Below, piece after piece: positions 1 through 64,000 of a DNA stretch of 64,000 bases. Source of the DNA: an uncultured Candidatus Saccharibacteria bacterium (GTDB taxonomy: Bacteria; Patescibacteriota; Minisyncoccia; Phycocordibacterales; UBA2100); NCBI GenBank assembly GCA_964434285.1, contig CAYSUJ010000004.1, positions 18,732 through 82,731 on the forward strand, read 5' to 3'. How positions within the stretch are numbered: the first letter of the stretch is position 1; every line of letters starts with the position of its first letter. The translations under genes were made by a program, and so were the position numbers. The notes under the pieces were generated by a model that did no database searches, was not told the DNA's origin, and was given only the letters and a program-made list of their open reading frames with translations.

Positions 1-1125
1 GCCGCGCACAGCGCGTGCTTTGCGATAATACGCATCCGCGTAGCCAGAAGAGAGCACGAATGTTCCAACCAAAATGCGGCGACGAACCTCGGGACCAAAC
101 CCTGCACCCCGAGTCTTCGCATACACACCGCCAATATCCTCAGCGGGCAGCGAGAGTCCATAGCGAATACCATCGTAGCGCGCGAGGTTCGTGGAGACTT
201 CTGCCGGGTTCACTATGTAGTAGACCGCGAGCGCGTGTGCAAGCGTTGGAAGTGTAATGTCACGAATCTCATACCCCGCCTCCCGCAGTTTTGAGAGTGT
301 TTGTTCAAACGCGGTCAAAACTTCTGGATCCACACCCTTTTCAAGCACCGAGCGTGGAACGCCGATGACTTTTTTGAGAGGTCGTCTAGGATACATATCT
401 TCTCCGACCGAGGTGCTGTCGCGCTCATCGCGTCCACGGATCGCTTTAAAGAGTGCCTGCGCATCGGCGACCGTTTTACCCATTGATCCGATTTGATCGA
501 GTGAAGATGCGGCGGCCATGAGGCCGTAGCGAGAAACGGAGCCATACGTCGTCTTGAGTCCGGCGATACCGCAGAATGAGGCTGGCTGGCGAATCGAACC
601 TCCAGTGTCGGAACCCAGTGCTGCGAGAGCGAGACCCCCCGCAACGGCAGCGGCAGAGCCTCCCGAGGTCCCCCCGGGCACACGCGATACATCCAGCGGG
701 TTTTTACTCGGTCCGAACGCAGAGTTCTCCGTGGAGCCGCCAAGGGCGAACTCATCCATATTGGTGCGCCCGAGGAAAACGGCACCCTCCCCTTTCAGCT
801 TCTCTATAACAGTTGCATCGTAGGATGCGCGGTAGTGTTCGAGCATTTTTGATGCTGAGCTCGCAATGCGGCCCTCGATGAGAATGTTGTCTTTGACGGC
901 GAGAGGAATCCCCGTGAAAGTAGAAGCCTCACCCCGCGCGATACGTTCGTCCGCTGCGCGTGCTTCAACGCGCGCAGCATCTTCCCACACTTCAAGATAT
1001 GCATGTATTTCTGTGTCCTTCGACGTAATCGCTTCGAGGTAGGCATTCGTCAGTTCAAGCGCAGAAAACTCTTTCGCATCGAGTGCGCGTCGTGCTTCCG
1101 CAATGCTGAGGCGTGAAATGTCCAT
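1..1125 (-). CDS. gatA: Glu-tRNA(Gln)/Asp-tRNA(Asn) amidotransferase subunit A, 3'-truncated by the window edge
   Basis: My translation of the reverse complement from the ATG at 1123-1125 gives MDISRLSIAEARRALDAKEF...GGSSGG...QPASFCGIAGLKTTYG, the amidase signature. There is no stop before position 1. The gene is not in the ORF track because it runs off the window. Confidence 0.85.
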   Translation of the reverse strand, partial: MDISRLSIAEARRALDAKEFSALELTNAYLEAITSKDTEIHAYLEVWEDAARVEARAADERIARGEASTFTGIPLAVKDNILIEGRIASSASKMLEHYRASYDATVIEKLKGEGAVFLGRTNMDEFALGGSTENSAFGPSKNPLDVSRVPGGTSGGSAAAVAGGLALAALGSDTGGSIRQPASFCGIAGLKTTYGSVSRYGLMAAASSLDQIGSMGKTVADAQALFKAIRGRDERDSTSVGEDMYPRRPLKKVIGVPRSVLEKGVDPEVLTAFEQTLSKLREAGYEIRDITLPTLAHALAVYYIVNPAEVSTNLARYDGIRYGLSLPAEDIGGVYAKTRGAGFGPEVRRRILVGTFVLSSGYADAYYRKARAVRG

Positions 1126-1126
1126 A

Positions 1127-1414
1127 CTATTTGTGGAGCACCTTCTTAACGAGAAGATAGCCGTCTTCCGTAGCCGGTGCTGCGTCAAGTAACGTCTTTG
1201 TATAGAGGCCTGATTCGTGGGGGTTTTCGTCATTACGCATCACATTACGCACCGGAGGAGTCTCGGGCGTCACTTCACCCGCAACCGACTGAATCGTCTC
1301 CACAAAAGCAAGAATGGCGGGAATTTCCTTCTCAAGCTGCTGGAGCTCTTCGGGAGAAACTTCAAGCCGCGCCAACTTCGCAAGAGCGACAACGTCAATT
1401 TGTGTCTGTGTCAT
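1127..1414 (-). CDS. gatC: aspartyl/glutamyl-tRNA amidotransferase subunit C
   Basis: The 95-aa ORF ends ...GYLLVKKVLHK, which resembles GatC, and lies directly upstream of gatA. Its ATG overlaps the reverse transcriptase stop in an ATGA arrangement. Confidence 0.8.
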   Translation of the reverse strand: MTQTQIDVVALAKLARLEVSPEELQQLEKEIPAILAFVETIQSVAGEVTPETPPVRNVMRNDENPHESGLYTKTLLDAAPATEDGYLLVKKVLHK

Positions 1415-2418
1415 TGGAGCATCCTAACAGATTCTCCCTGCGGTAGCATCTGTCGAAGTTTATATGCATTTCCGTGGCTCAAAAGTCCTCGATATGACTG
1501 TACGGTGGGATCGTCATGTTCTCGCCCGGCACACTGTTTCAACATTCGCCGCTTCGTCGTCGTGCGCAGCACGCGATAATCAGGAAAATGTACCCATCCA
1601 AGGAAATCGATACCGGACGCGAGCGTGCGGATTGAAATTTTGTTCGGATTCAGTTCGAGCTTGAGACGATCGCGTAGGAAATCTCGCATATTCGCGAATA
1701 TGCACACCAACGCCCTTCGATCACGCGAGAGAATAACGAAGTCATCAGCATAACGGATGTAGTATTTCGCTTTGAGTGCGTGCTTCACAAATTGATCAAA
1801 CTCGTTCATGTAGATGTTCACGAGGAGTTGTGAGGCAAGGTTCCCAAGCGGCAATCCCTTTCCCCGTGCTCCTGAATTGAAACTTACAATGACGCGTCTT
1901 ATGAGATCGACAATCCGCACATCTTCAATTCGATGCGTAAGAATGTTCGAAAGTATTGCCTGGTCAATACTCGCGAAAAACTTCCAAACGTCGCATTTGA
2001 GAACCCAACAGGTGCGCGTATGGTTGCGGGAGACTTTGTACGCACACGCGCGAAATCGATTCACCGCTCGATGTGTCCCCTTTCCTTTCCGGCATGAGTA
2101 CGAATCTGCAATGAACGTACGGTCAAAGAATGGATAGAGTTTGCGATACAGCGCATGATGTAGCAGTCGGTCGCGTACGGTGGCTTTGTGAATGTTCCTC
2201 GGTTTTGGATCAGAAATATTAAATGCGTGGTACGGACCATGCACATACGTGCACGCTACAAGATCACGATGCAGTGCAGGAATGTTCTCCATCAATCGAT
2301 ACTGAAACTCCTGCACATCCCTCTTTTTACGCTTCCCGCGTACGAATTCTTTCCACGCTTGCAGCAGGTTCTCGATGGAGATGATATCCTCGTAGGTATG
2401 GGTGAAAACAATGACCAC
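1411..2418 (-). CDS. DGR reverse transcriptase. The listed ORF runs to 2754, but its N-terminal ~110 aa look like non-coding antisense sequence, and the likely start is the GTG at about 2418.
   Basis: Motifs present: YIRYADDFVIL (YADD), LPLGNLASQLLVNIYMNEFD (the GNLxSQ motif typical of DGR reverse transcriptases) and SYSCRKGKGTHRA. An AGGGGG ribosome-binding site sits ahead of the in-frame GTG. Confidence 0.8.
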   Translation of the reverse strand: MVIVFTHTYEDIISIENLLQAWKEFVRGKRKKRDVQEFQYRLMENIPALHRDLVACTYVHGPYHAFNISDPKPRNIHKATVRDRLLHHALYRKLYPFFDRTFIADSYSCRKGKGTHRAVNRFRACAYKVSRNHTRTCWVLKCDVWKFFASIDQAILSNILTHRIEDVRIVDLIRRVIVSFNSGARGKGLPLGNLASQLLVNIYMNEFDQFVKHALKAKYYIRYADDFVILSRDRRALVCIFANMRDFLRDRLKLELNPNKISIRTLASGIDFLGWVHFPDYRVLRTTTKRRMLKQCAGREHDDPTVQSYRGLLSHGNAYKLRQMLPQGESVRMLQ

Positions 2419-2443
2419 ACATTGAAGTCTGCCCCCTGATTTT

Positions 2444-2803
2444 TTGCAACCGAAGCTTGTGCCTGTCGTATCCAAACTCAAGGATGCATATCTCATTTGG
2501 CAAAGATTTTTGCCGCATGTTGATAAGGCGCGACGGCAGACACTAGCACAACGTATAGATTCAGAATTGCTCGAAACGCTTGAACATTCGTTTCGTGCAG
2601 GATATGTGCGGGATGAACGAAAAATCTCTGCTCTTGAAACAGCGATCGGACGACTCGACCTCGCTAAATTTTTCCTTCTCATTGCATGGGAGATGTCGAT
2701 GCTCACCGACGCACAGTACCGGCATATTTCAGAACATCTTATTGAAGCGAGCAAAATGCTTTCCGGATGGAAGAGCTACATGGAAAAGAAAACTCTCCCG
2801 TGA
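2444..2803 (+). CDS. Avd-like (accessory variability determinant / four-helix-bundle, IVS-like) protein candidate
   Basis: 119-aa helical ORF. The segment ...ISALETAIGRLDLAKFFLLIAWEMSMLTDAQYRHISEHLIEASKMLSGWK resembles the C-terminal helices of Bordetella phage Avd (...LGSWI). There is no in-frame ATG near the start, so it would begin at TTG or GTG. It lies on the strand opposite the TR and the reverse transcriptase. Confidence 0.4.
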   Translation: MQPKLVPVVSKLKDAYLIWQRFLPHVDKARRQTLAQRIDSELLETLEHSFRAGYVRDERKISALETAIGRLDLAKFFLLIAWEMSMLTDAQYRHISEHLIEASKMLSGWKSYMEKKTLP

Positions 2804-2816
2804 GGGAGAGAAAGGT

Positions 2817-2929
2817 GAGTTGCGGAGGAGGAGCCGATTGTCGGCGTTCCACCGATTGTCGTTGTCGAGCCTGTTGACGTAGGCGTTCCACCTGCGGTCG
2901 TTCCGATTGAAGTTGAGAACCGAGACGCT
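2817..2929 (-). repeat. DGR template repeat (TR)
   Basis: 113 bp. Read on the minus strand it encodes VLNFNRNDRRWNAYVNRLDNDNRWNADNRLLLRNS, with ten AAC/AAT codons. Its adenines are the positions that differ from the VR. Confidence 0.8.
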
Positions 2930-3160
2930 ATGTACTCTGTGCCATCCGTGCCACCGCCTTTTGAATACTCTCAAGGTTGAATCTGATGCGAAGTCGTTAA
3001 CTCCCTAATGCAGAGCACCAACTCTCTTCTTTTTTGAAGAAGTGCGAACCTCGCCATCTCAAGCCTAAAAAGAAAGACCGTAGATGCCAGCGTGTTCAAC
3101 ATAACGATACCCCGCATCTCCACTCAAGGAAATGCGGGGTACAGGACAAGTAACAAAGGG

Positions 3161-3861
3161 TCAGAGGGTCACAGTGTCCGAGTTACGGAGGAGGAGCCGA
3201 GCGTCGGCGTCCCACCGACGGTCGCGGCCGAGCCTGCCGACGTAGGCGCTCCACCCGCGGTCGCCCCGAACGAAGCCGAGAACCGAGACGCTGCCATTCA
3301 CATCCTCAACGAATGCGAAGTTGGCATAGCCGTCAGTACGCAAGCCGACTTCTTCACCCGATTCCTACCGCTCGACGAGCGCTTCGGCTTCCGAGAGTGC
3401 GAGCGTGAGCCCGCGCCCCCGCAGTCGTGCAACAATCTCATCGTCAGCTGTACCGGGCACAGCCTGTACGGCCGCGAGCGCCATCTCCCGGAAGGTCGTG
3501 CTTCCGGATTCTGGAGCTGGTAGATCCCGACCGATTCGGTCGCGTTCGCGGTCTGCTGAGCGAGAAGCCAGCGATCGATGTCGGGATGGCGATATCCCCA
3601 AAGCGTGCCAGTGAAGCAATCCCGGGTTTTCTTGGGCTTTGCGCCGGTGAAGATCGCCTTTTTGTGGAAGACGAGAGTCGGACGCATTCGCTTTTCAGCG
3701 GACACCGAAAGTGCCTCTCGCAACGCTGTGGCCAGGGCTTTTCCATTGTTCGCCCAATGCAGGGCGACGTCAGGCTCGATATCGCGCGGCAACGCCTTTA
3801 TTACGGCGCCGGCGAATTCGGAAAACTGCCCAACGGACAAGGCTGTTCCATGTTTAGACAT
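3161..3861 (-). pseudogene. DGR target (variable) protein gene, apparently frame-disrupted
   Basis: From the ATG at 3861 (ribosome-binding site GAAAGGAA), a well-behaved frame reads MSKHGTALSVGQFSEFAGAVIKALPRD... but decays after about aa 110. A second frame becomes protein-like (...REMALAAVQAVPGTADDEIVARLRGRGLTLALSEAEALVER) and is separated by one in-frame TAG at 3365-3367 from the VR-containing C-terminal frame, which ends at 3161. Confidence 0.5.
3180..3292 (-). repeat. DGR variable repeat (VR)
   Basis: Aligns to the TR with 19 mismatches in 113 bp. Eighteen of these are at TR-adenine positions (minus strand) and one is a synonymous C/T. It encodes VLGFVRGDRGWSAYVGRLGRDRRWDADARLLLRNS. Confidence 0.8.
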
Positions 3862-3924
3862 GGCTGTTCCTTTCAAGGTTCACTTCCCAGCCTGATGCCG
3901 GAGAAGGGCACTATTATATAACGT

Positions 3925-5940
<2,016 letters not shown>

Positions 5941-5968
5941 TTATCGCACGGAGGCTGCCTACACCACC

Positions 5969-6445
5969 CTAGTAGGAGAGTTCGACGGAGCGCTGGAGAG
6001 CCCGGTTCGACACATCAATTTCGGAGCAGGCCGTCGAAAAACCATCGGCCTCAATGACTGTAGATCCATTAATCGTGTCTTTTTCAACAGCCACACGTGC
6101 ACATAAACCATTTGGCTCATACTCAAAGGACATGGTATAGACGGGTTGCCCTGGCGGCGGCGTTGCTGGCGTGATTGAAAGTGCGTCGCCATCACACGTC
6201 GGAGTCCCCCCTGGCGAGGTCGAGCTAAAGTACCCAAAACGCATATCCCAGTACAGCGCACATTCCGCTGCAGAATCGGCAACATAAAACGCGTACTGTG
6301 AACTACGCCCGAGCGACGAGAGAATAATCTGTTTTTGAGCAATGGAGAATACTGATATACCAAGCGCGAGCACGAGGGATGCAACGAGTGCAGCGAGCAG
6401 AATGGTAAATCCGCGGTTACTCTGTTCCCGTAGAGAATGGCTCAT
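5969..6445 (-). CDS. pseudopilin-like protein (N-terminal hydrophobic pilin-type helix)
   Basis: N-terminus NRGFTILLAALVASLVLALGISVF. Overlaps the next pilin-like gene by 4 bp. Confidence 0.45.
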   Translation of the reverse strand: MSHSLREQSNRGFTILLAALVASLVLALGISVFSIAQKQIILSSLGRSSQYAFYVADSAAECALYWDMRFGYFSSTSPGGTPTCDGDALSITPATPPPGQPVYTMSFEYEPNGLCARVAVEKDTINGSTVIEADGFSTACSEIDVSNRALQRSVELSY

Positions 6446-7065
6446 ACATTGTCATCGACCCATCGATAGAGATTTTCATAAATCGTGATTGTCCGTGGCT
6501 GCGACGTTCCTGCGTCCCACGAAATTGTAACCTCGATACGAATTTCATCTTGCGTGCCAGGAACGTAGGCAACATTCACGGTGCGACGATATGGCGAGTC
6601 ATCCCACCCGGCTTCATATCCGTACAATTCGCCATTTGTCTGGAGTAGCGGACACTGACCCGAGCACGTGGTAATCACGTTATTCCGAGTATCGATAACA
6701 AATGGTGTGCCAATCGGAATCCCGCACAGCAGTGTAACGGGAGAGCAACTTGCGTCCGGACTACTGAGCGATATGCGCAGAACATTACCATCACGAATCG
6801 CCCGAACCGTCTCTATTGCTTCTTGTGCTAGATTAAATGCGATTACCTGATCGCGCGCATAGTATGACGCAGAGAGTGATTGCATGGTGAGCGACATAGG
6901 CGCCACAATGGCAACAGTCAGAATAACGATGGCAACCATTGTCTCGATGAGGGTCATTCCATGAGTAGCTTTCAGCTGTGGGCTGCCAGCTTTCAGGAAA
7001 TATAAAAAGAAACCCCTGATCGCATCCTGGAAGGTGGAAGCTGGACACTGGGAGCTATTTTTCAT
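6442..7065 (-). CDS. type IV pilin-like / pseudopilin
   Basis: Prepilin motif G|MTLIETMVAIVILTVAIV. Confidence 0.55.
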   Translation of the reverse strand: MKNSSQCPASTFQDAIRGFFLYFLKAGSPQLKATHGMTLIETMVAIVILTVAIVAPMSLTMQSLSASYYARDQVIAFNLAQEAIETVRAIRDGNVLRISLSSPDASCSPVTLLCGIPIGTPFVIDTRNNVITTCSGQCPLLQTNGELYGYEAGWDDSPYRRTVNVAYVPGTQDEIRIEVTISWDAGTSQPRTITIYENLYRWVDDNV

Positions 7066-7748
7066 ATATCAAGTATGCGCTGAACCGCCGTCGCCTGAAT
7101 GTAAAAAGATGTTTGATGCCGCACCTCCTCCCCTCCCGCAACCCCCTTAATCACGATCACCACCTTGGGCTGCGTTGTATCCTGAGGCGTTGAGCCGACC
7201 ACGTACATCTGCATTTCTGTGATTTCCACTTCCGGCGCCGTCACCGGCAACGACGTCGCACCCCCATTCTGAGAACGATACAGTCGTGATCGGCCCTGCG
7301 CATCGTTTGCTATGCTGTAGACTGTGCGTTCAGTTTGCGCATTTGGGTTCGACCCGTGCGGCGCGAATGAAAACATGGCGGGCACCGACGTGACTGGTGA
7401 AATACCCTGCGGACAATCACCCCACGTTGGCGCCTGCGGTATGGAACTTCCTCCACAGCGGTAGTGTGATCCCATGCGTATGGCGCGCACCATGCTGTCC
7501 AGTGAGATATTGAGATTATTCATCACACTCTCGAGCGTCCGTGCCTTCCGGTTTGCATCCACCAGCGAAAGCAGCGCACCTACCGAAACGAGCATGATAA
7601 CCGCGAACAGCGATATAGAAACCACCATCTCAACGAGCGTGAAGCCGCGAGAACAAGCTGACCGTTGACCGTTGGCAATTGGCAGAAAACCGAAAAGACA
7701 TTCTTTGCATTTTTGTAAACGATGGATTGTTAGCTGTAGATTGTTCAT
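7062..7748 (-). CDS. type IV pilin-like / pseudopilin
   Basis: Prepilin motif SRG|FTLVEMVVSISLFAVIML. Confidence 0.55.
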   Translation of the reverse strand: MNNLQLTIHRLQKCKECLFGFLPIANGQRSACSRGFTLVEMVVSISLFAVIMLVSVGALLSLVDANRKARTLESVMNNLNISLDSMVRAIRMGSHYRCGGSSIPQAPTWGDCPQGISPVTSVPAMFSFAPHGSNPNAQTERTVYSIANDAQGRSRLYRSQNGGATSLPVTAPEVEITEMQMYVVGSTPQDTTQPKVVIVIKGVAGGEEVRHQTSFYIQATAVQRILDI

Positions 7749-7750
7749 AC

Positions 7751-8344
7751 CTACTGCACCGATATCTGTCCCGATGCCTCAACAACTACTTCAGCGCGCG
7801 TACCTCGCGGAGACTCAATTATAATGCGTGCACGATCATCGGTAATCGGCCCCGCCGTGCGACGAATGAGCGCATCCGGCTCTGGACGATAAAACAAAAT
7901 GTTAAGTGAGGGGAGGCCGCACGTTTCTATGGACGTCGAAGCATTGCGTGCGCACACGTCCACCACACGATATCCGGCCGCAAGCGTCATGGTTCGAACC
8001 GACTCGCCCGGATCGTAAATCCCGTTTGCAATGCTGTCACCATAGAGTTGATATACTGTTTGAGTATCTTGCGCTGAAGGAGCGAAGTACATGCCATATC
8101 CCACGTCGAAATTTGTTCCACTGAATCGGCGCACTGCAATGCCATACACCTGTGCTTCACGAACAGTGAGCGCCATCTCATGTGCAAGATTTTGAAGTAC
8201 GACACGGTTTCCAAACTGCGTATTCGCCGAAAGTACAATCGCCGAGAGCACCATGAATATCCCCGACACGACCAAGAGTTCAATCAATGTAAAAGCCCTA
8301 GAAACGTGAGGAGCGGTGTGTAGGCGTAAAAGAGTGCGAACCAT
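7751..8344 (-). CDS. type IV pilin-like / pseudopilin (GspH/FimT-like)
   Basis: Prepilin motif RA|FTLIELLVVSGIFMVL. Confidence 0.55.
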   Translation of the reverse strand: MVRTLLRLHTAPHVSRAFTLIELLVVSGIFMVLSAIVLSANTQFGNRVVLQNLAHEMALTVREAQVYGIAVRRFSGTNFDVGYGMYFAPSAQDTQTVYQLYGDSIANGIYDPGESVRTMTLAAGYRVVDVCARNASTSIETCGLPSLNILFYRPEPDALIRRTAGPITDDRARIIIESPRGTRAEVVVEASGQISVQ

Positions 8345-9123
8345 ATAAGCAGAGTGCCAACGATAAGAAAAGGACCGAACGGCACTTCGCTTTTCATTGT
8401 AACCTTCGCCCGTGGTTCAACTGAGTACTGTGTGGGGGTAACGATAGCGCGAAACTTCGCTGCGTACGGCGATGAATTGAACACCAATGCGAGTCCTACA
8501 ACGGCACCAATCACAAATGCATACAAAAGTGCTAGAAATCCGTACGGTCCAAGTAAAAATCCCATACCCAGTGAAAATTTCACATCTCCAAAACCCATCC
8601 ATGCGCCTCGCGAAAACAGATGCAGCATGAAGAGCGGTACAGCAACGGCAACCCCCCACCCCACACCAATCACATACATACTTAATGGCGCGCCCACCTC
8701 GGCAAGCCACAGGAAGGTGAATGCGAGCGAAAGCGCGTTCCATGTCCACACCCAAGCATTCGGCATGAGCATTGTGTAAAAGTCATAAACCGCAATAGCA
8801 ACCCAGAGCACTACTATTGCACATGCGATAAGTTTAAGGTGGAGAGGAATAAATAATCCGCCCACGAAATAAAACCCAAGACCCACAGCAAGCTCGACGA
8901 GCGGGTATTGAGGCGATATCGGAGCCGCGCACATGCGACACCGCGCCCGCAAACAAACCCATGAAAGAACCGGCACAAGGTCGCGTGGTTTGAGGGTTGC
9001 ATTACACGAAGGGCACGCACTCCTCCCCCAGAGTGCCCCTACCCCATCCCGGAGAATAAGTACGTTCGTAAAACTTCCTACAATCAAGCCGAGAAGAAAC
9101 CAAACGATTGCAAACTCGAACAT
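8284..9123 (-). CDS. pilD: prepilin peptidase (A24 family)
   Basis: Polytopic membrane protein with a CPSC...CRMC zinc motif, plus the GFGDVKF and GMGF regions. Confidence 0.8.
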   Translation of the reverse strand: MFEFAIVWFLLGLIVGSFTNVLILRDGVGALWGRSACPSCNATLKPRDLVPVLSWVCLRARCRMCAAPISPQYPLVELAVGLGFYFVGGLFIPLHLKLIACAIVVLWVAIAVYDFYTMLMPNAWVWTWNALSLAFTFLWLAEVGAPLSMYVIGVGWGVAVAVPLFMLHLFSRGAWMGFGDVKFSLGMGFLLGPYGFLALLYAFVIGAVVGLALVFNSSPYAAKFRAIVTPTQYSVEPRAKVTMKSEVPFGPFLIVGTLLIWFALFYAYTPLLTFLGLLH

Positions 9124-9188
9124 CGCACTACTCTATCATGCAAACACCCGCCTCTCGGCGGGTGCTTTGAGATGCACGTAGAAGATGA

Positions 9189-9668
9189 CTACGGTCTCAT
9201 GCAGTAGTAGGCGGGAGTTCCAGTGTCTGCACAGTCGAGACCACCTGCTGTTCCATCAACATCACCCGATGGAACTGCAGACGAGCCGCCTTCGATACCC
9301 GAACGAACTATGTAGCTTGCACATGGCGCCGTCGCACATGCCGTCCCATCGAGGTTAGCAGAAGCATAGCTATACACGTAGGTACCGCTATTGGTCGGAT
9401 CTGACGGAATCGACGAGATATAGTTGCTCGTCGTGAGCGCTGTTAGCGTGGTCGAAGCCGCGCCGCTGCCCGCTGGATAGCTTTGGTTGGTGTCATAGTA
9501 GAGCTCCAAAGCAAGTTGGAGTTGCTTCACATCCGAAACGCGACGTGCGTCACGTCCTTTTACGCGGGCGCTGTTGAGAGACGCCAGCACGACTGAGGAC
9601 AGAATGCCTATAATTGCTATGACTACAAGCAACTCAATTAACGTAAAACCTCTATTTATTTGATGCAT
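9189..9668 (-). CDS. pilA: type IV major pilin (the listed ORF runs to 9716; likely start MHQINRGFTLIE)
   Basis: N-terminus RGFTLIELLVVIAIIGILSSVVLASLNSARVKGRDARR, followed by a variable Cys-containing C-terminus. Confidence 0.8.
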   Translation of the reverse strand: MHQINRGFTLIELLVVIAIIGILSSVVLASLNSARVKGRDARRVSDVKQLQLALELYYDTNQSYPAGSGAASTTLTALTTSNYISSIPSDPTNSGTYVYSYASANLDGTACATAPCASYIVRSGIEGGSSAVPSGDVDGTAGGLDCADTGTPAYYCMRP

Positions 9669-9700
9669 AAATGTAAGACTAAAATAATGGTTAGTAATTA

Positions 9701-10189
9701 TTATGGCTGCACACAAAAACGATTGTTCGTGTTGCCCTCGCCACCGTCAGCACAGTTGATTGTCCCAACAGTCCCGTCGATATCCTGTGCAGTGATTGCT
9801 AGCTCCATATTTGCGGCAAGCACGTAGTTTGAGCACTTGACTGTAGGCGGGTTTGCTGTGCATGCGGCATTTGAAGCGCCAAGTTCATCGTAAGAATATG
9901 CATATGTAGAATCATTTATAGGATCAACAGGAAGCACGGAAATAGCACCGGCGGTCGTTAATGCGGTCAGACTAGCTGGATAGGATTGATTTATATCGTA
10001 ATAGAGTTCCAGCGCAAGCTGAAGTTGCTTGACATCGGAAACACGACGCGCATCACGTCCTTTTTTTCTCGCACTGTTAAGCGAAGCAAGAACGACTGAC
10101 GAAAGAATACCGATTATGGCAATAACGACAAGAAGTTCAATAAGAGTAAAACCACGTGATGTTCCCTTTTTCATACGTTCATTCATCAT
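9701..10189 (-). CDS. pilA: type IV major pilin, tandem paralog
   Basis: The first ~60 aa after the leader are identical to the neighbouring pilin. The DNA has diverged (about 80% identity), and the C-terminal domain differs. Confidence 0.8.
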   Translation of the reverse strand: MMNERMKKGTSRGFTLIELLVVIAIIGILSSVVLASLNSARKKGRDARRVSDVKQLQLALELYYDINQSYPASLTALTTAGAISVLPVDPINDSTYAYSYDELGASNAACTANPPTVKCSNYVLAANMELAITAQDIDGTVGTINCADGGEGNTNNRFCVQP

Positions 10190-10234
10190 ACTTCCAGTTT
10201 GATAATGAGAAAGACTGTGGTGTGGATATCGCGC

Positions 10235-11440
10235 TTAGATACTGCCCGCAATGTTGTAGATCGGCACGAGGACTGACGCGAGAAGCACGGCGACACCGAC
10301 CGCGAGTGCCACGATCATGATCGGTTCGATCAAGGAAACGAGTGTGTCGACGGCGTTATTAACTTCCCTCCGATAGAAGCGCGCAATAGACTCGAGAATT
10401 GGACCCATGTTACCCGTCTCTTCGCCAATCTTGATCATCGCAACCATAATGCCCGGCATTTCAGGATGTTTGCGAAACGCTTCAGAGACCGTCATGCCAC
10501 CCTTAACGTCTGAAGCGACGCTCTGCAAAGCCTGCTCATACGTTGGATCTTCTACAACCGTGCCGGTAATCTCTAAACCACGCAGCATCTGGATACCACT
10601 CTTGAGCATGGTCGACAGGTTATCGGCAATACGAGAGAGAAACAATTTACGATAGATTCCTCCGATAATAGGAACCTGCAGGCGCGCCTTGGAGAAGAAA
10701 TATTTGCCCGACTCTGTTTTTATATACCTGTAGAAAAAAACCCCGGCAATGCCAAGGAGTGCTCCCCAAAGTAACGAATAGTTGGCAAGCCCATTACTGA
10801 TACCAATGACAATTTTGGTATAGAGCGGAATGTCTTGCCCAACCTCTTCGAGCATGACTGCAAGACGCGGAATCACCAAGGTCATCATGAGAAACATGAC
10901 GATAAGGAATGTGCTGATGATGAATGCCGGATAGATGAGCGCATTCTTCGCCTTCGAGGTTATCTCGTAATTGCGTTCGAGATAGTCGGCAAGAAAGAGA
11001 AATGTTTCATCAAGCTTTCCAGCCTCTTCACCCGCGCGCACCATGTTGACATAGAAATTTGAGAACACCTCGGGGTGGCGCGACATGGCGGCAGAAATTG
11101 CGGAGCCCGCTTGGATATCGGCAGCAATTGCAGAGAGCTTCGCAGCAAGCTGCGGAGTTCGCGCTTCGGCTGCAAGAAGTTGAAAAGCGCGGAGAGCAGA
11201 AACTTGTGCCTCAAAAAGCGTCGTCATCTGCCGACTCAGCATTACAATGTCGCTCCCCTTAATGCCTGAAAAGAGTTGGATATTAGTCCCGAGGGAGATC
11301 TTCTGCTCGAGTGGATCTATCGAGGCAATAATGAGACCGCGGCGCTGCAAGGACGCAATTGCCACATCCATGTTCACAGCGTCAATCTGACCACTGCGAT
11401 CTGCTCCCTGCTCGTCAACTGCTTTGTAATTAAAAAGCAT
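10235..11440 (-). CDS. pilC: type IV pilus platform protein (GspF/PilC family)
   Basis: 401 aa with two GspF-type repeats and three transmembrane segments. Confidence 0.85.
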   Translation of the reverse strand: MLFNYKAVDEQGADRSGQIDAVNMDVAIASLQRRGLIIASIDPLEQKISLGTNIQLFSGIKGSDIVMLSRQMTTLFEAQVSALRAFQLLAAEARTPQLAAKLSAIAADIQAGSAISAAMSRHPEVFSNFYVNMVRAGEEAGKLDETFLFLADYLERNYEITSKAKNALIYPAFIISTFLIVMFLMMTLVIPRLAVMLEEVGQDIPLYTKIVIGISNGLANYSLLWGALLGIAGVFFYRYIKTESGKYFFSKARLQVPIIGGIYRKLFLSRIADNLSTMLKSGIQMLRGLEITGTVVEDPTYEQALQSVASDVKGGMTVSEAFRKHPEMPGIMVAMIKIGEETGNMGPILESIARFYRREVNNAVDTLVSLIEPIMIVALAVGVAVLLASVLVPIYNIAGSI

Positions 11441-11446
11441 ACGTTC

Positions 11447-12535
11447 CTAGAGAAGCTTTTGAAGGAGGTTCGGATTGAGCGAATACTGATACGCGCTCTC
11501 GACGGTTATTTCGCCACGCGTGACGAGTTCTGCAAGCGAACGATTCATATCGATCATGCCCTCTGAAGAAGACGTCTCGATGACCGTATTAATTTCATGG
11601 GTGCGCTTCTCTCGAATAAGGTTTGCTATCGCCTTGTTGTTGATGAGGAGTTCGTATGCCGGAATAAGACCGCCGGAAATGCGCGGAATGAGGCGCTGAC
11701 TGAAAATGCCAGCAAGCGAGGAGCCAAGCTGGATGCGGATCTGGTCCTGTTGGTTTGCCGGGAAGGTATCGATGATACGGTCAATCGTCTGCGCGGCATT
11801 ATTGGTATGAAGTGTCGAGAAGACAAGGTGACCCGTTTCAGCAGCAGTGACTGCCGCTGACATGGTTTCGTGTCCACGCATTTCTCCGACAAGGATGACG
11901 TCAACGTCCTGACGGAATGCAGATACGAGCGCTGAGGCAAAATCGCGCGTGTCAATCAAAACTTCACGCTGATCAACAAGTGAACGCTTCGGCTCAAAAA
12001 TGTATTCGATCGGATCTTCGATTGTCACAATATGCTCCATGCGTTCGGTATTAATGAGTTCGACCATTGAGGCAAGTGTCGTCGTTTTCCCCTGACCCAC
12101 GGGTCCTACCACCAAGAAAAATCCTTGGGTTTTACGTGCAAACGTTGTCAAAATATCCGGAAGATTTAACTCTTCGATCGTTTTAATCTGCTTTGGGATG
12201 AGACGGAGCGCGATACCGACAGCGCCGCGCTGAAAGAACGCATTTCCGCGAAAGCGATTACCGTCCTGTGTCTGGTAGGCAAAGTCAACTTCAAGTGTCG
12301 AGAGAAATCTTCCCTGCTGATCTTTATTTAAAAGCACCTTCGCAAACGCCATCGTATCCTCGCCTGTCAAAACTGGCTCTTTGAGCATTGGTGTCAGAGA
12401 GCCAGATACGCGAATCGTAGGGTGCGCACCAGTCGAGAAGTGGAGGTCTGATCCTCCTTCGTGCACCAAAACGTTAATGTACTTTTTGAGTGTTGCCTCG
12501 TAATCCCCCATTCCCATGAGGACATTGTAGCGCAT
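11447..12535 (-). CDS. pilT: type IV pilus retraction ATPase (PilT-like; from length, could be a short PilB-type)
   Basis: 362 aa. Walker A GPVGQGKTTT, Asp box, Walker B, and the LHTN His box. Confidence 0.75.
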   Translation of the reverse strand: MRYNVLMGMGDYEATLKKYINVLVHEGGSDLHFSTGAHPTIRVSGSLTPMLKEPVLTGEDTMAFAKVLLNKDQQGRFLSTLEVDFAYQTQDGNRFRGNAFFQRGAVGIALRLIPKQIKTIEELNLPDILTTFARKTQGFFLVVGPVGQGKTTTLASMVELINTERMEHIVTIEDPIEYIFEPKRSLVDQREVLIDTRDFASALVSAFRQDVDVILVGEMRGHETMSAAVTAAETGHLVFSTLHTNNAAQTIDRIIDTFPANQQDQIRIQLGSSLAGIFSQRLIPRISGGLIPAYELLINNKAIANLIREKRTHEINTVIETSSSEGMIDMNRSLAELVTRGEITVESAYQYSLNPNLLQKLL

Positions 12536-12562
12536 TTTTTTACGCGACTGTTTCTATCCACA

Positions 12563-13387
12563 CTAACGCTCAATGCGAAGATATGTTTTGTCGTCCGGAT
12601 GCCACGAACGCTTATTTTCATCTTCTAAGCGCTGCTGGAGCGCATCTGTTTCCGCCAACGTTCCCGCAAGCGCCTCGGGATAATAACCATCCGAGGCCAG
12701 AATGATTCCCGAAGCGTCTTCGGGAACCGGAATGTACTCAATGTGATGCACGGTTTCCCCCGTCATAACCCCGTATCCTCGAGACGAGAAGGGGTTATTT
12801 CTATGGTGTGGCTGCCACTCGCGCGTAAGGCGATGCATCCGACGCTGTATCTGCAGGTCACTAGCAGCATCCGTCTCGCTTACACCTCTTTCTCGAGCAC
12901 GCTTAAGAAGCGCTTGACGCACTACTTCTTTGTCCGCATCTACTGCGAGGCCGGGATTCACTCCTTCCCAGGTATCGATTGTGTTACTTCTGAAAACATA
13001 GGAGCAATCACCGACGCGCACTATGGTGTTCCACTTAGGAAAATACGCGACAAATACAAAACTCGGCATTCCCGAGTGAGTATATCTCGCGAGGGTGTCC
13101 CTCATACACGCAGCAATAAACGGAACAACCTCATTCACATGATCAAGTCGCGCGGCATCGTGAAGAGCCTCGATCCCTATTTGCACCGCGAACTGTCCCA
13201 GCGTCAGACCTTCTATGCGCTCTGATAAATCCCCTGATGAAACTCCGTCCAGTACAGCGAAACACTCGGGTAGTGCCACAAAGCGATCTTCCGAATATGT
13301 ACGTCCGGGCTTCGGATAACTACCCCATTCTGCAACGCGCCAGGGACGTATGTTCTCTGCACCAGGAGGGGAAGGTACCTTTTCCAT
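12563..13387 (-). CDS. PP2C-family Ser/Thr phosphatase-like protein
   Basis: Matches PP2C motifs: FAVLDGVSSG, RVGDCSYVF and ILASDGYY. Confidence 0.5.
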   Translation of the reverse strand: MEKVPSPPGAENIRPWRVAEWGSYPKPGRTYSEDRFVALPECFAVLDGVSSGDLSERIEGLTLGQFAVQIGIEALHDAARLDHVNEVVPFIAACMRDTLARYTHSGMPSFVFVAYFPKWNTIVRVGDCSYVFRSNTIDTWEGVNPGLAVDADKEVVRQALLKRARERGVSETDAASDLQIQRRMHRLTREWQPHHRNNPFSSRGYGVMTGETVHHIEYIPVPEDASGIILASDGYYPEALAGTLAETDALQQRLEDENKRSWHPDDKTYLRIER

Positions 13388-13450
13388 GCTGAGAGCGTAT
13401 CATAGAGAACCCATAGCGGTCATGCGCCCGAAAAAGCTATAGTAGTAGTC

Positions 13451-14452
13451 ATGCAGAGCCCGGAAACAATTTTAGAGTCATTTCCGATAGGGACACCCCG
13501 CGCGATTGCACCCCTGGGAAATGGCCGCATTCATACCACACTCCTCGTTACAACCGGGGACACTGAATATGTTTTACAGAAAGTAGGCTCACTCTTCGGA
13601 AAAACGGCACATGACATTGACGCTATAACCACCCATCTCGCAACAAAGTGTCTTATGACGTCGCGTCTCATACGAACACACAGCGGTACCCTAACCGTCC
13701 CTGACGGCGAGTGCGCGTGGCGTCTTATGACATTCATACCCGGAAGTACTATCGAAGAGAATCCGAGCCCGACCCAGGCGGCGAGTGGAGCATCGTTTGT
13801 GGCAAGATTCCACACGGCACTCCTCGATTACACTGATCCGTTTGCATATTGCATACCCGGATACCGCGATACGCGAGCAGATTTTGCACGCCTACGAGAA
13901 GTATCGGAGCACTATCGCGGCTCTGAGAAATATCAGATATGCAACCCGATTGCAGAAGACATACATGCGCGAACCGCTCGTCTCACAGAGAACATTGCGT
14001 CACTGCCATTGCGCGTCTGCCACGGAGATCTAAAGCTCAACAACCTTCGCTTCGACGCTACCCAAACGAACGCACTCGCCCTCATCGACCTCGACACGGT
14101 AGGACACTACCCACTCCCGCTTGAGCTCGGCGATATGCTCCGCAGTTTTTGCCGCACCGAACAGAACACCATCAACACCGAACTCTGGCACACGACGATG
14201 ACTTCATATCGCGAAGCTGCTCTGTTCTTGACTGACGAAGAATGGCGACTGATTCCCGATGGATTTGTCGAAATCACCCTCTCTCTCGCTTCCCGCTACC
14301 TCACCGATGCTTATGAAGAAACATGGTTCAAACACGACGCCTCGTACCCCTCGCTCTTTGAACAAAATTTTGCGCGGGCACGAGCATCACTCGATCTTAT
14401 CGATAGCTTTATGCAAGATGAAGCACAGGTACAATCTGTGCATTCCTCATGA
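13451..14452 (+). CDS. phosphotransferase-family (APH/choline-kinase-like) protein
   Basis: Catalytic loop VCHGDLKLNNLRF plus LIDLD. Confidence 0.5.
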   Translation: MQSPETILESFPIGTPRAIAPLGNGRIHTTLLVTTGDTEYVLQKVGSLFGKTAHDIDAITTHLATKCLMTSRLIRTHSGTLTVPDGECAWRLMTFIPGSTIEENPSPTQAASGASFVARFHTALLDYTDPFAYCIPGYRDTRADFARLREVSEHYRGSEKYQICNPIAEDIHARTARLTENIASLPLRVCHGDLKLNNLRFDATQTNALALIDLDTVGHYPLPLELGDMLRSFCRTEQNTINTELWHTTMTSYREAALFLTDEEWRLIPDGFVEITLSLASRYLTDAYEETWFKHDASYPSLFEQNFARARASLDLIDSFMQDEAQVQSVHSS

Positions 14453-14493
14453 TTCCAAAGAAAAAACCGCGTTACGCACGCGGCAGCGGGAGA

Positions 14494-14982
14494 CTATTCG
14501 ATAATGAGATCGATTTCATCTCCGTTTTTGATGAGGAGGGCGTTCGCCTCATCGGTATCGAGGTGCACCCGCGGCACAGCCCACGAATCTATGCGCACAT
14601 CGACGTCGTCGAAGCGTCCGCGGCGAGGGCCCGATATTTGCTCGATTGAGACTTTCTGTCCCTTTACGAGCCCCCATTCCTCTGCAGTTTTCTGATCGCA
14701 GTGGAAATGACGCAGCTTCACCTGGAAAGTTCCGGAAAACTGAGGCTCGCCCTCCAGGTGCTTGCGCCAATCGGTGATAGACACCTCGTAGACACCCTTC
14801 CCATCTTCAGTGGGGCGAGGCGGAAGCACGACACTGAAGCGCATACCCCGAGCCTCAACCTTCTCGTTCGAAACCGAGTGACCCCCTTGGGAAAGATCGG
14901 CCTTCTTGGTGAAAGCGCCGTCGTCTGATGATGGGTGATGGTGCCGAGCCGAAACTTCGCATATGACCTTGTGTCTTTTCAT
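14494..14982 (-). CDS. hypothetical protein
   Basis: 162-aa ORF with protein-like composition. I do not recognise a family. Confidence 0.3.
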   Translation of the reverse strand: MKRHKVICEVSARHHHPSSDDGAFTKKADLSQGGHSVSNEKVEARGMRFSVVLPPRPTEDGKGVYEVSITDWRKHLEGEPQFSGTFQVKLRHFHCDQKTAEEWGLVKGQKVSIEQISGPRRGRFDDVDVRIDSWAVPRVHLDTDEANALLIKNGDEIDLIIE

Positions 14983-15027
14983 GATTATTCTCCTTGAAAG
15001 ATCAAGGGTTTAGAGTACCACGATATT

Positions 15028-15468
15028 CTAAAGTTTCAAGCGATACACATTCGTCTCTTTCGGCTCAAAGCCGAGCTTTTGGTAGAGCTTGTTCGCCGGA
15101 ACGCGCGACGGGCGGGTGGAAAGTTCAATGGTTTTCACTTTCTTGGCACGGGCGATTGCAATGAGCTTACGGGCGATTGCCTCTCCCAACCCACGCCCAC
15201 GATAATCTCCATCGACCATCATGTCTTCGATGTACGCATAGTGCCCGCGAAACTTTGTGATGACCGCAAGCATGCCGAGCCCTACAACACGAGTGTCATC
15301 GCGCACAATCACGACTGGCGTCGCCTTGTTCGCAACGATCGCCCGCATATGCAACAGAGTAATCGGACGAAAGGTCTTTGGGTCATGCACGAGCTGGCGG
15401 AGGAGGTTATTGATGTCTGAAACCCAGCTTTTAGTTACTTGCCGCACCGTCATTTGTTCTGCCTTCAT
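15028..15468 (-). CDS. GNAT N-acetyltransferase
   Basis: Acetyl-CoA motif RGRGLGEAIARKL. Confidence 0.7.
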   Translation of the reverse strand: MKAEQMTVRQVTKSWVSDINNLLRQLVHDPKTFRPITLLHMRAIVANKATPVVIVRDDTRVVGLGMLAVITKFRGHYAYIEDMMVDGDYRGRGLGEAIARKLIAIARAKKVKTIELSTRPSRVPANKLYQKLGFEPKETNVYRLKL

Positions 15469-15542
15469 GCGAGTATCCTACACTTCCTCTACTATTGGGG
15501 GCAAGGAGGAATGCGGTGGAGGGGGTCGTGTATACTTTTTGA

Positions 15543-16847
15543 ATGCAAATCGGTGCAGCGGTTGTTTCTTTATCCCTTCTTTCCATAGGGGGGTTTATTG
15601 CGCTTGTACCTCTCGTTGCTTATGCAGCATGTGAGCGCCCGGGGTCGGTTGAGATCACAGCCGAAACACGTCCTACTGCAAAAGCTGCTGGTGTGCCCGA
15701 TTTTTGTACACATTGGATCCCGGGGCAGCCATATATAGGGCAAAACGTTGGAGAGGCAAAAGCATATCTCAACAGTTTACCGAAGCGCCCACTCTCGAAT
15801 TGCGCTCCTCCAGATCAGAACAATATTACTCGACTCAATGACACTTTTGCAACTTGTGCGGCGCAATTCCTAAAGGCATACACGGAACGATATGGTGCCA
15901 TATACATCACGTCAGCATTCCGTGACGCTACGCCTGGATCTGCACAGAATGGAAGCGGGAAAAGCGCAAATCAATGTGCGGGTGGTGTGAATGGTTCGAA
16001 CCACAGCATCGGTATCGCGATGGATATTAACCCTGCAAACGATAGTTTGTATCCAACACTTTGGAAATTTGCTTCAGATAATCCCCAATTTGGGATCTGC
16101 TTTCCGCATCAGTATGGTGGAGCAAACACGACAGGGCTACGAGATCGACCACACATGGTTCTTGCGGGCCCTGTAAATGGGAGATGTGGAGGTGAGTGCA
16201 TGGCCTGTCGCAATCAAGGAGTAACCACCTCTTGTTCCGGCACTCCAACAAATATACGAACAACTCCCATCCAAACTTCGCCCACTGCTGGAATTGCCCA
16301 ATCTCTCCGTAATTGGCTCTCACCACAACAACCACAAACCCAACCGCAACAAGTCATTACTCCAACAGTCACACAGCCAGCGCCGGTTTCGCAAAACCCA
16401 CTCACCGTATTCCAAGAGCCGCAAACGATTGGTGGGGTTTCAGGACAACTCACCATGGCACTTGCAGCAACGAATACGAATTCCGTCGCCGACCATCTCG
16501 AAATGCTCGCCTTCCCTACCACAACGCAGACAAGTGGCTCCGCAACGACTGTTCCGCTAGTAATCTCTGGGCAACAGGCAGCACAACTCGCGGCGGGACA
16601 GCAAGCAACTGCGACGCCAACGTACACTGGCCAAGGAGATGTCTCACCATCACAAAGTACGTTCATCTCGGGCGACCTTAGTTGGCAAGGAGCGCCACAA
16701 CCACCGCAGCAGCTCACTAGCTTCCAAGCAACACTCGCGAACGTGCGTGCCATTCTTGAACGCATCCTCGCGTTCTTAACACCGTTTAATACACGCAATG
16801 CGATCAGGGGTGACGTGGGAGACCAAGAGATCTACATACTCGAATAA
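15543..16847 (+). CDS. secreted LAS/M15-type metallopeptidase-like protein with a Q/P/T-rich tail
   Basis: N-terminal transmembrane/signal segment. Carries ITSAFRD...SNHSIGIAMDI, which resembles the SxHxxGxAxD zinc site of D-Ala-D-Ala peptidases. The C-terminus is low-complexity. Confidence 0.4.
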   Translation: MQIGAAVVSLSLLSIGGFIALVPLVAYAACERPGSVEITAETRPTAKAAGVPDFCTHWIPGQPYIGQNVGEAKAYLNSLPKRPLSNCAPPDQNNITRLNDTFATCAAQFLKAYTERYGAIYITSAFRDATPGSAQNGSGKSANQCAGGVNGSNHSIGIAMDINPANDSLYPTLWKFASDNPQFGICFPHQYGGANTTGLRDRPHMVLAGPVNGRCGGECMACRNQGVTTSCSGTPTNIRTTPIQTSPTAGIAQSLRNWLSPQQPQTQPQQVITPTVTQPAPVSQNPLTVFQEPQTIGGVSGQLTMALAATNTNSVADHLEMLAFPTTTQTSGSATTVPLVISGQQAAQLAAGQQATATPTYTGQGDVSPSQSTFISGDLSWQGAPQPPQQLTSFQATLANVRAILERILAFLTPFNTRNAIRGDVGDQEIYILE

Positions 16848-16904
16848 TCAGCTTTTTCGTGCTATAATGCTCGCACTCCGCACCTGCGTGCGGATTTCAA
16901 TTCG

Positions 16905-17510
16905 ATGGGATTTACGAAATACACGACACAAGAAGACAAAGCGCGTGTGCGCATGAACGAGGGCATTCGCGTGCCTGAAGTACGCGTCATTGGCCCCAAC
17001 GCTGAAAACTACGGCGTCCTCCCTATTCAAGAAGCCCTCGAAAAAGCACGCGAAGCAGGGCTCGACCTCATCGAAGTCTCCCCCCTCGCGAAGCCCCCTG
17101 TCTGCAAGATCACCGACTACGGCAAGTTCAAGTACGAACAGAACAAGAAGGATAAGGAGGTGAAGTCGAAAATGAAGGTCTCTGAAACGAAGGAGGTGCA
17201 GGTGAAAATAGGCACTTCTGAGCACGACATGGGTATCAAGGCTGCTAAGGCCGCTGCTTGGCTTAAGGAGGGGCACCGGGTCAAAGTCGACCTATTCCTC
17301 TGGGGGCGCTACAAATATATGGAATTTGCCTTTCTCAAGGAGCGCCTCGAGCGATTCCTTGCTATTATCCCGGAATCGTATAAGATTGCGGAGCCTGTTC
17401 AGAAGAGTCCCAAGGGGCTTTCCGTAGCCCTCGAGCGCGATAAATCGGGAAAAAAGCCCCAATTTACGCCGGTTTCTGCTGACTTAGGAACACCACATGA
17501 AGACGAATAA
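16905..17510 (+). CDS. infC: translation initiation factor IF-3
   Basis: EVRVIGPNAENYGVLPIQEALEKAREAGLDLIEV...PPVCKITDYGKFKYE. The start is non-ATG, which is typical for infC. Confidence 0.85.
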   Translation: MGFTKYTTQEDKARVRMNEGIRVPEVRVIGPNAENYGVLPIQEALEKAREAGLDLIEVSPLAKPPVCKITDYGKFKYEQNKKDKEVKSKMKVSETKEVQVKIGTSEHDMGIKAAKAAAWLKEGHRVKVDLFLWGRYKYMEFAFLKERLERFLAIIPESYKIAEPVQKSPKGLSVALERDKSGKKPQFTPVSADLGTPHEDE

Positions 17511-17682
17511 ATCCTACACAAAGCGCCTCCGCGTCACCCGCAAAGGCAAAGTTGTCGCCCGCGTTCCGGGTCATAACCATTTCAATGCAAAGCAGAGCGG
17601 CACGAAGCGCCAGCAGAAGGGGCGATCGGTCGGCTTCCACGCAACATTGGACGCAACGGCAAAAAGCCGATTCCTCAGCTAA
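17497..17682 (+). CDS. rpmI: 50S ribosomal protein L35
   Basis: 61-aa basic protein, MKTNKSYTKRLRVTRKGKVVAR..., placed between infC and rplT. Confidence 0.8.
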   Translation: MKTNKSYTKRLRVTRKGKVVARVPGHNHFNAKQSGTKRQQKGRSVGFHATLDATAKSRFLS

Positions 17683-17708
17683 TCTAATTTTTAACACCTA
17701 CCACCACT

Positions 17709-18050
17709 ATGGCACGCGTTAAACGAGGAACAATGAAGAATAAGCGAAGGAAGAATATCCTCGCGCAGACAAAGGGCTACCGCTTCGACCGAAAGTCGAA
17801 GGAGCGCGTGGCTAAGGAAGCAATAAAGCACGCTGGTTCTTATGCCTTTAAGCACCGTCGCGCAAAGAAGCGCGAGTTCCGCCAGCTTTTCACCCTTCGC
17901 ATCAATGCCGGCGTGCGCCCCCTCGGCTTTTCCTACTCAAAGTTCATCGACGCTCTTAAGAAGAAGGACATCGCACTGGATCGAAAGTCGCTCGCAACAC
18001 TCGCGAAAGACTACCCAGAAACCTTCGAACGACTCGTGAAGTCACTCTAG
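17709..18050 (+). CDS. rplT: 50S ribosomal protein L20
   Basis: MARVKRGTMKNKRRKNILAQTKGYR... Confidence 0.9.
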   Translation: MARVKRGTMKNKRRKNILAQTKGYRFDRKSKERVAKEAIKHAGSYAFKHRRAKKREFRQLFTLRINAGVRPLGFSYSKFIDALKKKDIALDRKSLATLAKDYPETFERLVKSL

Positions 18051-18053
18051 AAA

Positions 18054-18077
18054 AACCCGCCGGAAGGCGGGTTTTTC
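18054..18077 (+). terminator. rho-independent terminator after rplT
   Basis: acccgcc-ggaa-ggcgggt hairpin followed by TTTTT. Confidence 0.7.
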
Positions 18078-18128
18078 ACAAAGAATTGCCGCCACAATTG
18101 CTCGTAGCGGCAAAAAAGAGCTGGCCAG

Positions 18129-18377
18129 TTACGGCAAAGGAGCAAGATCATCAACTCGCACATCTGCCGTTGCAAAGCCGCGATACCGGTCCTCGAACGA
18201 GACGATTCTGTAACACACCCCTCGTTTTGAGGCGCCATCGACGATACCAACAGTCCCTTTTTGGATAAAAGTACCGTGAGGGTATGCGTGAGGATCATGC
18301 ATTCCTTTACTCATGACTGCACGAGACACAAGGATGTCGCGTGCCGCCTTCACTAAGACAACCTCGCTTTTCATCAT
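18129..18377 (-). CDS. hypothetical small protein (likely start MMKSE...)
   Basis: ...HDPHAYPHGTFIQKGTVGIVDGASKRGVCYRIVSFEDRYRGF. Domain unknown. Confidence 0.3.
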   Translation of the reverse strand: MMKSEVVLVKAARDILVSRAVMSKGMHDPHAYPHGTFIQKGTVGIVDGASKRGVCYRIVSFEDRYRGFATADVRVDDLAPLP

Positions 18378-18451
18378 CTCAACTCCTAACCACCAACCAG
18401 AAAGAGGTTTTACTTTACACAACCTACCACATGTGCTCGTGAGAAGCCATG

Positions 18452-18973
18452 CTACGGTAACGGCACTTGCGCACGCAACCGCTCCCGAATCTCCATGAGC
18501 ATAATCCCGAGCAAGTTTCTCCCGCGCCCATTGCAGACACCCCACAACGTGTCATTCCATGTATTCCCTTCGACGAGATACTTTTCATCTGTTACAAGAA
18601 GCTGCTCAGCAAGATCAGGATTCTCGAATTTCTGCAGCAACAACTCAGCCATAAGCAACACCTTACCGTCATCCCAATCTTCACGAACATACCCATGTTT
18701 TCGCAAAATATCCGATATAACCTTTGCATTGCCTGATGACAATGTAGCATCGGTAAAGATTGTTGATGCGTCGGTTATGCGCCCCAGTCTCCCCCGAATA
18801 CGTAGTGTTTCGTTGATCTCTTCTAGATGCCCACGCGTGACGCCACGAAGAGCTTCAGGCGTGAATTTTTGTGCATGATACGCATGCTCAACAGATGGAT
18901 ACGTATGGCCACCATGGGTAATAGGAACCGCATAGAAATTCGAGAGGAACGTGTGCCGGAATGTATGGCATTC
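18452..18973 (-). CDS. NADAR (YbiA-like) domain ORF with no canonical start; probably the C-terminal part of a frameshifted fusion with the upstream ORF
   Basis: The frame is open from the stop at 18974-18976 and reads ...FLSNFYAVPITHGGHTYPSVEHAYHAQKFTPEAL...WNDTLWGVCNGRGRNLLGIMLMEIRERL. The first ATG, GTG or TTG is at 18742. Confidence 0.6.
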   Translation of the reverse strand, partial: ECHTFRHTFLSNFYAVPITHGGHTYPSVEHAYHAQKFTPEALRGVTRGHLEEINETLRIRGRLGRITDASTIFTDATLSSGNAKVISDILRKHGYVREDWDDGKVLLMAELLLQKFENPDLAEQLLVTDEKYLVEGNTWNDTLWGVCNGRGRNLLGIMLMEIRERLRAQVPLP

Positions 18974-20379
18974 TCATTATCGAGCTTTTCCAAGATTTCT
19001 TGCGTTGGGTGTTCGCACAAAGTGACAAAAGAGCGGTACATCATTCGCTCAGCATCATTCTCGGCACCCTCAAGTCGTCGTCGATATTCCCATGCAAGAC
19101 GCCGCTCTTCGGCGACCTCCTTCAAATCCACCTTAGGGTGCAATGTTCTTGAGATCGGCAGAATATTGACTGCATGAACATACACAAGATTGGATGCCAC
19201 GTGCGTACGATGCTTCGCTTCACTATTGATATCCGTGCGGATCAAGTCTGCTTCGGCAACGGAAACAGTGACACGATCGACATTGTAGAGCTCTGTGAGC
19301 ATATCGTACAAAAGCTGGATCGTGCGTCCCGTTGAAGAATTGTCTTCAACGATGAGAAGGTGCTTATCTCGTATCTTTTCTTCCTTACTGCGGAGAAATT
19401 CGAGGAAACCATCTCTTGTAAACTCGTCAGTGCCAAACGCATCTTTAATTGAGTGCAGCGAGAGCGGGATAAGCACAAACTCAGTCTCGTGATGCCGAAG
19501 TGCTTCATACGCATATTGCTGCGCAAATGCCAATTCGGTGCCTCCTGACGGCAGGCCAATAACCGTGTCGGGCAACGGCTCAACGGTTTGCGCCGTTGCA
19601 TACACCGACGCCGCAATTACCAGAGGATGCCCGGCTTCAGGACGAGTAAAAAACCTCGAAGAAAACACTCCTTCACTGTACTGCTGTTCCACATAGTCAG
19701 TCACCTCTCGAAATGCCTCATGACGTTCAACAACCTTGGAAAAAGCTGAAAAATAGTCTCCGTTTCTCCCGATAAGATGGGCATAATATGCCTGCACAGA
19801 GTGTCGCGCCAGATGAATTGCCGAATCACGCAGCGCGCGATACTCGACGTCATTGAGCCGAAACTTCCCGATCTTTTCCTCTTGAATCAGCGCGTTGAAA
19901 AGAGTGATCGCCGCATTTTTCATGTAATCAAGAGTAGCTGATTGCTCGACGTAATGACTACTTGAAATAGCACCTCCATCGAGGCTCAGTGCGTCAACAG
20001 CGTCATCAAAGTCTCGCCATAATATTTCAAGCTTCTGTCGCACCTCCAATGTCGGATCTATCGAAACGAGATAGTTCGATCCGCGCAAAATGTAGTCAGA
20101 GCCCTTTTTCGCAAATCGCCGTTCAGTGGAGAAAAAACGAGCATAATGGCCTGATGCACGGGGATCGTTCTTGGTTTTAAGGGAGCCGTCGAGTGTGAAA
20201 TTCTTCGGAAAATCTTCAAACTGGAAGATCCCTTTATGTTCTTTAATAACATCCGCCCCCATCGCAAGAGCCATGTTTTGTGTAATTACCCTACGTGATT
20301 CCGCTCCTTCGAGATACTCACCAAACTCCTCTGGGGTGAGGTCGGATTTTGGTATTGAATACAAGGCACGTTCTGGCAC
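18823..20379 (-). CDS. protein with a type I phosphoribosyltransferase-like domain; its last ~50 codons overlap the NADAR frame
   Basis: VIGLPSGGTELAF... and KHLLIVEDNSSTGRTIQLLYDMLTEL (PRPP-binding loop). The C-terminal tail after about aa 468 is junk-like. Confidence 0.5.
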   Translation of the reverse strand: MPERALYSIPKSDLTPEEFGEYLEGAESRRVITQNMALAMGADVIKEHKGIFQFEDFPKNFTLDGSLKTKNDPRASGHYARFFSTERRFAKKGSDYILRGSNYLVSIDPTLEVRQKLEILWRDFDDAVDALSLDGGAISSSHYVEQSATLDYMKNAAITLFNALIQEEKIGKFRLNDVEYRALRDSAIHLARHSVQAYYAHLIGRNGDYFSAFSKVVERHEAFREVTDYVEQQYSEGVFSSRFFTRPEAGHPLVIAASVYATAQTVEPLPDTVIGLPSGGTELAFAQQYAYEALRHHETEFVLIPLSLHSIKDAFGTDEFTRDGFLEFLRSKEEKIRDKHLLIVEDNSSTGRTIQLLYDMLTELYNVDRVTVSVAEADLIRTDINSEAKHRTHVASNLVYVHAVNILPISRTLHPKVDLKEVAEERRLAWEYRRRLEGAENDAERMMYRSFVTLCEHPTQEILEKLDNENAIHSGTRSSRISMRFLLPMVAIRIHLLSMRIMHKNSRLKLFVASRVGI

Positions 20380-20430
20380 ACGCCTATAGTACCACTTGAG
20401 CCCTCACCATTTGAGTGCAGCTTCTCGGTC

Positions 20431-21114
20431 CTACAGAATCACCTCCGCCCCTTTCCCCGTCGCACCCCATCCATCGTGATTTTGGAATACAATGTTTTTC
20501 TTCTTTAACTCCATCACCATTTCAACAAGGCGGCTGACGAGCCTGCGTGGATCGGAATCAAACACGATAAATTCGTTGGGGCGATGCGCCGCGAGCAAGA
20601 CGCTCTTAAGGATTTCGTCGGTTTGCCACGAGCCCTCGAGCACCCCTATCGGGCGCCGGTCTTCAAAGGCGACTGAAAATTCGTTCAAGGTACCTACGCG
20701 CCCCGGGCCAATGATCATGGCGTCTGATGAGCGCACGAAGAGCAGATCTCGCCCAGAGTACCCAAAGCCCGTGTACATAACGATATCCATATAATCAAGG
20801 GGAAGCTTATAGGTCTCCAGATGCTCGCGCTCTGAGGAAGCCGGAGAGAGACCTACGGAGAAGCCGCACTCGTCTTTCGCGCCCATGGCTGCATACATCG
20901 GGAAACCTGTTGTGGCGCCCGTAACGATGATGCCGCCATGGAGCGCGATTTCACGCCCCACCTCTTTCGCTTTCTCGAACGCATCGAGCCCGGCGTGCGT
21001 GGTGTCAGCTGCGCCGGAAACGCCGATCTTCACAACACCATAACCATCGGGAAGACGACAAAAATTACGCGGAACCGCCTGATGATGCGGATGGATCTTT
21101 TTGAGGCGCGTCAT
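20431..21114 (-). CDS. LOG / TIGR00725-family Rossmann-fold protein (lysine-decarboxylase-like)
   Basis: GVSGAADTTHAGLDAFEKAKEVGREIALHGGIIVTGATTGFPMYAAMGA... Confidence 0.55.
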   Translation of the reverse strand: MTRLKKIHPHHQAVPRNFCRLPDGYGVVKIGVSGAADTTHAGLDAFEKAKEVGREIALHGGIIVTGATTGFPMYAAMGAKDECGFSVGLSPASSEREHLETYKLPLDYMDIVMYTGFGYSGRDLLFVRSSDAMIIGPGRVGTLNEFSVAFEDRRPIGVLEGSWQTDEILKSVLLAAHRPNEFIVFDSDPRRLVSRLVEMVMELKKKNIVFQNHDGWGATGKGAEVIL

Positions 21115-21490
21115 GATTCATGATTTTATCACGAAGAAGGACGTGTTTCGCAAGGACATACCCACACAGGCCGCCGAACGAATCCATGATGAGATCAATT
21201 GTCGTATCAAAGGCAAAATTCGCCTCGCGCGGCGAGCCGGCCCATAGTTCGAAAAGTTCCCACCCAAACGCAACACAGGCAAGTAGAACAAAAATTCGCG
21301 TCGCGGTTATATCAATTCTGAGATACAGAAAGAGCACATGTGCCGCAAGCATCGCCCACAGACCCCCAAGAAAATGAACTCCCGTGTCGAGCCAAGGGAA
21401 AAGCCAATACAATGAATAGGTGAGCGCAGCTAAGTGAATCGCACCCAAGCCGATGAGTAGATAGGCCTGTATCAAAAGTAATCGCGGCAT
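21065..21490 (-). CDS. VanZ-like integral membrane protein
   Basis: Four predicted transmembrane helices. The ending DTTIDLIMDSFGGLCGYVLAK resembles VanZ. Confidence 0.35.
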   Translation of the reverse strand: MPRLLLIQAYLLIGLGAIHLAALTYSLYWLFPWLDTGVHFLGGLWAMLAAHVLFLYLRIDITATRIFVLLACVAFGWELFELWAGSPREANFAFDTTIDLIMDSFGGLCGYVLAKHVLLRDKIMNHDAPQKDPSASSGGSA

Positions 21491-21720
21491 AGGGTTGAAA
21501 AAACTTCGCGGATAGCGAAGTTCTTTCAGGGCGGACGGTACGGCAAGCCTGGGCGTTTAGCCTAGGTGGGTGTCCGCAACACATATATCCGAAGCTGATT
21601 CTGACGAAATACGGTGATCAAAGGCGCCAATGGCGCGTAAGACGTCCCTTTCTTGAACCAAGCAGGTTTTATGTACCGGCCGCTAAGCCAAGTATACCAA
21701 ACCCGCTGTCGAGAGTAAAA

Positions 21721-22326
21721 TTACTCCAAAATGCCGTCGAGATTGACGTCGTAGAGTATCGCTTCAGAGACGAGACGGTAATTCACGAGCTCACTTTCGG
21801 TAAACCAGATTGCAATTTCACGCTTGGCATCTTCGACATTTTCAGAACAGTGGATGAGATTGCGCACCGCGCGGTCGTCAACAGCTGAGATGCCGTAGGA
21901 ATCGAGCGTGAGGTCGCCGCGAATGGTGCCGACGTCGGAAGTCGCCGGCTCAGTGTCGCCGGTAATTTTTCGTGCCACGACCGCGGCCTGGTTCCCTTCC
22001 CACACCATCATGACGACAGGCCCCGACGACATAAACTTCACGAGCTGGCGGATAATGTCCCTGCCATATTCTATCGGCTCTTTTTCAACAGGAAGACCTG
22101 CAGCCTTCTTGTCTTCAGTAATCTTGGTTCCCTTTTTGAAGAACCATGCATCGTCTTTGTTGTAGTGTTCCCAGAGCTTCTTCTCATCAGCAATGCCAAA
22201 CTTAAGACCGGCGAGCTTAAGGCCCGTGCGCTCGTAGCGGTTAATGATCTCACCAACGAGCGAGCGCTGGAGACCGTCCGGCTTAATAATTACAAACGTT
22301 CGTTCTTTCTTTGGGTGGTTATCCAT
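21721..22326 (-). CDS. ndk: nucleoside diphosphate kinase-like protein (201 aa, with insertions; active-site region NLIHCSEN)
   Basis: ERTFVIIKPDGLQRSLVGEIINRYERTGLKLAGLK. The His loop is present, but with G-to-C and D-to-E substitutions relative to canonical NxxHGSD. Confidence 0.7.
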   Translation of the reverse strand: MDNHPKKERTFVIIKPDGLQRSLVGEIINRYERTGLKLAGLKFGIADEKKLWEHYNKDDAWFFKKGTKITEDKKAAGLPVEKEPIEYGRDIIRQLVKFMSSGPVVMMVWEGNQAAVVARKITGDTEPATSDVGTIRGDLTLDSYGISAVDDRAVRNLIHCSENVEDAKREIAIWFTESELVNYRLVSEAILYDVNLDGILE

Positions 22327-22419
22327 ATTCTGAACAGTTGCTAGTTAGTAGTTTGTAGCTGGTAGTGAAAACCAAGGAATTCCAAACTACAAACTACAGT
22401 CTACAAACTACTCACTGTA

Positions 22420-25218
22420 CTAGTATGTTGGGAAATCGGGCATGGGAGGGGGCGGAGGCGGCGCAAAGCGCTCACGGATCTCCGTTTCAATCTCCTCCCT
22501 ATCGCGGCCGAACGTACGATACGACAATTTCTTGAGAGAATCAACATGCTCAAAACTGAACTGCGGGAGGTTCGCGGTGCGGAGCGTGAAGGGGCGCACC
22601 GGCGTGCCGTTTGAGAGCATGGCAACTGCAGCGGTGCGGTTTTCCTGATTTTCGAGGTCATTACGTGTGAAGACGGGGTGGAACTGCTTCTCGAGAAACT
22701 CGGCATCGGTCGTACCAATGCGGAATGCAACTTTCGTGCCGACGTTACCCACAACGGCATCGCGAATCTTCTCGTCGAGCTGGGCAATGAACTGGTGCGC
22801 GATCGTGAGCGAGAGCTTGTATTTGCGGGCTTCGGAGAGAATGGTTGAGATTGACGGCGTGGCAAAGTTTTGGAACTCATCGATGTAAAGATAAAACGGC
22901 GGGAGTGTGCCACGGGTGTCGACGCGCGAGAACGCCGCCTGGAGGAATTTGGATACGAGCACGAGGCCGAGGAGCGAAGCGTTTCGGTCTCCGAGGCGAC
23001 CCTTAGATAGATTGGCGAGGAATATCTTCTTTTCGTCCATTATTTTTCGGAAATCGAAGGCAGATTTTTGCTGCGCGACGATAGGCCGCATGATGTCGTT
23101 TGCGGAAAAGACGTCGATTTTTGAGGAAATGTAGGGCACGATGTTTTCAAGAGACGCTTCCCCACCCGCGGCTTCCGCAATCTTCGTCCAGAAGTTTACG
23201 ATGACCGGATTTTTGCAACGTGAGAGTTTGAGGCGACGAAACGCGCTGTCGGCCATCACTCGCGGAATCTCGAGAAGGGTGGAACCGCTCGCCTGATCCT
23301 CCACGACGAGTTGCGCAGCGTTCCGGTAGTATTGCTCGAACATCGGGCCAAAGGCATCGGGAACATCCGAATACAGCTTGCGGAAGATGCCATACACCTC
23401 ATCAACGACGAATGTCTTTAATTCCGGACGTGACTCGTCATACTCGAGCATGTTGAGTCCCATCGGGCGCGCCGTGTAGGCTGGGTCGAAATAGATGACG
23501 TCGTTGTAGCGTTCGGGAGGCACTGCAGCTAAAATCTCCTCGATGTCGGTGCCGTGCGGATCAACATAACCCACGCCTTCCCCATTCTGCATGTCCTGAA
23601 TAATCATGTTCTTGAGGATGCCGGTTTTACCCGTACCCGTTTGCCCAATCACATAGCAATGACGGAGGCGATCTTGCGCACCAAAGCGAACTTCGCGCTC
23701 TTCGGCGCCGTACCGATTGATGCCCATCACGATGCCGTCGGGGGCCATGTCGACAGGTGCAGGAGCCTGTTTTGCGTTCGACTTCTTGAGTTCACGCGAG
23801 GTCGTCACACGCTCGGCGGTAAAGTGCACCATCGTCACAATCTCACCAAGCGAGAGCGGAATGGCAGACCCCGCATCGAATGTACGGTAGGTGAATTCCT
23901 GCAAAGGGTTCCCAAATTCGGGCAACCACCCACTGCCCGCTTTCGTAAAACGGAGACGATTTCCTCGTGAATCATCAAACTGATTGAAAGGCGCGATGAG
24001 GTTGTCGAGGAGGATATCTGCACGCTCTTTGTCGGGAGCGGAGGTTACGAGCCGAATGACGGCTGGCACAATACGGCTCTTGATCTTCCTCCCGATCTCT
24101 TCGGTTGCCACTTGGTCGCCCTGCTTCATCATGCGCCCCTTCTCTTCCTCGCGCTCTTTTTCGGACGTTATAACCGACTTCACAACGTCATGCACAAAAT
24201 CACCGAATACCGTCTCGGGCGTGTTAAGGGCCTCACCAATGTGTTTGCCTTTCTCAAGCGCACGGAGAATCTTCTTGTAGTGCTGATTGTACCGCTCACC
24301 TTCCGTGGAAACGACGATTTGGAGCGCCGCACCCTCGCCGTGCTTTGCAATTTTCGCAAATGCCGCGAGAAGCACGTTCATCGGATCGTGTTCGAAGAGT
24401 TCGTAGGTTTTGAGAGGATACGCAGGGTGCTCTGCAAGCGACGCAGTTGCGAGTGCGTGCACGCCGTCGTAATTAAAAATGTTGTAATCGCCGCGAAGTT
24501 CTGAGATGCGCGCATTCGGAAATACAGATGAGATGAGCCGTTCCGCAAGCGCTTGCTTGGTGCGCGGCACGGCGAGGTAGAGCGATGCCTCCTCGGTGCC
24601 CTCGGCAACGGCAATCTCGATAGAAAAGCCCTCGGCAGGAGTGATGAGCGAGAGCAGGCCCGCATAGAGCTGTTCAGAGGACGCGAGCACCTGCTCGAGT
24701 TTCTGTTGGCTCTTTTCCTCGCTCTCGCCGTGCGCCTGGGGGTGGATCTCAAATAACACGAGGTGCAGGGCACGCGAGACACGCTCGGGAGCCGGTAGCC
24801 CTTTCTGCGGCAACCCTTCGGCAATGTAGCGCACGAGGACGCGATGGAGATCGTCCTCGAGGTGCTGATTTTTCATCTTCGCGACAACTGAGAGGGCGTT
24901 TCGGATGCCACGCTCGGCAACTATTTTCAAGAGCTCGTCCATCTGTGTGTCGTGCACCTCAGGCTCAAGCTTCAAGACATGATGTAAGATCTCATGCTCC
25001 GGCATCGCAACCGCCTCGTGCAAGACCGCTTGCGGTGCCACGCCAGCATATTCTTGTATCTCGCGTCGCGCGATGCGCTCACGATCAGGCTGCGCAACGG
25101 CTTCAAGCTCTTTCTCCTTCTCTGCCACGCGTTCACGCAAAAAGCGAAGCTCCTCTTCTGGAGACTTGAACGTGAATGAAGGTGCAATCGCACGCTCCCC
25201 TATCCCGCGCGGCGGCAT
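22420..25218 (-). CDS. FtsK/HerA-superfamily (DUF87-like) P-loop ATPase with a ~460-aa uncharacterised N-terminal region
   Basis: Walker A GQTGTGKTG followed by YVDPHGT (the DPHGEY-like HerA/VirB4-clade signature). Walker B YIDEFQNFA...TIAHQ. The C-terminus ends in a poly-Pro tail. Confidence 0.55.
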   Translation of the reverse strand: MPPRGIGERAIAPSFTFKSPEEELRFLRERVAEKEKELEAVAQPDRERIARREIQEYAGVAPQAVLHEAVAMPEHEILHHVLKLEPEVHDTQMDELLKIVAERGIRNALSVVAKMKNQHLEDDLHRVLVRYIAEGLPQKGLPAPERVSRALHLVLFEIHPQAHGESEEKSQQKLEQVLASSEQLYAGLLSLITPAEGFSIEIAVAEGTEEASLYLAVPRTKQALAERLISSVFPNARISELRGDYNIFNYDGVHALATASLAEHPAYPLKTYELFEHDPMNVLLAAFAKIAKHGEGAALQIVVSTEGERYNQHYKKILRALEKGKHIGEALNTPETVFGDFVHDVVKSVITSEKEREEEKGRMMKQGDQVATEEIGRKIKSRIVPAVIRLVTSAPDKERADILLDNLIAPFNQFDDSRGNRLRFTKAGSGWLPEFGNPLQEFTYRTFDAGSAIPLSLGEIVTMVHFTAERVTTSRELKKSNAKQAPAPVDMAPDGIVMGINRYGAEEREVRFGAQDRLRHCYVIGQTGTGKTGILKNMIIQDMQNGEGVGYVDPHGTDIEEILAAVPPERYNDVIYFDPAYTARPMGLNMLEYDESRPELKTFVVDEVYGIFRKLYSDVPDAFGPMFEQYYRNAAQLVVEDQASGSTLLEIPRVMADSAFRRLKLSRCKNPVIVNFWTKIAEAAGGEASLENIVPYISSKIDVFSANDIMRPIVAQQKSAFDFRKIMDEKKIFLANLSKGRLGDRNASLLGLVLVSKFLQAAFSRVDTRGTLPPFYLYIDEFQNFATPSISTILSEARKYKLSLTIAHQFIAQLDEKIRDAVVGNVGTKVAFRIGTTDAEFLEKQFHPVFTRNDLENQENRTAAVAMLSNGTPVRPFTLRTANLPQFSFEHVDSLKKLSYRTFGRDREEIETEIRERFAPPPPPPMPDFPTY

Positions 25219-25276
25219 AAGGGAATTATATCACTGCATAACAAAGGGCGACCCTCTACGGATCGCCCTTTACTAA

Positions 25277-25699
25277 TCACGAGCGTACAAACATTCGCAA
25301 GAGCGAGATTTGGCGACGTGTTTTTGGGATGTGCGTTGCTGCAAGATAGCTAGCCAATTTTTCCTTCCCAACTGCTCGCCACTGTTCCTTAGTCAGCTTC
25401 TCTCGACGCAAACTCATCTCTGAAAGCACACTGTCAACACTCCTTGCAAACGAACGAACACATTCTTCTTCTTTTTCCGAGAGACGTCTGGTGCGCTTCA
25501 TACGACACAGCGACTGTTCTGAGGCACGCTGCCAAAGCCTCTCTAGAAATCTCCCCCTTCGTACACCCGCATTAATTTGCCTCTCACATTCCCCACAGTG
25601 GATATTGGTAGGAAAATTATCCACTTTCCACCTGTAAGGAAGCGAGTATACGTACACACCACACCCGTTACAGTACACATCGGGACGAAAATCGGTCAT
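25277..25699 (-). CDS. hypothetical zinc-ribbon protein
   Basis: CNGC...CGEC motif. Confidence 0.3.
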   Translation of the reverse strand: MTDFRPDVYCNGCGVYVYSLPYRWKVDNFPTNIHCGECERQINAGVRRGRFLERLWQRASEQSLCRMKRTRRLSEKEEECVRSFARSVDSVLSEMSLRREKLTKEQWRAVGKEKLASYLAATHIPKTRRQISLLRMFVRS

Positions 25700-25778
25700 T
25701 TGGACACCTCTTTATTAGTCTTTTCTGATTTAACATGAAAAATGCCCGAGACGCAAATATTAAATTTTCGTTAAAATC

Positions 25779-25857
25779 TCCGGCCCGTCTTTAGTGATGA
25801 GGACGGTGTGCTCAACGTGCACCGTGCGGGAGCCGTCACGCGTGCGGTAGGAGAATA
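25779..25857 (-). repeat. degenerate duplicate of the 3' end of map (direct repeat with 26996-27076)
   Basis: About 90% identity over ~80 nt with the last ~28 codons of map. One indel puts the copy out of frame. Confidence 0.7.
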
Positions 25858-25904
25858 GCATATAGGGTTTAGCGTAGGGGTATGGGGTATAGAAAGAGAT
25901 TCAT

Positions 25905-26198
25905 TTACAACCCCAAACGTTTTGCGATTTCATCGTACACTTCGGAGCGGTGCAGGATACCGAGAATGTGCACATCCGATGAGCGGATCTTGTACACAAC
26001 GCGATAATCGCCAACACGCAGGCTTCGCCATCCGACGAGTGATTGACGCAGAGGCTTCCCGAAAATTTCCGGATGATGCACCAATTTTTCCAACATAGAT
26101 GCCTGTATTTCGGCGCGCCAAAAAGAATCGAGGCGTGGTATGTCTTTGTGAACAGCAAACCAATCGTATTCTAGCGCGTATTCTTTTTTAGATTCCAT
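25905..26198 (-). CDS. relE: RelE/ParE-family type II toxin
   Basis: ...VGDYRVVYKIRSSDVHILGILHRSEVY. Confidence 0.7.
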   Translation of the reverse strand: MESKKEYALEYDWFAVHKDIPRLDSFWRAEIQASMLEKLVHHPEIFGKPLRQSLVGWRSLRVGDYRVVYKIRSSDVHILGILHRSEVYDEIAKRLGL

Positions 26199-26422
26199 GC
26201 CTCGTCATGCGAATACGACCGACGTTTCTGTTTAGTACGCGCCTGCAGTCGTCTTTGAATAATCGCTTCAAGTGCTCTATCCTCTTCGAGCTCGAGAGCT
26301 TCTTCTATCAAAGCCCCAACCTTACTTGCTACGGGCATTTCATCGCGCTTCGCAAGCGCGCGCAGAATGTCACGGGTATTTCTCGAGACACTAATATTAA
26401 TACGTGTTTTTGCAGTTGCCAT
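26171..26422 (-). CDS. ribbon-helix-helix antitoxin candidate
   Basis: 83 aa. Overlaps the toxin start. The N-terminus TRINISVSRNTRDILRALA is RHH-like. Confidence 0.5.
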   Translation of the reverse strand: MATAKTRINISVSRNTRDILRALAKRDEMPVASKVGALIEEALELEEDRALEAIIQRRLQARTKQKRRSYSHDEAWNLKKNTR

Positions 26423-26494
26423 AAGTGTTACAAAAGTGTAACAGTTAAAATAATGTCGTCAAGAAGCTTGCGAAGCTTATGCCCGCGAAATCTA

Positions 26495-26983
26495 TTACCC
26501 ACTTTGTGCAATCCCTTGAGGAATATCATCACGAGCGACCCTAACAACAAGAAGTGGTCGAATATTTCTTTCACAACGATATTGAAATTGAGTATCTTGC
26601 GTGAAATCTCTCTTCCAGAAGACGTGTACAAAACCTTCTGTTTCAGGGTGCTTAGCGTAAGAAATTGCTTTCTGATCGGCCGTAAAATCCCATCGACCAT
26701 CCCGAGCGCCTTGAGTCGAAAAAGAGCTGCGACCCCCGGGTGCCACGAGTGCCATAAATACTGCAAGTTCATAACCCTCATCGGGAGCGGCAAAAACAGC
26801 GGGACGACCGTCCGGTTCGCCATTATTGAGGGCCTGTCGTGGCTCGAGTTCTTCTAACCTCCGAGAAGACCCATGGAATACAAAGCTACCAGTTTCCGCG
26901 AGCGCTTTGAGAGCGATAGCGCCCCTCAACTCACCGCGTTCAATTCTTTGCAAGAGAGCGAGTGGATCTGATATGCGCTCCAT
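26495..26983 (-). CDS. hypothetical protein
   Basis: 162-aa ORF in the islet between the direct repeats. Confidence 0.3.
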   Translation of the reverse strand: MERISDPLALLQRIERGELRGAIALKALAETGSFVFHGSSRRLEELEPRQALNNGEPDGRPAVFAAPDEGYELAVFMALVAPGGRSSFSTQGARDGRWDFTADQKAISYAKHPETEGFVHVFWKRDFTQDTQFQYRCERNIRPLLVVRVARDDIPQGIAQSG

Positions 26984-26984
26984 A

Positions 26985-27755
26985 TCAAACCTTTGTCAAA
27001 ATCTCTGGCCCGTCTTTTGTGATGAGAACGGTGTGCTCGACGTGCACGGTGCGGGAGCCGTCGCGGGTGCGGTAGGAGAAGTTGTCGCTGTCCACAAACA
27101 CGACGCCCGAGCCGTGGGCAAACATCGGCTCGATGGCAAGCACCATACCCTCGAGAAGCGGCACATCGTGGTGCGCATCGCGATAGTTTGGCACATGCGG
27201 CTCTTCATGCACCTCCTTCCCCACACCGTGGCCGGAGAGATTTTTAGGGTAGCCGTAGCCGTATTTGGTCGCGATGCGCTCAATTGCTTCACCAATGTCA
27301 CCTGTTGTGTTGCCCACGCGCGCGGCGGCGATGCCTGCGTCAAGCGCCTCATGCGCAGCGCGGATCATCTCCCTGTCCTTCGGATCCTGCTCGTCTCCGG
27401 CAATGACCGTGATCGCATGGTCGGAAAAATAGCCGTGATGGTTCACGCCGAAATCGAGTTTGACGACATCGCCCTCTGCAAAGGGTGTGGAGTTCTCGCT
27501 CGCGGGAGCGTGCACGATGACATCGTTCACCGAGACACAAAGCGCTGCCGGAAACTTCTCACCCTTCCTGCCGGATTCATAGTCGTAGAATGCTGCCTTG
27601 TCGCCATCTGCTTTCAGAAGCTCCCACGCGCGCGCATCAATATCTTTCGGAGTCGTCCCCGGCTGCACCATTTCTCCAAGGACCTTCAGTATCTTCGCCG
27701 CGCGGCGGCCGCTTTCTCGGAGTAATGCTCGCTCTTCATCGTTTTTCGTGATCAT
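26985..27755 (-). CDS. map: methionine aminopeptidase type I
   Basis: Metal ligands present in ...VIVHAPASEN..DFGVNHHGYFSDH...NLSGHGVG...LAIEPM... Confidence 0.9.
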   Translation of the reverse strand: MITKNDEERALLRESGRRAAKILKVLGEMVQPGTTPKDIDARAWELLKADGDKAAFYDYESGRKGEKFPAALCVSVNDVIVHAPASENSTPFAEGDVVKLDFGVNHHGYFSDHAITVIAGDEQDPKDREMIRAAHEALDAGIAAARVGNTTGDIGEAIERIATKYGYGYPKNLSGHGVGKEVHEEPHVPNYRDAHHDVPLLEGMVLAIEPMFAHGSGVVFVDSDNFSYRTRDGSRTVHVEHTVLITKDGPEILTKV

Positions 27756-27866
27756 CCCGTTAGAAATAGGACGCGGACGATAACGTGCCGCACCTTATTT
27801 TCTTATGAATTATAATTTCGACCTCAGTAAGCATATAGTGTTTGCGTCCGCGATTTCTAACGGGAA

Positions 27867-28460
27867 TCATGCGAGATTGAGTTTAGTGAGAATATTCTTG
27901 TAGATGGTCTCGACGTCGGGCTCGCCGTCTATGACATGGATAGCGCGGCCGCGCTCCTTAAGGAGCGCAAGTTGTGGAAGAACATCGCTTTTGTACCACG
28001 AAAGACGGTTACGAATCCCTTCTTCCGTATCATCGTTACGCCCTCGCGCAAGCAAACGCCTCACCGCGGACTCTTCAGAAAGTTCGAGTGAGATCACTTG
28101 GAAATCGTCACGCCCGAAATACTTCATGGCATCATCGAACCCACGCGTCTGATCGGCGCCGCGCGCGAGGCCGTCGGCAATGATGTGCTCATCGCCGTTT
28201 TTAAGGTTTTCCACGAGCTTCTTAGTCTGGAGGTAGATCGGCATGAAATCCGGCATACGGTGCCCTGCGTCGATCGTGGTGCCCGTAAGCTTCCCCGCAT
28301 AGGAGCCACCGTCGCGGAGCGCACGGAGCTCGGAACCCATGTCGATATGGATAATTCCCTGCTCGCTTTTGGAGCGAAGAAAGTCCATGAGCATCTTGAC
28401 CTGCGTGCCTTTTCCAGCCCCTTGGGTGCCGAAAAATAAGACTGAGAGTGGCTTCATCAC
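27867..28460 (-). CDS. adk: adenylate kinase
   Basis: P-loop GTQGAGKGTQ. Confidence 0.9.
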   Translation of the reverse strand: MMKPLSVLFFGTQGAGKGTQVKMLMDFLRSKSEQGIIHIDMGSELRALRDGGSYAGKLTGTTIDAGHRMPDFMPIYLQTKKLVENLKNGDEHIIADGLARGADQTRGFDDAMKYFGRDDFQVISLELSEESAVRRLLARGRNDDTEEGIRNRLSWYKSDVLPQLALLKERGRAIHVIDGEPDVETIYKNILTKLNLA

Positions 28461-29032
28461 GCCAAACTATAGCCTTCTTTCTTCAAAATTTCCACTACCT
28501 GATCGATTGCTTCTTCAAGTTTCCCGTCCTCATTCGTAATGCGGTAATCGTAAAAAGGGGCCTCCTCGTGCACTTCGCGCTCAGTAAATTTCTTGCGCTC
28601 TGCCCACTCCGCGTCGCTCATAGGAGCGCGAGCACGGATTCGTTTTTCAAATGCATCGAGTGACGGCGGCATGATAAAAAAAGTCGTCGCATCGTAGTGC
28701 TCTTTTAGATACTTTGCGCCGACGATCTGTATTTGGAACAGTGTCACTTTGCCCACAACCACATTCGCGTCGAGCGCGGGTTTGTAGAGTCCGTAGTAAG
28801 TATCGGTTTCAGGACGATGATAGTGCTCGGGGATCGTTCCCTCAGCCACTTTCTGCAAAAATTCTTCGTTCGAAAAGAAAAAATAGTTTTTCCCGTGTTC
28901 CTCGCCCGGGCGCGGTGCACGCGTCGTTGCATTCACCGCAAATACGGTATTAGGGCAACGCGCTAAAATTCCTTTAATGATTGAATCCTTACCGCTTCCA
29001 GCGGGACCAGCAATAGCAACCGCACATTTCAT
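28457..29032 (-). CDS. gmk: guanylate kinase-like
   Basis: GPAGSGKDS...ATTRAPRPGEEHGKNYFFFSNEEF. Confidence 0.6.
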   Translation of the reverse strand: MKCAVAIAGPAGSGKDSIIKGILARCPNTVFAVNATTRAPRPGEEHGKNYFFFSNEEFLQKVAEGTIPEHYHRPETDTYYGLYKPALDANVVVGKVTLFQIQIVGAKYLKEHYDATTFFIMPPSLDAFEKRIRARAPMSDAEWAERKKFTEREVHEEAPFYDYRITNEDGKLEEAIDQVVEILKKEGYSLA

Positions 29033-29052
29033 GCGAGTATGATACCGCGAAA

Positions 29053-30327
29053 CTAGTACTCGCGAATTGAGGTCTGTGCGTCGATTTTTTTGACGACGTC
29101 GAGGACCACTGAAACTGCAATGAGGAGCGCCGTACCACCGATTGTGAGTGCCGTGATGCCGGTCAAGCCTTGGAGGATGATTGGAAGAACTGCGATGCCT
29201 CCCAAGAAGAGTGCACCTACCAGCGTGATGCGGGTGATGATGGTGGCGAGGTATTCGGCCGTCGTGTGCCCTGGGCGCACGCCCGGAATAAAGGCACCGT
29301 TCTTCTGGAGATTCTTTGCCACCTGATGCGGCTCAAAGGTGATTGCGGTGTAAAAGAACGTAAACATGAATACGAGGAGGAAGTAGAGCACTCCGTAGAC
29401 CCACTGATTCGCGAGTCCATTTACAACCGCCTGAGCGCCAGCTGAAAGCCACGTGATCGATGATTGCGAGACGAAGGTGGCGATCATTTGCGGAAAGAGG
29501 AGGATGGAGAGACCGAAGATAATCGGCATCACCCCCGACTGATTAAGGCGGAGTGGAAGATAGGTGGAAACACCGCCCATCACACGAGAGCCGCGAACGC
29601 GACGAGCATAGGTGACGGGAATCGGGCGTTCTGCCTCCGTGATGAAGACGACGCCCGCAGTTATCGCGATGCCAAGCGCAGCGAATGCGAGGTAGGTCGG
29701 CACCTGGGAGACATCGAACGCGAATGCAATCTGCGCAAACGCAGCGGGAAGTCCCGCAACGATGCCGGCAAAGATGATAAGTGAGACACCGTTCCCCACA
29801 CCGAACTCGGTGATAAGTTCACCGATCCACATGAGGAGAAGCGAGCCCGCCGCAACGATGAGTGTGTTCACGATTGCCGTTTCAAGATCCATCGGTGGGA
29901 TCGCGCCGTTCTGCTGGAGAAGTAGGAGGAATGCAAAACCCTGTAAGAGCGCGAGTGGCACCGTGAGGTAGCGCGCGTAGGTCATGAAGCGTGCGCGACC
30001 AGCATCCCCTTCTTCCTGATACATCTCCTTGATTTTTGGCACCAAGACCGTGAGGAGCTGCATCACGATCGAGGCCGTGATGTAGGGGCCGACACCGAGC
30101 ATGACGATGGAGAGATTAGAAAAACCGCCGCCGGAGAAGACGTTTAAGAGGCCGAGGAATTGGTTGTTCGCGAGAAACGCCTGAACACCCGAGGCATCGA
30201 TCGATGGCACGGGAATCGCCGCGAGGAGTCGAAAGACGACGAGTGCGCCAAGCACAAAGAGGACTCGAGCCCGGAGGATTGGGTCTTCAATGACGATCTG
30301 AACTTTGCGCACGAATGCATCGAACAT
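29053..30327 (-). CDS. secY: preprotein translocase SecY
   Basis: 424 aa, 10 transmembrane segments, follows rplO. Confidence 0.9.
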   Translation of the reverse strand: MFDAFVRKVQIVIEDPILRARVLFVLGALVVFRLLAAIPVPSIDASGVQAFLANNQFLGLLNVFSGGGFSNLSIVMLGVGPYITASIVMQLLTVLVPKIKEMYQEEGDAGRARFMTYARYLTVPLALLQGFAFLLLLQQNGAIPPMDLETAIVNTLIVAAGSLLLMWIGELITEFGVGNGVSLIIFAGIVAGLPAAFAQIAFAFDVSQVPTYLAFAALGIAITAGVVFITEAERPIPVTYARRVRGSRVMGGVSTYLPLRLNQSGVMPIIFGLSILLFPQMIATFVSQSSITWLSAGAQAVVNGLANQWVYGVLYFLLVFMFTFFYTAITFEPHQVAKNLQKNGAFIPGVRPGHTTAEYLATIITRITLVGALFLGGIAVLPIILQGLTGITALTIGGTALLIAVSVVLDVVKKIDAQTSIREY

Positions 30328-30330
30328 AGG

Positions 30331-30780
30331 TTAGGAAATGGTTCCCCCCGCCTTTTCGATAGCTGCTTTTGCGCCCGTCGTGACGAGCACGCCGGTAACC
30401 GTGAGCTTCTTCGAAATAGCCGCGCCGACGATCTTCACTGCCGGAGCCTTGCGGCCTTTCTTTACAGAAATGATTCCTGCTTCTGCGAGCGTCTGTGGAT
30501 TCACCGCACCACTCATCTTTTCGAGCTGAGCAAGTGTGACCGTAACTGGGCGAGGCTTCTTTTCCCACACCGTGCGGCCACGATTCTTACCGAAGCCACG
30601 GCGCTTTGGGATCTTCTTGATGATGTCGCGAAGTGCTGGACGAATCTTTGCGCCGGCGCGCGCTGTCTGACCCTTACCACCCTTCCCCGAGGTCTTACCG
30701 CGCGTGGAAGACTGACCACGACCAACGCGGCGATACGGACGCTTCGTCATTCGCTTGAGTGTGTGAAGTGCTTTTTCCAT
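30331..30780 (-). CDS. rplO: 50S ribosomal protein L15
   Basis: Gly/Arg-rich N-terminus and ...AAIEKAGGTIS. Directly follows rpsE with no L30 gene. Confidence 0.85.
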   Translation of the reverse strand: MEKALHTLKRMTKRPYRRVGRGQSSTRGKTSGKGGKGQTARAGAKIRPALRDIIKKIPKRRGFGKNRGRTVWEKKPRPVTVTLAQLEKMSGAVNPQTLAEAGIISVKKGRKAPAVKIVGAAISKKLTVTGVLVTTGAKAAIEKAGGTIS

Positions 30781-30781
30781 A

Positions 30782-31477
30782 TTAGTTCTTGGCGATCTGC
30801 TTCAAAGCCTCGACGGCAGCGCGGGCATTGTTGATTGGGTTGTGCGAGCGGGAAAGAATCTTTGCGGTGACGTCGGTGACGCCCGCGAGCTCAAGGACTG
30901 AACGAACGGATGAACCCGCCACGAGACCACGGCCAGGAGATGGGCGGATCTCAAGCACGGATGCTGCATACTTTGCGGTTACATCGTGCTTAATTGAGTT
31001 TGTCTTCGTGAGATCAACAGTGATCATGGCGCGCTTTGCAGCACGTGATGCCTTCTCGATCGCAAGTTGTGTGTCTGCGGCTTTGCCCAAGCCCACACCC
31101 ACACGACCCTTCTTGTCGCCGAGCGCCATACAGACGGAGAAATTGAAGCGGCGACCACCAGCCATCACACGCGCGACACGGCGGATGGAAAGCATTTTTT
31201 GTGCGAACTCAGAACGACGCTCATCGCCACCACGGCGAGGACCGCGGCGATCGCCTCCACGACGATCACGCTGGCCGCGTCCCATGCGAGGACCACGCGT
31301 GTCTGCCTGTGGTGCCTGCGGTGCAGCCATAACAACCTCCGTTTCCGGTGTTTCGTTCTGCGTGTCGATTACCTGTGTTTCGTCAGTCATATTAAAATTC
31401 GAGTCCTGCCTTACGCGCTGCGTCAGCAAACGCCTTGATAGTGCCTTGGTATTGGAATCCACCACGATCGAAGACAA
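30782..31477 (-). CDS. rpsE: 30S ribosomal protein S5 (the real start is probably near 31390; the R/G-rich N-terminal extension may be partly artefact)
   Basis: ...RRFNFSVCMALGDKKGRVGVGLGKA... Confidence 0.9.
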   Translation of the reverse strand: MSSIVVDSNTKALSRRLLTQRVRQDSNFNMTDETQVIDTQNETPETEVVMAAPQAPQADTRGPRMGRGQRDRRGGDRRGPRRGGDERRSEFAQKMLSIRRVARVMAGGRRFNFSVCMALGDKKGRVGVGLGKAADTQLAIEKASRAAKRAMITVDLTKTNSIKHDVTAKYAASVLEIRPSPGRGLVAGSSVRSVLELAGVTDVTAKILSRSHNPINNARAAVEALKQIAKN

Positions 31478-31739
31478 CCTTCTTCACACCCTTCTCTCCC
31501 GCCTTCTTCGCAAGCATCTCTGCTGCCTTCTCTGCCTTCTCGCGCGGTGTGCCGGTCTTTACTTCGTTTGAGGTGACCGCAGCGAGCGTTGCTCCGCGCT
31601 CGTCGTCAATGATCTGCGCGATGACGCGTGTATTCGATTTGTAGATAGAGAGACGTGGGCGCTCCTTAGTGCCAGAAACCTTCGCGCGTACGCGATTGTG
31701 TCGGCGTGTTCGTTTTTCTGATGCAGTGAGTGTTTTCAT
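31392..31739 (-). CDS. rplR: 50S ribosomal protein L18
   Basis: RPRLSIYKSNTRVIAQIIDD... Confidence 0.85.
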   Translation of the reverse strand: MKTLTASEKRTRRHNRVRAKVSGTKERPRLSIYKSNTRVIAQIIDDERGATLAAVTSNEVKTGTPREKAEKAAEMLAKKAGEKGVKKVVFDRGGFQYQGTIKAFADAARKAGLEF

Positions 31740-31744
31740 ATGTG

Positions 31745-32287
31745 TTATGCGGATGCTGCGGCTTTCTTACCCTGCTTCTGGCGGACGACTTCGCCCTCAT
31801 AACGAATACCCTTGCCCTTGTATGGCTCTGGCTTCTTGAGGGAGCGAATAGATGCAGCAAATTGACCAACCGCATCTTTGTCGGCGCCAGAAATGGTGAC
31901 GATGTTTTTCTCCACGACCGCGGTGAGACCTTCAGGAATCGCAACAATGACAGGGTGCGAAAAGCCGAGCGCCATCTTGAGATTCTTGCCCTGCAATTCT
32001 GCTTTGTAGCCGATACCTTCGATCTGGAGCTTCTTCTGGAAGGGTGTGTTGACGCCGGAGATCATGTTCTTTACGTGCGCAGCGTAGGTGCCCCAGAGTG
32101 CTTTTGCGAGGCGCGATTCATTTGCAGGATTCACGGATACCGAGCCGCCCTCAACCTTGACCGAAACAGCGCTGTGCGTTGGGCGAGAAAGCGTGCCTCC
32201 CTTCCCTTTGACGGTGATGGAATCCGCAGAGACCGAGACATCAGTGCCTGCTGGAATGGCGATAGCGAGTTTACCAATACGTGACAT
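31745..32287 (-). CDS. rplF: 50S ribosomal protein L6 (the listed ORF runs to 32344; likely start MSRIGKL)
   Basis: MSRIGKLAIAIPAGTDVSV... Confidence 0.85.
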   Translation of the reverse strand: MSRIGKLAIAIPAGTDVSVSADSITVKGKGGTLSRPTHSAVSVKVEGGSVSVNPANESRLAKALWGTYAAHVKNMISGVNTPFQKKLQIEGIGYKAELQGKNLKMALGFSHPVIVAIPEGLTAVVEKNIVTISGADKDAVGQFAASIRSLKKPEPYKGKGIRYEGEVVRQKQGKKAAASA

Positions 32288-32291
32288 ATGA

Positions 32292-32687
32292 TTACCAAAT
32301 TTGGAAGAGCGCTTCACCGCCGACCTTTTCTTTCTTTGCTTCAAGACCCGTTTTCACGCCCTTCGGAGTGGAGAGGATGATCGCGCCATGACCATAGCGA
32401 ACTGGTGTGATGTCGGTTACCGATGCGTAGATGCGACGGCCTGGCTTTGAGATGCGCTTTACGCCCTTGATGTGGGGCGCGCCGCCTTCAGTGTATTTGA
32501 GATGCACCTCGATCGTCTTCTTGACCTTCTTCCCCTTCTTCTCAACCTGCTTTATCCAACCCGCATCCTTGAGCTTTTCTGCAATCGCGAGCTTGAACGA
32601 GGAAAACGGCACCGAGACGGTTGCCTGCTTCACAGCCCCAGCATTCGTGAGACGGTTTATGAAATCGCCGACAGGATCAGTAATCAT
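32292..32687 (-). CDS. rpsH: 30S ribosomal protein S8
   Basis: MITDPVGDFINRLTNA... Confidence 0.9.
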   Translation of the reverse strand: MITDPVGDFINRLTNAGAVKQATVSVPFSSFKLAIAEKLKDAGWIKQVEKKGKKVKKTIEVHLKYTEGGAPHIKGVKRISKPGRRIYASVTDITPVRYGHGAIILSTPKGVKTGLEAKKEKVGGEALFQIW

Positions 32688-32694
32688 AAGAAAA

Positions 32695-32880
32695 TTACCA
32701 AGAAGACTTCTTTACGCCTGGGATGTTGCCCTCAAGCGCTTCCTCGCGGAAGCAGATGCGGCAGAGGTTGAAATCACGCATGAAGCCACGTGGGCGGCCG
32801 CACTTGAAGCAACGACGAACCGTGCGCGAAGTGAATTTCGGCGTGCGGTTAGCTTTCACGATCATTGATTTCTTGGCCAT
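32695..32880 (-). CDS. rpsZ: 30S ribosomal protein S14 type Z (zinc-binding)
   Basis: 61 aa with CFKCG...CRIC. Confidence 0.9.
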
Positions 32881-33179
32881 GGAATAGTTTCTAGTTGTTA
32901 GATTTCAGTTGCCAGTTAAAACAGCAACTTAATCTGAATGCCTAAAGGAGAGTTTCGGGGCTTGCACCTTGGCTTTCGCCGAGAGGTTATAGCGTCCCAA
33001 TCCGTGGCCTAGATTCTGGCAGTTTACCCCGAGCGCAGTCGAGGGGTTTCCTCGGCCAGCTGACGTACTTGCTCAAACTCAGACCCCCTATGAGGCTTGG
33101 GCATATTACTTGAGCCTGTTTGAAAAGTCAAAGGGTTGGTGTAATGTCTCGATAGATCCGAATTAGGGGAGAATAGAAC

Positions 33180-33506
33180 ATGTTCTGGAAGACAAAAGCC
33201 CGCGATAACATCAGTTTCGTCTTTGGTTCTAAGGCCGCAAAAGCGCTTCGGGAAATAACGGCTTCATATGGGTTCGACTCTGATGCGCACACGATTCGAA
33301 TGGCACTCACAAGTGCTCGATCATTAATGAACATCGAAAAAGAACGGGGGTGGCAGGTTATTTTGCGGGACGAACTTGGCAACGAGTGGAGTTTTTCGAT
33401 GAAAGACCCCACTAAGGCGTTTCCCATAGGAACGCACAAGGCCCCGCCCCCGGACAAGCCTCGAGCCGTCGGAAATGTCATTCATTTCGACTTTGGGAAA
33501 CAATAG
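33180..33506 (+). CDS. hypothetical protein (108 aa) with its own terminator
   Basis: GGGGAG ribosome-binding site and a plausible TTGAAA/TAATGT promoter upstream. A strong terminator follows. Confidence 0.35.
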   Translation: MFWKTKARDNISFVFGSKAAKALREITASYGFDSDAHTIRMALTSARSLMNIEKERGWQVILRDELGNEWSFSMKDPTKAFPIGTHKAPPPDKPRAVGNVIHFDFGKQ

Positions 33507-33526
33507 GAGACCGCCACTCCTGTTAA

Positions 33527-33550
33527 GACCGCCTCTCGGCGGTCTTTTTC
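33527..33550 (+). terminator. rho-independent terminator
   Basis: gaccgcc-tctc-ggcggtc hairpin followed by TTTTTC. Confidence 0.7.
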
Positions 33551-33557
33551 TTGCTGC

Positions 33558-33585
33558 TTGACAAATTTATACCAAAATATATATT
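33558..33585 (+). promoter_or_regulatory. sigma70-like promoter for dinJ-yafQ
   Basis: TTGACA-N16-TATATT. The ATG of dinJ is 8 nt downstream of the -10 element, so the transcript is leaderless or near-leaderless. Confidence 0.5.
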
Positions 33586-33592
33586 TGAGTAT

Positions 33593-33865
33593 ATGGCTAC
33601 TACTACCGTACTTTTTAAGACCGATAAGAAATTAAAAGCGGCTGCGCAGGCGACTGCAAAGAAGATGGGCATCCCCTTTTCTGCTCTTCTTAATAACGCG
33701 ATGAGGGAGATTGTCGAGAAACAAGAAGTAACCTTTTCGGCGAAGCCGCTCGTGCCTACTCCCTATTTGAGACGGATATTGGAACAGGGGGAAAAAAATC
33801 TAAAAGAAGGAAGGGTTACTTACTACAACAGTCTTGAAGAGATGCGTGCAGCTCTCGACAAGTAA
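33593..33865 (+). CDS. dinJ: RelB/DinJ-family antitoxin (the listed ORF starts at a TTG at 33551)
   Basis: MATTTVLFKTDKKLKAAAQATAKKMGIPFSALLNNAMREIVEKQEV... Confidence 0.7.
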   Translation: MATTTVLFKTDKKLKAAAQATAKKMGIPFSALLNNAMREIVEKQEVTFSAKPLVPTPYLRRILEQGEKNLKEGRVTYYNSLEEMRAALDK

Positions 33866-33869
33866 CACT

Positions 33870-34133
33870 ATGCGAACTGTTGGTGATAAGGTGTTTAATC
33901 GTCAATACAAAAAGCTTGCCAAATCAATCCAGGATAAGCTGTGGGAACGTCTCGCGCTTCTTATCCAAAACGAATCACATCCCTTGCTGCACGACCATAA
34001 ACTCAATCCGCCATATGATGGCTACCGGAGCATCAATATCACCGGGGACTATCGCCTGGTGTACAAGAAGATGGATGAGGATACTTACTATCTTCGCGCC
34101 ATTGGAACGCATCACCAACTGTACGGATCGTAA
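33870..34133 (+). CDS. yafQ: YafQ/RelE-family toxin (the listed ORF starts at 33834)
   Basis: ...LHDHKLNPPYDGYRSINITGDYRLVYKKMDEDTYYLRAIGTHHQLY. Confidence 0.7.
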   Translation: MRTVGDKVFNRQYKKLAKSIQDKLWERLALLIQNESHPLLHDHKLNPPYDGYRSINITGDYRLVYKKMDEDTYYLRAIGTHHQLYGS

Positions 34134-34263
34134 GGAGGCCGGATGGTGGAGAACAGCGGAAAAATTAGAGCACGCCACGGGCTATCCAAAAATAGAGGCG
34201 GGCATATAGTTCCCCGCAGGTACGGAATGAACCGTACACATTGAGGAAACTAAGGAGGTTCAA

Positions 34264-34713
34264 ATGGCATTACGCAGAGGGTTTATGCTCCTTTGTGCCG
34301 CACTTCTCTTCTCTCTCCCGGCGCACGCAAACTCCTTGGCACCCTTCTCGGGCAGTGGAGGGGCGAGCGGAACGATTCTGCTCGTGGGCAAGTCGAGCGC
34401 GGATCGCGCGAATTGCTCCCGACGCTCAAGTGTCGTCGGGAGCAGTGGGCTCTCGTTCTCGCTCTCGTGCAGCGGCGGACGCGATTTCAACCTTTCATGC
34501 TTGTTCAGTACGACAGGTTCACGCGTGAGCGGGAACTGCAGCGCGGGAATCGCAAGCCTCTCGGGAAGCGGCACCGTGAACGGCAAAGTGATGCAGTTGT
34601 CGATGCAAAGCAGTTTCGGGACGCATGCGTATATGACGATCACGCCGTCGTCGCTCTCGTTCCGATCGCCGGACGCGAAATATGTGAAATCGCTGCAGAT
34701 CAGCAGCCGATAA
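34264..34713 (+). CDS. secreted Ser/Gly-rich small protein
   Basis: Strong ribosome-binding site AAGGAGG. Signal peptide MALRRGFMLLCAALLFSLPAHA. Confidence 0.45.
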   Translation: MALRRGFMLLCAALLFSLPAHANSLAPFSGSGGASGTILLVGKSSADRANCSRRSSVVGSSGLSFSLSCSGGRDFNLSCLFSTTGSRVSGNCSAGIASLSGSGTVNGKVMQLSMQSSFGTHAYMTITPSSLSFRSPDAKYVKSLQISSR

Positions 34714-34729
34714 GACAATTGATACGAGA

Positions 34730-34751
34730 GGGCGGCGCCTGCCGCCCTTTT
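34730..34751 (+). terminator. rho-independent terminator
   Basis: gggcggc-gcct-gccgccc hairpin followed by TTTT. Confidence 0.7.
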
Positions 34752-34947
34752 GAATGGAAAGACCACTCTTGCGAGTGGTCATTCTTCCTTATGCTTTGAG
34801 CGGGAGGGTCAAGTCACTAAGATTTTCCATCGCACTGTGCGCTCGTAAAATCTAAGTGCTTCCTCCCCGGGCTCGCGGTTTTTGCTTCGCAAAAACATCG
34901 CTCCGCCTCTTGCCTGCTGCCGGACAAGAAGAAGTTCTTGTCCTGCG

Positions 34948-35487
34948 CTACGCGCGCAGCGGCAAGCCGAGGTGGCGGAGGAAGGCTTCGGCTTCCTTTT
35001 TATTTTTTGCTGTTGTGGTGATGGTGACTGCAAGGCCAAAAATGTCCTTTGCTTCTTCGTCGGCGGTTTCTGGGAACACGGTGTGCTCCTTGAAGCCGAG
35101 CGTAATGTTCCCCATCTCGTCGATCGCCTTAGGATTCAAGCCGCGGAAGTCGCGAACACGCGGGAAGACGATGTGCACAAGCTTGTCGAGGAATGTCTGC
35201 ATGCGGCTCCCTCGAAGCGTCACCATGTAACCAGAGAGATCGCCACGGCGGGTCTTGAAGTTCGCGATGGATTTCGTCGTCGTGCGTGGCGCTGGCTTCT
35301 GACCAGTGAGACGCGTGAGACGGCCGTTGATGAGTTCGAGGCGCTTTTTGTCCTTGACGCCGCCCACACCTGTGGAGACGACGATCTTGGTGACGCGTGG
35401 CGCCTGCATTGGGCTCGAGTAATTAAAATCACCCTTGAGTGCTGTGAAGGTTCCCTTGTGTGTATCTGCGGAAGTGTGCTTTTTCAT
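34948..35487 (-). CDS. rplE: 50S ribosomal protein L5
   Basis: ...RVTKIVVSTGVGG...MVTLRG. Confidence 0.9.
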   Translation of the reverse strand: MKKHTSADTHKGTFTALKGDFNYSSPMQAPRVTKIVVSTGVGGVKDKKRLELINGRLTRLTGQKPAPRTTTKSIANFKTRRGDLSGYMVTLRGSRMQTFLDKLVHIVFPRVRDFRGLNPKAIDEMGNITLGFKEHTVFPETADEEAKDIFGLAVTITTTAKNKKEAEAFLRHLGLPLRA

Positions 35488-35488
35488 A

Positions 35489-35800
35489 TTATGCGATCTT
35501 AGCCTTACTCTTTACTGCCACACGCTCACGCGCGCCGGTCTTCGAGCGCTCGATGCGGATGCGAGTTGGCTTCCCATCTTTTGGATCTGCGAGCATCACG
35601 TTTGAAACGTGAATCGGCATCACCTTCTCGATGATCTGACCCTTGCGCGTGCGCTGATTGGGCTTTCGATGCTTCTTCGACATATTGAGGCCATCGATAA
35701 CAACCATCTCCTTCTTTGGAAGCACACGCGCAACAGTACCCGAGCTGCCCTTGCTCTTTCCTGCGATGACTATGACTTTGTCTCCTTTCTTGATTTTCAT
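35489..35800 (-). CDS. rplX: 50S ribosomal protein L24
   Basis: MKIKKGDKVIVIAGKSKG (KOW motif). Confidence 0.9.
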   Translation of the reverse strand: MKIKKGDKVIVIAGKSKGSSGTVARVLPKKEMVVIDGLNMSKKHRKPNQRTRKGQIIEKVMPIHVSNVMLADPKDGKPTRIRIERSKTGARERVAVKSKAKIA

Positions 35801-35969
35801 AAAATTTCAGATTTTGAATGATTGATTGCACTCAGAATCGGGCTTGTTTGAGGCAAAACCGAGCGTTTGGAAACACTGAATGACCGCGGCACTATACCTT
35901 CCTTTTGGCTAAAAAACAAGACCCCGGGCGCTCGCGCGTCCGGGGTCATAATCTACATGCCAAGCACTT

Positions 35970-36827
35970 CTATGCGGCGAGACCGAAGCCTTTAAGGGTG
36001 GCCTGCGCGACCCGCTTGCCGAGCTCCTCGTTCTTGAAGCGCTGGGCGTTGATGTGCGGACCGGAGCCGAAGAAGCCGCTCGAAACCGAAAAGCCGTGCA
36101 CGGTGCCTACCTTGATGGCGGCGAGCACCTCATCCTTCGTCCAGCTGTAGAGGCCGTTCGTCGGATTGCGCATTTCTTCGGCCTGACCGACCAGCTGGAA
36201 GAAGCTGGCTTCCTCCTTGAGGTCGGCGAACGAGAGCGGCTGGTTGTTGTGGTACTTCCAGACGTTGCCACGTTCGATGAGTTCGATCCATGACTCCTCG
36301 GCGGTTGTCGAAACGCCTGCCGAGTAGTTGACCCCGTAGAAGGGCCATGGCGAACCGTCGCTACGACCTTCGTGCATCTGGTGATAGTCGATGCGGCCGA
36401 TGGTCATCTCGTGCTCGATGCCGTCGTGCGGAAAGCGGACACGCACCTTGTCGTGCTCCCAGAACTTTGTCTCCGGGAGATCGCCGAGGCGAACGTACTT
36501 CTCGCGAAGAAGACCGCTTGCGTCGCGCATGGCGGCGTCACGGCGCCTCTCCTCGTCCTTGTCGACCATCTCGATTGACCAGTCACCGGGAACGATACGA
36601 CCGTCCCGAAGCCAGATGGACACTGCACCTTTGCAGTGATAGACGCCGGGCTGTCGCACGAGGACTGGAACACGCGGTATGTAGGTAACGGCGTCGTAGA
36701 AACCGCTGACGATGCCGATGGTGCCGTCGGGGACATTCTTGTAGGTGTCTGTCCACGCACGTCGCTCGGGATCGACCTTGAACATGACCTCGTCGCCAAT
36801 CTGCAGAAGTTCGGAAAGAATCATCAA
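35970..36827 (-). CDS. hypothetical cytoplasmic protein (285 aa) inserted between rplN and rplX
   Basis: Strong ribosome-binding site AGGAGG 7 nt from the ATG. Has its own consensus promoter. GC content is higher than the flanking ribosomal genes. No family recognised. Confidence 0.5.
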   Translation of the reverse strand: MMILSELLQIGDEVMFKVDPERRAWTDTYKNVPDGTIGIVSGFYDAVTYIPRVPVLVRQPGVYHCKGAVSIWLRDGRIVPGDWSIEMVDKDEERRRDAAMRDASGLLREKYVRLGDLPETKFWEHDKVRVRFPHDGIEHEMTIGRIDYHQMHEGRSDGSPWPFYGVNYSAGVSTTAEESWIELIERGNVWKYHNNQPLSFADLKEEASFFQLVGQAEEMRNPTNGLYSWTKDEVLAAIKVGTVHGFSVSSGFFGSGPHINAQRFKNEELGKRVAQATLKGFGLAA

Positions 36828-36886
36828 AGCCTCCTATTTTGAAGTCTTGCATATAAAAGTGGCTTTCTGAGCCACTTTCTATTTAT

Positions 36887-36914
36887 ATTATACTTTATAC
36901 ATGCGATATGTCAA
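36887..36914 (-). promoter_or_regulatory. consensus sigma70 promoter
   Basis: On the minus strand: TTGACA (36914-36909), 16-nt spacer, TATAAT (36892-36887). Confidence 0.55.
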
Positions 36915-37056
36915 TGCCATGGAGGGGGGAAAGCGAGACGGAGGGGTGAAAGTGCTTCACGAGGGACCCCGCAGCTGGCGAGGATGAGCCCGATTTGCAA
37001 GCTTGCAAATCGGGTCTGCCCGAGGGGGGCATTTTCACCTCTCCGCGAGCGGAGAT

Positions 37057-37437
37057 TTACACGATCTCCGGCGCGAGCGTACCAATGCGCTGATAGCCAG
37101 CTTCAACAACTTCGCGTGGGATAGGACCGAAGACACGAGATGCCTTTGGTTCCTTTGGCTCCTTACCAGAACCAGTGATGAGGACAACTGCGTTTTCATC
37201 AAAGCGGACATAGCTGCCGTCCTTGCGGCGGAGTGGCTTTGTCTGGCGAACGATGACTGCCTTGTGCACCTCCTTCTTCTTCACTGCTTTACGCGGCTGT
37301 GCTGTCTGGATGGAAATAACTACCTGGTCGCCCACCTGTGCGTAGCGCTTCTTGGAGCCGCCGAGCACCTTGAACACACGACCCATGGTTGCGCCGGAGT
37401 TGTCTGCGATCTTCACGAGAGTTCGGTCTTGAATCAT
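37057..37437 (-). CDS. rplN: 50S ribosomal protein L14
   Basis: MIQDRTLVKIADNSGA... Confidence 0.9.
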   Translation of the reverse strand: MIQDRTLVKIADNSGATMGRVFKVLGGSKKRYAQVGDQVVISIQTAQPRKAVKKKEVHKAVIVRQTKPLRRKDGSYVRFDENAVVLITGSGKEPKEPKASRVFGPIPREVVEAGYQRIGTLAPEIV

Positions 37438-37441
37438 AGGG

Positions 37442-37705
37442 TTATTCTGCCTTTGCGGAAGCGAGGATGGATGCGAGGGTGAAGTGCTTGCGCTTTGAGA
37501 GCGGGCGGATTTCGCGGATCGCGACCTTGTCCCCTACTTTCGCGGTGTTGCCCGCATCGTGCACGAGGAACTTCTTCGACTTCTTTATGTACTTCTGGTA
37601 CTTCGGGTGCTTTTCAAAGCGCTCCACGGAAACCGTGCAGGTGTCTTTCATCGCCGCCTTCACGACGACGCCCTCGAATGTCTTTCCTGTGGTTGTGGTT
37701 TCCAT
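37442..37705 (-). CDS. rpsQ: 30S ribosomal protein S17
   Basis: ...GVVVKAAMKDTCTVSVER... Confidence 0.9.
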   Translation of the reverse strand: METTTTGKTFEGVVVKAAMKDTCTVSVERFEKHPKYQKYIKKSKKFLVHDAGNTAKVGDKVAIREIRPLSKRKHFTLASILASAKAE

Positions 37706-37725
37706 AGTCTTAAAGAGTGTGCATC

Positions 37726-37929
37726 CTAGCCGTTTTTCTTCGTTTCTGCAATGCGGCGCACTGAGAGCTCAGTTTCCATGCGTGCGATCTCGCGGCGGAG
37801 CGTACGACCAGACCGGACATTACGCGTGCGAGAACCAGCCTCACCAAAGCGGAACGAGCGAAGGCTCTCGCGCTTTTCCGAGATCTCCTTCTGCAAATCT
37901 TCCACGCTGTGTTTCTTAAAATCTGCCAT
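37726..37929 (-). CDS. rpmC: 50S ribosomal protein L29
   Basis: 67 aa helical, MADFKKHSVEDLQKEISEKRESL. Confidence 0.85.
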   Translation of the reverse strand: MADFKKHSVEDLQKEISEKRESLRSFRFGEAGSRTRNVRSGRTLRREIARMETELSVRRIAETKKNG

Positions 37930-37933
37930 ACGA

Positions 37934-38356
37934 TTATGCGCGCTCCACGACGCGAGCTTTTATCGGGAGCTTGGTGCCGGCCTTCCGAAGCGCTTCACGC
38001 GCCATCGCCTCAGGAGCACCGTCGACTTCGAAAATAATGCGGCCGGGGCGGACCTGCACGACATAGCCCTGCAAGTCACCCTTACCAGAACCCATGCCGA
38101 CTTCTGCTGCCTTCTGAGTGAATGGTCGATCAGGAAACACACGAATCCAGACTTTTGCCGTCTTTCCTGCTGCACGCGTGAGTGCGCGACGTGCTGCTTC
38201 GAGCTGGTTTGAGGTGATGCGTGCTGGCGTCATCGCCTTAAGGCCGTGTGAGCCAAAAGAAACGGTGATGCCACGAGTCTCTGGGCGTGCGAGACGCTCG
38301 GGGCTCTTGCGGCCAGTCTGCCATTTGCGGTGTTGTGTTTTCTTTGGTGCGAGCAT
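37934..38356 (-). CDS. rplP: 50S ribosomal protein L16
   Basis: MLAPKKTQHRKWQTGRK... Confidence 0.9.
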   Translation of the reverse strand: MLAPKKTQHRKWQTGRKSPERLARPETRGITVSFGSHGLKAMTPARITSNQLEAARRALTRAAGKTAKVWIRVFPDRPFTQKAAEVGMGSGKGDLQGYVVQVRPGRIIFEVDGAPEAMAREALRKAGTKLPIKARVVERA

Positions 38357-38361
38357 AGGCG

Positions 38362-39033
38362 TTATTTATTCTTCTTCTCCTCAAAGATTTCACCGCGGTA
38401 GATCCACACCTTGATGCCGATCACGCCATACGGAAGATAGGCATTCTCACGAGCGAAGTCGATATCGGCGCGGATGGTCTGGAGTGGCACGCGACCCTTC
38501 TTGATTTCTTCCTGACGAGACATTTCTGCACCACCGAGGCGGCCGGAGAGTGCGATACGCACGCCCTGCACGTCGCGGTTTGCCATCACCTTCTCAACGG
38601 TCTGCTTCATGACGCGGCGGAATGTCTGGCGTTTCTCTAGACCTTCGGCGATCATGTAAGCAACAACCGGTGCTTGGGATTCTGGTGAGCGCACTTCTTC
38701 GATGTCGAGTTTGACTGGAAGCTTTGCGGCGCCCTTCACCGTATGTGCGACCTTCGCAATTTCCTTGGTGAGCTTCTGCGAACCCTCGCCTGCGCGACCA
38801 ATGACCATACCCGGGCGCGAAGTCTTTACGAGAATGCGAATTGCCTGGCGGGTGCGCTCGATCTCAACGGAGGTGACATACATGCCACGGAGGCGCTTCT
38901 TCAAGAAGCGGCGGATCGTGGTGTCGATCATGACGTTCTCACGGAACTGCTTCGGGTTGGATGCGAACCAGCGCGACTTCCAATCACGGATGACTCCAAG
39001 TCGGTGTGCGTATGGATGTACTGTGTGTGTCAT
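38362..39033 (-). CDS. rpsC: 30S ribosomal protein S3
   Basis: KH domain plus ...RADIDFAR... Confidence 0.9.
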   Translation of the reverse strand: MTHTVHPYAHRLGVIRDWKSRWFASNPKQFRENVMIDTTIRRFLKKRLRGMYVTSVEIERTRQAIRILVKTSRPGMVIGRAGEGSQKLTKEIAKVAHTVKGAAKLPVKLDIEEVRSPESQAPVVAYMIAEGLEKRQTFRRVMKQTVEKVMANRDVQGVRIALSGRLGGAEMSRQEEIKKGRVPLQTIRADIDFARENAYLPYGVIGIKVWIYRGEIFEEKKNK

Positions 39034-39038
39034 AAAAA

Positions 39039-39479
39039 TTATGCGGTTTTCTTCTTAGCAGCGCGCTTTTTTGCGGCCGGCTTTTCGGTTTTCTTTTCTG
39101 GTGTTTCAGCAGCTTCTGCCTTTGGTGCAGCTTTTGCTTTCTTCACAGTGCCCTCCCCCTTCACGCCGAGCTCAATGCGAACGATCGACATGGTGCGGTT
39201 GATGCGGCCAGCGCGGCCACGTGCCTTCGGAGAAAAACGGCGGAGCACGAGACCTTTGTCAACGCTGATCGTCTTCACGATGAGGTTTTCTGGCGACACG
39301 CCTTGATTGCGCGCATTTGCGACAGCGGAGGCAAGAAGCTTTGCGATTTCTGGCGCAGACTTCTTCGGGAGAAATGCGAGCTGATCAGCTGCATAGACAA
39401 CGTTCTTGCCACGAATCATGTCGGCTACAAGGCGAACCTTGCGTGGCGACTGTTTGAAATTGGAGAGCATTGCCTTCAT
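39039..39479 (-). CDS. rplV: 50S ribosomal protein L22 (K/A-rich C-terminal extension)
   Basis: ...VSPENLIVKTISVDKGLVLRRF... Confidence 0.9.
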   Translation of the reverse strand: MKAMLSNFKQSPRKVRLVADMIRGKNVVYAADQLAFLPKKSAPEIAKLLASAVANARNQGVSPENLIVKTISVDKGLVLRRFSPKARGRAGRINRTMSIVRIELGVKGEGTVKKAKAAPKAEAAETPEKKTEKPAAKKRAAKKKTA

Positions 39480-39482
39480 ATA

Positions 39483-39863
39483 TTATTTCTTCTTTGCGTC
39501 TGCGGCACCTTTAGCAGCCTGCGCAGTTGCAATCTCAGCAGCCTTTGCCTTCTGTTCGATTTCCTTCTGCATCTTACCGCCGTGACGGCCGAAACGGGTT
39601 GTCGGAGCGAATTCACCAAGGCGGTGACCTACCATGTCTTCCGTGACGAACACTTCGTCGTGAGACTTACCGTTGTGCACCCCAAAGGTGTACCCGACGA
39701 ATTCAGGGGCGATCATGGATGAGCGTGCCCATGTCTTGATCGAGCCGGCACCGGGCTTACGCGCCGCGACTTTCTTCGCGAGCTTCGCATCAACGTATGG
39801 TCCTTTTTTGAGTGAGCGTGTCATAGGCGTGGGTACTGTAATTGAAAAATGGCTTAAAGTCAA
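39483..39863 (-). CDS. rpsS: 30S ribosomal protein S19 (likely start [11 protein letters not shown], about 39824)
   Basis: ...[13 protein letters not shown]...GVHNGK... Confidence 0.85.
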
Positions 39864-39878
39864 AATTATTTGCTCATT

Positions 39879-40727
39879 TTATTTTCTTTTCCCGACGCGG
39901 CGACGCGAGACGATGAAGACGTTTGAATACTTCTTCGGGCGGCGAGTCTTCTGACCCTTACCCGATGGGCGACCCCAGAGCGTCTTTGCGCGGCGAAGAC
40001 CACGACCCTGCTTACCTTCACCTCCACCGTGTGGGTGATCAACTGGGTTCATCGCGGTGCCACGCACTGTTGGGCGCTTACCCAACCAGCGTGAGCGACC
40101 TGCCTTACCGAGATTCACGAGGCGGTGTTCGTCGTTTGACGCTTCACCGACGGATGCCCAGACGGTGCCCAAGACTTTGCGCACTTCTGTCGATGGCATC
40201 TTGAGGTGTGTGTAGCCGCCGTCGTGCGCGACGATCTCTGCGTAGTTGCCTGCCGAGCGGGCGATCTTGCCGCCGCCGTTTGGCTTCACTTCGATGTTGT
40301 AGACGAAGGTACCGACGGGCATCGCGTTCAGAGGAAGGCGGTTGCCGCGGGTCACAGGTGCATTCTCAGAAACGATGAAGGTGTCGCCCACCTGTACGTT
40401 CTTGGGGACGATGATGTAGCGCTTAGCGCCGTCAGCATAGACAGCAAGACCGATGAACGCGGAGCGGTTTGGATCGTATTCCACCGTCGTGATCTTTGCA
40501 GGAATGTTCTTCTTGTCGAAATCAAAGTCGACTGCGCGCCACAGCTGCTTGTGGCCACCGCCGCGGTGACGCATGGTGATGCGACCCTGGTTGTTGCGGC
40601 CAAAACCGCGCTTCCCTCCACCCTTGAGTGCCTTGTGAGGCGCGTGGCCGGAGAGCACCGCACGATAATTGATGCGGGTCATTGCGCGAGAGCTCTTGGT
40701 GATTGGACGATATTTCTTGAGTGCCAT
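39879..40727 (-). CDS. rplB: 50S ribosomal protein L2
   Basis: ...HPHGGGEGK... Confidence 0.9.
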   Translation of the reverse strand: MALKKYRPITKSSRAMTRINYRAVLSGHAPHKALKGGGKRGFGRNNQGRITMRHRGGGHKQLWRAVDFDFDKKNIPAKITTVEYDPNRSAFIGLAVYADGAKRYIIVPKNVQVGDTFIVSENAPVTRGNRLPLNAMPVGTFVYNIEVKPNGGGKIARSAGNYAEIVAHDGGYTHLKMPSTEVRKVLGTVWASVGEASNDEHRLVNLGKAGRSRWLGKRPTVRGTAMNPVDHPHGGGEGKQGRGLRRAKTLWGRPSGKGQKTRRPKKYSNVFIVSRRRVGKRK

Positions 40728-40729
40728 AA

Positions 40730-41092
40730 CTATGAAATGGTTATTGTTTCTCCCTTCTTGAGATAGACATAGGCCTTCTTGCCACCCTGCTTCACGCCGG
40801 TTTTGCCTGTGCGCATATTGCGAACCTTCTTTGCGCGAATGTTCACGATGCGAACTGCACGAGGCGTCACGCTAAAGAGTGATTTCACTGCGGATGCGAT
40901 CTCTTTCTTGTTTGCCGAGGTCGCGACATCAAACACATACGCGCTCATGCCCTGTGCGAAGGTTGCCTTCTCGGTGACGCGCGCATTCAAGAGCACGTGT
41001 GCGTAATCTGCTTTGCGCGCATGCACTGCAGGAGTTGCGACTGCCTTCTCCTCTGTCTTCTGTGTTTTCTTTGTGCGTGAAAAGAGTGCCAT
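40730..41092 (-). CDS. rplW: 50S ribosomal protein L23
   Basis: ...VLLNARVTEKA...AYVYLKKGE... Confidence 0.85.
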   Translation of the reverse strand: MALFSRTKKTQKTEEKAVATPAVHARKADYAHVLLNARVTEKATFAQGMSAYVFDVATSANKKEIASAVKSLFSVTPRAVRIVNIRAKKVRNMRTGKTGVKQGGKKAYVYLKKGETITIS

Positions 41093-41095
41093 AGA

Positions 41096-41872
41096 TTATT
41101 TGTCCTTCTTAGGAGCGCGTGTTGCAAGGATCGCAACCGCTGCTTCTGGGTTTTCAATGACGATGTATGAGTGTTTGAGGATCGCGACTGGGTTCAGATC
41201 GCGCACCGCGCTCGATGAGATGTTGCTGATATTGCGGAAGCTCTTTGTGACCGATGGCTTTGCATCAGCGAATGCGACGAGTGCCGCGTTCTTCTTCTTA
41301 GAGGAGAGCTTTGTGAAATCACCCTTCGAGAGTGCGACGAGGGCCTTCTTTGCAGAAGCCGTCGATGGCTTTTCGATGCCAAAGGTGTCGACGAAGATAA
41401 TGCCGCCGTCCTTCATCTTCTGAGAGAGCGCCATGAAGAGTGCCTTTGCACGCATCTTTGCAGGAATCGTGCGAGCAAACACTTTTTCGTTGCGAGGACC
41501 GTGGGTGACACCGCCACCCTTCCAGATCGGAGAGCGGATGGATGAGTGACGAGCGCGGCCGGTGCCCTTTTGCTTCCATGGCTTCTTACCGCCGCCACGA
41601 ACATCGCCGCGACCCTTCGTGTGGGCGACGTTTGTGCGGGCATTGTCCTGCATTGAGGTGACGACCTGATGCATGAGGGATTCGTTCCACGCAAGACCGA
41701 AGATGTTCTCGGGGAGTTCGAGCGAACCTGCCTTCTTGCCTTGTGCGTTGTAGATGTCAGTTTTCACCCCGTTAGAAGTGCCACCTTGTTTGCGAGATGT
41801 GTCGTTATTCATATTTTTGTCTTTCTTTTCCATAGATTCGTTTGTTGCACTTCTAACGGGGTTCATATACAA
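41096..41872 (-). CDS. rplD: 50S ribosomal protein L4 (the start is probably internal)
   Basis: ...GGGKKPWKQKGTGRARHSSIRSPIWKGGGVTHGP... Confidence 0.85.
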   Translation of the reverse strand: MYMNPVRSATNESMEKKDKNMNNDTSRKQGGTSNGVKTDIYNAQGKKAGSLELPENIFGLAWNESLMHQVVTSMQDNARTNVAHTKGRGDVRGGGKKPWKQKGTGRARHSSIRSPIWKGGGVTHGPRNEKVFARTIPAKMRAKALFMALSQKMKDGGIIFVDTFGIEKPSTASAKKALVALSKGDFTKLSSKKKNAALVAFADAKPSVTKSFRNISNISSSAVRDLNPVAILKHSYIVIENPEAAVAILATRAPKKDK

Positions 41873-41875
41873 AAA

Positions 41876-42484
41876 TTAGCCGCGGATTTCCACGAGTGTG
41901 CCTGGCTTCCCCGGAAGTGCGCCCGAGATGAACATGGTGTTCGTTGCCGCATCCACCTTCATGACCTTGAGGTTTTTGATCGTGATGCGGTCACCGCCCA
42001 TGCGTCCTGCCATGCGCATACCCTTTGCCACACGACCGCCTGCGCGTCCTGCGCCGCCGATAGAGCCCGGTGCACGCTCCTTGTTCTTCTGACCGTGAGA
42101 GCGAGGACCGCCCTTGAAGCCATGGCGCTTGACGACACCTTGGAAGCCCTTACCTTTTGAAATTGCAGAGACAACGACAACATCGCCCTCGGCGAAGTTG
42201 GAGAGGTCGATTGAGGCGCCGCGGTCCATCTTTTCGCTCGTGCGCACCTCGCGCATGTAGCGTACTGAGGGGAGATCCTTAAGGTGGCCCTTCTGCGGTG
42301 CTGAAAGACGGCTCTCGCGGCGGGTGCCGACGCCGAGCTGGAGTGCCTCATAGCCATCCTTTTCGGTGATCTTCGCCTGAGTGACCGTCATCGGTGCAGC
42401 AGTCACGATGGTCACCGCAGAAACGGTGCCTTTGTCATCAAATATCTGGGTCATGCGACCCTTGATACCGAGCATGAATTTCAT
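41876..42484 (-). CDS. rplC: 50S ribosomal protein L3
   Basis: MKFMLGIKGRMTQIFDDKG... Confidence 0.9.
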   Translation of the reverse strand: MKFMLGIKGRMTQIFDDKGTVSAVTIVTAAPMTVTQAKITEKDGYEALQLGVGTRRESRLSAPQKGHLKDLPSVRYMREVRTSEKMDRGASIDLSNFAEGDVVVVSAISKGKGFQGVVKRHGFKGGPRSHGQKNKERAPGSIGGAGRAGGRVAKGMRMAGRMGGDRITIKNLKVMKVDAATNTMFISGALPGKPGTLVEIRG

Positions 42485-42502
42485 AGTTTAAGAATGAAAA
42501 AA

Positions 42503-42523
42503 CCGCGCACTAGCGCGGAAAAA
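42503..42523 (-). terminator. intrinsic terminator/attenuator-like hairpin immediately upstream of rplC
   Basis: On the minus strand: ccgcgc-tagt-gcgcgg followed by TTTTTTCATTCTT, ending 18 nt before the rplC ATG. There is no Shine-Dalgarno sequence in the gap. Confidence 0.5.
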
Positions 42524-42613
42524 TGATGATTCCGAGCCAGTGGTCCGATATGCGGACATGGGTTCTCCTTACGGAGTGGGAGCACTATACATGAGGGCGG
42601 CCGAGGATGCAAA

Positions 42614-43012
42614 TCACGACCCCTCAACTGGCATGGTGTCTCGACGCTTCTTGCGTTGAACAGCGAGAAAGATCCATACGCCGATGATGACAAGGAAGAG
42701 GGCGCCGATGGCGAGCGAGAGCGCATCATATGGCACGGGAGCTGGCGGCTCGTAGATAGGTGCCTCGAAAGGGGCCTCATCGAAGCTGTTTTGTGCCTCA
42801 AGATAATCTTGCGCGCTCCCCTGTTCCTCGGCGCGCGCCGCGAGGGCATCTACTAAGGCATCGAGCTCAGTCGGCGACATTTCTGCAGAGCGCGGATCGG
42901 CCGTGATGTCGGCACGGATGGCTGCGCGGAGGGTATCTTCCCCTTCTTGCGCATAGGCAAAGAGAGGAAGCATGACAAGGAGAAACGCGAATACAGCTCG
43001 AGAGATCACCAT
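42614..43012 (-). CDS. small acidic protein with an N-terminal signal peptide and a C-terminal transmembrane anchor, inserted between rpsJ and rplC
   Basis: MVISRAVFAFLLVMLPLFAYAQEG... and a C-terminal LSLAIGALFLVIIGVWIFLAVQRKKRR. Confidence 0.4.
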   Translation of the reverse strand: MVISRAVFAFLLVMLPLFAYAQEGEDTLRAAIRADITADPRSAEMSPTELDALVDALAARAEEQGSAQDYLEAQNSFDEAPFEAPIYEPPAPVPYDALSLAIGALFLVIIGVWIFLAVQRKKRRDTMPVEGS

Positions 43013-43070
43013 AAAACGATTATAGCTCCCGCGAAGGAGCTACAGCAGACTATCCCCACTCGTGGTCGGG

Positions 43071-43430
43071 CTACATCATCTTTACGTCGATAGAGACGCC
43101 AGAAGGCAAATCTATATTCGTGAGAGCTTCGATCACCTTCCCTTCGGGATTGATGATATCGATCATGCGCTTATGGACGCGCATCTCGAACTGCTCACGC
43201 GAGTCTTTGTCGATGAACGCACCACGGTTCACGGTGTATTTCTTGATGTCGATAGGAAGGGGGACAGGACCAACCACCTTGGCACTGTAGCGGGCGGCGG
43301 TGTCGATGATCTGCTTCACCGACTTGTCCAAAACAGCGTGCTCATAGGCGCGCACCTTAATGCGCAGGCGGTGATCGCCATCTGCCTTCTTGCTCTTGCG
43401 AGCCTTCGCTGCCGTCTTGGTTGCTGTCAT
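43071..43430 (-). CDS. rpsJ: 30S ribosomal protein S10 (with an N-terminal K/A-rich extension)
   Basis: ...RLRIKVRAYEHAVLDKSVKQIIDTA... Confidence 0.9.
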   Translation of the reverse strand: MTATKTAAKARKSKKADGDHRLRIKVRAYEHAVLDKSVKQIIDTAARYSAKVVGPVPLPIDIKKYTVNRGAFIDKDSREQFEMRVHKRMIDIINPEGKVIEALTNIDLPSGVSIDVKMM

Positions 43431-43497
43431 AGAACTCCGGAAGTATGCCTTACTTCGAGGGAAATTGCAAACGTATATTCAGATCGCCCGCCGTTAG

Positions 43498-43525
43498 TTG
43501 ACAACGATTACGACTATCGTACTAT
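43498..43525 (+). promoter_or_regulatory. sigma70-like promoter for the M23 peptidase gene
   Basis: TTGACA-N16-TACTAT. An AGGAGG ribosome-binding site follows at 43551. Confidence 0.45.
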
Positions 43526-43563
43526 GTTATCCTCACCTTAATACCCTCAGGGAGGATAAGGAA

Positions 43564-44238
43564 ATGCTCTTTTTAGAACCGCTGCAGGGGTCACCCAGTG
43601 GCTACCTTGATTTGAACCACCTCGCCAAAAGATGGCTGCAAGGGATGGATCCATCACTTCCCAATCCACTCCTTAACCCACACACGGCTGAAACTGTGCT
43701 ACAGCAAGGGCACAGAGACCTCGGTTTAGCGTGGTCGTACGGTGGTTGGCAGGAAGATCGTCGAGATCTGCACCGCGACACGTATCTCAACCCGGACAAG
43801 CGCTGGATCCACATCGGGCTCGACGTAAACGCTGGTGCTGGCACGCCAATCCGTGCCCTCGCGAGCGGCACAATCGTACATGTGGGCGACGATTCCCCAC
43901 TCATCGGTGGATGGGGCGGACACATTGTCCAGATTATATGTTTCAGAGGACAGCCCTACGCACTCATCTACGCTCACCTCGGAGGGATACGATGCTGTGT
44001 TGGTAACATTGCCAAAAAAGGCGATGAAATTGCACGCATCGGCACCCCAGCAGAGAATGGAAACTGGGCTCCGCACGTACACCTCCAGCTTCTTCAGCTT
44101 CCCGACCTTGCGAATAGCGCGCGAGACTGGAAAAAAGTGCTCGATGAACTGGATGGATACGTTCGTAAAGAGGATGCGTCGAAGTGGGCGCGCTTGTGCC
44201 CAGACCCAACGCCGCTCATATTCGGACTGGGCGAGTAA
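43564..44238 (+). CDS. M23/LytM-family metallopeptidase (the listed ORF starts at 43498)
   Basis: HIGLDVNAGAGTPIRALASGTIVHVGDD...GGHIVQI...PHVHLQL. Confidence 0.7.
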   Translation: MLFLEPLQGSPSGYLDLNHLAKRWLQGMDPSLPNPLLNPHTAETVLQQGHRDLGLAWSYGGWQEDRRDLHRDTYLNPDKRWIHIGLDVNAGAGTPIRALASGTIVHVGDDSPLIGGWGGHIVQIICFRGQPYALIYAHLGGIRCCVGNIAKKGDEIARIGTPAENGNWAPHVHLQLLQLPDLANSARDWKKVLDELDGYVRKEDASKWARLCPDPTPLIFGLGE

Positions 44239-44339
44239 CGAACACCTGAAGGGCCTGCGAACAAGCGCAGGTCCTTCCTTTATTCAAACCGCTATTGAGA
44301 TGCGCGACATGTCTTTTTCGCCCCCTCTCAGTCATTGTG

Positions 44340-44729
44340 TTAGCCCTTCTTTTCGAGCATTGCACTCACCTGTATCACGATCTCTGAGGGAATGAATTGC
44401 GCTTTGATGAGGTGGGCGTCCGCGCCGAGCTCAAGGAGGCGCGCATGCGCGGCTTCGCGCCCCTCGTTCGTGAGTGCGATTTTCAAGGCGTGCTTTGCGA
44501 GGCCCTCCTGCTTCACCGTTTCGATAAACTGAAAGCCACTATCGCTCTCGGGCATAGTGACGTCGAAGAGGATCACGTCTGGCTCGTAGCCGGCGCGGAG
44601 TGCGTTCAAGGCATCCCATGAGGAACCGTAGAGCGCGACGTCGTACCCCCTTTTTTCAAACGCGACTTTGTAAATTTCGAGCAGGAATCGCTCGTCGTCG
44701 AGCATCAAGACCTTGGGTTTTTCGTTCAT
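44340..44729 (-). CDS. stand-alone response regulator receiver (CheY-like)
   Basis: Contains the receiver-domain segments LMLDDE, ILFDVTMP and KIALT. Confidence 0.7.
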   Translation of the reverse strand: MNEKPKVLMLDDERFLLEIYKVAFEKRGYDVALYGSSWDALNALRAGYEPDVILFDVTMPESDSGFQFIETVKQEGLAKHALKIALTNEGREAAHARLLELGADAHLIKAQFIPSEIVIQVSAMLEKKG

Positions 44730-44737
44730 GACTGTGA

Positions 44738-45253
44738 TTATTGCACGATGATAGTGCTTGCAGGCAATTTTGCACGAATGATGGAGAGATCGCTCTCGGA
44801 AACGGCGTTCCCCGAGAGATCGAGGCGTTCCAGTTTTGAAAGATTGCCAAGCTCGTGCGGGAGCCCCGTGAGTTTATTGTTGGAGAGATCGAGGATGCGC
44901 AGTTCTTGCAGTTGCCCCACTTCTGCGGGGACACCCGTGAACAGATTGTGACTCAAATCAAGCTCGATGAGATTTTGGAGATGACGTACCTCTGCTTGGA
45001 GTGCACCCTCGAGTTGATTCCCTGATAGATCAAGATGTGTGATCTCGACGCGTTCGAAAATATAACTCGGCGCCGTGCGCAGGCCTGAATTACTAAGATC
45101 CATGATGGGGCCGGAGACGGGGCGCACGATTTCTTTTCGAGCGGTTTCGCCTTGTGACACCTCCTCACGTTCTGGCGCCTCAAGCCGTGGCGCGATATAG
45201 CCGTAGCCAATCATCATGAGTGCAGCGATAACGAATGCGATGACGTATGTCAT
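44738..45253 (-). CDS. membrane-anchored leucine-rich-repeat protein (the listed ORF runs to 45454)
   Basis: Transmembrane helix MTYVIAFVIAALMMIGYGYI, then tandem LxxLxLSxNxL repeats. Confidence 0.55.
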   Translation of the reverse strand: MTYVIAFVIAALMMIGYGYIAPRLEAPEREEVSQGETARKEIVRPVSGPIMDLSNSGLRTAPSYIFERVEITHLDLSGNQLEGALQAEVRHLQNLIELDLSHNLFTGVPAEVGQLQELRILDLSNNKLTGLPHELGNLSKLERLDLSGNAVSESDLSIIRAKLPASTIIVQ

Positions 45254-45341
45254 TGCTTCATAGTAGTACCGTTTGCACGCAGGCGCCATCCACGCCTGCA
45301 TGCACGCGAAGCGAAAAGGATGCTGTTCATTAGAGATAGTG

Positions 45342-46031
45342 CTACCCCAAAAGCCCCCAGCCGCTTGTTTCTCCCCTGTCTTTCGCGCACAGCAGTTTGA
45401 TTGTTTTACCCTGCCTGACAAATCTGAGGCCATTTTGGATGTTGCAGGTGGCACAACGGCCTTTCGCCTTCTCCCACGCTTCCGCTTTCACTGCCGCCGA
45501 GAGATACCGCTCCTCCTCGAGCACTGGATCACGATCACTCCGCATGCGATCGGCGGGCTGCAGGAAAAAATGAAAGATCTTTCGTCCGTCACGAGTCACC
45601 GGAGCGGCATCGACGAGATCAAAAATCCCCTTGTCGAACCACACACCCGGATCAAGCTTTTCATACACCTGCACTTGGAGTGGCTCTTTGCGCACGCCGT
45701 CCTTTAGGGCGTGGGCAGCTTTGTAGAACTTGCCGTTCTCGGTGAGCTTGTCGCCGCCATACATGAGGAGTTGGTCGGGCGATTTTCCACCCGTCTCTTT
45801 CGTCGTGGAATCGTGCCCCTCAAAGGTGTAGCGCTTCTTCTTCGCATCCCACTCGTCCCTATATTCCCCATCGTCTTTTGCCAAGACGAGAAAGACGCTG
45901 AGCGCTTCGCCCGCATCGCGAAAGTTCATGCTCTTCTGCAGCATCAACCCCTCGCGCTCCATGAGCTCGTTTGCAGAGAGAATAGAGGTGGGGCGCTTCT
46001 GCACATACACCTCGCCGAGAAAATTCGACAT
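45342..46031 (-). CDS. hypothetical protein, starts 3 bp after the Fic/Doc gene
   Basis: 229 aa. A possible C-terminal Cys cluster (GRCATCN...LLCAKD). Confidence 0.35.
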   Translation of the reverse strand: MSNFLGEVYVQKRPTSILSANELMEREGLMLQKSMNFRDAGEALSVFLVLAKDDGEYRDEWDAKKKRYTFEGHDSTTKETGGKSPDQLLMYGGDKLTENGKFYKAAHALKDGVRKEPLQVQVYEKLDPGVWFDKGIFDLVDAAPVTRDGRKIFHFFLQPADRMRSDRDPVLEEERYLSAAVKAEAWEKAKGRCATCNIQNGLRFVRQGKTIKLLCAKDRGETSGWGLLG

Positions 46032-46034
46032 ACG

Positions 46035-47009
46035 CTATTTCAGCAATTGCGTAACGAGTGCGATCATCTGCTCTTTTCGCTCCGGCTTACTCTCCGCGAT
46101 GAGGAGTGTGAGCGCGGTGAGCGCTGCGGGGTTGATGTTCCCTGCCCGCTTGATGCGTGCCCTGCGGAGAAACCACACAAACGCAAACGCGCCGCTGCGT
46201 TTGTTGCCGTCGGTGAAGGGATGATTCTTCACCATGAAGTAGAGAAGGTGCGCCGCTTTTTCTTCTGCGGTTGGATAGAGCGCTTTGCCGCCAAAGGATT
46301 GCATGATGTTGCCCACAATGCCGCCGATGCTTCCCTGTGCGCGCTCGTGCGCAAAGAGTTCCGTCGCCTCGTCTTTGCGCATCAATTCTGTGCGGAGTGT
46401 GTGTATCGCGGCCGTCAATTCTTCGCCCGTGAGTGCAATGGCTTTTTTCGTGACACCGATCGGCTTCAAGGCATCTTTGTCGTATGCGTCGAGAGAGACC
46501 CAGGTGCCCGCAAATTCCTTGATGAGCTCCAAAACCTGTTTGGGATCAAGCGTGACGTGCTCCGGCAGAAGCGCCTGCACGTCGGCAACTGCCTTCATAA
46601 AAGCGTCGTAATTGCGGCCGATTTGCTTTCGGTTAATGGTGTAGCCGCGGGTGATGTGCTCGCGGAGGGTTTTTGTGGCCCAAATACGAAACGCTGTCGC
46701 CTGTTTGGAATTGACGCGGTAGCCAACTGACAGAATCGCATCAAGATTATATTGTTCGATTCGTCGTTTTACCGACCGAGCACCCTCTTTTTGAACTGTT
46801 TCCAAAATGGAAACAGTTGCTTTGCGCGAAAGCTCTCCACTTTCATAAATATTCTTAAAATGTTTCGATACTGCCGCCTTTCCAACGCCAAATACCGCCG
46901 CTATATCATCAAGCGAGGCCCATAGCGTTTCGCGCGTCACGTCTGCACGGAATTCAACATTTCCGCGCTTGTCCTTAAATATGACAATCGATGTCTCCTT
47001 TTTAGCCAT
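46035..47009 (-). CDS. Fic/Doc-family protein with an N-terminal RhuM-like DNA-binding region
   Basis: C-terminal HPFTDGNKRSGAFAF (Doc/Fic HxFx[D/N]GNKR motif). The N-terminal ~150 aa are RhuM/antirepressor-like. Confidence 0.6.
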   Translation of the reverse strand: MAKKETSIVIFKDKRGNVEFRADVTRETLWASLDDIAAVFGVGKAAVSKHFKNIYESGELSRKATVSILETVQKEGARSVKRRIEQYNLDAILSVGYRVNSKQATAFRIWATKTLREHITRGYTINRKQIGRNYDAFMKAVADVQALLPEHVTLDPKQVLELIKEFAGTWVSLDAYDKDALKPIGVTKKAIALTGEELTAAIHTLRTELMRKDEATELFAHERAQGSIGGIVGNIMQSFGGKALYPTAEEKAAHLLYFMVKNHPFTDGNKRSGAFAFVWFLRRARIKRAGNINPAALTALTLLIAESKPERKEQMIALVTQLLK

Positions 47010-47071
47010 GCAATAACGATATCATGAGGCGCAACGCGCACAGATACACGCCCCCGGTGTATACTGCCCCC

Positions 47072-47410
47072 ATGAAATACACCGGTGGATGCCATTGCGG
47101 CGCAGTTCGTTATGAGTTTGAGGGCGAGTTTACAGAAGGCTTGGAGTGCAATTGTTCGCACTGCGAGAAAAAGGGGCTCCTCCTTTATTTTGCCGACAAA
47201 GACACGTTCAAGCTCCTTTCAGGCGAAGAAAATCTCACCGAGTATTTGTTTAACAAGAAGCAGATTCGGCATCTCTCGTGCAAAACATGCAGCGTGCAGG
47301 CGCACTCAGAAGGCATCGGCTTTCCGAAAGTGGGCATCAACCTCCGCTGCATCGATGGCGTCGATGTCGCTTCACTCCCCCGCAAGCACTACAACGGGAA
47401 GGATATGTAA
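47072..47410 (+). CDS. Gfa-like (CENP-V / glutathione-dependent formaldehyde-activating) zinc-binding protein
   Basis: MKYTGGCHCGAVRYEF...CNCSHC. Confidence 0.6.
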   Translation: MKYTGGCHCGAVRYEFEGEFTEGLECNCSHCEKKGLLLYFADKDTFKLLSGEENLTEYLFNKKQIRHLSCKTCSVQAHSEGIGFPKVGINLRCIDGVDVASLPRKHYNGKDM

Positions 47411-47539
47411 GCAGTCGGGCTTACGGCGACGCAATCCGCTTCAGTGGCATCATTGACTTTGCACTATTCGGGGGCTATATTTTCTACATCAAGACGAGGG
47501 GGGTCCGAACGGTTAACTACCTAAGGCACCCCCCTCTTT

Positions 47540-47776
47540 CTATTTTTGTCTTTGCGCTATTTTTGCTTTGATGGCCGCATCATCAAGGTGCACAAAGTAA
47601 TTGTTGGACAATTTTTTATAGAGTGAGGATCTGAACTGACGATTCGGAAACAATATTTTTTCAAACTTATGTTCCTCGATGAGGAAATCGACAAGCATTT
47701 TATAATCGCCGTCTCCCGAAACGAGCACAACCTTATCGAATGGATCGCCCTTGTACAGCCGTATGAAGCACGTCAT
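47540..47776 (-). pseudogene. C-terminal fragment of an NYN/LabA-like domain protein
   Basis: ...VVLVSGDGDYKMLVDFL...; the N-terminal half of the domain is absent. Confidence 0.45.
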
Positions 47777-47812
47777 CTATTCTTTTGAACGCGTTCTCAA
47801 ACATGCGCCCAT

Positions 47813-47877
47813 CCTACCCTCAAAATGAAGAAACGCCACCTCCTCCGCGCCTCTAGATTCACTTGATTTTCAGCGAG
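47813..47877 (-). repeat. conserved leader element, copy 1 (shared with 49290-49355; partial copy at about 48548-48580)
   Basis: About 95% identical over 65 nt. On the minus strand it contains GGAGGAGG plus GTG GCG TTT CTT CAT TTx, i.e. a ribosome-binding site and the first codons MAFL(H/R)(F/L). Confidence 0.6.
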
Positions 47878-47966
47878 CGTCCGTTATGATTGATCGTATC
47901 TTCCAGTCAGCAATGACTGAAAGGGTACTACATCCAAGGGTGGCCCTCCGAAAGGAGGGCCACTTT

Positions 47967-48566
47967 TCATTTGGGTCGCCTTTTGAGTTCGGTGCCCCAG
48001 ATATCATCCGAGATATCGAGAACGTCCGTGTAGCCATCGCTTCCTGTTCTGAGCTCGTGCGATACATTGTTCTTCGATGAGAAAACGTAGACCTTTTTCC
48101 CTCCGGTGCGGAGATATGAGATGAGTGCAAGAAAATCGGAATCGCCAGTGAAAAATACAGCTGTACCGTAGGTGTCTCGATGGTGCATGGCGTCAATGGT
48201 CATCTCCACGTCCATGTTCCCTTTTTCTTCAATAAGGTCGCCCTCCTCCGCGTGGACGAGAATGCGCTTGAGCTCTTTCTTTCTCACAATAAAACCAAGT
48301 CCTTTCTTCAAGTACGTGTAGAAATTATGCTTCTGCCGCAGGCTATACGAGCGGGTCCCCTCCTTCGGATACGCAGTGTAGAAGAATATCCGGACAACTT
48401 TGGGCGCGAACTTCTTCTGAAGATAGTTCCGCAGTTTCTCGTAATCGAATACTCTCCCTTTTGATTTCTGGGCAGCCCACACATTGGAAGCATCTATAAA
48501 AACAGCCACACTATCCTCCATGAGCTTCATGAAAGAATATGGTACCCCAAAACGAAGAAACGCCAC
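47967..48566 (-). CDS. NYN-domain (LabA-like, PIN-fold) protein
   Basis: VAVFIDASNVW...GNMDVEMTIDAM...VFFTGDSDFLAL. Its GTG start overlaps the HAD stop as TAGTG. Confidence 0.6.
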   Translation of the reverse strand: MAFLRFGVPYSFMKLMEDSVAVFIDASNVWAAQKSKGRVFDYEKLRNYLQKKFAPKVVRIFFYTAYPKEGTRSYSLRQKHNFYTYLKKGLGFIVRKKELKRILVHAEEGDLIEEKGNMDVEMTIDAMHHRDTYGTAVFFTGDSDFLALISYLRTGGKKVYVFSSKNNVSHELRTGSDGYTDVLDISDDIWGTELKRRPK

Positions 48567-49306
48567 TAGATTGCTTGGGATGCGAAATACTCTTCCACCG
48601 CACCTGGAAGTTCGTGGGGATGGTCGATGATTTTGAAGGGATTCCCATTCTCGAGGCGCTGGTGCTCGTGGAAACCCCAGCTGACCCCGATCGCGCCGAC
48701 GCCTGCTGCTGTTGCTTCTCGGATGTCGCCCAGCGTATCGGTAACAAAGAGGCAGTGTTCTGGCGCAAGCTCGTAGCGCTCGAAGAGCATGTGCATCTTT
48801 TCGACTTTGCTCGGGTGGACGTCGTTGCCAAAGACGTCTTCAAAATACTGTGCGGCGTCGTGTTTTTTAAGGAATGACATCACCGGACTTGAGATGTTCG
48901 ATGAGATGATGGCCATGCGATAGTGTGCCGAGAGATCGTGGAGTGCGCGAATGATGCCCGGAAATGGATGCGCACGCTCGAACAGTGGCACATAGTTCTC
49001 CCACCAATCAAGATCGTGGCTGCATTGCGTGTGGTCGCGTTCGTCGTGTGGGAGGCGCGCATCATTGATGTTCCCCTCAAAATAGGAACGGTAGCGCTCT
49101 TCTGTCTCGTACTGGCAGACCTTTCGCGCAGTGCCGTACGCAGCAAAAAAGGAATCAACGATGACACCGTCGAAATCAAAGAATACGCATTTTCTGTCGT
49201 CGCGGGGCACGGCGTAATAGTAGCCGACTGGCCAAAATGGCGCCATTTGATCCAGTAACCGACATAGCTCCCTTGCAGAGCGCAGTATCAAATGAAGAAA
49301 CGCCAC
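48566..49306 (-). CDS. HAD-superfamily hydrolase
   Basis: DxD motif FFDFDGVIVDS. The N-terminal MAFLHL is encoded by the repeated leader element. Confidence 0.6.
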   Translation of the reverse strand: MAFLHLILRSARELCRLLDQMAPFWPVGYYYAVPRDDRKCVFFDFDGVIVDSFFAAYGTARKVCQYETEERYRSYFEGNINDARLPHDERDHTQCSHDLDWWENYVPLFERAHPFPGIIRALHDLSAHYRMAIISSNISSPVMSFLKKHDAAQYFEDVFGNDVHPSKVEKMHMLFERYELAPEHCLFVTDTLGDIREATAAGVGAIGVSWGFHEHQRLENGNPFKIIDHPHELPGAVEEYFASQAI

Positions 49307-49355
49307 CTCCTCCGCGCCCCTAGATTCACTTGATTTTTAGCGAGCGTTCGTTATA
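49290..49355 (-). repeat. conserved leader element, copy 2
   Basis: See copy 1. Confidence 0.6.
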
Positions 49356-49417
49356 CTACTCCTATCACTACGAAAGGGACCCTTGTACGGATTCGTCCGT
49401 ACCGGGGGCCTTTTCAT

Positions 49418-49966
49418 TTAATGGTAGCCGAGTTTATGCTTTACCTCCTGTAAATATACGATTGGCACACCCGTTCGTTTCAATAAGATCGAACAGCGTT
49501 TAATGGGTGCGGGGGATACGATCGTACAGTCGACGTTCTTTTCCTGCCAAAATTTAACAAGCGAAGAGTAATCGCCATCGCTAGACACCATTACAACAGA
49601 CGTGACACCGCCCTCGAAATGGTCCCTTGCCGCTTTCAGCACCAAATCAGCGTCACAATTCCCCTTTGCCTTTCCGTCTCCATCGTAAACAACTTCTTTG
49701 AAGATAAATTTGTAACCAGAGTTCTGCAGTGACGTATATAGCCCCGCATTTTTGGGCATGAGACCGATAAAAAGTAGGGCTTCCTCCACTCCAAATTTTT
49801 GCCGAATCCATGAGCGAAACTTGCGATAGTCGAGCTTCCATTTCTCAGATTCAATTCCTTTGTGAAGATTTGCACCGTCGATATAGGCAATCGTTTTTTG
49901 CGCGCCCCCGAACATGCATGAAATTGTATGCTGAAATACCCGAAAATCCACTGTGGACTGGGTCAA
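49418..49966 (-). CDS. NYN-domain (LabA-like) protein, divergent paralog
   Basis: IAYIDGANL...GNCDADLVL...VMVSSDGDYSSLV. Confidence 0.55.
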   Translation of the reverse strand: MTQSTVDFRVFQHTISCMFGGAQKTIAYIDGANLHKGIESEKWKLDYRKFRSWIRQKFGVEEALLFIGLMPKNAGLYTSLQNSGYKFIFKEVVYDGDGKAKGNCDADLVLKAARDHFEGGVTSVVMVSSDGDYSSLVKFWQEKNVDCTIVSPAPIKRCSILLKRTGVPIVYLQEVKHKLGYH

Positions 49967-49993
49967 ATGGCGCCATTTGACCCAGTCGCTCTT

Positions 49994-50587
49994 TCAGAGC
50001 GGCTCGTAAGTCGGCTGCTTGGCATGCCCTACCCTGCGCAACTTGGCTTCTACGACGAGCTGATTCAGATAACGCTGGGCGGTGGAATCGGAGACGCGAA
50101 GCAGCTTTTCGACGTCGTCGTTTTTGATTTTTCGTTTTTTGGCAGCGAGCTGCAGGATTTTGTCGAGGCGGGCGCGCTTGCGGAAGCGAATGGCTTCGAG
50201 CGCTTCGCCGAGGCGACTCCGAATGGAAGTGTCGGGAATTGGTGGGGTGGCAGGGGTGGCTGGTTGAGAGGCCGCGGGGGTGGCCGCCGAGGATACGGCG
50301 GCTTTTTCTGTTGGAGCAGGGGTTGGTGGCGGAGTTGGCGCGGAATCTGAAACGGGGGGTGGTTCTGGCTGCGGTGAAGCGGGGGTGGAGTCTGAAACAG
50401 GAGCCGGAGACGCCTCGGGCGTCTCCGGCTCCACTGGAATCTCAATTTCTGGGAGCGGCACTGGTTCAGGCTCGGTGACTGGCGCTACTTCAGAAGAAGA
50501 GGCGCTTACGACTTCAGGCGCACTCTCAGCCGGCGGCGAAGCCGCCGGCACTTCTGCACCCACTTCTTCCCCATCACTCATGCACAA
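49994..50587 (-). CDS. protein with a Pro/Ala/Ser/Glu-rich disordered N-terminus and a C-terminal winged-helix HTH
   Basis: The C-terminus KIKNDDVEKLLRVSDSTAQRYLNQLVVEAKLRRVG looks like a DNA-binding helix-turn-helix. Confidence 0.4.
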   Translation of the reverse strand: MCMSDGEEVGAEVPAASPPAESAPEVVSASSSEVAPVTEPEPVPLPEIEIPVEPETPEASPAPVSDSTPASPQPEPPPVSDSAPTPPPTPAPTEKAAVSSAATPAASQPATPATPPIPDTSIRSRLGEALEAIRFRKRARLDKILQLAAKKRKIKNDDVEKLLRVSDSTAQRYLNQLVVEAKLRRVGHAKQPTYEPL

Positions 50588-50601
50588 AGAATACTACACA
50601 C

Positions 50602-50901
50602 CTATGCACCCACTCCCACATCGTGCGGATTCAACCCAACACTTTCATATACACGTGATGGAATGAGTGAAAGCGCGTACGAAATGACGAGCACTATCAC
50701 GGCAATGTCATCGATCTGGCCAAAGAAGAGCGCAAGATCGGGAATGAAATCGAGCGGCATGAGCACATACACGACCGCAGCGAGCAAAAGCGCCTTCGCA
50801 AGAAAAGGCGTCTCGGCATGCTGAAACAATCGGAACGTGCGCACCGGATGCAAAAGAAGCATACGGAGCTTCCAGATGAGTGCCACGTGTTTTGCCTGCA
50901 T
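50602..50901 (-). CDS. DUF1232 (YkvA-like) membrane protein
   Basis: YVLMPLDFIPDLALFFGQIDDIAVIVL. Confidence 0.5.
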   Translation of the reverse strand: MQAKHVALIWKLRMLLLHPVRTFRLFQHAETPFLAKALLLAAVVYVLMPLDFIPDLALFFGQIDDIAVIVLVISYALSLIPSRVYESVGLNPHDVGVGA

Positions 50902-50906
50902 ATATT

Positions 50907-51332
50907 CTAGGAGAGACTTTCCGCATGCTTCTTGAAATTATCCAAGATCGATTGCCAGCCAGCTTTTTGCATCTCGATGGGATTCTCGTTTTCGGGATCG
51001 AACATCACTTTCACATGTGTTGAATTCCCAAGTTCCTCAAACATAACGACTGCCTTCCGCTTATCCTCTCCGTCCATAGTGTAGGCAATCTTTTTGTGAG
51101 GAATCACTTCATCGTAGGTGCCGGAAAAATCAAAGCCTGCACTATCGTCTTTCGCCTGCATGCGGGTCAGAAAACCTCCGCCCGTGCGCAGATCGTTCGT
51201 TGCACGCGGCGCGTACCAACTTTGATCGGCAAACGCCCACTTCACAATGTGCTCTGGCTTCGTGTAGGCATCCCACACTCTCTCAATGTTTTCATTCACC
51301 ATCGTATCAACGACTATGTGTTCCATATGCAA
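50907..51332 (-). CDS. SRPBCC / AHSA1-like (START-fold) protein
   Basis: The sequence pattern resembles AHSA1/Activator of Hsp90 ATPase family proteins. Confidence 0.5.
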   Translation of the reverse strand: MHMEHIVVDTMVNENIERVWDAYTKPEHIVKWAFADQSWYAPRATNDLRTGGGFLTRMQAKDDSAGFDFSGTYDEVIPHKKIAYTMDGEDKRKAVVMFEELGNSTHVKVMFDPENENPIEMQKAGWQSILDNFKKHAESLS

Positions 51333-51346
51333 AGAGTATACACGCG

Positions 51347-52000
51347 TTACGAAAGCGCCGAGCGCACTTCTTCTGTGGCTCGCTCTATGAGAGAAGGATC
51401 GTCATCGTCGACTTCGTGCATGTCGTTCGCCGCTTCATTGATGCCGCCCTCAGCAAGAGTGGTGAGCGCCTCGTTTGCCGCCTCTTCCTCATCAAGGGTT
51501 TCTTGTAGGAGCTGCGCCACTTCGTCGTGACCCATTTCCTCGGCCCATGCGCGTGCCGCCCCATACCCCGCCATTTCATAGTGCTCCACGTATTGTGCGG
51601 CCGCAATCAGTAAGGCGTCGCGCGCTTTCGCATCTTTCACGTTCTTCATGCCCCACTCAGCGTCTTTAACCAAGCCGTCAATAGCGGCTGATTTTTCCGA
51701 GCTCTTTCCTTTGTGCGCCAATAGCTGCAGGGCTTTTTCCAAGCGCTCTCTCTGCACGCGCGTCTCCGCGAGGTGGGATCTGAACGCCTCCTTTAATTCG
51801 ATGGCGGAGGCTGCTTTTTCCATCTTAGGCAGTGCTTTGATGAGCACGCTTTCCACATAATGCAACGCACGAATCTTGAGAATCAAAAGCTCATGCAGCG
51901 TGGCGTATGAATGTGATGCGCGCGCGTCTTTCATAGAGTACTCTCTGTATAGCGTACGCACCATGAACTGGCCGTGAACTGCGGCATTCACGTTTTTCAC
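51347..52000 (-). CDS. DUF892 / YciE-YciF ferritin-like stress protein (the start is probably internal)
   Basis: Helical bundle. HELLILKIRALHYVESVLIKALPKM... Confidence 0.5.
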   Translation of the reverse strand: MKNVNAAVHGQFMVRTLYREYSMKDARASHSYATLHELLILKIRALHYVESVLIKALPKMEKAASAIELKEAFRSHLAETRVQRERLEKALQLLAHKGKSSEKSAAIDGLVKDAEWGMKNVKDAKARDALLIAAAQYVEHYEMAGYGAARAWAEEMGHDEVAQLLQETLDEEEAANEALTTLAEGGINEAANDMHEVDDDDPSLIERATEEVRSALS

Positions 52001-52062
52001 TACACGAAAGGGCGCGATTCACTCGCGCCCTCTCCTCTACTCACCGCAACTCACGCGCGAGC

Positions 52063-52401
52063 TTACATCTCCCCCACTTCCATCACCTCAATCCAACCAC
52101 CCGGCATCATTTTGAAGTGCGGACTGTCCTGCATTTTTTTGGCAGCCTCCTCGTGGGATCCTGCCTCAATGATCGAATAGCCGCCTATCTCATTGCGCAT
52201 TGGTTCCACGCCGTCAGTCGTGACTTTCATCGTTTTTCCTAGCGGCGCACCCATGTCGACGACCCCTCCCTTTGCCCTCATCCACTCTGTCCACTCCTCC
52301 ATTGATTTTTTCATCTCCTCAGGAGACATCTTTGGCATGTCGGCCATAGCCTTTTTAAAATCACCCTCGCTCGCCATGTAGAGCACAACAAATTTTTTCA
52401 T
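52063..52401 (-). CDS. small alpha+beta protein (YciI/DUF1428-like)
   Basis: 112 aa. The family assignment is weak. Confidence 0.35.
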   Translation of the reverse strand: MKKFVVLYMASEGDFKKAMADMPKMSPEEMKKSMEEWTEWMRAKGGVVDMGAPLGKTMKVTTDGVEPMRNEIGGYSIIEAGSHEEAAKKMQDSPHFKMMPGGWIEVMEVGEM

Positions 52402-52410
52402 ACGTATTGA

Positions 52411-53298
52411 TTATTTTAGATGCTTGTTAAGAAACGCGACAGTCTTCATCCACGCATCGGCCGTTTCTGCCGGGGCGTGATTGGGGTTGGAAGGGTTCGC
52501 GAATGCGTGCCCGACGCCCGGATACATATAAATCTCGTTATCAATACCGAGCGTATTGAGCGAATCCTCGAATGTTTTTACGGTTGTTGTGGGGATCGCC
52601 TGATCGGCGTCTCCGAAGACGCCCATGACCGGCCACTTGATCGGCGCGAGCTGCGCTGTCGTCGTTGCCATGCCGCCGCCGTAATAGACGACCGTCGCGT
52701 CGAGTGGCTCTCCGGAAATTGCGAGATTCACCGACTGTCTGCCGCCGAAGCACCAGCCCCATGATCCCACTTTGGTTGCGCCCTGCGTGCGCAGATACTG
52801 CGCGGCCGCGCGCATGTTGGCCGTACCCGTCGTCTGATTGAATTGCGCCGTCTTCGCGCGCGCCTCCTCCTGCGTCTCGAGCACGTCGCCCTCGAAGAGA
52901 TCGACGGCGAGCACCATGTAGCCCTCGCGCGCGAGGTCTTCGGCAGCCTGCTTGATTTCTGGCCGGAGTCCGCGGTTTTCGTGGATCATCACGACACCCG
53001 GAAAGGTGCCGCTTCCTTCAGGGCGCACAAAGTAGCCCTGCGCGCCTTCATAGTAGGAAACGGTGTTGCCCGCGACCACATCGCCGGATGTTGAGGTGCC
53101 CATGCCCGCACCCTGCGGAGCGGGAGCCTGACTATCGTTTTGCATATAAAGCCAATATCCACCACCTAGAATAATGACGAGCGCCACAACGATACCGGGT
53201 AGAGAGCTCATGTATGCAGTATGCCATATGATTATGAAGATGGGAGGAAGAGAGGGGCACGAAAAATCCGCCCCTAGGGGCGGATTTTTCGTGCACAT
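52411..53298 (-). CDS. dienelactone hydrolase-family protein with an N-terminal membrane anchor
   Basis: VMIHENRGLRPEIKQAAEDLAREGYMVLAVDLFEG...GWCFGG. Confidence 0.6.
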   Translation of the reverse strand: MCTKNPPLGADFSCPSLPPIFIIIWHTAYMSSLPGIVVALVIILGGGYWLYMQNDSQAPAPQGAGMGTSTSGDVVAGNTVSYYEGAQGYFVRPEGSGTFPGVVMIHENRGLRPEIKQAAEDLAREGYMVLAVDLFEGDVLETQEEARAKTAQFNQTTGTANMRAAAQYLRTQGATKVGSWGWCFGGRQSVNLAISGEPLDATVVYYGGGMATTTAQLAPIKWPVMGVFGDADQAIPTTTVKTFEDSLNTLGIDNEIYMYPGVGHAFANPSNPNHAPAETADAWMKTVAFLNKHLK

Positions 53299-53313
53299 CT
53301 CTGCGCTAAGAAA

Positions 53314-54513
53314 CTAGGCTGTGATCTTCGTCACGACACCTGCACCCACCGTCTTACCACCCTCGCGGATAGCAAAGCGCTGCTGCTCTTCCATAGCGAT
53401 TGGGCCCACGAGCTTGACCTTGAAGGTCACTGTGTCGCCCGGCATCACCATTTCCACACCCTCCTTAAGTGTCACTTCGCCCGTCACGTCCGTGGTGCGG
53501 ATGTAGAACTGTGGCTTGTAACCCGTGAAGAATGGCGTGTGACGGCCACCCTCTTCCTTGGTGAGGATGTACACCTCGGATTCAAACTCCGTGTGTGGCT
53601 TCACCGTGCCTGTCTTTGCAAGCACCTGACCGCGGTGCACGTCTTCCTTCTTGAGACCGCGAAGAAGAACGCCCGCGTTGTCGCCGGCCTGACCCTGCTG
53701 GAGGGACTTGTTGAACATTTCAACGCCGGTGACGGTTGTCTTCACCGTATCTTTGATACCGATGATCTCGACCTCTTCGCCGACCTTCACAATGCCGCGG
53801 TCGATACGACCCGTAACAACGGTGCCGCGACCTTCGATCGAGAAGACGTCTTCGATTGCCATAAGGAATGGCTTGTCGAGCTCACGCACAGGCTCTGGAA
53901 TGTATTCATCAAGTGCCTTGATGAGTTCCATCACCTTGCCCGACCACTCGTTGCCCTGCTCAGGATTCTCGAGCGCCTTAAGGCCCGAACCGCGGATGAT
54001 TGGCGCGTTCTTGCCGTCAAAGCCCTGCTTGTCCAAGAGATCGCGCACTTCCTCTTCGACGAGATCGACGAGCTCTTTGTCGTCAACCATGTCGACCTTG
54101 TTGAGGAAAACCACGATCTTCGGCACGCCCACCTGCTTTGCAAGAAGGATGTGCTCGCGTGTCTGAGGCATCACGCCGTCAGTTGCGGCAACCACGAGGA
54201 TAGCGCCGTCCATCTGAGCGGCACCCGTGATCATGTTCTTAATGTAGTCGGCGTGACCAGGCGCGTCGACGTGTGCGTAGTGACGCGTTGGCGTCTCGTA
54301 CTCAGAGTGCGAGAGCGAGATCGTAATACCGCGTGCCTTTTCTTCAGGCGCCTTGTCGATATCATCGACCCCCTTCGTCTGCGCACCATAGCCATTGCCC
54401 GCCTTCGAAAGGACGTTCAAGATAGCTGCGGTAAGCGTTGTCTTGCCGTGGTCAACGTGACCGATGGTACCAACGTTCACGTGCGGCTTAGTTCGCTGAA
54501 ATTCTCCTGCCAT
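53314..54513 (-). CDS. tuf: elongation factor Tu
   Basis: [13 protein letters not shown]...DAPGHADY...NKVD. Confidence 0.95.
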
Positions 54514-54782
54514 ATGAATAGTTCTTAGTAATTAGCCAAGCCACAAGGGCCGGACGCTTATAAGTTGCCAACGCGTTCGAGGGCTCTGGGTATTGCTCTA
54601 TCGAGGCTCTTTTTGCTTCATGCGGGTCGCTAATCCGCACAAAAAGAATCGATGAAGGAATACCAACCCGCTAGTAAGCGAGCGCACAGAGCATGCGCAA
54701 AAATATGGTAACAAATCTGCGTGGAGCGTCAAGAAACGACTCATTTCAGTTCACGAGTTTTGAACCACTCGCAGAGAACTCC

Positions 54783-55789
54783 TTACCACGTTGCGACCGC
54801 GCAAGAGCCCGCTCCGCCGGCGCGGTTCGGGGCACCTCCCCCTCCGTCGGGCTGCATACCCACTTGATTGTAGCCACCACCGCTTTCACCAAATTGGGAT
54901 ACTCCCCCGAGCGCACCAGCGTAATTCCCAGCACCCCCACCGCCGCCGTAGACAGATGCGCCGGCACTTGTGCCTCCACTACCACCACCGCCATGATAAT
55001 AACCCGAACCTGCTGTACAGCCACCAACAGATGGATTTGTCACTCCTTCTCCGCCACCTGAGTAACATATTAAAACAACCCCATTCTCACTCTGTGTCGT
55101 TTCTCTTGCCAAACGCGGCTCTCCTGGCAATGCAAAATTACTCCCTGTGTTGCCCGCAGAAAGCGGCCCTCCACCGCTGCCACCAACCGCAGCCCACGAA
55201 CTCGCTCCACCTCCCCCGCCTCCATAGGCCGTCAGGTACGAACCGAAACTGGATGTGCCCCCAACAGCACCTGCGGATCCTCCTGCCCCAACTGTTACAG
55301 AAACCGATGTAGGGAGACCTGAAAGCGGCATAGTGCGTGACGAATAACCGCCTCCGCCGCCACCACGACATTCGATGAGCACCATCGTACCATTCGTCGG
55401 TTTCGTCCACGTACCCGATGCATTGAATACTTGATACGTACCAGTGCTCGTCACACTTGTCGAGGTCGCAATGGGTGCCCACGCGCCGCCATTGCTCTTC
55501 ACCTCCATCACGCCCGCATTGTCGCGAATGCCGTAGCCAGTTGTACCAGAGAGGGTACCGAAGTGAGATAGCGGGAAGTGCCGGAAAGAAGACTGTTTCC
55601 AAAAACCGCAAGCCCGTTCACTGAAAGACTCGCATTTTTAACCTGATTTGTTGTACCGACGTTCACGGGTGCGCTCACGTTGCCGTTTGGTGGCGCTTGC
55701 GTGGGGCCGGTCCAGGCGTGCGCGAACCCGACACCGAGGCCTACAAATACTAAACAGAAGACGAAAAAGGAACGGAGGGAGAGACCCAT
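54783..55789 (-). pseudogene. secreted tail-fibre-like protein with a Gly-rich C-terminal domain, split by a 1-bp frameshift into ORFs 55508-55789 and 54783-55511
   Basis: The N-terminal ~75 aa are identical to the N-terminus of the 57307-58155 ORF. Relative to that copy, one T is missing at about 55563. Confidence 0.5.
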
Positions 55790-56158
55790 AACGGTAGCGT
55801 AACCATTTTATGGTGTAAATCAAAGGGATCACTGTGTATTAGTATTACGTTCACATTGCTGTGCGCATTTTATTCGCCAGGCGCACATTTCAGCTATCTC
55901 TATCCATGAGATTGTGAATATCTGTAATGAAAGTACGAACGTCGTGAAAAAAGCTACAAATGTCTTCGGTCTAAAGACAAGTACTTACAAAAAGTGCTGT
56001 ATTCGGAGGTTGTGGGCATATCTGTCCAACTGGGCGTACCGTATAACATTGGCTTCCCACAGGGGGACAAGAACCTGTTGGTTGTGCCGGATTGCACTGT
56101 GGCATGTTGGGGGGGGGACATATCCCTGACCAACACAAGAGATCGTTTGTGGAGAAAA

Positions 56159-57304
56159 CTACGAGCCTGGCCCTCCACACTGAACCCCAGGCATACCAGG
56201 GTCGAAAATGTAACAAGCTGACTCGTGGGTGCTTACTGTTCCACCACAATACAATGCACGACCATCAGAGAGTGAAGACACAGAAGGCCCCATCGCATCC
56301 CAGGCATTTGGAGGGGTTGTGGTACTGACCGTGTTAGTAGCCGTATCATAGAGCTCGCAGGAAGGAGACCACCAACTAAATCTCCCGCAAATAAAGACTG
56401 ATCCGTTTTGTAATAAGGCGGCGGAGGAAAATACTCTTTCTCGAGTCAATTGAGATGTCGACGTCCACGAATTAGTAGATGGGTTATAACGTTCGCATTG
56501 GGTACTCCCGAGCGAGTCACCACACGCAAGGACCTCACCATTGGTTGTTGCAGCCATAGGGAATGCGGATCTTTCAACAGACATATGTGCACCCAAGGTC
56601 CATGTGTTATTCGCCGGAGAATAGATATCACACTGTGTTGTATATGTTGACCCATTGAGAGCTACTTGACCACCGCATGCAAGTACATTGTTATTGCCAA
56701 GGATAGCCATCCCAAAATTAGTACGAGGCAAGGGCATGTCGGCAACCCGAGTCCAGGTATTGGTGTTCTGGTCATACGTGTCACATCTCTTGCTAATTGA
56801 TCCATTATATCCTCCGCACGCCAAAATCTTTCCATTGGTAAGCGTTACCATAGACAACCCATACAGTGCTTCTGGGAGATTTGCAGCAGGAGACCAGCTG
56901 TCTGTGCTAACATCGTACACATCACATCGGCTATATATGGTTGAACTCGTACCACCGCATAAAAGTGTTTTACCATTTGTGAGAAGCACTGCTGCATGTT
57001 CACGTCTTCCTACTGGCATACTTGCCGCCGGAGACCAGCTATACGGAACCGCACAACATGCGCTGAGTGTCACTCCCGCCGGTTTGTTCGCACGAAACGC
57101 ACTCCACTCCCCTGCGGTGTTGGTGGGTACAAAATAACTCTTGCCATCAGTAGCGGTGACTTTCTGGCACACGCCATGTGCGTCGATGGTTACTTGGCTT
57201 GCACCAACCTGAAAGCCAGTTGTGAGAGTGTTGAGGGCGAGCAACATGACTGGAGAGGTGACGAGCACAACCCCCACCCATGTAATCAGACCGCGACGCT
57301 GCAT
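56159..57304 (-). CDS. secreted Kelch-repeat beta-propeller protein
   Basis: About six repeats of ...NGKxLxCGG...Y[DN]xxTNxWT. Confidence 0.6.
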   Translation of the reverse strand: MQRRGLITWVGVVLVTSPVMLLALNTLTTGFQVGASQVTIDAHGVCQKVTATDGKSYFVPTNTAGEWSAFRANKPAGVTLSACCAVPYSWSPAASMPVGRREHAAVLLTNGKTLLCGGTSSTIYSRCDVYDVSTDSWSPAANLPEALYGLSMVTLTNGKILACGGYNGSISKRCDTYDQNTNTWTRVADMPLPRTNFGMAILGNNNVLACGGQVALNGSTYTTQCDIYSPANNTWTLGAHMSVERSAFPMAATTNGEVLACGDSLGSTQCERYNPSTNSWTSTSQLTRERVFSSAALLQNGSVFICGRFSWWSPSCELYDTATNTVSTTTPPNAWDAMGPSVSSLSDGRALYCGGTVSTHESACYIFDPGMPGVQCGGPGS

Positions 57305-57306
57305 AC

Positions 57307-58155
57307 TCAGATCCCCGCTGCATCAAGACGTGCTTTCAATTTCTCGATTTGGTCCTGCTGGTCCCTCACAACACCCAAAAGGGGCACGACTAATTTTGCG
57401 TAATCAACAGACCTGTATCCATTTGCTCCAATCGACACTAATTCAGGAAATAACTTCTCTACTTCTTGCGCGAGGACACCAATGTCAGATGCACCGCTAT
57501 CGTTCCATACGAACTGTCTCGGCTCAATCTCCATCACCCCACGCCACGCGTCAAGCGGTCGAATATCTCGCTTCAAACGCTCATCCGATGAGTATAGAAA
57601 TGAAGTAGCCTGAACAGCCCCGTTGACGTGTAGTTTTTGAGACGGCGAGGTCGTTCCGATTCCCACATTCGTCCCGTTATCGAAAATTTGTGAATTTCCC
57701 ACTGTACGCGCAGCGGTGAGCTTTGGGAGATAGTTGGTGGTGCCACTGCCCGAGAGAATGCCGAGCCATGCGCCGCCATTGCTCTTCACCTCCATCACGC
57801 CCGCATTGTCGCGAATACCGTAGCCAGTTGTACCAGAGAGGGTGCCGAAGTTGAGATAGCGGGAAGTGCCGGAAAGAAGACTGTTTCCAAAAACCGCAAG
57901 CCCGTTCACTGAAAGACTCGCATTTTTTACCTGATTTGTTGTACCGACGTTCACGGGTGCACTCACGTTGCCGTTTGGTGGCGCTTGCGTGGGGCCGGTC
58001 CAGGCGTGCGCGAAGAGCGTGCTTACGCTGAAAAGAAGTACGGCAAAGAGAATGATAAACCGTCTCCCAGAGATATGTGACATAATTCTCCGCTTCAGTA
58101 TACCTCCCCCGCGCAACGCCCGCAGTGGCGCGACCTTACAACTGTGGAAAGTCAT
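57307..58155 (-). CDS. secreted tail-fibre-like protein with a C-terminal intramolecular-chaperone (Peptidase_S74-like) domain
   Basis: Signal peptide, then a conserved N-terminal module (AWTGPTQAPPNGNVSAPVNVGTTNQ...), then YSSDERLKRDIRPLD...IEKLKARLD. Confidence 0.6.
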   Translation of the reverse strand: MTFHSCKVAPLRALRGGGILKRRIMSHISGRRFIILFAVLLFSVSTLFAHAWTGPTQAPPNGNVSAPVNVGTTNQVKNASLSVNGLAVFGNSLLSGTSRYLNFGTLSGTTGYGIRDNAGVMEVKSNGGAWLGILSGSGTTNYLPKLTAARTVGNSQIFDNGTNVGIGTTSPSQKLHVNGAVQATSFLYSSDERLKRDIRPLDAWRGVMEIEPRQFVWNDSGASDIGVLAQEVEKLFPELVSIGANGYRSVDYAKLVVPLLGVVRDQQDQIEKLKARLDAAGI

Positions 58156-58349
58156 TCTTCATCTTCCGATGGCATGAGATATCCCTGGATCACACACATG
58201 ACCGAATGACGTTCTTCCCCACAAACTAATTTCTGCCGAGTCGAGTTGTCACTGTTTTCAGGCGCATAGACGAGAACAGCCACCCCGCCGAGTAGCATGG
58301 CCGCGACGGCGAGCATGGTCGCGAGCACAATGCCGATTGTCCGCCACAT
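58152..58349 (-). CDS. small membrane protein
   Basis: 65 aa with one transmembrane helix. Confidence 0.3.
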   Translation of the reverse strand: MWRTIGIVLATMLAVAAMLLGGVAVLVYAPENSDNSTRQKLVCGEERHSVMCVIQGYLMPSEDEE

Positions 58350-58351
58350 AC

Positions 58352-59362
58352 CTACGCGAGCGAACGCCCCACCGCCTCGACATGCCGCACAAGCGTGTGC
58401 GCATACCCCATTTCATTGTCGTACCATGCCAGTACTTTCACTAAAGTACCGTCTACCACTCGGGTCATATCAAGCTGCGCAATGGATCCATATGGCGCAC
58501 CGACGATGTCTGAGGAAACAAGCGGCTCCTCGGCAACGGCAAATACCGGACTCCATCGCGCTGCGCCAGCCGCGACCTTGAGCGCTGCATTTACTTCTTC
58601 AACTGTCGTTGGCCGCTTTGTAACAAAGGTGACGTCCACCATGGAACCAGCGGGTACGGGCACGCGCAAGGAAATTCCGTCAAATTTGCCGGCGAGCTGC
58701 GGATAGGCGAGCGCCGTTGCCTTCGCCGCACCTGTTGAGGTGGGTACGATATTCTGCGCAGCAGCGCGCCCCTCACGCCAGTCCTTGTCTTTGGGACCGT
58801 CGACAAGCGACTGCGATGCGGTGTACCCGTGCGTTGTTGAGAGAATAGCACGCTCGATACCGACTGCCTCATCAAGAATCCCAATCAGCGGCGAAGCCGC
58901 GTTTGTCGTACATGATGCATTCGAACTAATCTCACATTGTGAAAACTTTGCCTCGTTGGCGCCGATCAAAATGGTTTCTGCCCCCTCGCCCTTTGCTGGA
59001 GCAGAAATGACCACGCGCCGGGCACCCGCCTCAATGTGCCCATGCGCTTTTGCCGGGTCGGTAAACACACCCGTTGATTCAACGACAATATCCACATCAA
59101 GGGATTTCCAGGGTAACTGAGAAAGCTCTTTTTCTTGAGAAAAAACAATCCGCTTCCCATCCACAACAATCGCACCACTCTCAACCGAAACGGTAAACGG
59201 TGCTGTGCGATACACTGTGTCGTGTGACAACAAGTACCCGAGGTTCTCCAAAGAGCCCAAATCATTGATTCCCACAATCTCAAACTGTGCCCCCGCGGCA
59301 TACGCTGCCCGAAAAAAACACCTCCCGATTCTTCCGAAACCGTTAATCGCTACTTTAGTCAT
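58352..59362 (-). CDS. gap: glyceraldehyde-3-phosphate dehydrogenase
   Basis: INGFGRIGR...SNASCTTN. Confidence 0.9.
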   Translation of the reverse strand: MTKVAINGFGRIGRCFFRAAYAAGAQFEIVGINDLGSLENLGYLLSHDTVYRTAPFTVSVESGAIVVDGKRIVFSQEKELSQLPWKSLDVDIVVESTGVFTDPAKAHGHIEAGARRVVISAPAKGEGAETILIGANEAKFSQCEISSNASCTTNAASPLIGILDEAVGIERAILSTTHGYTASQSLVDGPKDKDWREGRAAAQNIVPTSTGAAKATALAYPQLAGKFDGISLRVPVPAGSMVDVTFVTKRPTTVEEVNAALKVAAGAARWSPVFAVAEEPLVSSDIVGAPYGSIAQLDMTRVVDGTLVKVLAWYDNEMGYAHTLVRHVEAVGRSLA

Positions 59363-59390
59363 TGCTGCAGTGTAGCACAGGGAGCACTGA

Positions 59391-60335
59391 TCAAATCTCC
59401 CGCCATTCTGGTGCGAGCGTTGCCGTTGCCGTTTGTGTAAGATCGCCGCCAGGACCAGTACATTGCAGCGTATACGTCGTCGAACGAGTCAAAGGAGACG
59501 ATGTAGTGCTCATGGCAATGCCATTCCACGCATCGGTGATACTTGGATTGTTTTCGGTTACCGTACAATTATCGGCATTCTGTACATTCCACGATACAGT
59601 CACCGTATCACCGGAAGCGATGAGCGTTGGGGAGACGGCCAGCTCGTCGCCAGGAGAGGCGAAGGGCGCAGGCGGAACGACGCAGGCGCCTGCCGAACAA
59701 ATGAACCCGGTCGCACATTGTTCAATCGGGGCGTTTGTACATGAACTTTGGTAGTGCGTGTCATCCGTACACACGAAGGTAGTGGCACACACGGGGAGCC
59801 ACGTCGTCTCCGCAGGAGTATAGCTTGTACCGGCATTAAAGCTGATCCACCCCACCGTCATGTCTCCCCATGCGTACCCCGAGAACGTGCCGCCGGCAAG
59901 TGTCGGACCATAAGTAGGTGAAGTCCCACTTAAACTAATGAAGCCGTCCCACCCACCACTCTGAGCATCGCTCGCATTCACAACTTTCATCCAACCCTTG
60001 AGTGCAAGCTCATCCATACGTGCATTGCACGTCCCCGAGGGACAACCGGTGAGATTCGCCGCATTCGCACTTATCCAACCCACATGCTCACTCCATGCAT
60101 AGCCCGAAAGCACTCCACTCGCATCGATTGCAAGGCCATAGTTACTCGTCGCGCAGGTTGCTGTATTGGAGCAGTTGAGGCTAATCCACCCAATTGTTTC
60201 ACTCCAAAGATAGCCCGTGATGGGGGTGCCACTTCCCTGTGATTGAGACTCCTGAGGCAATAAGAGAAAGGATGCAAAAAGGCAGACGGCACCCAACGCA
60301 CCCAAAGTAACACTTCTCGAGGAATACATACTCAT
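59391..60335 (-). CDS. secreted repeat protein (three GY[LA]WSExxGWISxN repeats, Cys-rich)
   Basis: Signal peptide followed by internal repeats. Confidence 0.45.
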   Translation of the reverse strand: MSMYSSRSVTLGALGAVCLFASFLLLPQESQSQGSGTPITGYLWSETIGWISLNCSNTATCATSNYGLAIDASGVLSGYAWSEHVGWISANAANLTGCPSGTCNARMDELALKGWMKVVNASDAQSGGWDGFISLSGTSPTYGPTLAGGTFSGYAWGDMTVGWISFNAGTSYTPAETTWLPVCATTFVCTDDTHYQSSCTNAPIEQCATGFICSAGACVVPPAPFASPGDELAVSPTLIASGDTVTVSWNVQNADNCTVTENNPSITDAWNGIAMSTTSSPLTRSTTYTLQCTGPGGDLTQTATATLAPEWREI

Positions 60336-60601
60336 TCGATTCCGTTTAAGGAATCAAGAATACGCAACTTCTCCTCTTCCGGAACATCGACTCCTGTCGA
60401 GGATGCGTTCAACGTCGCAAGAATCTCTGCTTTTTGTTCCACCGTATACTCGGGGTCAAAAATATCTTCGGCACTTTGCTCGCGCACGTCTTTCATCGAT
60501 GGTTGCATGAGCGCCACGAGGAGGGCCACGATACCCACTGCCGCAAAAAGGATGCCAACGGCAAGCACGCGCTTCGAATTCTTCTCATCATTTACTTCCA
60601 T
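60332..60601 (-). CDS. small membrane-anchored protein
   Basis: 89 aa with an N-terminal transmembrane helix. Confidence 0.3.
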   Translation of the reverse strand: MEVNDEKNSKRVLAVGILFAAVGIVALLVALMQPSMKDVREQSAEDIFDPEYTVEQKAEILATLNASSTGVDVPEEEKLRILDSLNGIE

Positions 60602-60684
60602 GCCTCAATAGTAACCCTGTTCTTGAATCGGAGCATGCAAGGGTGTGTATTACCTTAGTAAACTATTGCTATACTTCTCTCGTC

Positions 60685-62022
60685 ATGCGCGACACTCGTT
60701 CTTCGTATTCGCTGGATGTTCGTGGGCTTCGCTTTGCATCCAAGCTCTCCCTTGTCCTCGCGCTCGTATTCAGCGCGGTGCACTACGGCACTACGTGGGC
60801 GTCGGAGCGCTTATTACTTACCCGTGCGTCAGCGCCTACACAGACGGCAGCCCTCCCCTTCGCCGTCGAGCCCTTAACCAACCCAGTAGTAGACCCACTC
60901 AAAAGCTACGAGCAGACGCTTTCCACGAAAAGCACAGGTGTTGCGGCATCCGACTCGCTTGTGCGCGCCCGTGTACGAATGCTCCATATTAGCGGCGAGA
61001 CGCTTTCGCTCATGGAATATGGCACTAGTGTTATGGAAATTCCCTTCACAAAACAAGGCCGTATTCCCACAGGTCTTGCCATGGCACACGTCATCTCAAC
61101 TGAGGGCGACATCTTCTCACAAGTGTATTTCCCGGGGTGCTCAGTAAGTGCGCCGCTCCCCTCGAATACGCAAACCCCCTGTATCACGGTCTCCCCCGAA
61201 GCAATCGAGCATATCGTAGGCTTCGTGGGCGACGGAACCCCCGTGTTTGTGATCGCAGAAAAGGGTGTTGCGGGGACAACTCCAAACACACCACTTCCTC
61301 GCGTCTCAGCAAGGGCATTCATCGTGGCCGATGTAGAAACCGGCGATGTCTATGCAGAAAAAGACGCCGCAACGCCGCGACCAATTGCATCCATCTCGAA
61401 GCTCTTCACTGCGCTCGTTGCGCGCGAAACGATTCGCGACGACCGCACCATGACGGTCACCCGTGACGACCAATCCCAAACAGAAGGCGTACCCGGCTCG
61501 ATACGCGCCGGTGAGAGCTTTACAGTAGATGAACTCCTCTATCCACTCCTCATGGAGAGCAATAATTCAGCAGCCTACACACTCGCACGCTACGAAGATG
61601 CCGCACAATTTATCAAGCGCATTAATCAGAAGGTGGCAGCGCTCGGCATGAATGCAACCACGCTCGACGATCCCTCTGGACTGTCCGCAAACAACGTATC
61701 AAACCCCACAGATCTCGTAACATTGCTTCGTCACATTCGTGATTATCACTCTCTCCTCTTCGACATTACGGGTGCGCGAACAAAAACGCTGCAAGCGGAA
61801 AACGGCCGCACGTACAGTTTCACCAATTTCAATCACTTCGCCGGAGACGACGGCTTCGTCGGTGGCAAAACCGGCTTCATTGCCGAAGCGGGGCAAACCT
61901 ATGCGGGCGTTTTTGAGGTCCCGACTGAAGCGGGAACTTCAACGATCGCGATCGTCGTCTTGGGTTCTGAGGATCGTAAAAAAGACACCGCGGCACTCCT
62001 CTCCTGGTTTAGAGATCGCTAA
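60685..62022 (+). CDS. serine-type D-Ala-D-Ala carboxypeptidase (peptidase S11, PBP5-like); the listed ORF starts at 60643
   Basis: SxxK (ASISKLF), SxN (ESNNSAAY) and KTG (GGKTGF) motifs. Confidence 0.7.
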   Translation: MRDTRSSYSLDVRGLRFASKLSLVLALVFSAVHYGTTWASERLLLTRASAPTQTAALPFAVEPLTNPVVDPLKSYEQTLSTKSTGVAASDSLVRARVRMLHISGETLSLMEYGTSVMEIPFTKQGRIPTGLAMAHVISTEGDIFSQVYFPGCSVSAPLPSNTQTPCITVSPEAIEHIVGFVGDGTPVFVIAEKGVAGTTPNTPLPRVSARAFIVADVETGDVYAEKDAATPRPIASISKLFTALVARETIRDDRTMTVTRDDQSQTEGVPGSIRAGESFTVDELLYPLLMESNNSAAYTLARYEDAAQFIKRINQKVAALGMNATTLDDPSGLSANNVSNPTDLVTLLRHIRDYHSLLFDITGARTKTLQAENGRTYSFTNFNHFAGDDGFVGGKTGFIAEAGQTYAGVFEVPTEAGTSTIAIVVLGSEDRKKDTAALLSWFRDR

Positions 62023-62081
62023 AACTAGCGCCCCCCCCCCGAATTAACCCGAGAACGGCCTCTTGTGTTTTGCGTTTAGAT

Positions 62082-64000
62082 CTATTTACGCGATGCAATC
62101 ACCTCGTCCGCCACATTGCGCGGCACAACAGCGTAGTGCGAGAACTCGAGATTTGGAACTGCACGGCCTTCCGTCAGAGAGCGCAGCTGTGTCGTATAGC
62201 CGAAAAGCTCCGAAAGTGGCACCTTGGCAACGACAACCTTCGCCTGACCGCGATCACCCATACTCTCGATGAGGCCACGCTTCGCGTTGATGGAACCCGT
62301 GACGTCACCCAGGAATTTCTCTGGGGTCACCACTTCGAGCTTCATGACCGGCTCGAGAAGCGCTGGCTTTGCCTGCTTCACTGCCTCTTGGAATGCGTTG
62401 ATAGCAGCAAGCTTGAAGGCGATTTCCGAGGAGTCCACATCGTGTGCGGAACCATCGTAGAGATCGACAGAAACATCCACGACGGGGAATCCAGCAAGCA
62501 CACCACGATCCATTGCCTCCTTGAGGCCTTTCTTGATGGGCGAGATGAATTCCGCTGGAATGACACCGCCCTTGATGTTGTTGATGAATTCAAAGTGATC
62601 TTCGCGATCCACGTTGTTCTTCACCTTCTCACCCTCAACGACCGGCTCGAGTGGCTTCATGCGGATCTTCACGTGACCATACTGACCTCTGCCCCCCGTC
62701 TGCTTGATGTGCTTGTATTCGACATCCGCAGTGCCCTGGATCGTCTCACGGAACGCAACCTGCGGCTTGCCCGTCGTCGCTTCCACGCCAAACTCGCGCT
62801 TCATACGATCGACAAGAATCTCGAGGTGCAACTCACCCATACCGGAAATGATGGTCTCCCCTGTTTCTTCGTCAGAATTAACACGGAATGTTGGATCCTC
62901 GTCTGAGAGGCGCGAGAGCGCGATACCAAGTTTCTCCTGGTCGGCCTTCGTCTTCGGCTCGATGCGCATGGAAATCACCGGTGTTGGGAAGACGATGGAT
63001 TCAAGCGCGATTGCATGGTCAGGATCGCAGACAGTGTTACCAATCTTCACCTCCTTCATACCGACAAACGCCGCGATTTCTCCTGCGTAGACGACGTCCA
63101 CTTCTTCACGCTTGTCTGCCTGTAGGCGCACAATACGGCCCACACGCTCTTTCTTGTTGTTTGCGGAGTTATAGACAGTATCTCCCGCCTTTACCATACC
63201 GGAATACACGCGGAAGAACGTGAGCGCACCCACGAATGGATCCACCTGGAGCTTGAATACAAGTGCCGCCAAGGGACCATCATCCTTTGCGGGGCGCTCC
63301 TCTTCTGCGCCAGTATCAGTGTTGATGCCCTTTGCCGCAGGAAGATCGAGTGGTGAGGGGAGGTAATCGACGACCGCGTCAAGGACGAGCTGCACGCCCT
63401 TATTCTTGAGGGATGAGCCAGTAAGAACGGGGAAGATTTCGTTCGCGATAACTGCCTTGCGAAGATTTGCCTTCAAGACATCGAGTGGGATTTCCTTCCC
63501 TTCAAGGTAGTCGTTCATGAGCTTCTCATCGTTCTCAACAATGCGCTCGACAAGCTCGCCGTGGAACTTCTTCGCTTCGTCCATGAGTTCTGCCGGAATG
63601 TCGTAGGCAATCACTTCCTTACCCATCTCTCCTTCAAACTTGTAGGCCTTCATGGAGAGAAGATCGACGACACCATTGAAATCACCCTCTGCACCAATCG
63701 GAATCTGGAGGCGAACTGCCTTCTTTGAAAGACGATCGAGGATAGATGCATATGACTTTTCAAACGACGCCCCGGTACGGTCGAGCTTGTTGATGTAGCA
63801 GATGCGCGGCACTTCGGCCTCCTCAGCATAGCGCCAGTTGGTCTCCGACTGCGGCTCGACGCCGGCAACACCGTCGAAAACGACGACTGCGCCGTCGAGA
63901 ACGCGCATCGAGCGCTTCACCTCTGAGGTGAAGTCAATGTGACCCGGGGTGTCGATGACGTTGAAGCGGTGCTTGTAGGAGGTGTCGGTCCCCATGTAGG
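62082..64000 (-). CDS. fusA: elongation factor G, 5'-partial (continues beyond the window)
   Basis: ...NVIDTPGHIDFTSEV... through ...EVIASRK* at the C-terminus. Confidence 0.95.
   Translation of the reverse strand, partial: YMGTDTSYKHRFNVIDTPGHIDFTSEVKRSMRVLDGAVVVFDGVAGVEPQSETNWRYAEEAEVPRICYINKLDRTGASFEKSYASILDRLSKKAVRLQIPIGAEGDFNGVVDLLSMKAYKFEGEMGKEVIAYDIPAELMDEAKKFHGELVERIVENDEKLMNDYLEGKEIPLDVLKANLRKAVIANEIFPVLTGSSLKNKGVQLVLDAVVDYLPSPLDLPAAKGINTDTGAEEERPAKDDGPLAALVFKLQVDPFVGALTFFRVYSGMVKAGDTVYNSANNKKERVGRIVRLQADKREEVDVVYAGEIAAFVGMKEVKIGNTVCDPDHAIALESIVFPTPVISMRIEPKTKADQEKLGIALSRLSDEDPTFRVNSDEETGETIISGMGELHLEILVDRMKREFGVEATTGKPQVAFRETIQGTADVEYKHIKQTGGRGQYGHVKIRMKPLEPVVEGEKVKNNVDREDHFEFINNIKGGVIPAEFISPIKKGLKEAMDRGVLAGFPVVDVSVDLYDGSAHDVDSSEIAFKLAAINAFQEAVKQAKPALLEPVMKLEVVTPEKFLGDVTGSINAKRGLIESMGDRGQAKVVVAKVPLSELFGYTTQLRSLTEGRAVPNLEFSHYAVVPRNVADEVIASRK

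Follow-up and report, generated by a model that had tools for sequence, protein, structure and literature searches.

Gene content of the locus

The window (the whole stretch of DNA analyzed, 64,000 nucleotides) carries an intact map gene, encoding a methionine aminopeptidase of 256 aa (26985..27755; Peptidase_M24, E 3.7e-47), on the minus strand, where all the genes and signals described here lie. Its product is 91% identical in amino acid sequence to the Map protein of L011, the closest genome in our comparison set of related Paceibacterota/Kaiserbacteria loci. ORF162 (26495..26983, 162 aa) starts 1 nt past the map stop and is a conserved neighbor of map in relatives; its fold is predicted to be ADP-ribosyltransferase-like and not that of a recombinase.

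A toxin-antitoxin (TA) pair follows. A promoter scan placed its promoter/operator at 26425..26462, with a -35 box TTGACG (26457-26462), a -10 box TACACT (26435-26440) and, within the promoter, the operator palindrome GTTACACTTTTGTAACAC (26425-26442); in L100 and L102 the RHH genes are likewise preceded by TTGACG and a palindrome-like operator. The putative RHH / RelB-DinJ-like antitoxin (26171..26422, 83 aa) gives only weak profile matches (RHH_5, DUF6290 and RelB/DinJ, each below cut-off) and is 59-78% identical to the antitoxins of L053, L100, L101 and L102. Its gene overlaps by 28 nt that of a RelE/ParE-family toxin (25905..26198, 97 aa), which scores above the cut-offs for both ParE_toxin PF05016 (38.8 bits; cut-off 23) and TIGR02385 (28.1 bits; cut-off 27.9). 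Intergenic stretches within this islet are at most 75 nt. No defence-system match was obtained with PADLOC for the TA pair, ORF162 or ORF140 (see below), and no Rfam family matched across 24500-28500.

Beyond the toxin gene lie a 49-nt leader remnant and a second copy of the map 3' end, both described below, and then ORF140 (25277..25699), which encodes a 140-aa zinc-ribbon protein with two CxxC motifs and is preceded by a Shine-Dalgarno sequence AAGAGG (25707-25712). A word-indexed search with ORF140 returned nothing besides ORF140 itself; a HMMER search returned 19 distant relatives with 24-43% identity (at most 39% over the full length). The two of these that were looked up adjoin a gene with a Nudix-box-like motif (recognized by eye from the translation) and a Mur ligase gene. 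These are other contexts, and no map - ORF140 - ATPase locus was found by way of the ORF140 relatives.

After ORF140 comes a hairpin terminator (25243..25271) with a 12-bp stem followed by UGUUAU; the 71-nt stretch that contains it has a folding energy of -29.1 kcal/mol and a z score of -4.7. A TATAAT -10 box (25225..25230) is situated 6 nt upstream of the ATG of the next gene, which is without a Shine-Dalgarno sequence. Its mRNA is probably leaderless; relatives have the same layout. This gene encodes a VirD4/TraD-like ATPase, a T4CP homolog (22420..25218, 932 aa; DUF8128 + TraG-D_C). It lies downstream of map in relatives too and forms the conserved right-hand flank of a variable gap. In most of about 35 further loci the ATPase is 64-83% identical in amino acid sequence, and in two it is 46-49% identical.

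The duplicated map 3' end

The repeat that the original prediction described as an ~80-bp direct duplication of the map 3' end is real and slightly longer, at 99 nt. It pairs 25757-25855 with 26982-27080 at a constant offset of 1225, with 87/99 positions identical and no gaps; the number of such repeats expected by chance in the window is ~4e-30. The right copy (26982..27080) covers the 31 final map codons with their TGA stop and 3 nt beyond it. The left copy, hereafter map' (25757..25855), also holds 31 codons, all in frame, which are followed by a TAA stop and 3 further nt. An indel that puts the left copy out of frame had been proposed; neither the indel nor the frameshift exists, since map' aligns without gaps, stays in frame and has its own stop. 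It translates as FSYRTRDGSRTVHVEHTVLITKDGPEILTKI where map ends in TKV, and its allele sequence is TTCTCCTACCGCACGCGTGACGGCTCCCGCACGGTGCACGTTGAGCACACCGTCCTC.

The two tails differ in a distinctive way. Besides TAA in place of TGA there are 10 synonymous changes and a single conservative nonsynonymous one (I/V), which over the 31 codons gives dS 0.64, dN 0.0145 and dN/dS 0.02. When mutations were placed at random in simulation, one amino acid change or none resulted in at most 4/200,000 runs (probability <=2e-5). This synonymous-only divergence means that both tails evolved as parts of working map genes in separate lineages, so that one of the two derives from another lineage. From which one? 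No relative is as close to either copy as the copies are to each other (88% identical, versus 69-82% when compared with nine relatives), and both contain the unique RTVHVEH motif, so the recombination partner was a sister lineage. The map' fragment itself is probably functionless and shows no decay, hence the event is recent. A separate 14-nt match between AGCATATAGGGTTT (25857-25870) and AGCATATAGTGTTT (27830-27843) was treated as chance.

The gap in related genomes

Comparison with the relatives shows which part of the locus is new. ORF162 homologs follow map at a spacing of 1-2 nt in L011 and L014, neither of which has the repeat. In L100, L101, L102 and L053 the ATPase gene is directly preceded by RHH-RelE homologs (toxins 66-78% identical); the promoter/operator is conserved there and the repeat is again lacking. 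The corresponding spacers in these repeat-free relatives are 40-98 nt long and leave no room for it. The TA islet had been taken for the integrated unit; its genes in fact hold matching slots in relatives without the repeat. What no relative has is the segment made up of map', ORF140, the terminator and the promoter. A blastn comparison with L011 is collinear except at window positions ~26570-25231.

This unique segment is placed one base past the -10 box of an ATPase-gene leader. The 49 nt that follow the toxin gene (25856..25904) show homology to the leader between RelE and the ATPase gene in L102, a homology that extends over the -10-like box TATGCT (25857-25862), and are cut off 1 nt past that box. 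The two contexts abruptly cease to be similar at 25855..25856, which in gene orientation reads GCTA|TTCTCCTA. One end of the supposed islet, said to be bounded by att-like sites, therefore lies inside a chromosomal ATPase-gene promoter. The L011 leader shows TCTCTCT at the position corresponding to the junction and, judged from that leader only, a microhomology TTCTCyT is possible there.

Across 36 loci, between 15 nt and 3.7 kb separate map from the ATPase gene. A second map tail occurs in none of 93 other map loci (0/93), so the left copy was not met in relatives without the islet; two map genes at one locus are likewise absent from all 93. Nor did we find a genome with the first half of the arrangement alone or with the second half alone (map - ORF140 - ATPase). 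The closest relative available already differs by ~22% in DNA sequence, and a Map scan of genome contigs gave only relatives with <=62% identity. Metagenome contigs, searched with the 60 C-terminal aa of Map, yielded 80 loci, of which the best has 77% identity over those 60 aa and none is near enough for a parent allele. Exact-sequence look-ups of the Map and ATPase of the window returned no record, hence no strain variants, and the map tail had no match among 2.9 million viral contigs.

The flanks vary in a patchwork fashion. Adk and Map are each 91% identical to their L011 counterparts, the ATPase is 83-97% identical over its N-terminal half, and Gmk, among neighboring genes at 91-95%, is only 35% identical. 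Blocks of the ATPase alternate between 97% and 47% identity to L011. A sliding identity profile along the ATPase, inspected for a breakpoint revealing the direction of the event, showed this mosaicism and did not decide the direction.

Origin of the second map tail

Two allelic versions of a single gap, one following the other head to tail, appear to make up the locus. Version 1 would consist of map - ORF162 - RHH - RelE - ATPase leader, truncated 1 nt past the leader -10 box; version 2 would extend from map codon 226 via the map stop, ORF140, the terminator and the promoter into the ATPase gene. The stretch map' - ORF140 - terminator - TATAAT - ATPase resembles an entire gap allele. We consider it probable that map' is a scar of homeologous recombination within the variable map-ATPase gap, left behind as an orphan from the 3' end of another map allele. 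The second map tail then most likely marks where sloppy recombination joined two versions of a variable gene neighborhood from related ultrasmall CPR bacteria, and is probably not the footprint of a mobile TA island.

How might such a join arise? Most likely, DNA from the sister lineage would have been taken up and incorporated by homology-facilitated illegitimate recombination (HFIR), with one crossover within a conserved flank and the other join illegitimate. Conserved flanks suited as the homologous anchor are present, namely Adk, Map and the N-terminal half of the ATPase. The illegitimate join may have used TTCTCyT as a microhomology shared by the ATPase leader and map codons 226-228. With an upstream anchor (adk/map), a new map 3' end would have come in together with ORF162 and the TA pair, shifting the native tail and ORF140 downstream in what can be called a 3'-end displacement; with an anchor in the ATPase gene, the foreign piece would be the map' - ORF140 block. 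HFIR has been documented in naturally competent bacteria (PMC3240628), and for T6SS and Rhs loci displacement has been proposed as the source of orphaned 3' ends (PMC5361080). Among Patescibacteria, Saccharibacteria are naturally competent (PMC10633639); we assume by extension that the present CPR lineage is competent as well.

Site-specific integration, the origin first proposed for the repeat, would have an integrase-less unit (map tail - ORF162 - RHH - RelE) inserted at the map 3' end by a recombinase acting in trans, the 99-nt copies then being attL and attR by analogy with CIME-type and satellite elements. In its favor, 1.1 kb of lower-GC DNA (GC 0.47-0.50, against 0.58 for map) is flanked by copies of a gene's 3' end in direct orientation, map is regenerated in frame, identical runs of up to 14 nt (the longest) between the copies could be a core, and the left copy is absent from relatives that lack the islet. 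The repeat does mark an insertion or recombination event at the map 3' end that left map intact; entry by a site-specific route is not supported, and we regard it as very unlikely. That no integrase remains was correctly predicted: domain searches found no recombinase in the islet or within ~12 kb, among the ORFs between 13.4 kb and 29 kb, or in the syntenic gene tables of L009 and L011. Further, ORF162 and the TA pair keep their positions in repeat-free relatives, one boundary of the element would fall inside the ATPase-gene promoter, and neither the 93 other map loci nor the viral contigs hold a counterpart. A related idea, which we rate slightly lower still, is that the gap in the Paceibacterota/Kaiserbacteria clade is a dedicated cassette-exchange site at which the map 3' end provides the attachment sequence for an unrecognized recombination system. 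Small integrase-less modules (RHH-RelE, the ART-like ORF162, ORF140 and others) would then be swapped there, and in the window one such event would be visible at a stage when the displaced tail still persisted.

Alternatively, a foreign block with a complete second map gene and ORF140 could have been gained downstream of RelE, and the redundant map copy could then have lost its 5' 670 nt, which would leave just its final 99 nt. Of the alternatives this is the most serious, although we still think it rather unlikely: it predicts the same synonymous-only divergence, redundant copies of essential genes are often deleted, and the junction could equally be a deletion scar, but two rare events are needed instead of one, none of the 93 other loci has two map genes, and the junction falls exactly at the end of the version-1 leader, as predicted for an insertion boundary and not for a later internal deletion. 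This two-step route ends in a state identical to that left by HFIR. In-situ duplication of the map tail, the simplest source of a direct repeat, followed by neutral decay of the dead copy, is scarcely credible and is effectively refuted by the substitution pattern: a dead copy should show ~75% nonsynonymous changes plus indels, whereas we observed 10:1 in favor of synonymous changes, no indel and a retained stop, a result with the simulated probability given above. Finally, an assembler might have stitched the gap alleles of two co-occurring strains in tandem, since the contig is metagenomic and the halves look like alleles of one locus. This is very improbable. Contigs from two separate runs (SRR14932609, 13.6 kb; SRR14932608, 1.8 kb) are 100% identical over both copies and the junction; moreover the identical runs shared by the copies do not exceed 14 nt and there is no shared k-mer at the junction, so that a de Bruijn graph offers no path for a false join.

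On this reading the locus is an ordinary recombination scar. As such it provides a clean natural example of illegitimate recombination in a CPR/Patescibacteria genome, in which the tail of an essential gene has been doubled and the gene left intact. It also indicates that exchange between related lineages, and not a mobile element, accounts for the turnover of accessory genes at the end of the ribosomal-protein/secY-adk-map operon. For annotation it corrects a trap: a 3'-end repeat around a TA pair mimics an att-flanked island, while here comparison with relatives reveals a resident TA pair and places the novelty in another part of the locus. Its practical value is modest, as a marker for recombination between CPR lineages and as a pointer to a variable hotspot with several uncharacterized small proteins.

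Comparison with known systems

Integrative elements that target a gene's 3' end and supply a replacement for it include tRNA/tmRNA islands, ICEs in fda, rplL and rpsI, and the integrase-less CIMEs. As in those elements, the repeats correspond to the 3' end of the target gene, the gene is intact, and the copies differ at silent sites, one being of outside origin. Unlike them, the present locus has no integrase, what lies between the repeats is chromosomal and has syntenic counterparts in relatives, one boundary is in the promoter of a neighboring gene, and there is neither recurrence in other genomes nor a viral-contig match.

HFIR in natural transformation is described for S. pneumoniae, A. 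baylyi and P. stutzeri in PMC3240628 and in references within PMC5361080. Shared with it are a single abrupt non-homologous junction beside flanks capable of anchoring, the addition of a few hundred to ~1,200 bp of non-homologous DNA, and a partner from a related lineage. The difference is that the present event is inferred from one natural product, no parent genome having been found, and the microhomology from the L011 leader only.

The 3'-end displacement of rhs/CDI/T6SS effector-immunity loci (PMC5361080) also offers a parallel: a conserved upstream gene keeps its full frame, an older or alternative 3' end and the gene downstream are shifted away as orphans, and a tandem array of alternative modules results. 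Here, by contrast, map encodes a housekeeping aminopeptidase and not a polymorphic toxin, just 31 near-identical codons were duplicated with no new function swapped in, and there is one displacement, not an array.

The TA pair resembles type II RelE/ParE-RHH modules in its ParE_toxin domain, its overlapping upstream putative antitoxin gene and the putative palindromic operator in its promoter; it differs in being a long-standing resident of its slot in several lineages rather than a mobile unit.

The map 3' end and its second copy

By repeat search and base-by-base comparison, the window contains a 99-nt direct repeat (25757-25855 and 26982-27080; 87/99 identical, gap-free, constant offset 1225), for which the chance expectation in the window is about 4e-30. 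The right copy takes in the final 31 codons of map, a minus-strand gene (26985-27755; Peptidase_M24, E 3.7e-47), along with the TGA stop codon and three further nucleotides. The left copy, map', translates as FSYRTRDGSRTVHVEHTVLITKDGPEILTKI and then TAA, the map counterpart ending in TKV and then TGA. The repeat is thus real but was misdescribed: the original prediction correctly had a direct duplication of the map 3' end, but it also placed an indel where the alignment has no gap, and the reading frame is kept, not lost, in the left copy. An assembly chimera is unlikely to have made the join, since contigs from two separate sequencing runs (L009, 13.6 kb, SRR14932609; L010, 1.8 kb, SRR14932608) are 100% identical to the window over both copies and the junction. 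Moreover, the longest identical run common to the copies is 14 nt, and therefore the assembler had no repeat with which to join them.

Across the 31 codons there are ten synonymous differences and one conservative I/V replacement (dS 0.64, dN 0.0145, dN/dS 0.02). When 11 random substitutions were simulated in each of 200,000 runs, at most one amino acid change resulted in none (kappa 1) or four (kappa 4). This pattern indicates that both tails diverged while each belonged to a working map gene, and that the left copy has barely altered since it was orphaned. It also rules out in-situ duplication followed by decay as the source of the left copy. The copies are each other's nearest relatives (88%, against 69–82% to map tails from nine related genomes) and, in that comparison, only they have the motif RTVHVEH; the recombination partner would thus have been a sister lineage closer than any available genome.

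Residents of the map-ATPase slot

Between the copies lie ORF162 (26495-26983), an RHH-type antitoxin (26171-26422) and a RelE/ParE toxin (25905-26198; ParE_toxin 38.8 bits, TIGR02385 28.1 bits). This content had been recognized before, but its status as mobile cargo does not stand, for relatives hold the same genes in the same slot. Relatives of Map are found in MAGs of Candidatus Paceibacterota, Kaiserbacteria and other Patescibacteria. The closest genome, L011 (amino acid identity: Map 91%, SecY 95%, NDK 92%), is collinear with the window save for window ~26570-25231. There, map is followed by ORF161, the gene of a 930-aa ATPase and ndk; a single nucleotide separates map from ORF161, and ORF161 ends 43 nt before the ATPase gene. 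In L014, ORF167 and one small ORF stand between map and ATPase - ndk. From these orders, ORF162 is a syntenic map neighbor, not cargo. The RelE homologs nearest to the window toxin (66–78% identical) occupy the same slot: map - RHH - RelE - ATPase - ndk in L100, map - RHH - RelE - ATPase in L102, (map end) - RHH - RelE - ATPase in L101, and map - ORF293 - RHH - RelE - ATPase in L053. The window, L100 and L102 have kept the toxin-antitoxin (TA) promoter, in which a spacer separates TTGACG from a palindromic operator that is nearly the same in all three (GTTACACTTTTGTAACAC in the window) and stops just before the ATG. None of these six relatives has a second map tail, and their 40–98 nt spacers are too short for one. 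Such same-slot homologs in repeat-free relatives show the supposed cargo genes to be residents of the chromosomal map-ATPase slot. Of 95 loci that include a map C-terminus, a second one occurs only in the genome of the window, and the segment found in no relative is map' plus ORF140, the gene of a 140-aa zinc-ribbon protein.

A word-indexed search with ORF140 (25277-25699) returns only the protein itself; HMMER finds 19 distant relatives (24–43% identity), most of 140–190 aa and most starting, as ORF140 does, with a CxxC...CxxC zinc ribbon. The two examined in context have unrelated genomic surroundings.

The 932-aa ATPase has DUF8128 and TraG-D_C domains and weak TraD/VirD4 matches. It is no evidence for a conjugative element, because T4CP homologs are reported in nearly all Patescibacteria genomes, mostly apart from virB4 (PMC12102498). 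Downstream of map it recurs in about 35 further loci, at 64–83% amino acid identity in most and 46–49% in two. Between map and the ATPase gene, the gap measures as little as 15 nt (L024, L051) and as much as 3.7 kb (L043). A more distant clade has purD and a LOG-family gene in it; a closer one has various small ORFs, an ABC transporter pair or the TA pair. Gmk is 35% identical to that of L011 between flanking genes at 91–95%, and the ATPase alternates between blocks of 97% and 47% identity to L011; this mosaic indicates that segment exchange between lineages is common here.

Identities of gmk, adk and ndk (27867-29032) to L011, L100 and L021 are sharply discordant (Gmk 76% to L021; Adk 91% to L011, 35% to L100), which indicates xenologous replacement of single genes inside an otherwise syntenic operon.

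Junction and mechanism

Just 3' of the RelE stop, 49 nt (25904-25856) can be aligned to the L102 leader between RelE and the ATPase gene, its -10 box included (TATGCT in the window, TATACT in L102); one base past this box the sequence switches to map codon 226. A 60-nt spacer then separates map' from ORF140, which has a good Shine-Dalgarno sequence (AAGAGG, 25707-25712) and is followed by a hairpin with a 12-bp stem (25243-25271; folding energy of the 71-nt stretch -29.1 kcal/mol, z -4.7), a TATAAT box (25225-25230) and the ATPase ATG (25218). Given this layout, the window carries two complete-looking versions of one map-ATPase gap in tandem: map - ORF162 - RHH - RelE - leader, ended just short of the ATPase start, and, from 99 nt ahead of the map stop, map' - ORF140 - terminator - promoter - ATPase. 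At the position corresponding to the map' start (TTCTCCT), the L011 leader has TCTCTCT, so that a short stretch of microhomology may have directed the joining.

In the window (25219-25230), L011, L024, L053 and L100-L102, a -10 box (TATAAT, TATACT or TATGAT) stands upstream of the ATPase gene in every case, ending 6–8 nt before the ATG. The gene lacks a Shine-Dalgarno sequence, and this layout suggests a leaderless mRNA.

Did the islet enter by site-specific integration at the map 3' end, as first proposed? Probably not. It was rightly stated that no integrase remains: there is no recombinase domain from 13.4 kb to 29 kb of the window or in the syntenic gene tables (L009, L011). No intergenic stretch of the islet exceeds 75 nt, and the predicted fold of ORF162 is ADP-ribosyltransferase-like, not that of a recombinase. 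Relatives have the genes between the repeats as part of the chromosome, one islet border falls inside a promoter, a second map tail recurs in 0 of 93 other map loci, and the map tail has no match among 2.9 million viral contigs. A left copy in islet-free relatives, named earlier as evidence against integration, was not seen, yet this does not discriminate, because relatives hold the islet genes without any repeat.

The best-supported reading is that the repeat is the mark of recent recombination and not of a mobile TA islet, and that one homeologous recombination event with sister-lineage DNA would have left this scar. Were the anchor upstream, an incoming map tail with ORF162 and the TA pair would have pushed the native tail and ORF140 downstream; were it within the ATPase gene, the map'-ORF140 block would be the imported piece. 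Acquisition of a whole second map block and its later partial deletion would leave the same end product, but we consider this rather unlikely; a dedicated cassette-exchange system using the map tail is very improbable. [quoted passage not shown] In Saccharibacteria, natural competence has been demonstrated together with homologous recombination (PMC10633639). The scar is a fresh instance of an already known type of event.

Other repeats and elements

An element of ~95–118 nt with inverted termini (CCCGTTAGAAAT...ATTTCTAACGGG) and a variable interior recurs in the window (27756-27864, 41768-41860) and in relatives (L011 9120-9228; L045 3235-3346; L049 10414-10531). One copy occupies the adk-map intergenic space, where it touches the map ATG and leaves 2 nt to the adk stop; a search of 24500-28500 gave no Rfam match for it. 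The element's RNA fold has -39 kcal/mol (z -4.5). A second small islet, on the opposite strand between rplE and rpsH in the ribosomal-protein operon (~33180-34713; L009 2270-3803; L011 1941-3151), encodes a YafQ/ParE-like toxin, a putative antitoxin and two unknown ORFs and is present in the window genome and L011. A 65-nt direct repeat (47823-47887 and 49290-49354; 95% identical) brackets a HAD hydrolase gene and an NYN-domain gene, with a second NYN gene just outside, and looks like another partial tandem duplication. Finally, a ~250-nt direct repeat (55479-55726 and 57766-58014; 97–99% identical) is common to a 282-aa protein with a Peptidase_S74 chaperone domain and a 242-aa ORF, between which sits a Kelch-repeat protein; it may stem from recent gene conversion or duplication.

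Follow-up and report, generated by a model that had tools for sequence, protein, structure and literature searches.

A variable gap between rplE and rpsZ carrying a putative toxin–antitoxin module and a structured rpsZ leader in Paceibacteria-like bacteria

Chromosomal hotspots (islets), in which horizontally acquired genes are found between conserved core genes, have been described in other bacteria. In the spc operon of Escherichia coli, regulation involves an autoregulatory leader that is bound by S8 at rplE. Insertions within the ribosomal supercluster have also been published: the four analysed in detail in one study lie between operons (between rpoBC and str, or between str and S10) or between rplL and rsmC, and each represents one event that was then inherited by a clade.

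Here, we describe a locus inside the spc operon that shares features with several of these systems. It lies in the window, the whole 64,000-nucleotide stretch of DNA that was analysed. As in the published supercluster insertions, extra genes are present within a conserved supercluster and long-distance transfer is not evidenced; unlike those insertions, however, the locus falls within the canonical spc operon, and the genes it contains are replaced over time. The likeness to known hotspots is that the flanks (rplE and rpsZ) are constant while the cargo differs by genome and is rich in toxin–antitoxin and defence-type genes, and that an integrase would be unneeded if exchange runs through the homologous flanks. 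The locus departs from known hotspots in that its flanks are spc ribosomal genes, normally among the tightest-packed junctions known, and in that it has a dedicated conserved promoter and leader.

Layout and cargo of the gap

A sequence-only reading of the window had described rplE and rpsZ as split by opposite-strand cargo, and our ORF and profile scans bear out both the gap and its gene content. The gap occupies exactly 32881..34947 (2,067 bp), and its cargo consists of four genes, all on the plus strand and opposite to rplE and rpsZ. Downstream, rpsZ heads the unit rpsZ-rpsH-rplF-rplR-rpsE-rplO-secY.... The signals that had been proposed for the cargo, namely a promoter, an AAGGAGG motif and plus-strand terminator-like hairpins (33525..33546, 34722..34755 and 34761..34780), were all located. 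The features of the gap and its flanks are as follows:

32695..32880, minus strand: rpsZ (zinc-type uS14), 61 aa (Pfam Ribosomal_S14, E=1.5e-23)
33180..33506, plus strand: 108-aa ORF of unknown function, no family match
33525..33546, plus strand: intrinsic terminator with a 9-bp stem and T-rich tail TTTCTT, between the 108-aa ORF and the toxin–antitoxin promoter
33558..33585, plus strand: toxin–antitoxin promoter, TTGACA-16-TATATT (promoter scan, 11/12 matches)
33568..33593: palindrome TATAC..GTATA over the −10 box of the toxin–antitoxin promoter (inverted-repeat scan)
33593..33865, plus strand: RelB/DinJ-like antitoxin, 90 aa (TIGR02384 and PF04221 sub-cut-off; phrog_2737, E=3.7e-10)
33870..34133, plus strand: RelE/YafQ-family toxin, 87 aa (PF15738 and TIGR02385 above cut-off)
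34252..34258, plus strand: ribosome-binding site AAGGAGG of the 149-aa gene
34264..34713, plus strand: putative secreted Ser-rich protein, 149 aa, with a signal-peptide-like N-terminus
34722..34755, plus strand: terminator of the 149-aa gene, hairpin GGGCGGC/GCCGCCC followed by TTTT (inverted-repeat scan)
34757..34784, both strands (plus 34761..34780, minus 34780..34761): terminator-like palindromic GC hairpin between the convergent rplE and secreted-protein genes (terminator and inverted-repeat scans)
34948..35487, minus strand: rplE (uL5), last gene of the upstream transcription unit (Pfam Ribosomal_L5 and L5_C)

The composition of the gap is uneven. The stretch 33400-34150, which comprises the 3′ end of the 108-aa ORF and the toxin–antitoxin genes, has a GC content of 0.42-0.48 compared with ~0.55 in the flanks, and the GC3 of its genes is 0.48-0.53 versus 0.61-0.69 in the ribosomal genes. 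Longer minus-strand ORFs overlie two of the cargo genes (117 aa at 33128..33481; 168 aa at 34260..34766); we take these to be spurious antisense frames, because the relatives belong to the plus-strand products.

The toxin–antitoxin genes are reminiscent of E. coli DinJ-YafQ and RelBE. As in those systems, the antitoxin gene precedes the toxin gene, with 4 nt between the antitoxin stop and the toxin ATG, and the two genes are likewise found together in about 11 other lineages. The toxin likewise passes the cut-offs of both Pfam YafQ_toxin (PF15738: 41.4 bits, cut-off 30) and NCBIfam RelE_StbE (TIGR02385: 40.5 bits, cut-off 27.9), and a palindromic operator covers the promoter. In contrast to the E. 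coli systems, the antitoxin falls below the curated cut-offs of PF04221 RelB (20.1 bits, cut-off 22.4) and TIGR02384 RelB_DinJ (34.9 bits, cut-off 45.65). No sequence match to it was returned from the PDB, and the putative label ‘DinJ’ rests on the sub-threshold matches and gene order. A further difference is the conservation, in a subclade, of a secreted barrel gene directly downstream of the module.

The toxin can be aligned with 4ml0/4ml2, structures of E. coli YafQ, and retains the DH, GD and GTH motifs, although identity over the aligned stretch is only ~30 %, as estimated by eye from the alignment. Of the YafQ residues with catalytic roles in the literature (His50, His63, Asp67, His87 and Phe91), the toxin shares His50, Asp67 and His87 but differs from E. 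coli YafQ in having Asn at the His63 position and Tyr at Phe91.

The antitoxin ATG (33593) lies 8 nt past the −10 box, so the toxin–antitoxin mRNA, unlike that of the E. coli systems, would be leaderless. The near-leaderless promoter proposed earlier is thus supported, and promoter, palindrome and ATG spacing are all kept in 11 sequences, i.e. the window and 10 homologous loci, one of which represents a different genomic context. Taken together, these elements correspond to a putative autoregulated promoter with its operator. Following the usual mechanism of the family, the antitoxin would neutralise a ribosome-dependent mRNA endonuclease and repress its own promoter, and toxin–antitoxin activity is predicted for the module.

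The 149-aa protein contains 25.6 % Ser in residues 25-149, assuming signal-peptide cleavage between AHA and NS. Eight full-length relatives of equal length were found (56-83 % identity), and the two that were looked up are both encoded at the rplE-rpsZ site. The AlphaFold model (pLDDT 83) is a 10-strand beta-barrel whose best Foldseek match is nitrobindin (3wje, TM 0.65, E=3.6e-4), suggesting a secreted protein resembling a nitrobindin-like beta-barrel. The barrel gene is probably co-transcribed with the toxin–antitoxin module, as the stretch that separates it from the toxin gene shows no T-tract terminator.

The 108-aa ORF returned no family match in Pfam, NCBIfam or PHROGs, no tblastn match in the first 80 related loci and only itself in a word-indexed search. 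Its protein has 18 remote relatives (E 2e-13 to 1e-3), 11 of which have two matched stretches; ten relatives were scanned, and the seven under 220 aa gave no Pfam match. This is the sole cargo gene absent from every related locus, and it alone among the cargo looks lineage-specific.

The gap across related genomes

In 57 Paceibacteria/Kaiserbacteria-like species, the L5-to-S14 gap ranged from 157 to 4,307 bp (median 1,216 bp) and was at least 500 bp in 48 of them. The L24-L5, S14-S8 and S8-L6 gaps in relatives were mostly <50 bp, and the rplE-rpsZ gap in three outgroups was 0-12 bp. Adjacent rplE and rpsZ genes were seen in no Kaiserbacteria-like locus; the smallest gaps (L032, 176 bp; L011, 184 bp) were wholly filled by the rpsZ promoter and leader.

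ORFs in the gaps of relatives were called mechanically, with 107 of 183 being singletons and at least 15 unrelated Pfam families represented. Recurring families were SAM methyltransferase (11), YafQ (4), EamA (3), PaaX/Cas2-like (3), PemK/MazF (2) with MazE, NYN, GNAT, HepT with a nucleotidyltransferase (HepT/MNT), Fic/DOC, C5 DNA methylase and HNH. The toxin–antitoxin pair of the window is also positioned beside rplE, in the same, convergent orientation, in L001, L002, L010, L043, L055, L081, L084, L091, L092, L097 and L098. The presence of such a module in a ribosomal operon had been regarded as unusual in the sequence-only reading; at rplE-rpsZ it is common in this clade, occurring in about 11 other lineages. 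In L081 (duplicate assemblies L082/L083) and L084 (duplicates L085/L086), the secreted-protein gene follows the toxin gene, as in the window.

The closest relatives (L001, L084 and L002) carry the toxin–antitoxin module at the same site, i.e. none offers an empty site. L5 of the window is 88 % identical to that of L001. Ribosomal-protein identity among the window, L084 and L001 is 90-92 %; the three diverge in the barrel gene and in which ORFs separate the antitoxin from the rpsZ promoter. On a rough neighbour-joining tree of five proteins, the gap is found throughout the Paceibacteria-like clade, the leader throughout the Kaiserbacteria-like subclade and the toxin–antitoxin module in six of the seven members of the window's subclade (one antitoxin only). 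The rplE-rpsZ site is not a fixed feature: its content turns over, and because it changes from genome to genome, the site is best called a hotspot.

The rpsZ promoter and its leader

The rpsZ-proximal part of the gap is occupied by a promoter and leader on the minus strand, the elements of which are listed below:

33103..33131, minus strand: rpsZ-unit promoter, sigma-70-type, TTGACT-17-TAATAT (promoter scan)
32881..33098, minus strand: structured 5′ leader of rpsZ (covariation, fold)
33098..33081, minus strand: 5′ hairpin of the leader
33085..33079 (S2) and 33015..33006 (S3), minus strand: leader helix of S2 with S3
Within the leader, minus strand: variable hairpin P2
About 33005..32950, minus strand: P3/P4 domain with a GNRA loop
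Leader tail, minus strand: CUCCUU..GGC

An nhmmer search placed the promoter-plus-leader element in front of rpsZ, without exception, in the window and 47 of the 98 related loci retrieved. The clade consensus of the promoter is TTGACTT-N17-TATATT, the TTGAC[AT] box is present in 45/45 sequences checked, and the leader that follows is roughly 150-220 nt long in 36 aligned sequences. In Paceibacteria that are further removed from the window, rpsZ is likewise preceded by a strong promoter and a 5′ hairpin. The sequence-only reading had proposed that transcription of rpsZ and the genes downstream must either read through the cargo or restart; the conserved promoter and leader preceding rpsZ point to restart.

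An alignment of the full leaders made with MAFFT (A1) misplaced the P2 hairpin and S3; trimmed blocks (A2, A5) were therefore used for the covariation analysis. Across 23 pairs, 83 % were paired compared with 73.5 % in shuffled alignments, 18 of the 23 showed double changes and the covariation was 0.370 versus 0.223 (0/500 shuffles; slid controls 53-58 % paired). For S2:S3, tested with eight sequences shifted by one nucleotide, 89 % were paired, 7/7 pairs showed double changes and the covariation was 0.550 versus 0.317 (0/500 shuffles). An alignment-free test of the leader helices returned z=-6.8 and -6.6, and the minimum-free-energy fold gives the same architecture. The 5′ hairpin was not significant in the alignment-free test (z=-1.2); its core is invariant and two basal pairs alone vary. 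A candidate AGGGGG:CUCCUU closing helix, which is conserved on both sides (z=0.2 in the alignment-free test), is used by the minimum-free-energy fold. Formation of the 5′ hairpin precludes the long-range helix S2:S3 and vice versa, and an invariant internal loop (UAA/UGC) adjoins the GNRA-capped helix.

Two other interpretations of this region were rejected. A small conserved protein in place of an RNA is at odds with the covarying helices and with the window, which has no ORF of at least 40 aa in 32881-33131. A riboswitch-type attenuator formed by the 5′ hairpin and U-run was discarded because its sole alternative partner, S3, is transcribed later than the U-run.

Searches against Rfam 15 returned no match at E<=1 over 30000-38000, none at gathering score in the whole window and none at E<=1 for the leader in five other loci, and neither a tRNA nor a tmRNA was detected by ARAGORN in the 300 bp that precede rpsZ. 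Judged by covariation and predicted folding, the rpsZ leader is a previously undescribed structured RNA that matches no Rfam family. A likeness to 16S helix 45 and the anti-SD tail, or to the S8 site, noticed by eye, is speculation. The function of the leader would most likely be autoregulation by a ribosomal protein encoded downstream. Like autoregulatory ribosomal-protein leaders, it is a conserved, covarying structure in the predicted 5′ UTR of a unit encoding S8 and other RNA-binding proteins. It differs from the E. coli spc operator in preceding rpsZ rather than rplE, and by-eye comparison with the E. coli S8 site finds only half of the features (U.G, bulged A, A-U).

Interpretation of the locus

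On the observed anatomy, synteny, promoter conservation and RNA covariation, we favour, with a probability of roughly 75 %, the reading that the segment is this genome's version of a variable islet found across a clade of the Candidate Phyla Radiation, the Paceibacteria/Kaiserbacteria, where an old transcription-unit boundary within spc serves as a hotspot for accessory genes. The upstream unit would end after rplE, at the pair of hairpins facing the convergent cargo, while rpsZ and the genes downstream would start from their own promoter (33131..33103, minus strand) via a leader of ~215 nt, in which no Shine-Dalgarno sequence precedes the rpsZ ATG in the window. The space from the rplE stop to the rpsZ promoter would tolerate and collect extra genes, its occupants in the window being a RelB/RelE(YafQ-like) type II module, the secreted barrel gene and the 108-aa gene with its own terminator. 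We infer the way in which cargo is exchanged as well as, from sequence signals, the start sites, termination after rplE and the independence of the two units.

The toxin–antitoxin module, and in the subclade also the barrel gene, would have been inherited at the site or swapped there between relatives; neither would stem from a recent mobile-element insertion. The module may also have been gained at the site repeatedly, because its identity between genomes (51-76 %) disagrees with that of the ribosomal proteins (71-92 %; Spearman 0.18), its GC3 is lower than that of host ribosomal genes by 0.01-0.19 in 8 loci and the same family is found in a second genomic context, between two HhH-GPD genes in L093-L095.

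It appears unlikely that the module, alone or together with the barrel protein, is maintained here for regulating ribosome synthesis or for co-regulation with it, for example through convergent transcription that damps the 3′ end of rplE or through a ribosome-dependent RNase matched to the supply of ribosomal proteins. The ribosome is where RelE/YafQ toxins act, and such coupling would suit both the recurrence of one family at one site in many lineages, always convergent with rplE, and the both-strand hairpins between the convergent genes. However, many relatives possess unrelated cargo or none (L032, L011), so the module is dispensable, and the terminators on either side argue for insulation. 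Toxin–antitoxin systems of other types (MazEF, HepT/MNT and Fic) are found there too, as would be expected of a permissive site more than of a specific partnership.

The sequence-only reading had instead treated the cargo as a single insertion, perhaps of mobile origin, into an operon otherwise intact. We consider it quite improbable that a toxin–antitoxin cassette recently landed in an intact spc operon and broke its transcription; for the toxin–antitoxin and barrel genes, this is largely refuted. The low GC and GC3 of 33400-34150, the lack of the 108-aa ORF in every related locus and the second genomic context of the toxin–antitoxin family are in its favour. Nevertheless, about 11 other lineages (L5 60-88 % identical) have the same module at this site, the split is clade-wide, with no Kaiserbacteria-like relative having adjacent rplE and rpsZ, and the minimum gap corresponds to the rpsZ promoter and leader, the conservation of which across the clade implies that the break is older than the cargo. 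The synteny comparison that the sequence-only reading had itself proposed went largely against it, as related genomes share the arrangement. The mobile signatures sought were also missing: the flanking-repeat search of 32600-35200 returned nothing beyond short chance-level matches, no tRNA gene was found in the window or in 25 loci, profile searches revealed no integrase, recombinase or transposase among the four window ORFs, and in relatives, where 125 gap ORFs were scanned, the 25 commonest Pfam families included no integrase or transposase (four further families were represented).

An assembly or binning artefact, in which a ribosomal contig was chimerically joined to foreign DNA, is scarcely credible. 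The source is an uncultured metagenome-derived genome, most of the genomes compared are metagenome-assembled, and composition shifts inside the gap. However, L087, a 2.1-kb contig obtained independently in a different sequencing run, encodes identical barrel and L5 proteins plus the toxin, and chimeras are argued against because the arrangement recurs in independent assemblies (NCBI metagenome-assembled genomes, and Logan and JGI contigs from unrelated samples).

Going beyond the variable islet that we favour, it is conceivable, if rather doubtful, that rplE-rpsZ in Paceibacteria (in some lineages also rplN-rplX) represents a structured landing pad with an insulating composite RNA element. The conserved flanking ribosomal genes would then act as homology arms, moving toxin–antitoxin and defence cargo between diverged species without an integrase, and the RNA element would shield the essential downstream genes from incoming cargo. 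Transcripts arriving from rplE or the cargo would be terminated by the 5′ hairpin and U-run, whereas those from the overlapping promoter would begin inside the 5′ hairpin and adopt, via S2:S3, the fold of a ribosomal-protein leader of a new class.

The S10-spc-alpha cluster is regarded as the most rigid bacterial gene array and provides the backbone of marker-gene phylogenies and of the binning of uncultured lineages. In a large group of ultra-small bacteria, rplE-rpsZ would be an open, fast-changing slot inside this cluster, and when ribosomal contigs are read, a variable insert at this position is not a misassembly. The rpsZ leader is a testable autoregulatory or insulating candidate in organisms where almost no gene regulation is known, and the site offers a concrete place for asking how toxin–antitoxin and defence genes are maintained, and how they move, in reduced genomes, which have few permissive sites.

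Cargo genes between rplE and rpsZ

The ribosomal cluster lies on the minus strand (...rplN, rplX, rplE, rpsZ, rpsH, rplF, rplR, rpsE, rplO, secY), and the rplE stop codon is separated from the rpsZ start codon by exactly 2,067 bp (32881..34947) holding four plus-strand ORFs. ORF calls and family matches thus confirmed the split junction with four-gene, opposite-strand cargo described in the sequence-only reading, and the promoter, AAGGAGG and three terminators that it listed were all located. The features are as follows.

37057..37437, minus: rplN
35489..35800, minus: rplX
34948..35487, minus: rplE
34761..34780: hairpin-plus-T terminator
34722..34755: hairpin-plus-T terminator
34264..34713, plus: secreted protein, 149 aa, with a signal-peptide-like N-terminus
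34252..34258: AAGGAGG
33870..34133, plus: toxin, 87 aa, above both curated cut-offs
33593..33865, plus: antitoxin, 90 aa, RelB/DinJ matches under curated cut-offs
33558..33585, plus: toxin-antitoxin (TA) promoter TTGACA-16-TATATT, ATG 8 nt past the -10 box
33525..33546: hairpin-plus-T terminator
33180..33506, plus: 108-aa ORF
33131..33103, minus: rpsZ promoter, window form TTGACT-17-TAATAT
32695..32880, minus: rpsZ
32292..32687, minus: rpsH

The toxin matched YafQ_toxin (41.4 bits, cut-off 30) and RelE_StbE (40.5 bits, cut-off 27.9) and is alignable to E. coli YafQ structures; judged by sequence, the module is a RelE/YafQ family member by toxin criteria, with the antitoxin assigned by context. 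The 149-aa protein has eight full-length relatives (56–83 % identity), and Ser makes up 25.6 % of residues 25–149, the remainder past an assumed cleavage between AHA and NS. Its AlphaFold model (pLDDT 83) comprises a signal helix and, after it, a barrel of ten strands, for which the top structural match was nitrobindin (TM 0.65, E=3.6e-4, ~11 % identity); the predicted fold is alike, which does not imply family membership. For the 108-aa ORF, searches of Pfam, NCBIfam and PHROGs returned no match and a word-indexed search gave no other protein; a full HMMER scan returned 18 remote relatives (P0131–P0148, E 2e-13 to 1e-3), 11 of which contained two matched stretches. This ORF defines a domain of ~70–100 aa; Pfam matched neither the window protein nor, among ten relatives scanned, any of the seven under 220 aa.

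A clade-wide gap with changing content

Using L5, we fetched 80 species-level relatives, with record titles naming Kaiserbacteria, Paceibacterota, Parcubacteria and some Saccharibacteria. Across the 57 loci with both genes, the rplE–rpsZ gap ranged from 157 to 4,307 bp (median 1,216), reaching at least 500 bp in 48 and at least 2 kb in 16. The L24-L5, S14-S8 and S8-L6 junctions were mostly <50 bp in the relatives, and the L14-L24 junction was tight in most loci and at least 99 bp in ten. In three outgroups (L5 ~52 % identical), the rplE–rpsZ gap was 0–12 bp. Six loci outside these 57 (L023, L029, L035, L065, L067 and L077) extend >5.9 kb past rplE with rpsZ not found in that stretch, indicating either a gap of >6 kb or a relocated rpsZ; in L065, a partial match to the rpsZ leader (see below) lies ~5.9 kb downstream of rplE.

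Gap ORFs of the relatives were called mechanically, and 107 of the 183 were singletons. The Pfam families detected include class I SAM methyltransferases (11 loci), YafQ (4), EamA (3), PaaX/Cas2-like (3), PemK/MazF with MazE (2), NYN (2), GNAT (2) and HepT with a Pol-beta nucleotidyltransferase, along with Fic/DOC, C5 DNA methylase, HNH, inositol monophosphatase and LMW phosphatase. No integrase or transposase appeared among the 25 most frequent gap families (four further families lie beyond these), and no tRNA genes were present in the window or 25 loci. The search for flanking repeats proposed in the sequence-only reading yielded no meaningful ones around the window cargo, and every test for membership of an integrative element at this locus was negative.

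In L001, L002, L010, L043 and L055, the TA pair adjoins rplE and is encoded on the other strand. It is also beside rplE in L081 and L084 (for both of which duplicate assemblies exist), with the 149-aa barrel gene after the toxin as in the window; the same TA arrangement occurs in four metagenome contigs (L091, L092, L097 and L098). Antitoxin-only matches were found within the gap of L004, L019, L037 and L046; those of L004 and L046 lie beside rplE and could be remnants of a decayed module. DNA homology of the TA loci to the window begins at the toxin stop codon and ends exactly at the -35 box (34132..33558), with 65–77 % identity, similar to that of the flanking ribosomal genes (66–81 %). Besides the window, 10 homologous loci keep the leaderless promoter and its palindrome. 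When placed on a rough tree built from five proteins, six of the seven members of the subclade that includes the window carry the module (one of them only the antitoxin), and its other occurrences are scattered. TA identities (51–76 %) do not track ribosomal-protein identities (71–92 %; Spearman coefficient 0.18), and TA GC3 is 0.01–0.19 under host GC3. These sequence comparisons argue that the history of the module is not simply vertical, reflecting either ancestral residence with losses or repeated exchange at rplE–rpsZ. A 60 %-identical TA copy with the same leaderless promoter and operator was observed in L093–L095 (match at 2731–3261), flanked on both sides by HhH-GPD glycosylase genes and close to RNase J, so the TA family also occurs away from the ribosomal site.

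The sequence-only reading is thus partly supported: a one-off insertion does not fit a gap seen across 57 relatives, with changing content and the same TA pair at the same site in others; of the two options that it gave for rpsZ transcription, read-through of the cargo and restart, restart is the one supported.

The rpsZ promoter and a candidate leader RNA

Restart, rather than read-through of the cargo, is favoured for rpsZ by a conserved promoter element. The window and 47 fetched loci carry, directly before rpsZ, a conserved non-coding element of ~175–220 nt that starts with TTGACTT-N17-TATATT, and the smallest gaps consist of this element alone (L032, 176 bp; L011, 184 bp). More distant Paceibacteria with short gaps also have a strong promoter, then a 5′ hairpin and U-rich stretch, before rpsZ. 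The break thus predates all cargo now found there. Among the more distant Paceibacteria, L070, L060, L059, L073 and L057 have a short rpsZ leader in the last ~100 nt, with a strong TTGAC(A)-N17-TAGTAT-type promoter (TGC just upstream of the -10 box) and then a short GC hairpin and U/G-rich stretch; the large P2-P4 domain seen in the Kaiserbacteria-like clade is missing from them. In the window, the rpsZ -35 box (TTGACTTTTCAA, minus) reads TTGAAAAGTCAA on the plus strand (33100..33135, by eye), and TTGAAAAGTCAA could serve the divergent 108-aa ORF as a -35 box back to back with that of rpsZ.

In L043, L045 and L046, the promoter-leader element (~7856–8018, ~8055–8214 and ~9369–9541, respectively) sits 380–450 bp further from rpsZ, and the intervening stretch holds a related opposite-strand ORF of 120–157 aa (L045, the one member scanned, gave no Pfam match), so the leader-rpsZ interval can accommodate cargo as well.

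The leader comprises the following elements, in order.

1: GC hairpin (AAGCCUC-GUAG-GGGGCUU), then a U-run
2: variable hairpin P2
3: segment S3 (CAAGGCC)
4: two-part helix P3 around an invariant UAA/UGC loop
5: GNRA-capped helix P4
6: CUCCUU..GGC tail

No Shine-Dalgarno sequence precedes the rpsZ ATG in the 43 loci with the rpsZ start on the contig. RNAalifold recovered the 5′ hairpin and P3/P4. In trimmed alignments, 23 pairs were 83 % paired vs 73.5 % in shuffles, with double changes in 18 of the 23 (0/500 shuffles) and slid controls 53–58 % paired. A long-range helix, S2:S3, was 89 % paired with compensatory changes in 7/7 pairs (0/500 shuffles), a count obtained with eight sequences shifted by one nucleotide. 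In an alignment-free test, which is independent of this choice, the S2 of a given sequence paired better with the S3 of that same sequence than with S3 segments from other sequences (z=-6.8), and the own partner was likewise preferred for P3 (z=-6.6). The leader of the window is predicted to fold at minimum free energy (-68.2 kcal/mol, z=-1.6) into S2:S3, P2 and P3/P4, with the 5′ end and the tail pairing as a closing helix. Covariation thus supports a structured RNA. It matched no Rfam family and is a candidate for a new leader RNA.

The 5′ hairpin and S2:S3 have nucleotides in common and are therefore mutually exclusive, and the predicted start site (~33096, 7 nt past the -10 box) lies inside the 5′ arm of the hairpin. 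One possible reading is that the full hairpin and U-run would halt transcripts coming from rplE or the cargo, and that promoter-born RNA, without part of the hairpin arm, would adopt the leader fold. The hairpin resembles ordinary terminators of this genome, such as that after the 285-aa gene between rplN and rplX (GACCCCGG...CCGGGGUC-UUGUUUUUUAGC); a simpler alternative is that it is a 5′-terminal protective stem-loop. The leader would most naturally be bound by one of the ribosomal proteins encoded downstream.

A second break at rplN–rplX and the setting of the locus

The interval between rplN and rplX (35801..37056) is also occupied.

36914..36887, minus: promoter of the 284–285-aa gene, perfect TTGACA-16-TATAAT
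36878..36856: 5′ hairpin of this gene
35970..36827, minus: conserved hypothetical gene, 284–285 aa
35947..35920: strong terminator of this gene

The window protein matched no Pfam family. It belongs to a family common across the Candidate Phyla Radiation (154 relatives at E<=0.001; 38–85 % identity among the 120 listed) that elsewhere occupies non-ribosomal contexts. None of the 80 related loci has the gene, which, in contrast to the rplE–rpsZ cargo, is probably an insertion specific to this lineage. At the same junction, L005 carries a different gene (3601–4551, 316 aa) with alpha/beta-hydrolase or prolyl-aminopeptidase-like motifs (HGGPGS and GGSWG, by eye), and widened rplN-rplX gaps also occur in L025 (484 bp) and L017 (265 bp).

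Before rplX, the window (35801..35925, minus), L005 (4540–4660) and L004 (120–330) have in common ~130 nt of conserved non-coding sequence. Its start, TTGTTT-17-TATAGT (35919..35891), is promoter-like and overlaps the U-run of the upstream terminator; a possible long-range helix (CAUUCAG/CUGAGUG) follows. By its sequence, this segment may be a second leader of the rpsZ-leader design, hinting that the terminator/promoter/leader arrangement recurs at rplN–rplX.

In the literature library searched, no account of the rplE–rpsZ junction was found for the Candidate Phyla Radiation. Brandis (2021; PMC8046335) analysed four insertion events in detail, all of them between operons or at rplL–rsmC and none at rplE–rpsN. 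The components here are ordinary, a type II TA module and small accessory genes. What stands out is the setting: throughout the clade, the spc operon is broken at a site that has its own promoter and the candidate leader RNA, and this site acts as a hotspot for accessory genes, much like chromosomal hotspots between core genes.

Follow-up and report, generated by a model that had tools for sequence, protein, structure and literature searches.

All genes of the rpsJ-rplC region lie on the minus strand of the window, which is the whole 64-kb stretch of DNA that was analysed. rpsJ encodes ribosomal protein S10 (119 aa, 43071..43430; Pfam PF00338 Ribosomal_S10, E = 9e-31) and rplC encodes L3 (202 aa, 41876..42484; Pfam PF00297 Ribosomal_L3), with rplD-rplW-rplB and further genes downstream of it. 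The rplC ATG is at 42484, and the start MKFMLGIKGRMTQ is kept across all relatives. A gene for a conserved hypothetical protein of 132 aa (42614..43012) lies between the two. The original prediction had described its product as a signal-peptide-plus-membrane-anchor protein, and the gene proved to be real and conserved, with 19 homologues of shared architecture (47-100% identity, 128-139 aa in all). The N-terminal signal peptide (..LPLFAYA/QE in the window) is followed by an acidic helical ectodomain, a proline-rich linker and a C-terminal transmembrane helix with a basic tail (QRKKRR in the window), and this order is common to all homologues. A Pfam search with the protein gave no match, and the sole other match was sub-threshold, to NCBIfam NF041738 GG_III-CTERM on the transmembrane helix (E = 0.01). 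The AF2 model was all-helical and of low confidence (pLDDT 71.5, pTM 0.34). A profile search with the alignment of the homologues returned one genome locus and two metagenome loci. The gene is 3' of rpsJ in every locus showing both genes, and directly so except in the related loci L001-L003, where one gene or a gap separates them.

The spacer between rpsJ and the small ORF contains a conserved GGGGATAG motif (43057..43050, minus) and a conserved hairpin, UAGCUCC-N4-GGGAGCUA (43021..43044, minus), whose stem changes are compensatory among relatives (tagctcc/gggagcta, tagcttcc/gggagcta and tagccccc/gggggcta). The 3' arm of this hairpin overlaps a TATAAT/TATACT box (43024..43019) that ends 6 nt from the ORF ATG. 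Hairpin and box may weakly terminate rpsJ transcription, drive a leaderless mRNA of the ORF, or do both. rpsJ is itself preceded by a promoter-like pair on the minus strand, TTTGCA at ~43471..43466 and CATACT at 43447..43442. These boxes are conserved in 11 loci amid variable surroundings, and only 11 nt separate the end of CATACT from the rpsJ ATG. Since rpsJ and the small ORF each carry promoter-like boxes of their own, the classical S10 operon appears to be split here.

Candidate terminator and promoter upstream of rplC

The hairpin CCGCGC-UAGU-GCGCGG (42518..42503, minus) is followed directly by a run of six U (42502..42497), then by CATTCTTAAACT and the rplC ATG; hairpin and U run together span 42497..42518. 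The stem consists of six G-C pairs closing a 4-nt loop, and the hairpin alone has a calculated energy of -12.1 kcal/mol. By its sequence, this element qualifies as an intrinsic (Rho-independent) terminator. The hairpin had been recognised in the original prediction, as had the distance from the end of the stem to the rplC ATG, which is exactly 18 nt with the T run counted within. The tract had been given as U7, but it is U6 in the window and U7 only in L001-L003. The RNA 3' ends, which had been placed at 42503, are expected near 42497-42495, in or just after the U run. The window was scanned for hairpins of this type, defined by a perfect stem of at least 6 bp with at least five G-C pairs and at least five T within 2 nt. 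Six sites were found in the 64 kb, and none in 29 of 30 shuffled sequences. Two of the other sites are at the ends of convergent genes (14483..14467 and 18056..18071), suggesting that hairpins of this type serve as real terminators in this genome.

A predicted promoter, TTTGCA-18 nt-TGTATAGT (42584..42613, minus), is located upstream of the hairpin; it was identified by box conservation and by a promoter scan (TTTGCA-18-TATAGT). The -35 box TTTGCA (42613..42608) begins immediately 3' of the ORF stop codon, and the octamer TGTATAGT is at 42591..42584. TTGC and TGTATAGT are invariant in all nine aligned loci and the 18-nt spacer between them is variable. The boxes recur in L017 and L018, and the L019 version reads TTTGCT-17-TATACT. 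The position of these boxes points to a transcription start for an rplC leader. The original prediction had also raised the possibility that rpsJ is uncoupled from rplC. This is supported by the predicted promoter of rplC, by the conserved promoter-like boxes near the rpsJ and ORF ATGs, and by the clear terminator found directly 3' of rpsJ in some relatives. It had further noted that rplC lacks a Shine-Dalgarno sequence. This is true but has no local meaning, as the absence is a genome-wide trait: GGAG/GAGG occurred at -20..-4 in 8 of 88 crude genes (9%) compared to 10.5% at random positions. Absence of the Shine-Dalgarno sequence has been described as a trait of the lineage (PMC9297842).

A conserved leader and its predicted switch

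The suggested comparison with related genomes revealed that the hairpin is conserved before rplC as part of a larger, covarying leader. The unit of ~130 bp comprises promoter, two hairpins (P1 and P2), antiterminator and terminator, of which ~90-95 nt would be RNA. In each of the 12 distinct related Paceibacteria/Kaiserbacteria loci it immediately precedes rplC and has the same orientation. What lies upstream of the leader varies, from the 132-aa ORF to an IalB-domain gene (L001-L003), a divergent glutaredoxin gene (L017) and unrelated ORFs (L018, L019). The hairpin is found where the ORF is lacking or far away (L001, L017, L018, L019), and it does not follow the ORF of L015, which is not next to rplC. 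The idea that the element arose from interruption of the operon by the ORF is thus not borne out, as the element tracks rplC whatever lies upstream. The leader is also highly conserved in sequence. It is 100% identical to that of the window in L012, L013 and L014, where rplC DNA is 90-92% and the ORF 78-82% identical, and 98.9% identical in L016, where rplC DNA is 76.8% identical. Conservation of the 90 nt upstream of the hairpin hence exceeds that of coding DNA. The end of the U run is 12 nt from the rplC ATG in 10 of the 12 loci, 21 nt in L019 and ~195 nt in L014, where the leader is ~370 nt from the ORF. The 12-nt gap leaves rplC without a possible promoter downstream of the terminator in most loci, and the L014 arrangement indicates that tight spacing is not obligatory.

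With a covariance model of the leader, a single copy was detected in the 64-kb window (124 bits); ~130 kb of related DNA had none elsewhere. No family was matched in an Rfam search of the whole window at gathering scores. An Rfam 15 cmscan of a 200-nt region at E <= 10 gave trivial terminator-level matches only (Leu_leader, sau-6072 and sR17); the Leu_leader match scored 12.4 bits compared to a gathering score of 50, with the terminator alone aligned. In viral contigs the terminator pattern had no matches and the core pattern had 68, none of which scored with the covariance model, indicating that these are chance matches. We found no report of an rplC leader of this kind in the literature, and no ribosomal protein leader RNA described for the Candidate Phyla Radiation (Patescibacteria). 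The leader is so far known only from Paceibacteria, which are uncultivated ultra-small bacteria.

The 5' part of the leader contains two small hairpins. P1, CUCC-GUAA-GGAG (42565..42576, minus), is an accessory stem. Two of its four pairs show compensatory changes, with 100% of cells paired, and double changes from CUCC/GGAG to CCUC/GAGG occur in three sequences. It is missing from the reduced form of the leader in L018 and L019. P2, GUCCG-CAUAU-CGGAC (42557..42543, minus), likewise has 100% of cells paired, and in 5 of 12 sequences its closing pair is C-G instead of G-C; L017 carries an insertion of ~85 nt within the P2 loop. P2 is flanked by invariant C.AUG and CCA(C/A)UGG, giving the full invariant core C.AUGUCC..GGACCA.UGG (42537..42561, minus). 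The core pattern ATGTCC-N6/7-GGACCANTGG occurs once in the window, with zero occurrences expected by chance. The AUG within the core accounts for a recurrent annotation error, namely 227-aa 'L3' proteins that start there. The N-terminal 'extensions' of such mis-called proteins provided four more P2 variants, all of which fit the same covariation. A putative extension of P2 pairs CCA (42561..42559) with UGG (42539..42537) on the minus strand. It was seen in the terminator-forced folds of six of the seven sequences folded, with one-sided changes only, and according to these folds it would sequester the first bases of the antiterminator strand. Together, conservation and covariation suggest that the P1 and P2 region contains the sensor domain of the leader.

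Downstream of P2, a predicted antiterminator helix (42508..42542, minus) pairs CACUGGC-U-CGGAA (42542..42530) with UUCCG-C-GCUAGUG (42520..42508). It has 12 bp and one central mismatch, and its second strand takes in the 5' arm and loop of the terminator together with the first base of its 3' arm. The antiterminator is the minimum free energy structure of the leader (-30 kcal/mol, z = -3.4), it formed in all eight leaders that were folded up to the terminator loop, and it is included in the RNAalifold consensus prediction. The terminators of two distant loci, L018 (GCCCUC..GAGGGC) and L019 (CUCCGC..GCGGAG), are unrelated to that of the window, and in each case the upstream strand is complementary to the 5' arm and loop of its own terminator. 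The single central mismatch is kept in L018, and the L019 helix is broken by a small internal hairpin. The antiterminator duplex was stronger than in shuffled controls for the window (p = 0.001), L018 (p = 0.03) and L019 (p = 0.046). These folds suggest that the antiterminator and terminator are mutually exclusive and that this relationship has been maintained in three unrelated versions of the terminator. With only about three independent sequence classes, formal column-wise covariation is weak for this part of the leader. Realignment with the covariance model also left the L018 and L019 terminators out of register, making terminator column-wise covariation uninformative; the argument for a switch rests on folds and shuffles of individual sequences instead. 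The two states of the window leader have almost the same energy (-26.6 for the terminator-forced fold, -26.4 for the antiterminator fold), and they are also close across its clade. For L017, L018 and L019 the predictions strongly favour the terminator state over the antiterminator state, so the balance between states is not uniform across loci.

Proposed attenuation mechanism and alternatives

We consider it likely that the hairpin is the terminator of a new cis-acting transcription-attenuation leader of rplC with its own promoter, and that this leader probably tunes transcription of the main ribosomal protein operon. Attenuation control had been proposed in the original prediction and is now supported by the mutually exclusive antiterminator, the conserved upstream promoter, and the conservation and covariation of the leader. 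Its two suggestions, attenuation and uncoupling, were both largely right, although only the last piece of the element had been seen. In the proposed mechanism, for which we infer the default state of the switch and the identity of the ligand, transcription from TTTGCA-18-TGTATAGT would start a leader of ~95 nt in which P1 and P2 fold during synthesis. The strand immediately 3' of P2 (CACUGGCUCGGAA) would then pair with the 5' arm and loop of the terminator, and with this antiterminator formed RNA polymerase would read into rplC-rplD-rplW-rplB and beyond. Binding of a trans-acting factor to the invariant P2 core would hold the first bases of the antiterminator strand in the P2 extension (CCA/UGG), such that the GC hairpin and U6 form and terminate transcription 18 nt upstream of rplC. 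Transcripts reaching this point from rpsJ and the small ORF would face the same terminator gate, which would make rpsJ, the ORF and rplC separate or semi-separate transcription units.

The likeliest factor would be a surplus ribosomal protein encoded downstream, with L4 suggested by precedent and L3 by proximity. Given that the leader is an attenuator, we estimate about an even chance that its ligand is a ribosomal protein encoded by the operon. The P2 core was compared with E. coli 16S, 23S and 5S rRNA by motif, fuzzy and hairpin searches, and no convincing resemblance in sequence or hairpin was found; this comparison concerns E. coli rRNAs rather than those of the host lineage. Two candidates from these searches were rejected. 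The only YAUA-loop hairpin in the E. coli rRNAs (23S ~158-173) has a stem unrelated to P2, and a match of GACCAAGGG...CCUGUCC at 23S ~1302-1320 has its two halves in reverse order.

Two related possibilities dispense with a ribosomal protein ligand: ribosome loading on a near-leaderless mini-ORF could mask the antiterminator strand and shut off the operon, or a signal of growth rate could bind to the core as its aptamer. We regard it as unlikely that either applies. A riboswitch in the general sense, with the P2 core as an aptamer for a small molecule or alarmone and the terminator/antiterminator as expression platform, is quite improbable. A conserved core followed by competing helices is the architecture of transcriptional riboswitches, the invariant bases cluster at one small hairpin and its flanks, and no mimicry of E. 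coli rRNA was found. However, a selective aptamer would be expected to be larger than this core, which has ~25 nt and one hairpin; the element was found only upstream of rplC and once per genome fragment, and no Rfam riboswitch family was matched even at E <= 10. In addition, location before a ribosomal protein operon is a classic hallmark of protein-binding ribosomal protein leaders (PMC7247131).

We see little chance that attenuation is mediated by the ribosome, with the AUG of the core (42559..42557) opening a tiny upstream ORF so that a ribosome there decides antiterminator formation and translation capacity is sensed. The AUG is invariant in 12 of 12 leaders, it lies 11 nt after the -10 box in L018 and L019, which matches the spacing of the real rpsJ start in this lineage, and GGAG/GAGG precedes it at a Shine-Dalgarno-like distance in the clade of the window. 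Moreover, the ORF has three codons (AUG UCC CNA UAG) in L001, L008, L018 and L019, where a ribosome that has reached the stop codon would occlude the antiterminator strand. However, this ORF is not conserved. It has 16 codons in L017 and 23 in the window, ending 3 nt short of rplC in the latter; in L012, L006, L004 and L016 it continues in frame into rplC, and its UAG is an Arg codon in the P0089 variant. A long ORF running through the terminator would act opposite to the three-codon version. The three codon positions do not differ in invariance, in line with constraint on the RNA rather than on a protein, and the genome does not use Shine-Dalgarno sequences. A protein search with the translated leader peptide gave no candidates. 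A leader-peptide attenuator of the Leu/Trp type was rejected because neither the length nor the frame of the ORF is conserved (3-23 codons or fusion to rplC, with frameshifts between clades). If true, the mini-ORF reading would mean a ribosome-sensing attenuator with neither protein nor metabolite as ligand, in bacteria lacking Shine-Dalgarno initiation.

It is very improbable that the unit is a free-standing small RNA gene, with promoter, ~90-nt RNA and terminator, which lies before rplC by chance and acts in trans. The unit is self-contained, and the L014 copy is 100% identical to that of the window despite its distance from both rplC and the ORF. Nevertheless, the unit is upstream of rplC and co-oriented with it in all 12 loci, and the short distance from U run to ATG in most of them would leave the essential rplC operon with no promoter except that of the RNA. 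A built-in antiterminator makes sense only if read-through matters, and no match to SRP, 6S or other Rfam RNAs was found. Finally, we give scarcely any probability to a simple terminator without regulation, brought to the end of the rpsJ-ORF transcript within an operon-interrupting insertion: the hairpin is 3' of the ORF on the same strand, has no other terminator in between and resembles bona fide terminators of this genome, but the comparative sequence data already disfavour this reading through the conserved promoter between the ORF stop codon and the hairpin, the association of the hairpin with rplC and not the ORF, and conservation above coding level in the 90 nt upstream.

As an attenuation leader, the element would be a compact bipartite terminator/antiterminator switch with a sensor of ~25 nt, which can be tested in vitro without culturing the organism. 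Members of the Candidate Phyla Radiation (Patescibacteria) are uncultivated and have reduced ribosomes. The leader is evidence that such minimal cells keep regulated transcription attenuation and, as predicted here, sigma-70-like promoters, in a host lineage where Shine-Dalgarno initiation seems to be absent. The findings are also evidence that the classical S10 operon is divided at this locus, where rpsJ, a membrane-protein gene and a leader-rplC unit follow one another. In our view the leader is a well-supported RNA motif that is new, but it introduces no new principle.

Comparison with known ribosomal protein leaders

E. coli and Bacillus provide well-known cases of feedback on ribosomal protein operons through leader RNAs, and each lineage has evolved its own RNAs. 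The E. coli S10 leader acts by L4-mediated, NusA-dependent attenuation together with translational repression (PMC3616713). As proposed for the present leader, a regulated intrinsic terminator is located in the leader of an operon encoding L3, L4, L23, L2 and other proteins, an upstream hairpin is needed besides the terminator hairpin, and the purpose is feedback on ribosomal protein synthesis (PMC3616713). In contrast, the E. coli leader is located upstream of rpsJ and restricted to Gammaproteobacteria, and its five hairpins (HA-HE) include no antiterminator alternative, whereas the present leader precedes rplC, combines one or two hairpins with a terminator/antiterminator switch and has no similarity to it in sequence or by Rfam. 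An E. coli-type S10 leader was rejected for this locus, given the position upstream of rplC, the ~11 nt between the rpsJ -10 box and ATG, and the lack of an Rfam match. A Firmicutes S10 r-leader was reportedly described by Yao et al. in 2007. This r-leader has been extended to Clostridia (PMC7247131). This leader RNA likewise belongs to the S10 gene cluster and occurs outside the Proteobacteria, but it is located upstream of rpsJ and shows no similarity to the present leader by Rfam search.

A candidate L4 r-leader of Archaeoglobi was described upstream of rplC by Eckert and Weinberg (2020), with its ligand assigned by precedent only (PMC7247131). As here, a structured motif lies directly upstream of rplC-rplD-rplW-rplB and S10 is not the first gene. 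That motif differs in being archaeal, has no reported terminator/antiterminator platform and is rated uncertain (PMC7247131), and the Rfam 15 cmscan of the rplC leader region gave no match to it. In the B. subtilis infC-rpmI-rplT leader, binding of L20 shifts the competition between antiterminator and terminator (PMC1865079). Although that leader belongs to another operon, binds another protein, is ~200 nt long, mimics the L20 site on 23S rRNA and has no homology to the one described here, it is the closest mechanistic model for the proposed rplC switch.

Terminator hairpin and translation signals upstream of rplC

In the window, rplC (41876..42484) is followed by rplD, rplW, rplB and the remaining ribosomal-protein cluster; every gene concerned here is encoded on the minus strand. 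A CCGCGC-UAGU-GCGCGG hairpin (42518..42503, minus strand) precedes rplC and has a U run directly 3' of the stem (42502..42497, minus strand). The two together span 42518..42497 (minus strand) and are followed by CAUUCUUAAACU and the rplC AUG. The hairpin and setting described in the original prediction were thus confirmed with minor corrections: the distance of 18 nt to rplC is exact when counted from the stem end, and the tract holds six U rather than seven. We scanned the window for perfect stems that have 6 bp or more, include five or more G-C pairs and are followed by five or more T within 2 nt. Such hairpins were found at six sites, whereas 29 of 30 shuffles contained none, and two of the other sites lay between or after converging genes. 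This enrichment and location suggest that the rplC hairpin has the form of the organism's real terminators. A strong GC hairpin with a T5 run is also found at 50283..50302 (plus strand), within a minus-strand ORF (49994..50587).

The absence of a Shine-Dalgarno sequence holds before rplC but is a trait of the whole genome and not specific to this site, since GGAG or GAGG occurs at -20..-4 in 9% of crude gene calls compared to 10.5% of random positions. According to a published survey, a subgroup of Parcubacteria is without the anti-SD motif in 16S rRNA (PMC9297842).

The small ORF and the divided S10 operon

The 132-aa ORF (42614..43012, minus strand) between rpsJ (43071..43430, minus strand) and rplC had 19 homologues among metagenomic proteins (47-100% identity, 128-139 aa), one of which carries the name of a 'Parcubacteria group bacterium' while another is encoded in a Candidatus Paceibacterota MAG. 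The alignment revealed a conserved signal peptide ending in ..A-x-A/Q, an acidic helical region rich in invariant residues, a proline-rich linker, and a C-terminal transmembrane helix with a basic tail. The ORF lies 3' of rpsJ in all recovered loci, with one gene or gap between them in L001-L003, the most distant relatives carrying it. Together, these comparisons indicate a real, lineage-specific gene. It had no match in Pfam, and its predicted structure was helical at low confidence. Residues 101-123 (42614..42700, minus strand), covering the transmembrane helix and basic tail, gave a sub-threshold match to the NCBIfam model NF041738 GG_III-CTERM (E = 0.01, 15.7 bits against a cut-off of 22), hinting at an anchor that resembles a C-terminal sorting signal.

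Conserved promoter-like boxes, TTTGCA-17-CATACT (43442..43471, minus strand), end 11 nt before the rpsJ ATG. The region upstream of the small ORF (43013..43057, minus strand) contains a TATAAT/TATACT box 6 nt before the ATG and a conserved GGGGATAG motif. These distances suggest that the 5' leaders of rpsJ and the small ORF are very short or missing altogether, in a genome without Shine-Dalgarno enrichment. The rpsJ-ORF spacer also holds a conserved, covarying hairpin (43044..43021, minus strand), and a further clear hairpin is found directly 3' of rpsJ in L004, L008 and L015, flanked in L008 by A and U runs. Given the separate boxes of rpsJ and the ORF and the hairpins after rpsJ, the classical S10 operon appears to be split three ways, into rpsJ, the ORF, and a leader-rplC unit. 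No terminator was found between the ORF stop codon and the rplC promoter, so read-through transcripts from upstream would reach the putative attenuator in the rplC leader.

In L001:4389..6150, and also in L002 and L003, the small ORF is separated from the rplC leader by a 349-aa gene and an IalB-domain gene, suggesting that the rpsJ-rplC gap is a recurrent insertion site in the clade. Another break in the ribosomal cluster is a 2.2-kb stretch between rpsH and rplE (32688..34947), whose ORFs are mostly on the opposite (plus) strand and which contains a strong hairpin with a T run (33527..33544, plus strand). Between rplN and rplX is a 285-aa ORF (35970..36914, minus strand) with no match in Pfam or NCBIfam. 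It starts with TTG, directly 3' of an AGGAGG, and a perfect TTGACA-16-TATAAT promoter (36914..36887) lies upstream; as both signals are atypical for the genome, this ORF may be a recent insertion.

A conserved leader with alternative pairings

We aligned the 170 nt 5' of rplC from all loci. About 130 nt before the rplC ATG were nearly invariant, although the ORF proteins share just 50-80% identity. The leader was 100% identical to that of the window in L012, L013 and L014 (rplC DNA 90-92%) and 98.9% identical in L016 (rplC DNA 76.8%). It stays directly before rplC in L001-L003 despite the two extra genes, follows a divergent glutaredoxin gene in L017, and precedes rplC without an adjacent ORF homologue in L018 (a Kaiserbacteria genome) and L019 (a Paceibacterota contig). 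Conversely, it is absent from L015, where rplC does not come after the ORF. We built a covariance model from 11 leaders; it found a single copy in the window (42583..42482, 124 bits) and one before rplC in all 11 related loci containing the rplC upstream region; L015 and L009 had no copy, and there were no further matches in the window or related loci. This distribution indicates that the hairpin is part of a conserved unit attached to rplC. L014 (3397..4066) has extra sequence on both sides of the leader: ~370 nt separate the ORF from the leader promoter, and ~195 nt separate the U run from rplC.

The putative leader promoter (all leader elements are on the minus strand) begins directly after the ORF stop codon with a -35 TTTGCA (42613..42608), which an 18-nt variable spacer separates from an invariant -10 region, TGTATAGT (42591..42584). 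P1, CUCC-GUAA-GGAG (42576..42565), is missing from L018 and L019, and two of its pairs change compensatorily to CCUC/GAGG. P2, GUCCG-CAUAU-CGGAC (42557..42543), has invariant flanks (5' C.AUG; 3' CCA(C/A)UGG), and five sequences have C-G in place of G-C as its closing pair. L017 (1052..1140) carries a ~85-nt insertion in the P2 loop with its own predicted branched fold, the rest of the leader being unchanged. The antiterminator strand, CACUGGC-U-CGGAA (42542..42530), pairs with UUCCG-C-GCUAGUG (42520..42508), which comprises the terminator 5' arm, loop and first 3'-arm base.

The minimum-free-energy fold of the leader contained the antiterminator and not the terminator (-30 kcal/mol, z = -3.4). 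When folded to the terminator loop, i.e. as the RNA existing before the 3' arm is transcribed, all eight leaders were predicted to form P2, the antiterminator and, where present, P1; the RNAalifold consensus independently gave the same three elements. The terminators of L018 (GCCCUC-GGCCG-GAGGGC) and L019 (CUCCGC-CGUUGC-GCGGAG) are unrelated in sequence, yet in each locus the upstream strand (GGUCUGGGG and CAAUGGUCGGG, respectively) pairs with the 5' arm and loop of the terminator found there. The L018 helix has a single central mismatch like that of the window, and the L019 helix is interrupted by a small internal hairpin. These duplexes were stronger than with shuffled upstream strands (p = 0.001 for the window, 0.03 for L018, 0.046 for L019). 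In the window, the terminator-forced and antiterminator folds had near-equal energies (-26.6 and -26.4). In the former, P2 gains a short extension, CCA/UGG, which sequesters the beginning of the antiterminator strand. This extension, inferred because the changes supporting it are one-sided only, could plausibly be an anti-antiterminator and is a likely point of ligand action.

Alternative readings and known leaders

The leader might instead be a free-standing sRNA, but this is unlikely since rplC would be promoterless in most loci. A metabolite riboswitch is improbable. In the window, the conserved leader AUG starts a 23-codon ORF whose stop codon lies 3 nt upstream of rplC. In L012, L006, L004 and L016 this ORF runs in frame into rplC; it has 16 codons in L017 and three in L008, L001, L018 and L019, and in one further variant its stop is changed to an Arg codon. 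We rejected a leader peptide, as ORF length and fusion vary and the peptide is not conserved; invariance is equal at every codon position, as expected of constraint on the RNA. Two observations contradict a plain terminator of the small ORF: a promoter intervenes, and the element is linked to rplC, not to the ORF.

The in-frame fusion also explains 227-aa 'L3' mis-calls in public gene calls, which carry the N-terminal extension MSAYRTTGSESSFFRASARFFHS.., MSAYRTTG...RASARFFHS. In the related proteins P0021, P0023, P0024, P0027, P0047, P0089 and P0102, and in loci L004, L006 and L012, calls that start at the AUG inside the leader over-extend L3 by 21-31 residues, 25 of them in the 227-aa calls. 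Over-long L3 is a systematic mis-annotation across the clade. The translated extensions revealed four more P2 variants, all compatible with the G-C to C-G switch (codon 3 A/E occurs together with codon 5 R, and P/Q with G), and place the leader in L3 lineages down to ~74% protein identity.

Collectively, the comparisons support a new, compact transcription-attenuation leader with its own promoter, and we propose that the ribosomal-protein operon headed by rplC is under its control in a Paceibacteria clade. The original reading, attenuation or uncoupling of rpsJ, had the right direction and was incomplete, the hairpin being one piece of a promoter-bearing leader. The leader is amenable to in vitro testing despite the organisms being uncultured. 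It matched none of 4227 Rfam families, no mimicry was found in comparison with E. coli rRNAs, and no description of a ribosomal leader in CPR/Patescibacteria emerged from full-text literature searches. It appears to be a new RNA family whose type of regulation is well known, and we propose that it functions as an r-protein leader. Among candidate ligands, precedent favours L4 and proximity favours L3. In Firmicutes there is an S10 r-leader, and in Archaeoglobi a candidate L4 r-leader, rated uncertain, precedes rplC (PMC7247131). By operon, the nearest counterpart is the S10 leader of E. coli, in which termination is enhanced by L4 together with NusA (PMC3616713). In contrast to the leader described here, that RNA lies before rpsJ and has five hairpins and no antiterminator. 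By mechanism, the nearest counterpart is the L20 leader of B. subtilis, in which a protein controls the choice between terminator and antiterminator (PMC1865079).
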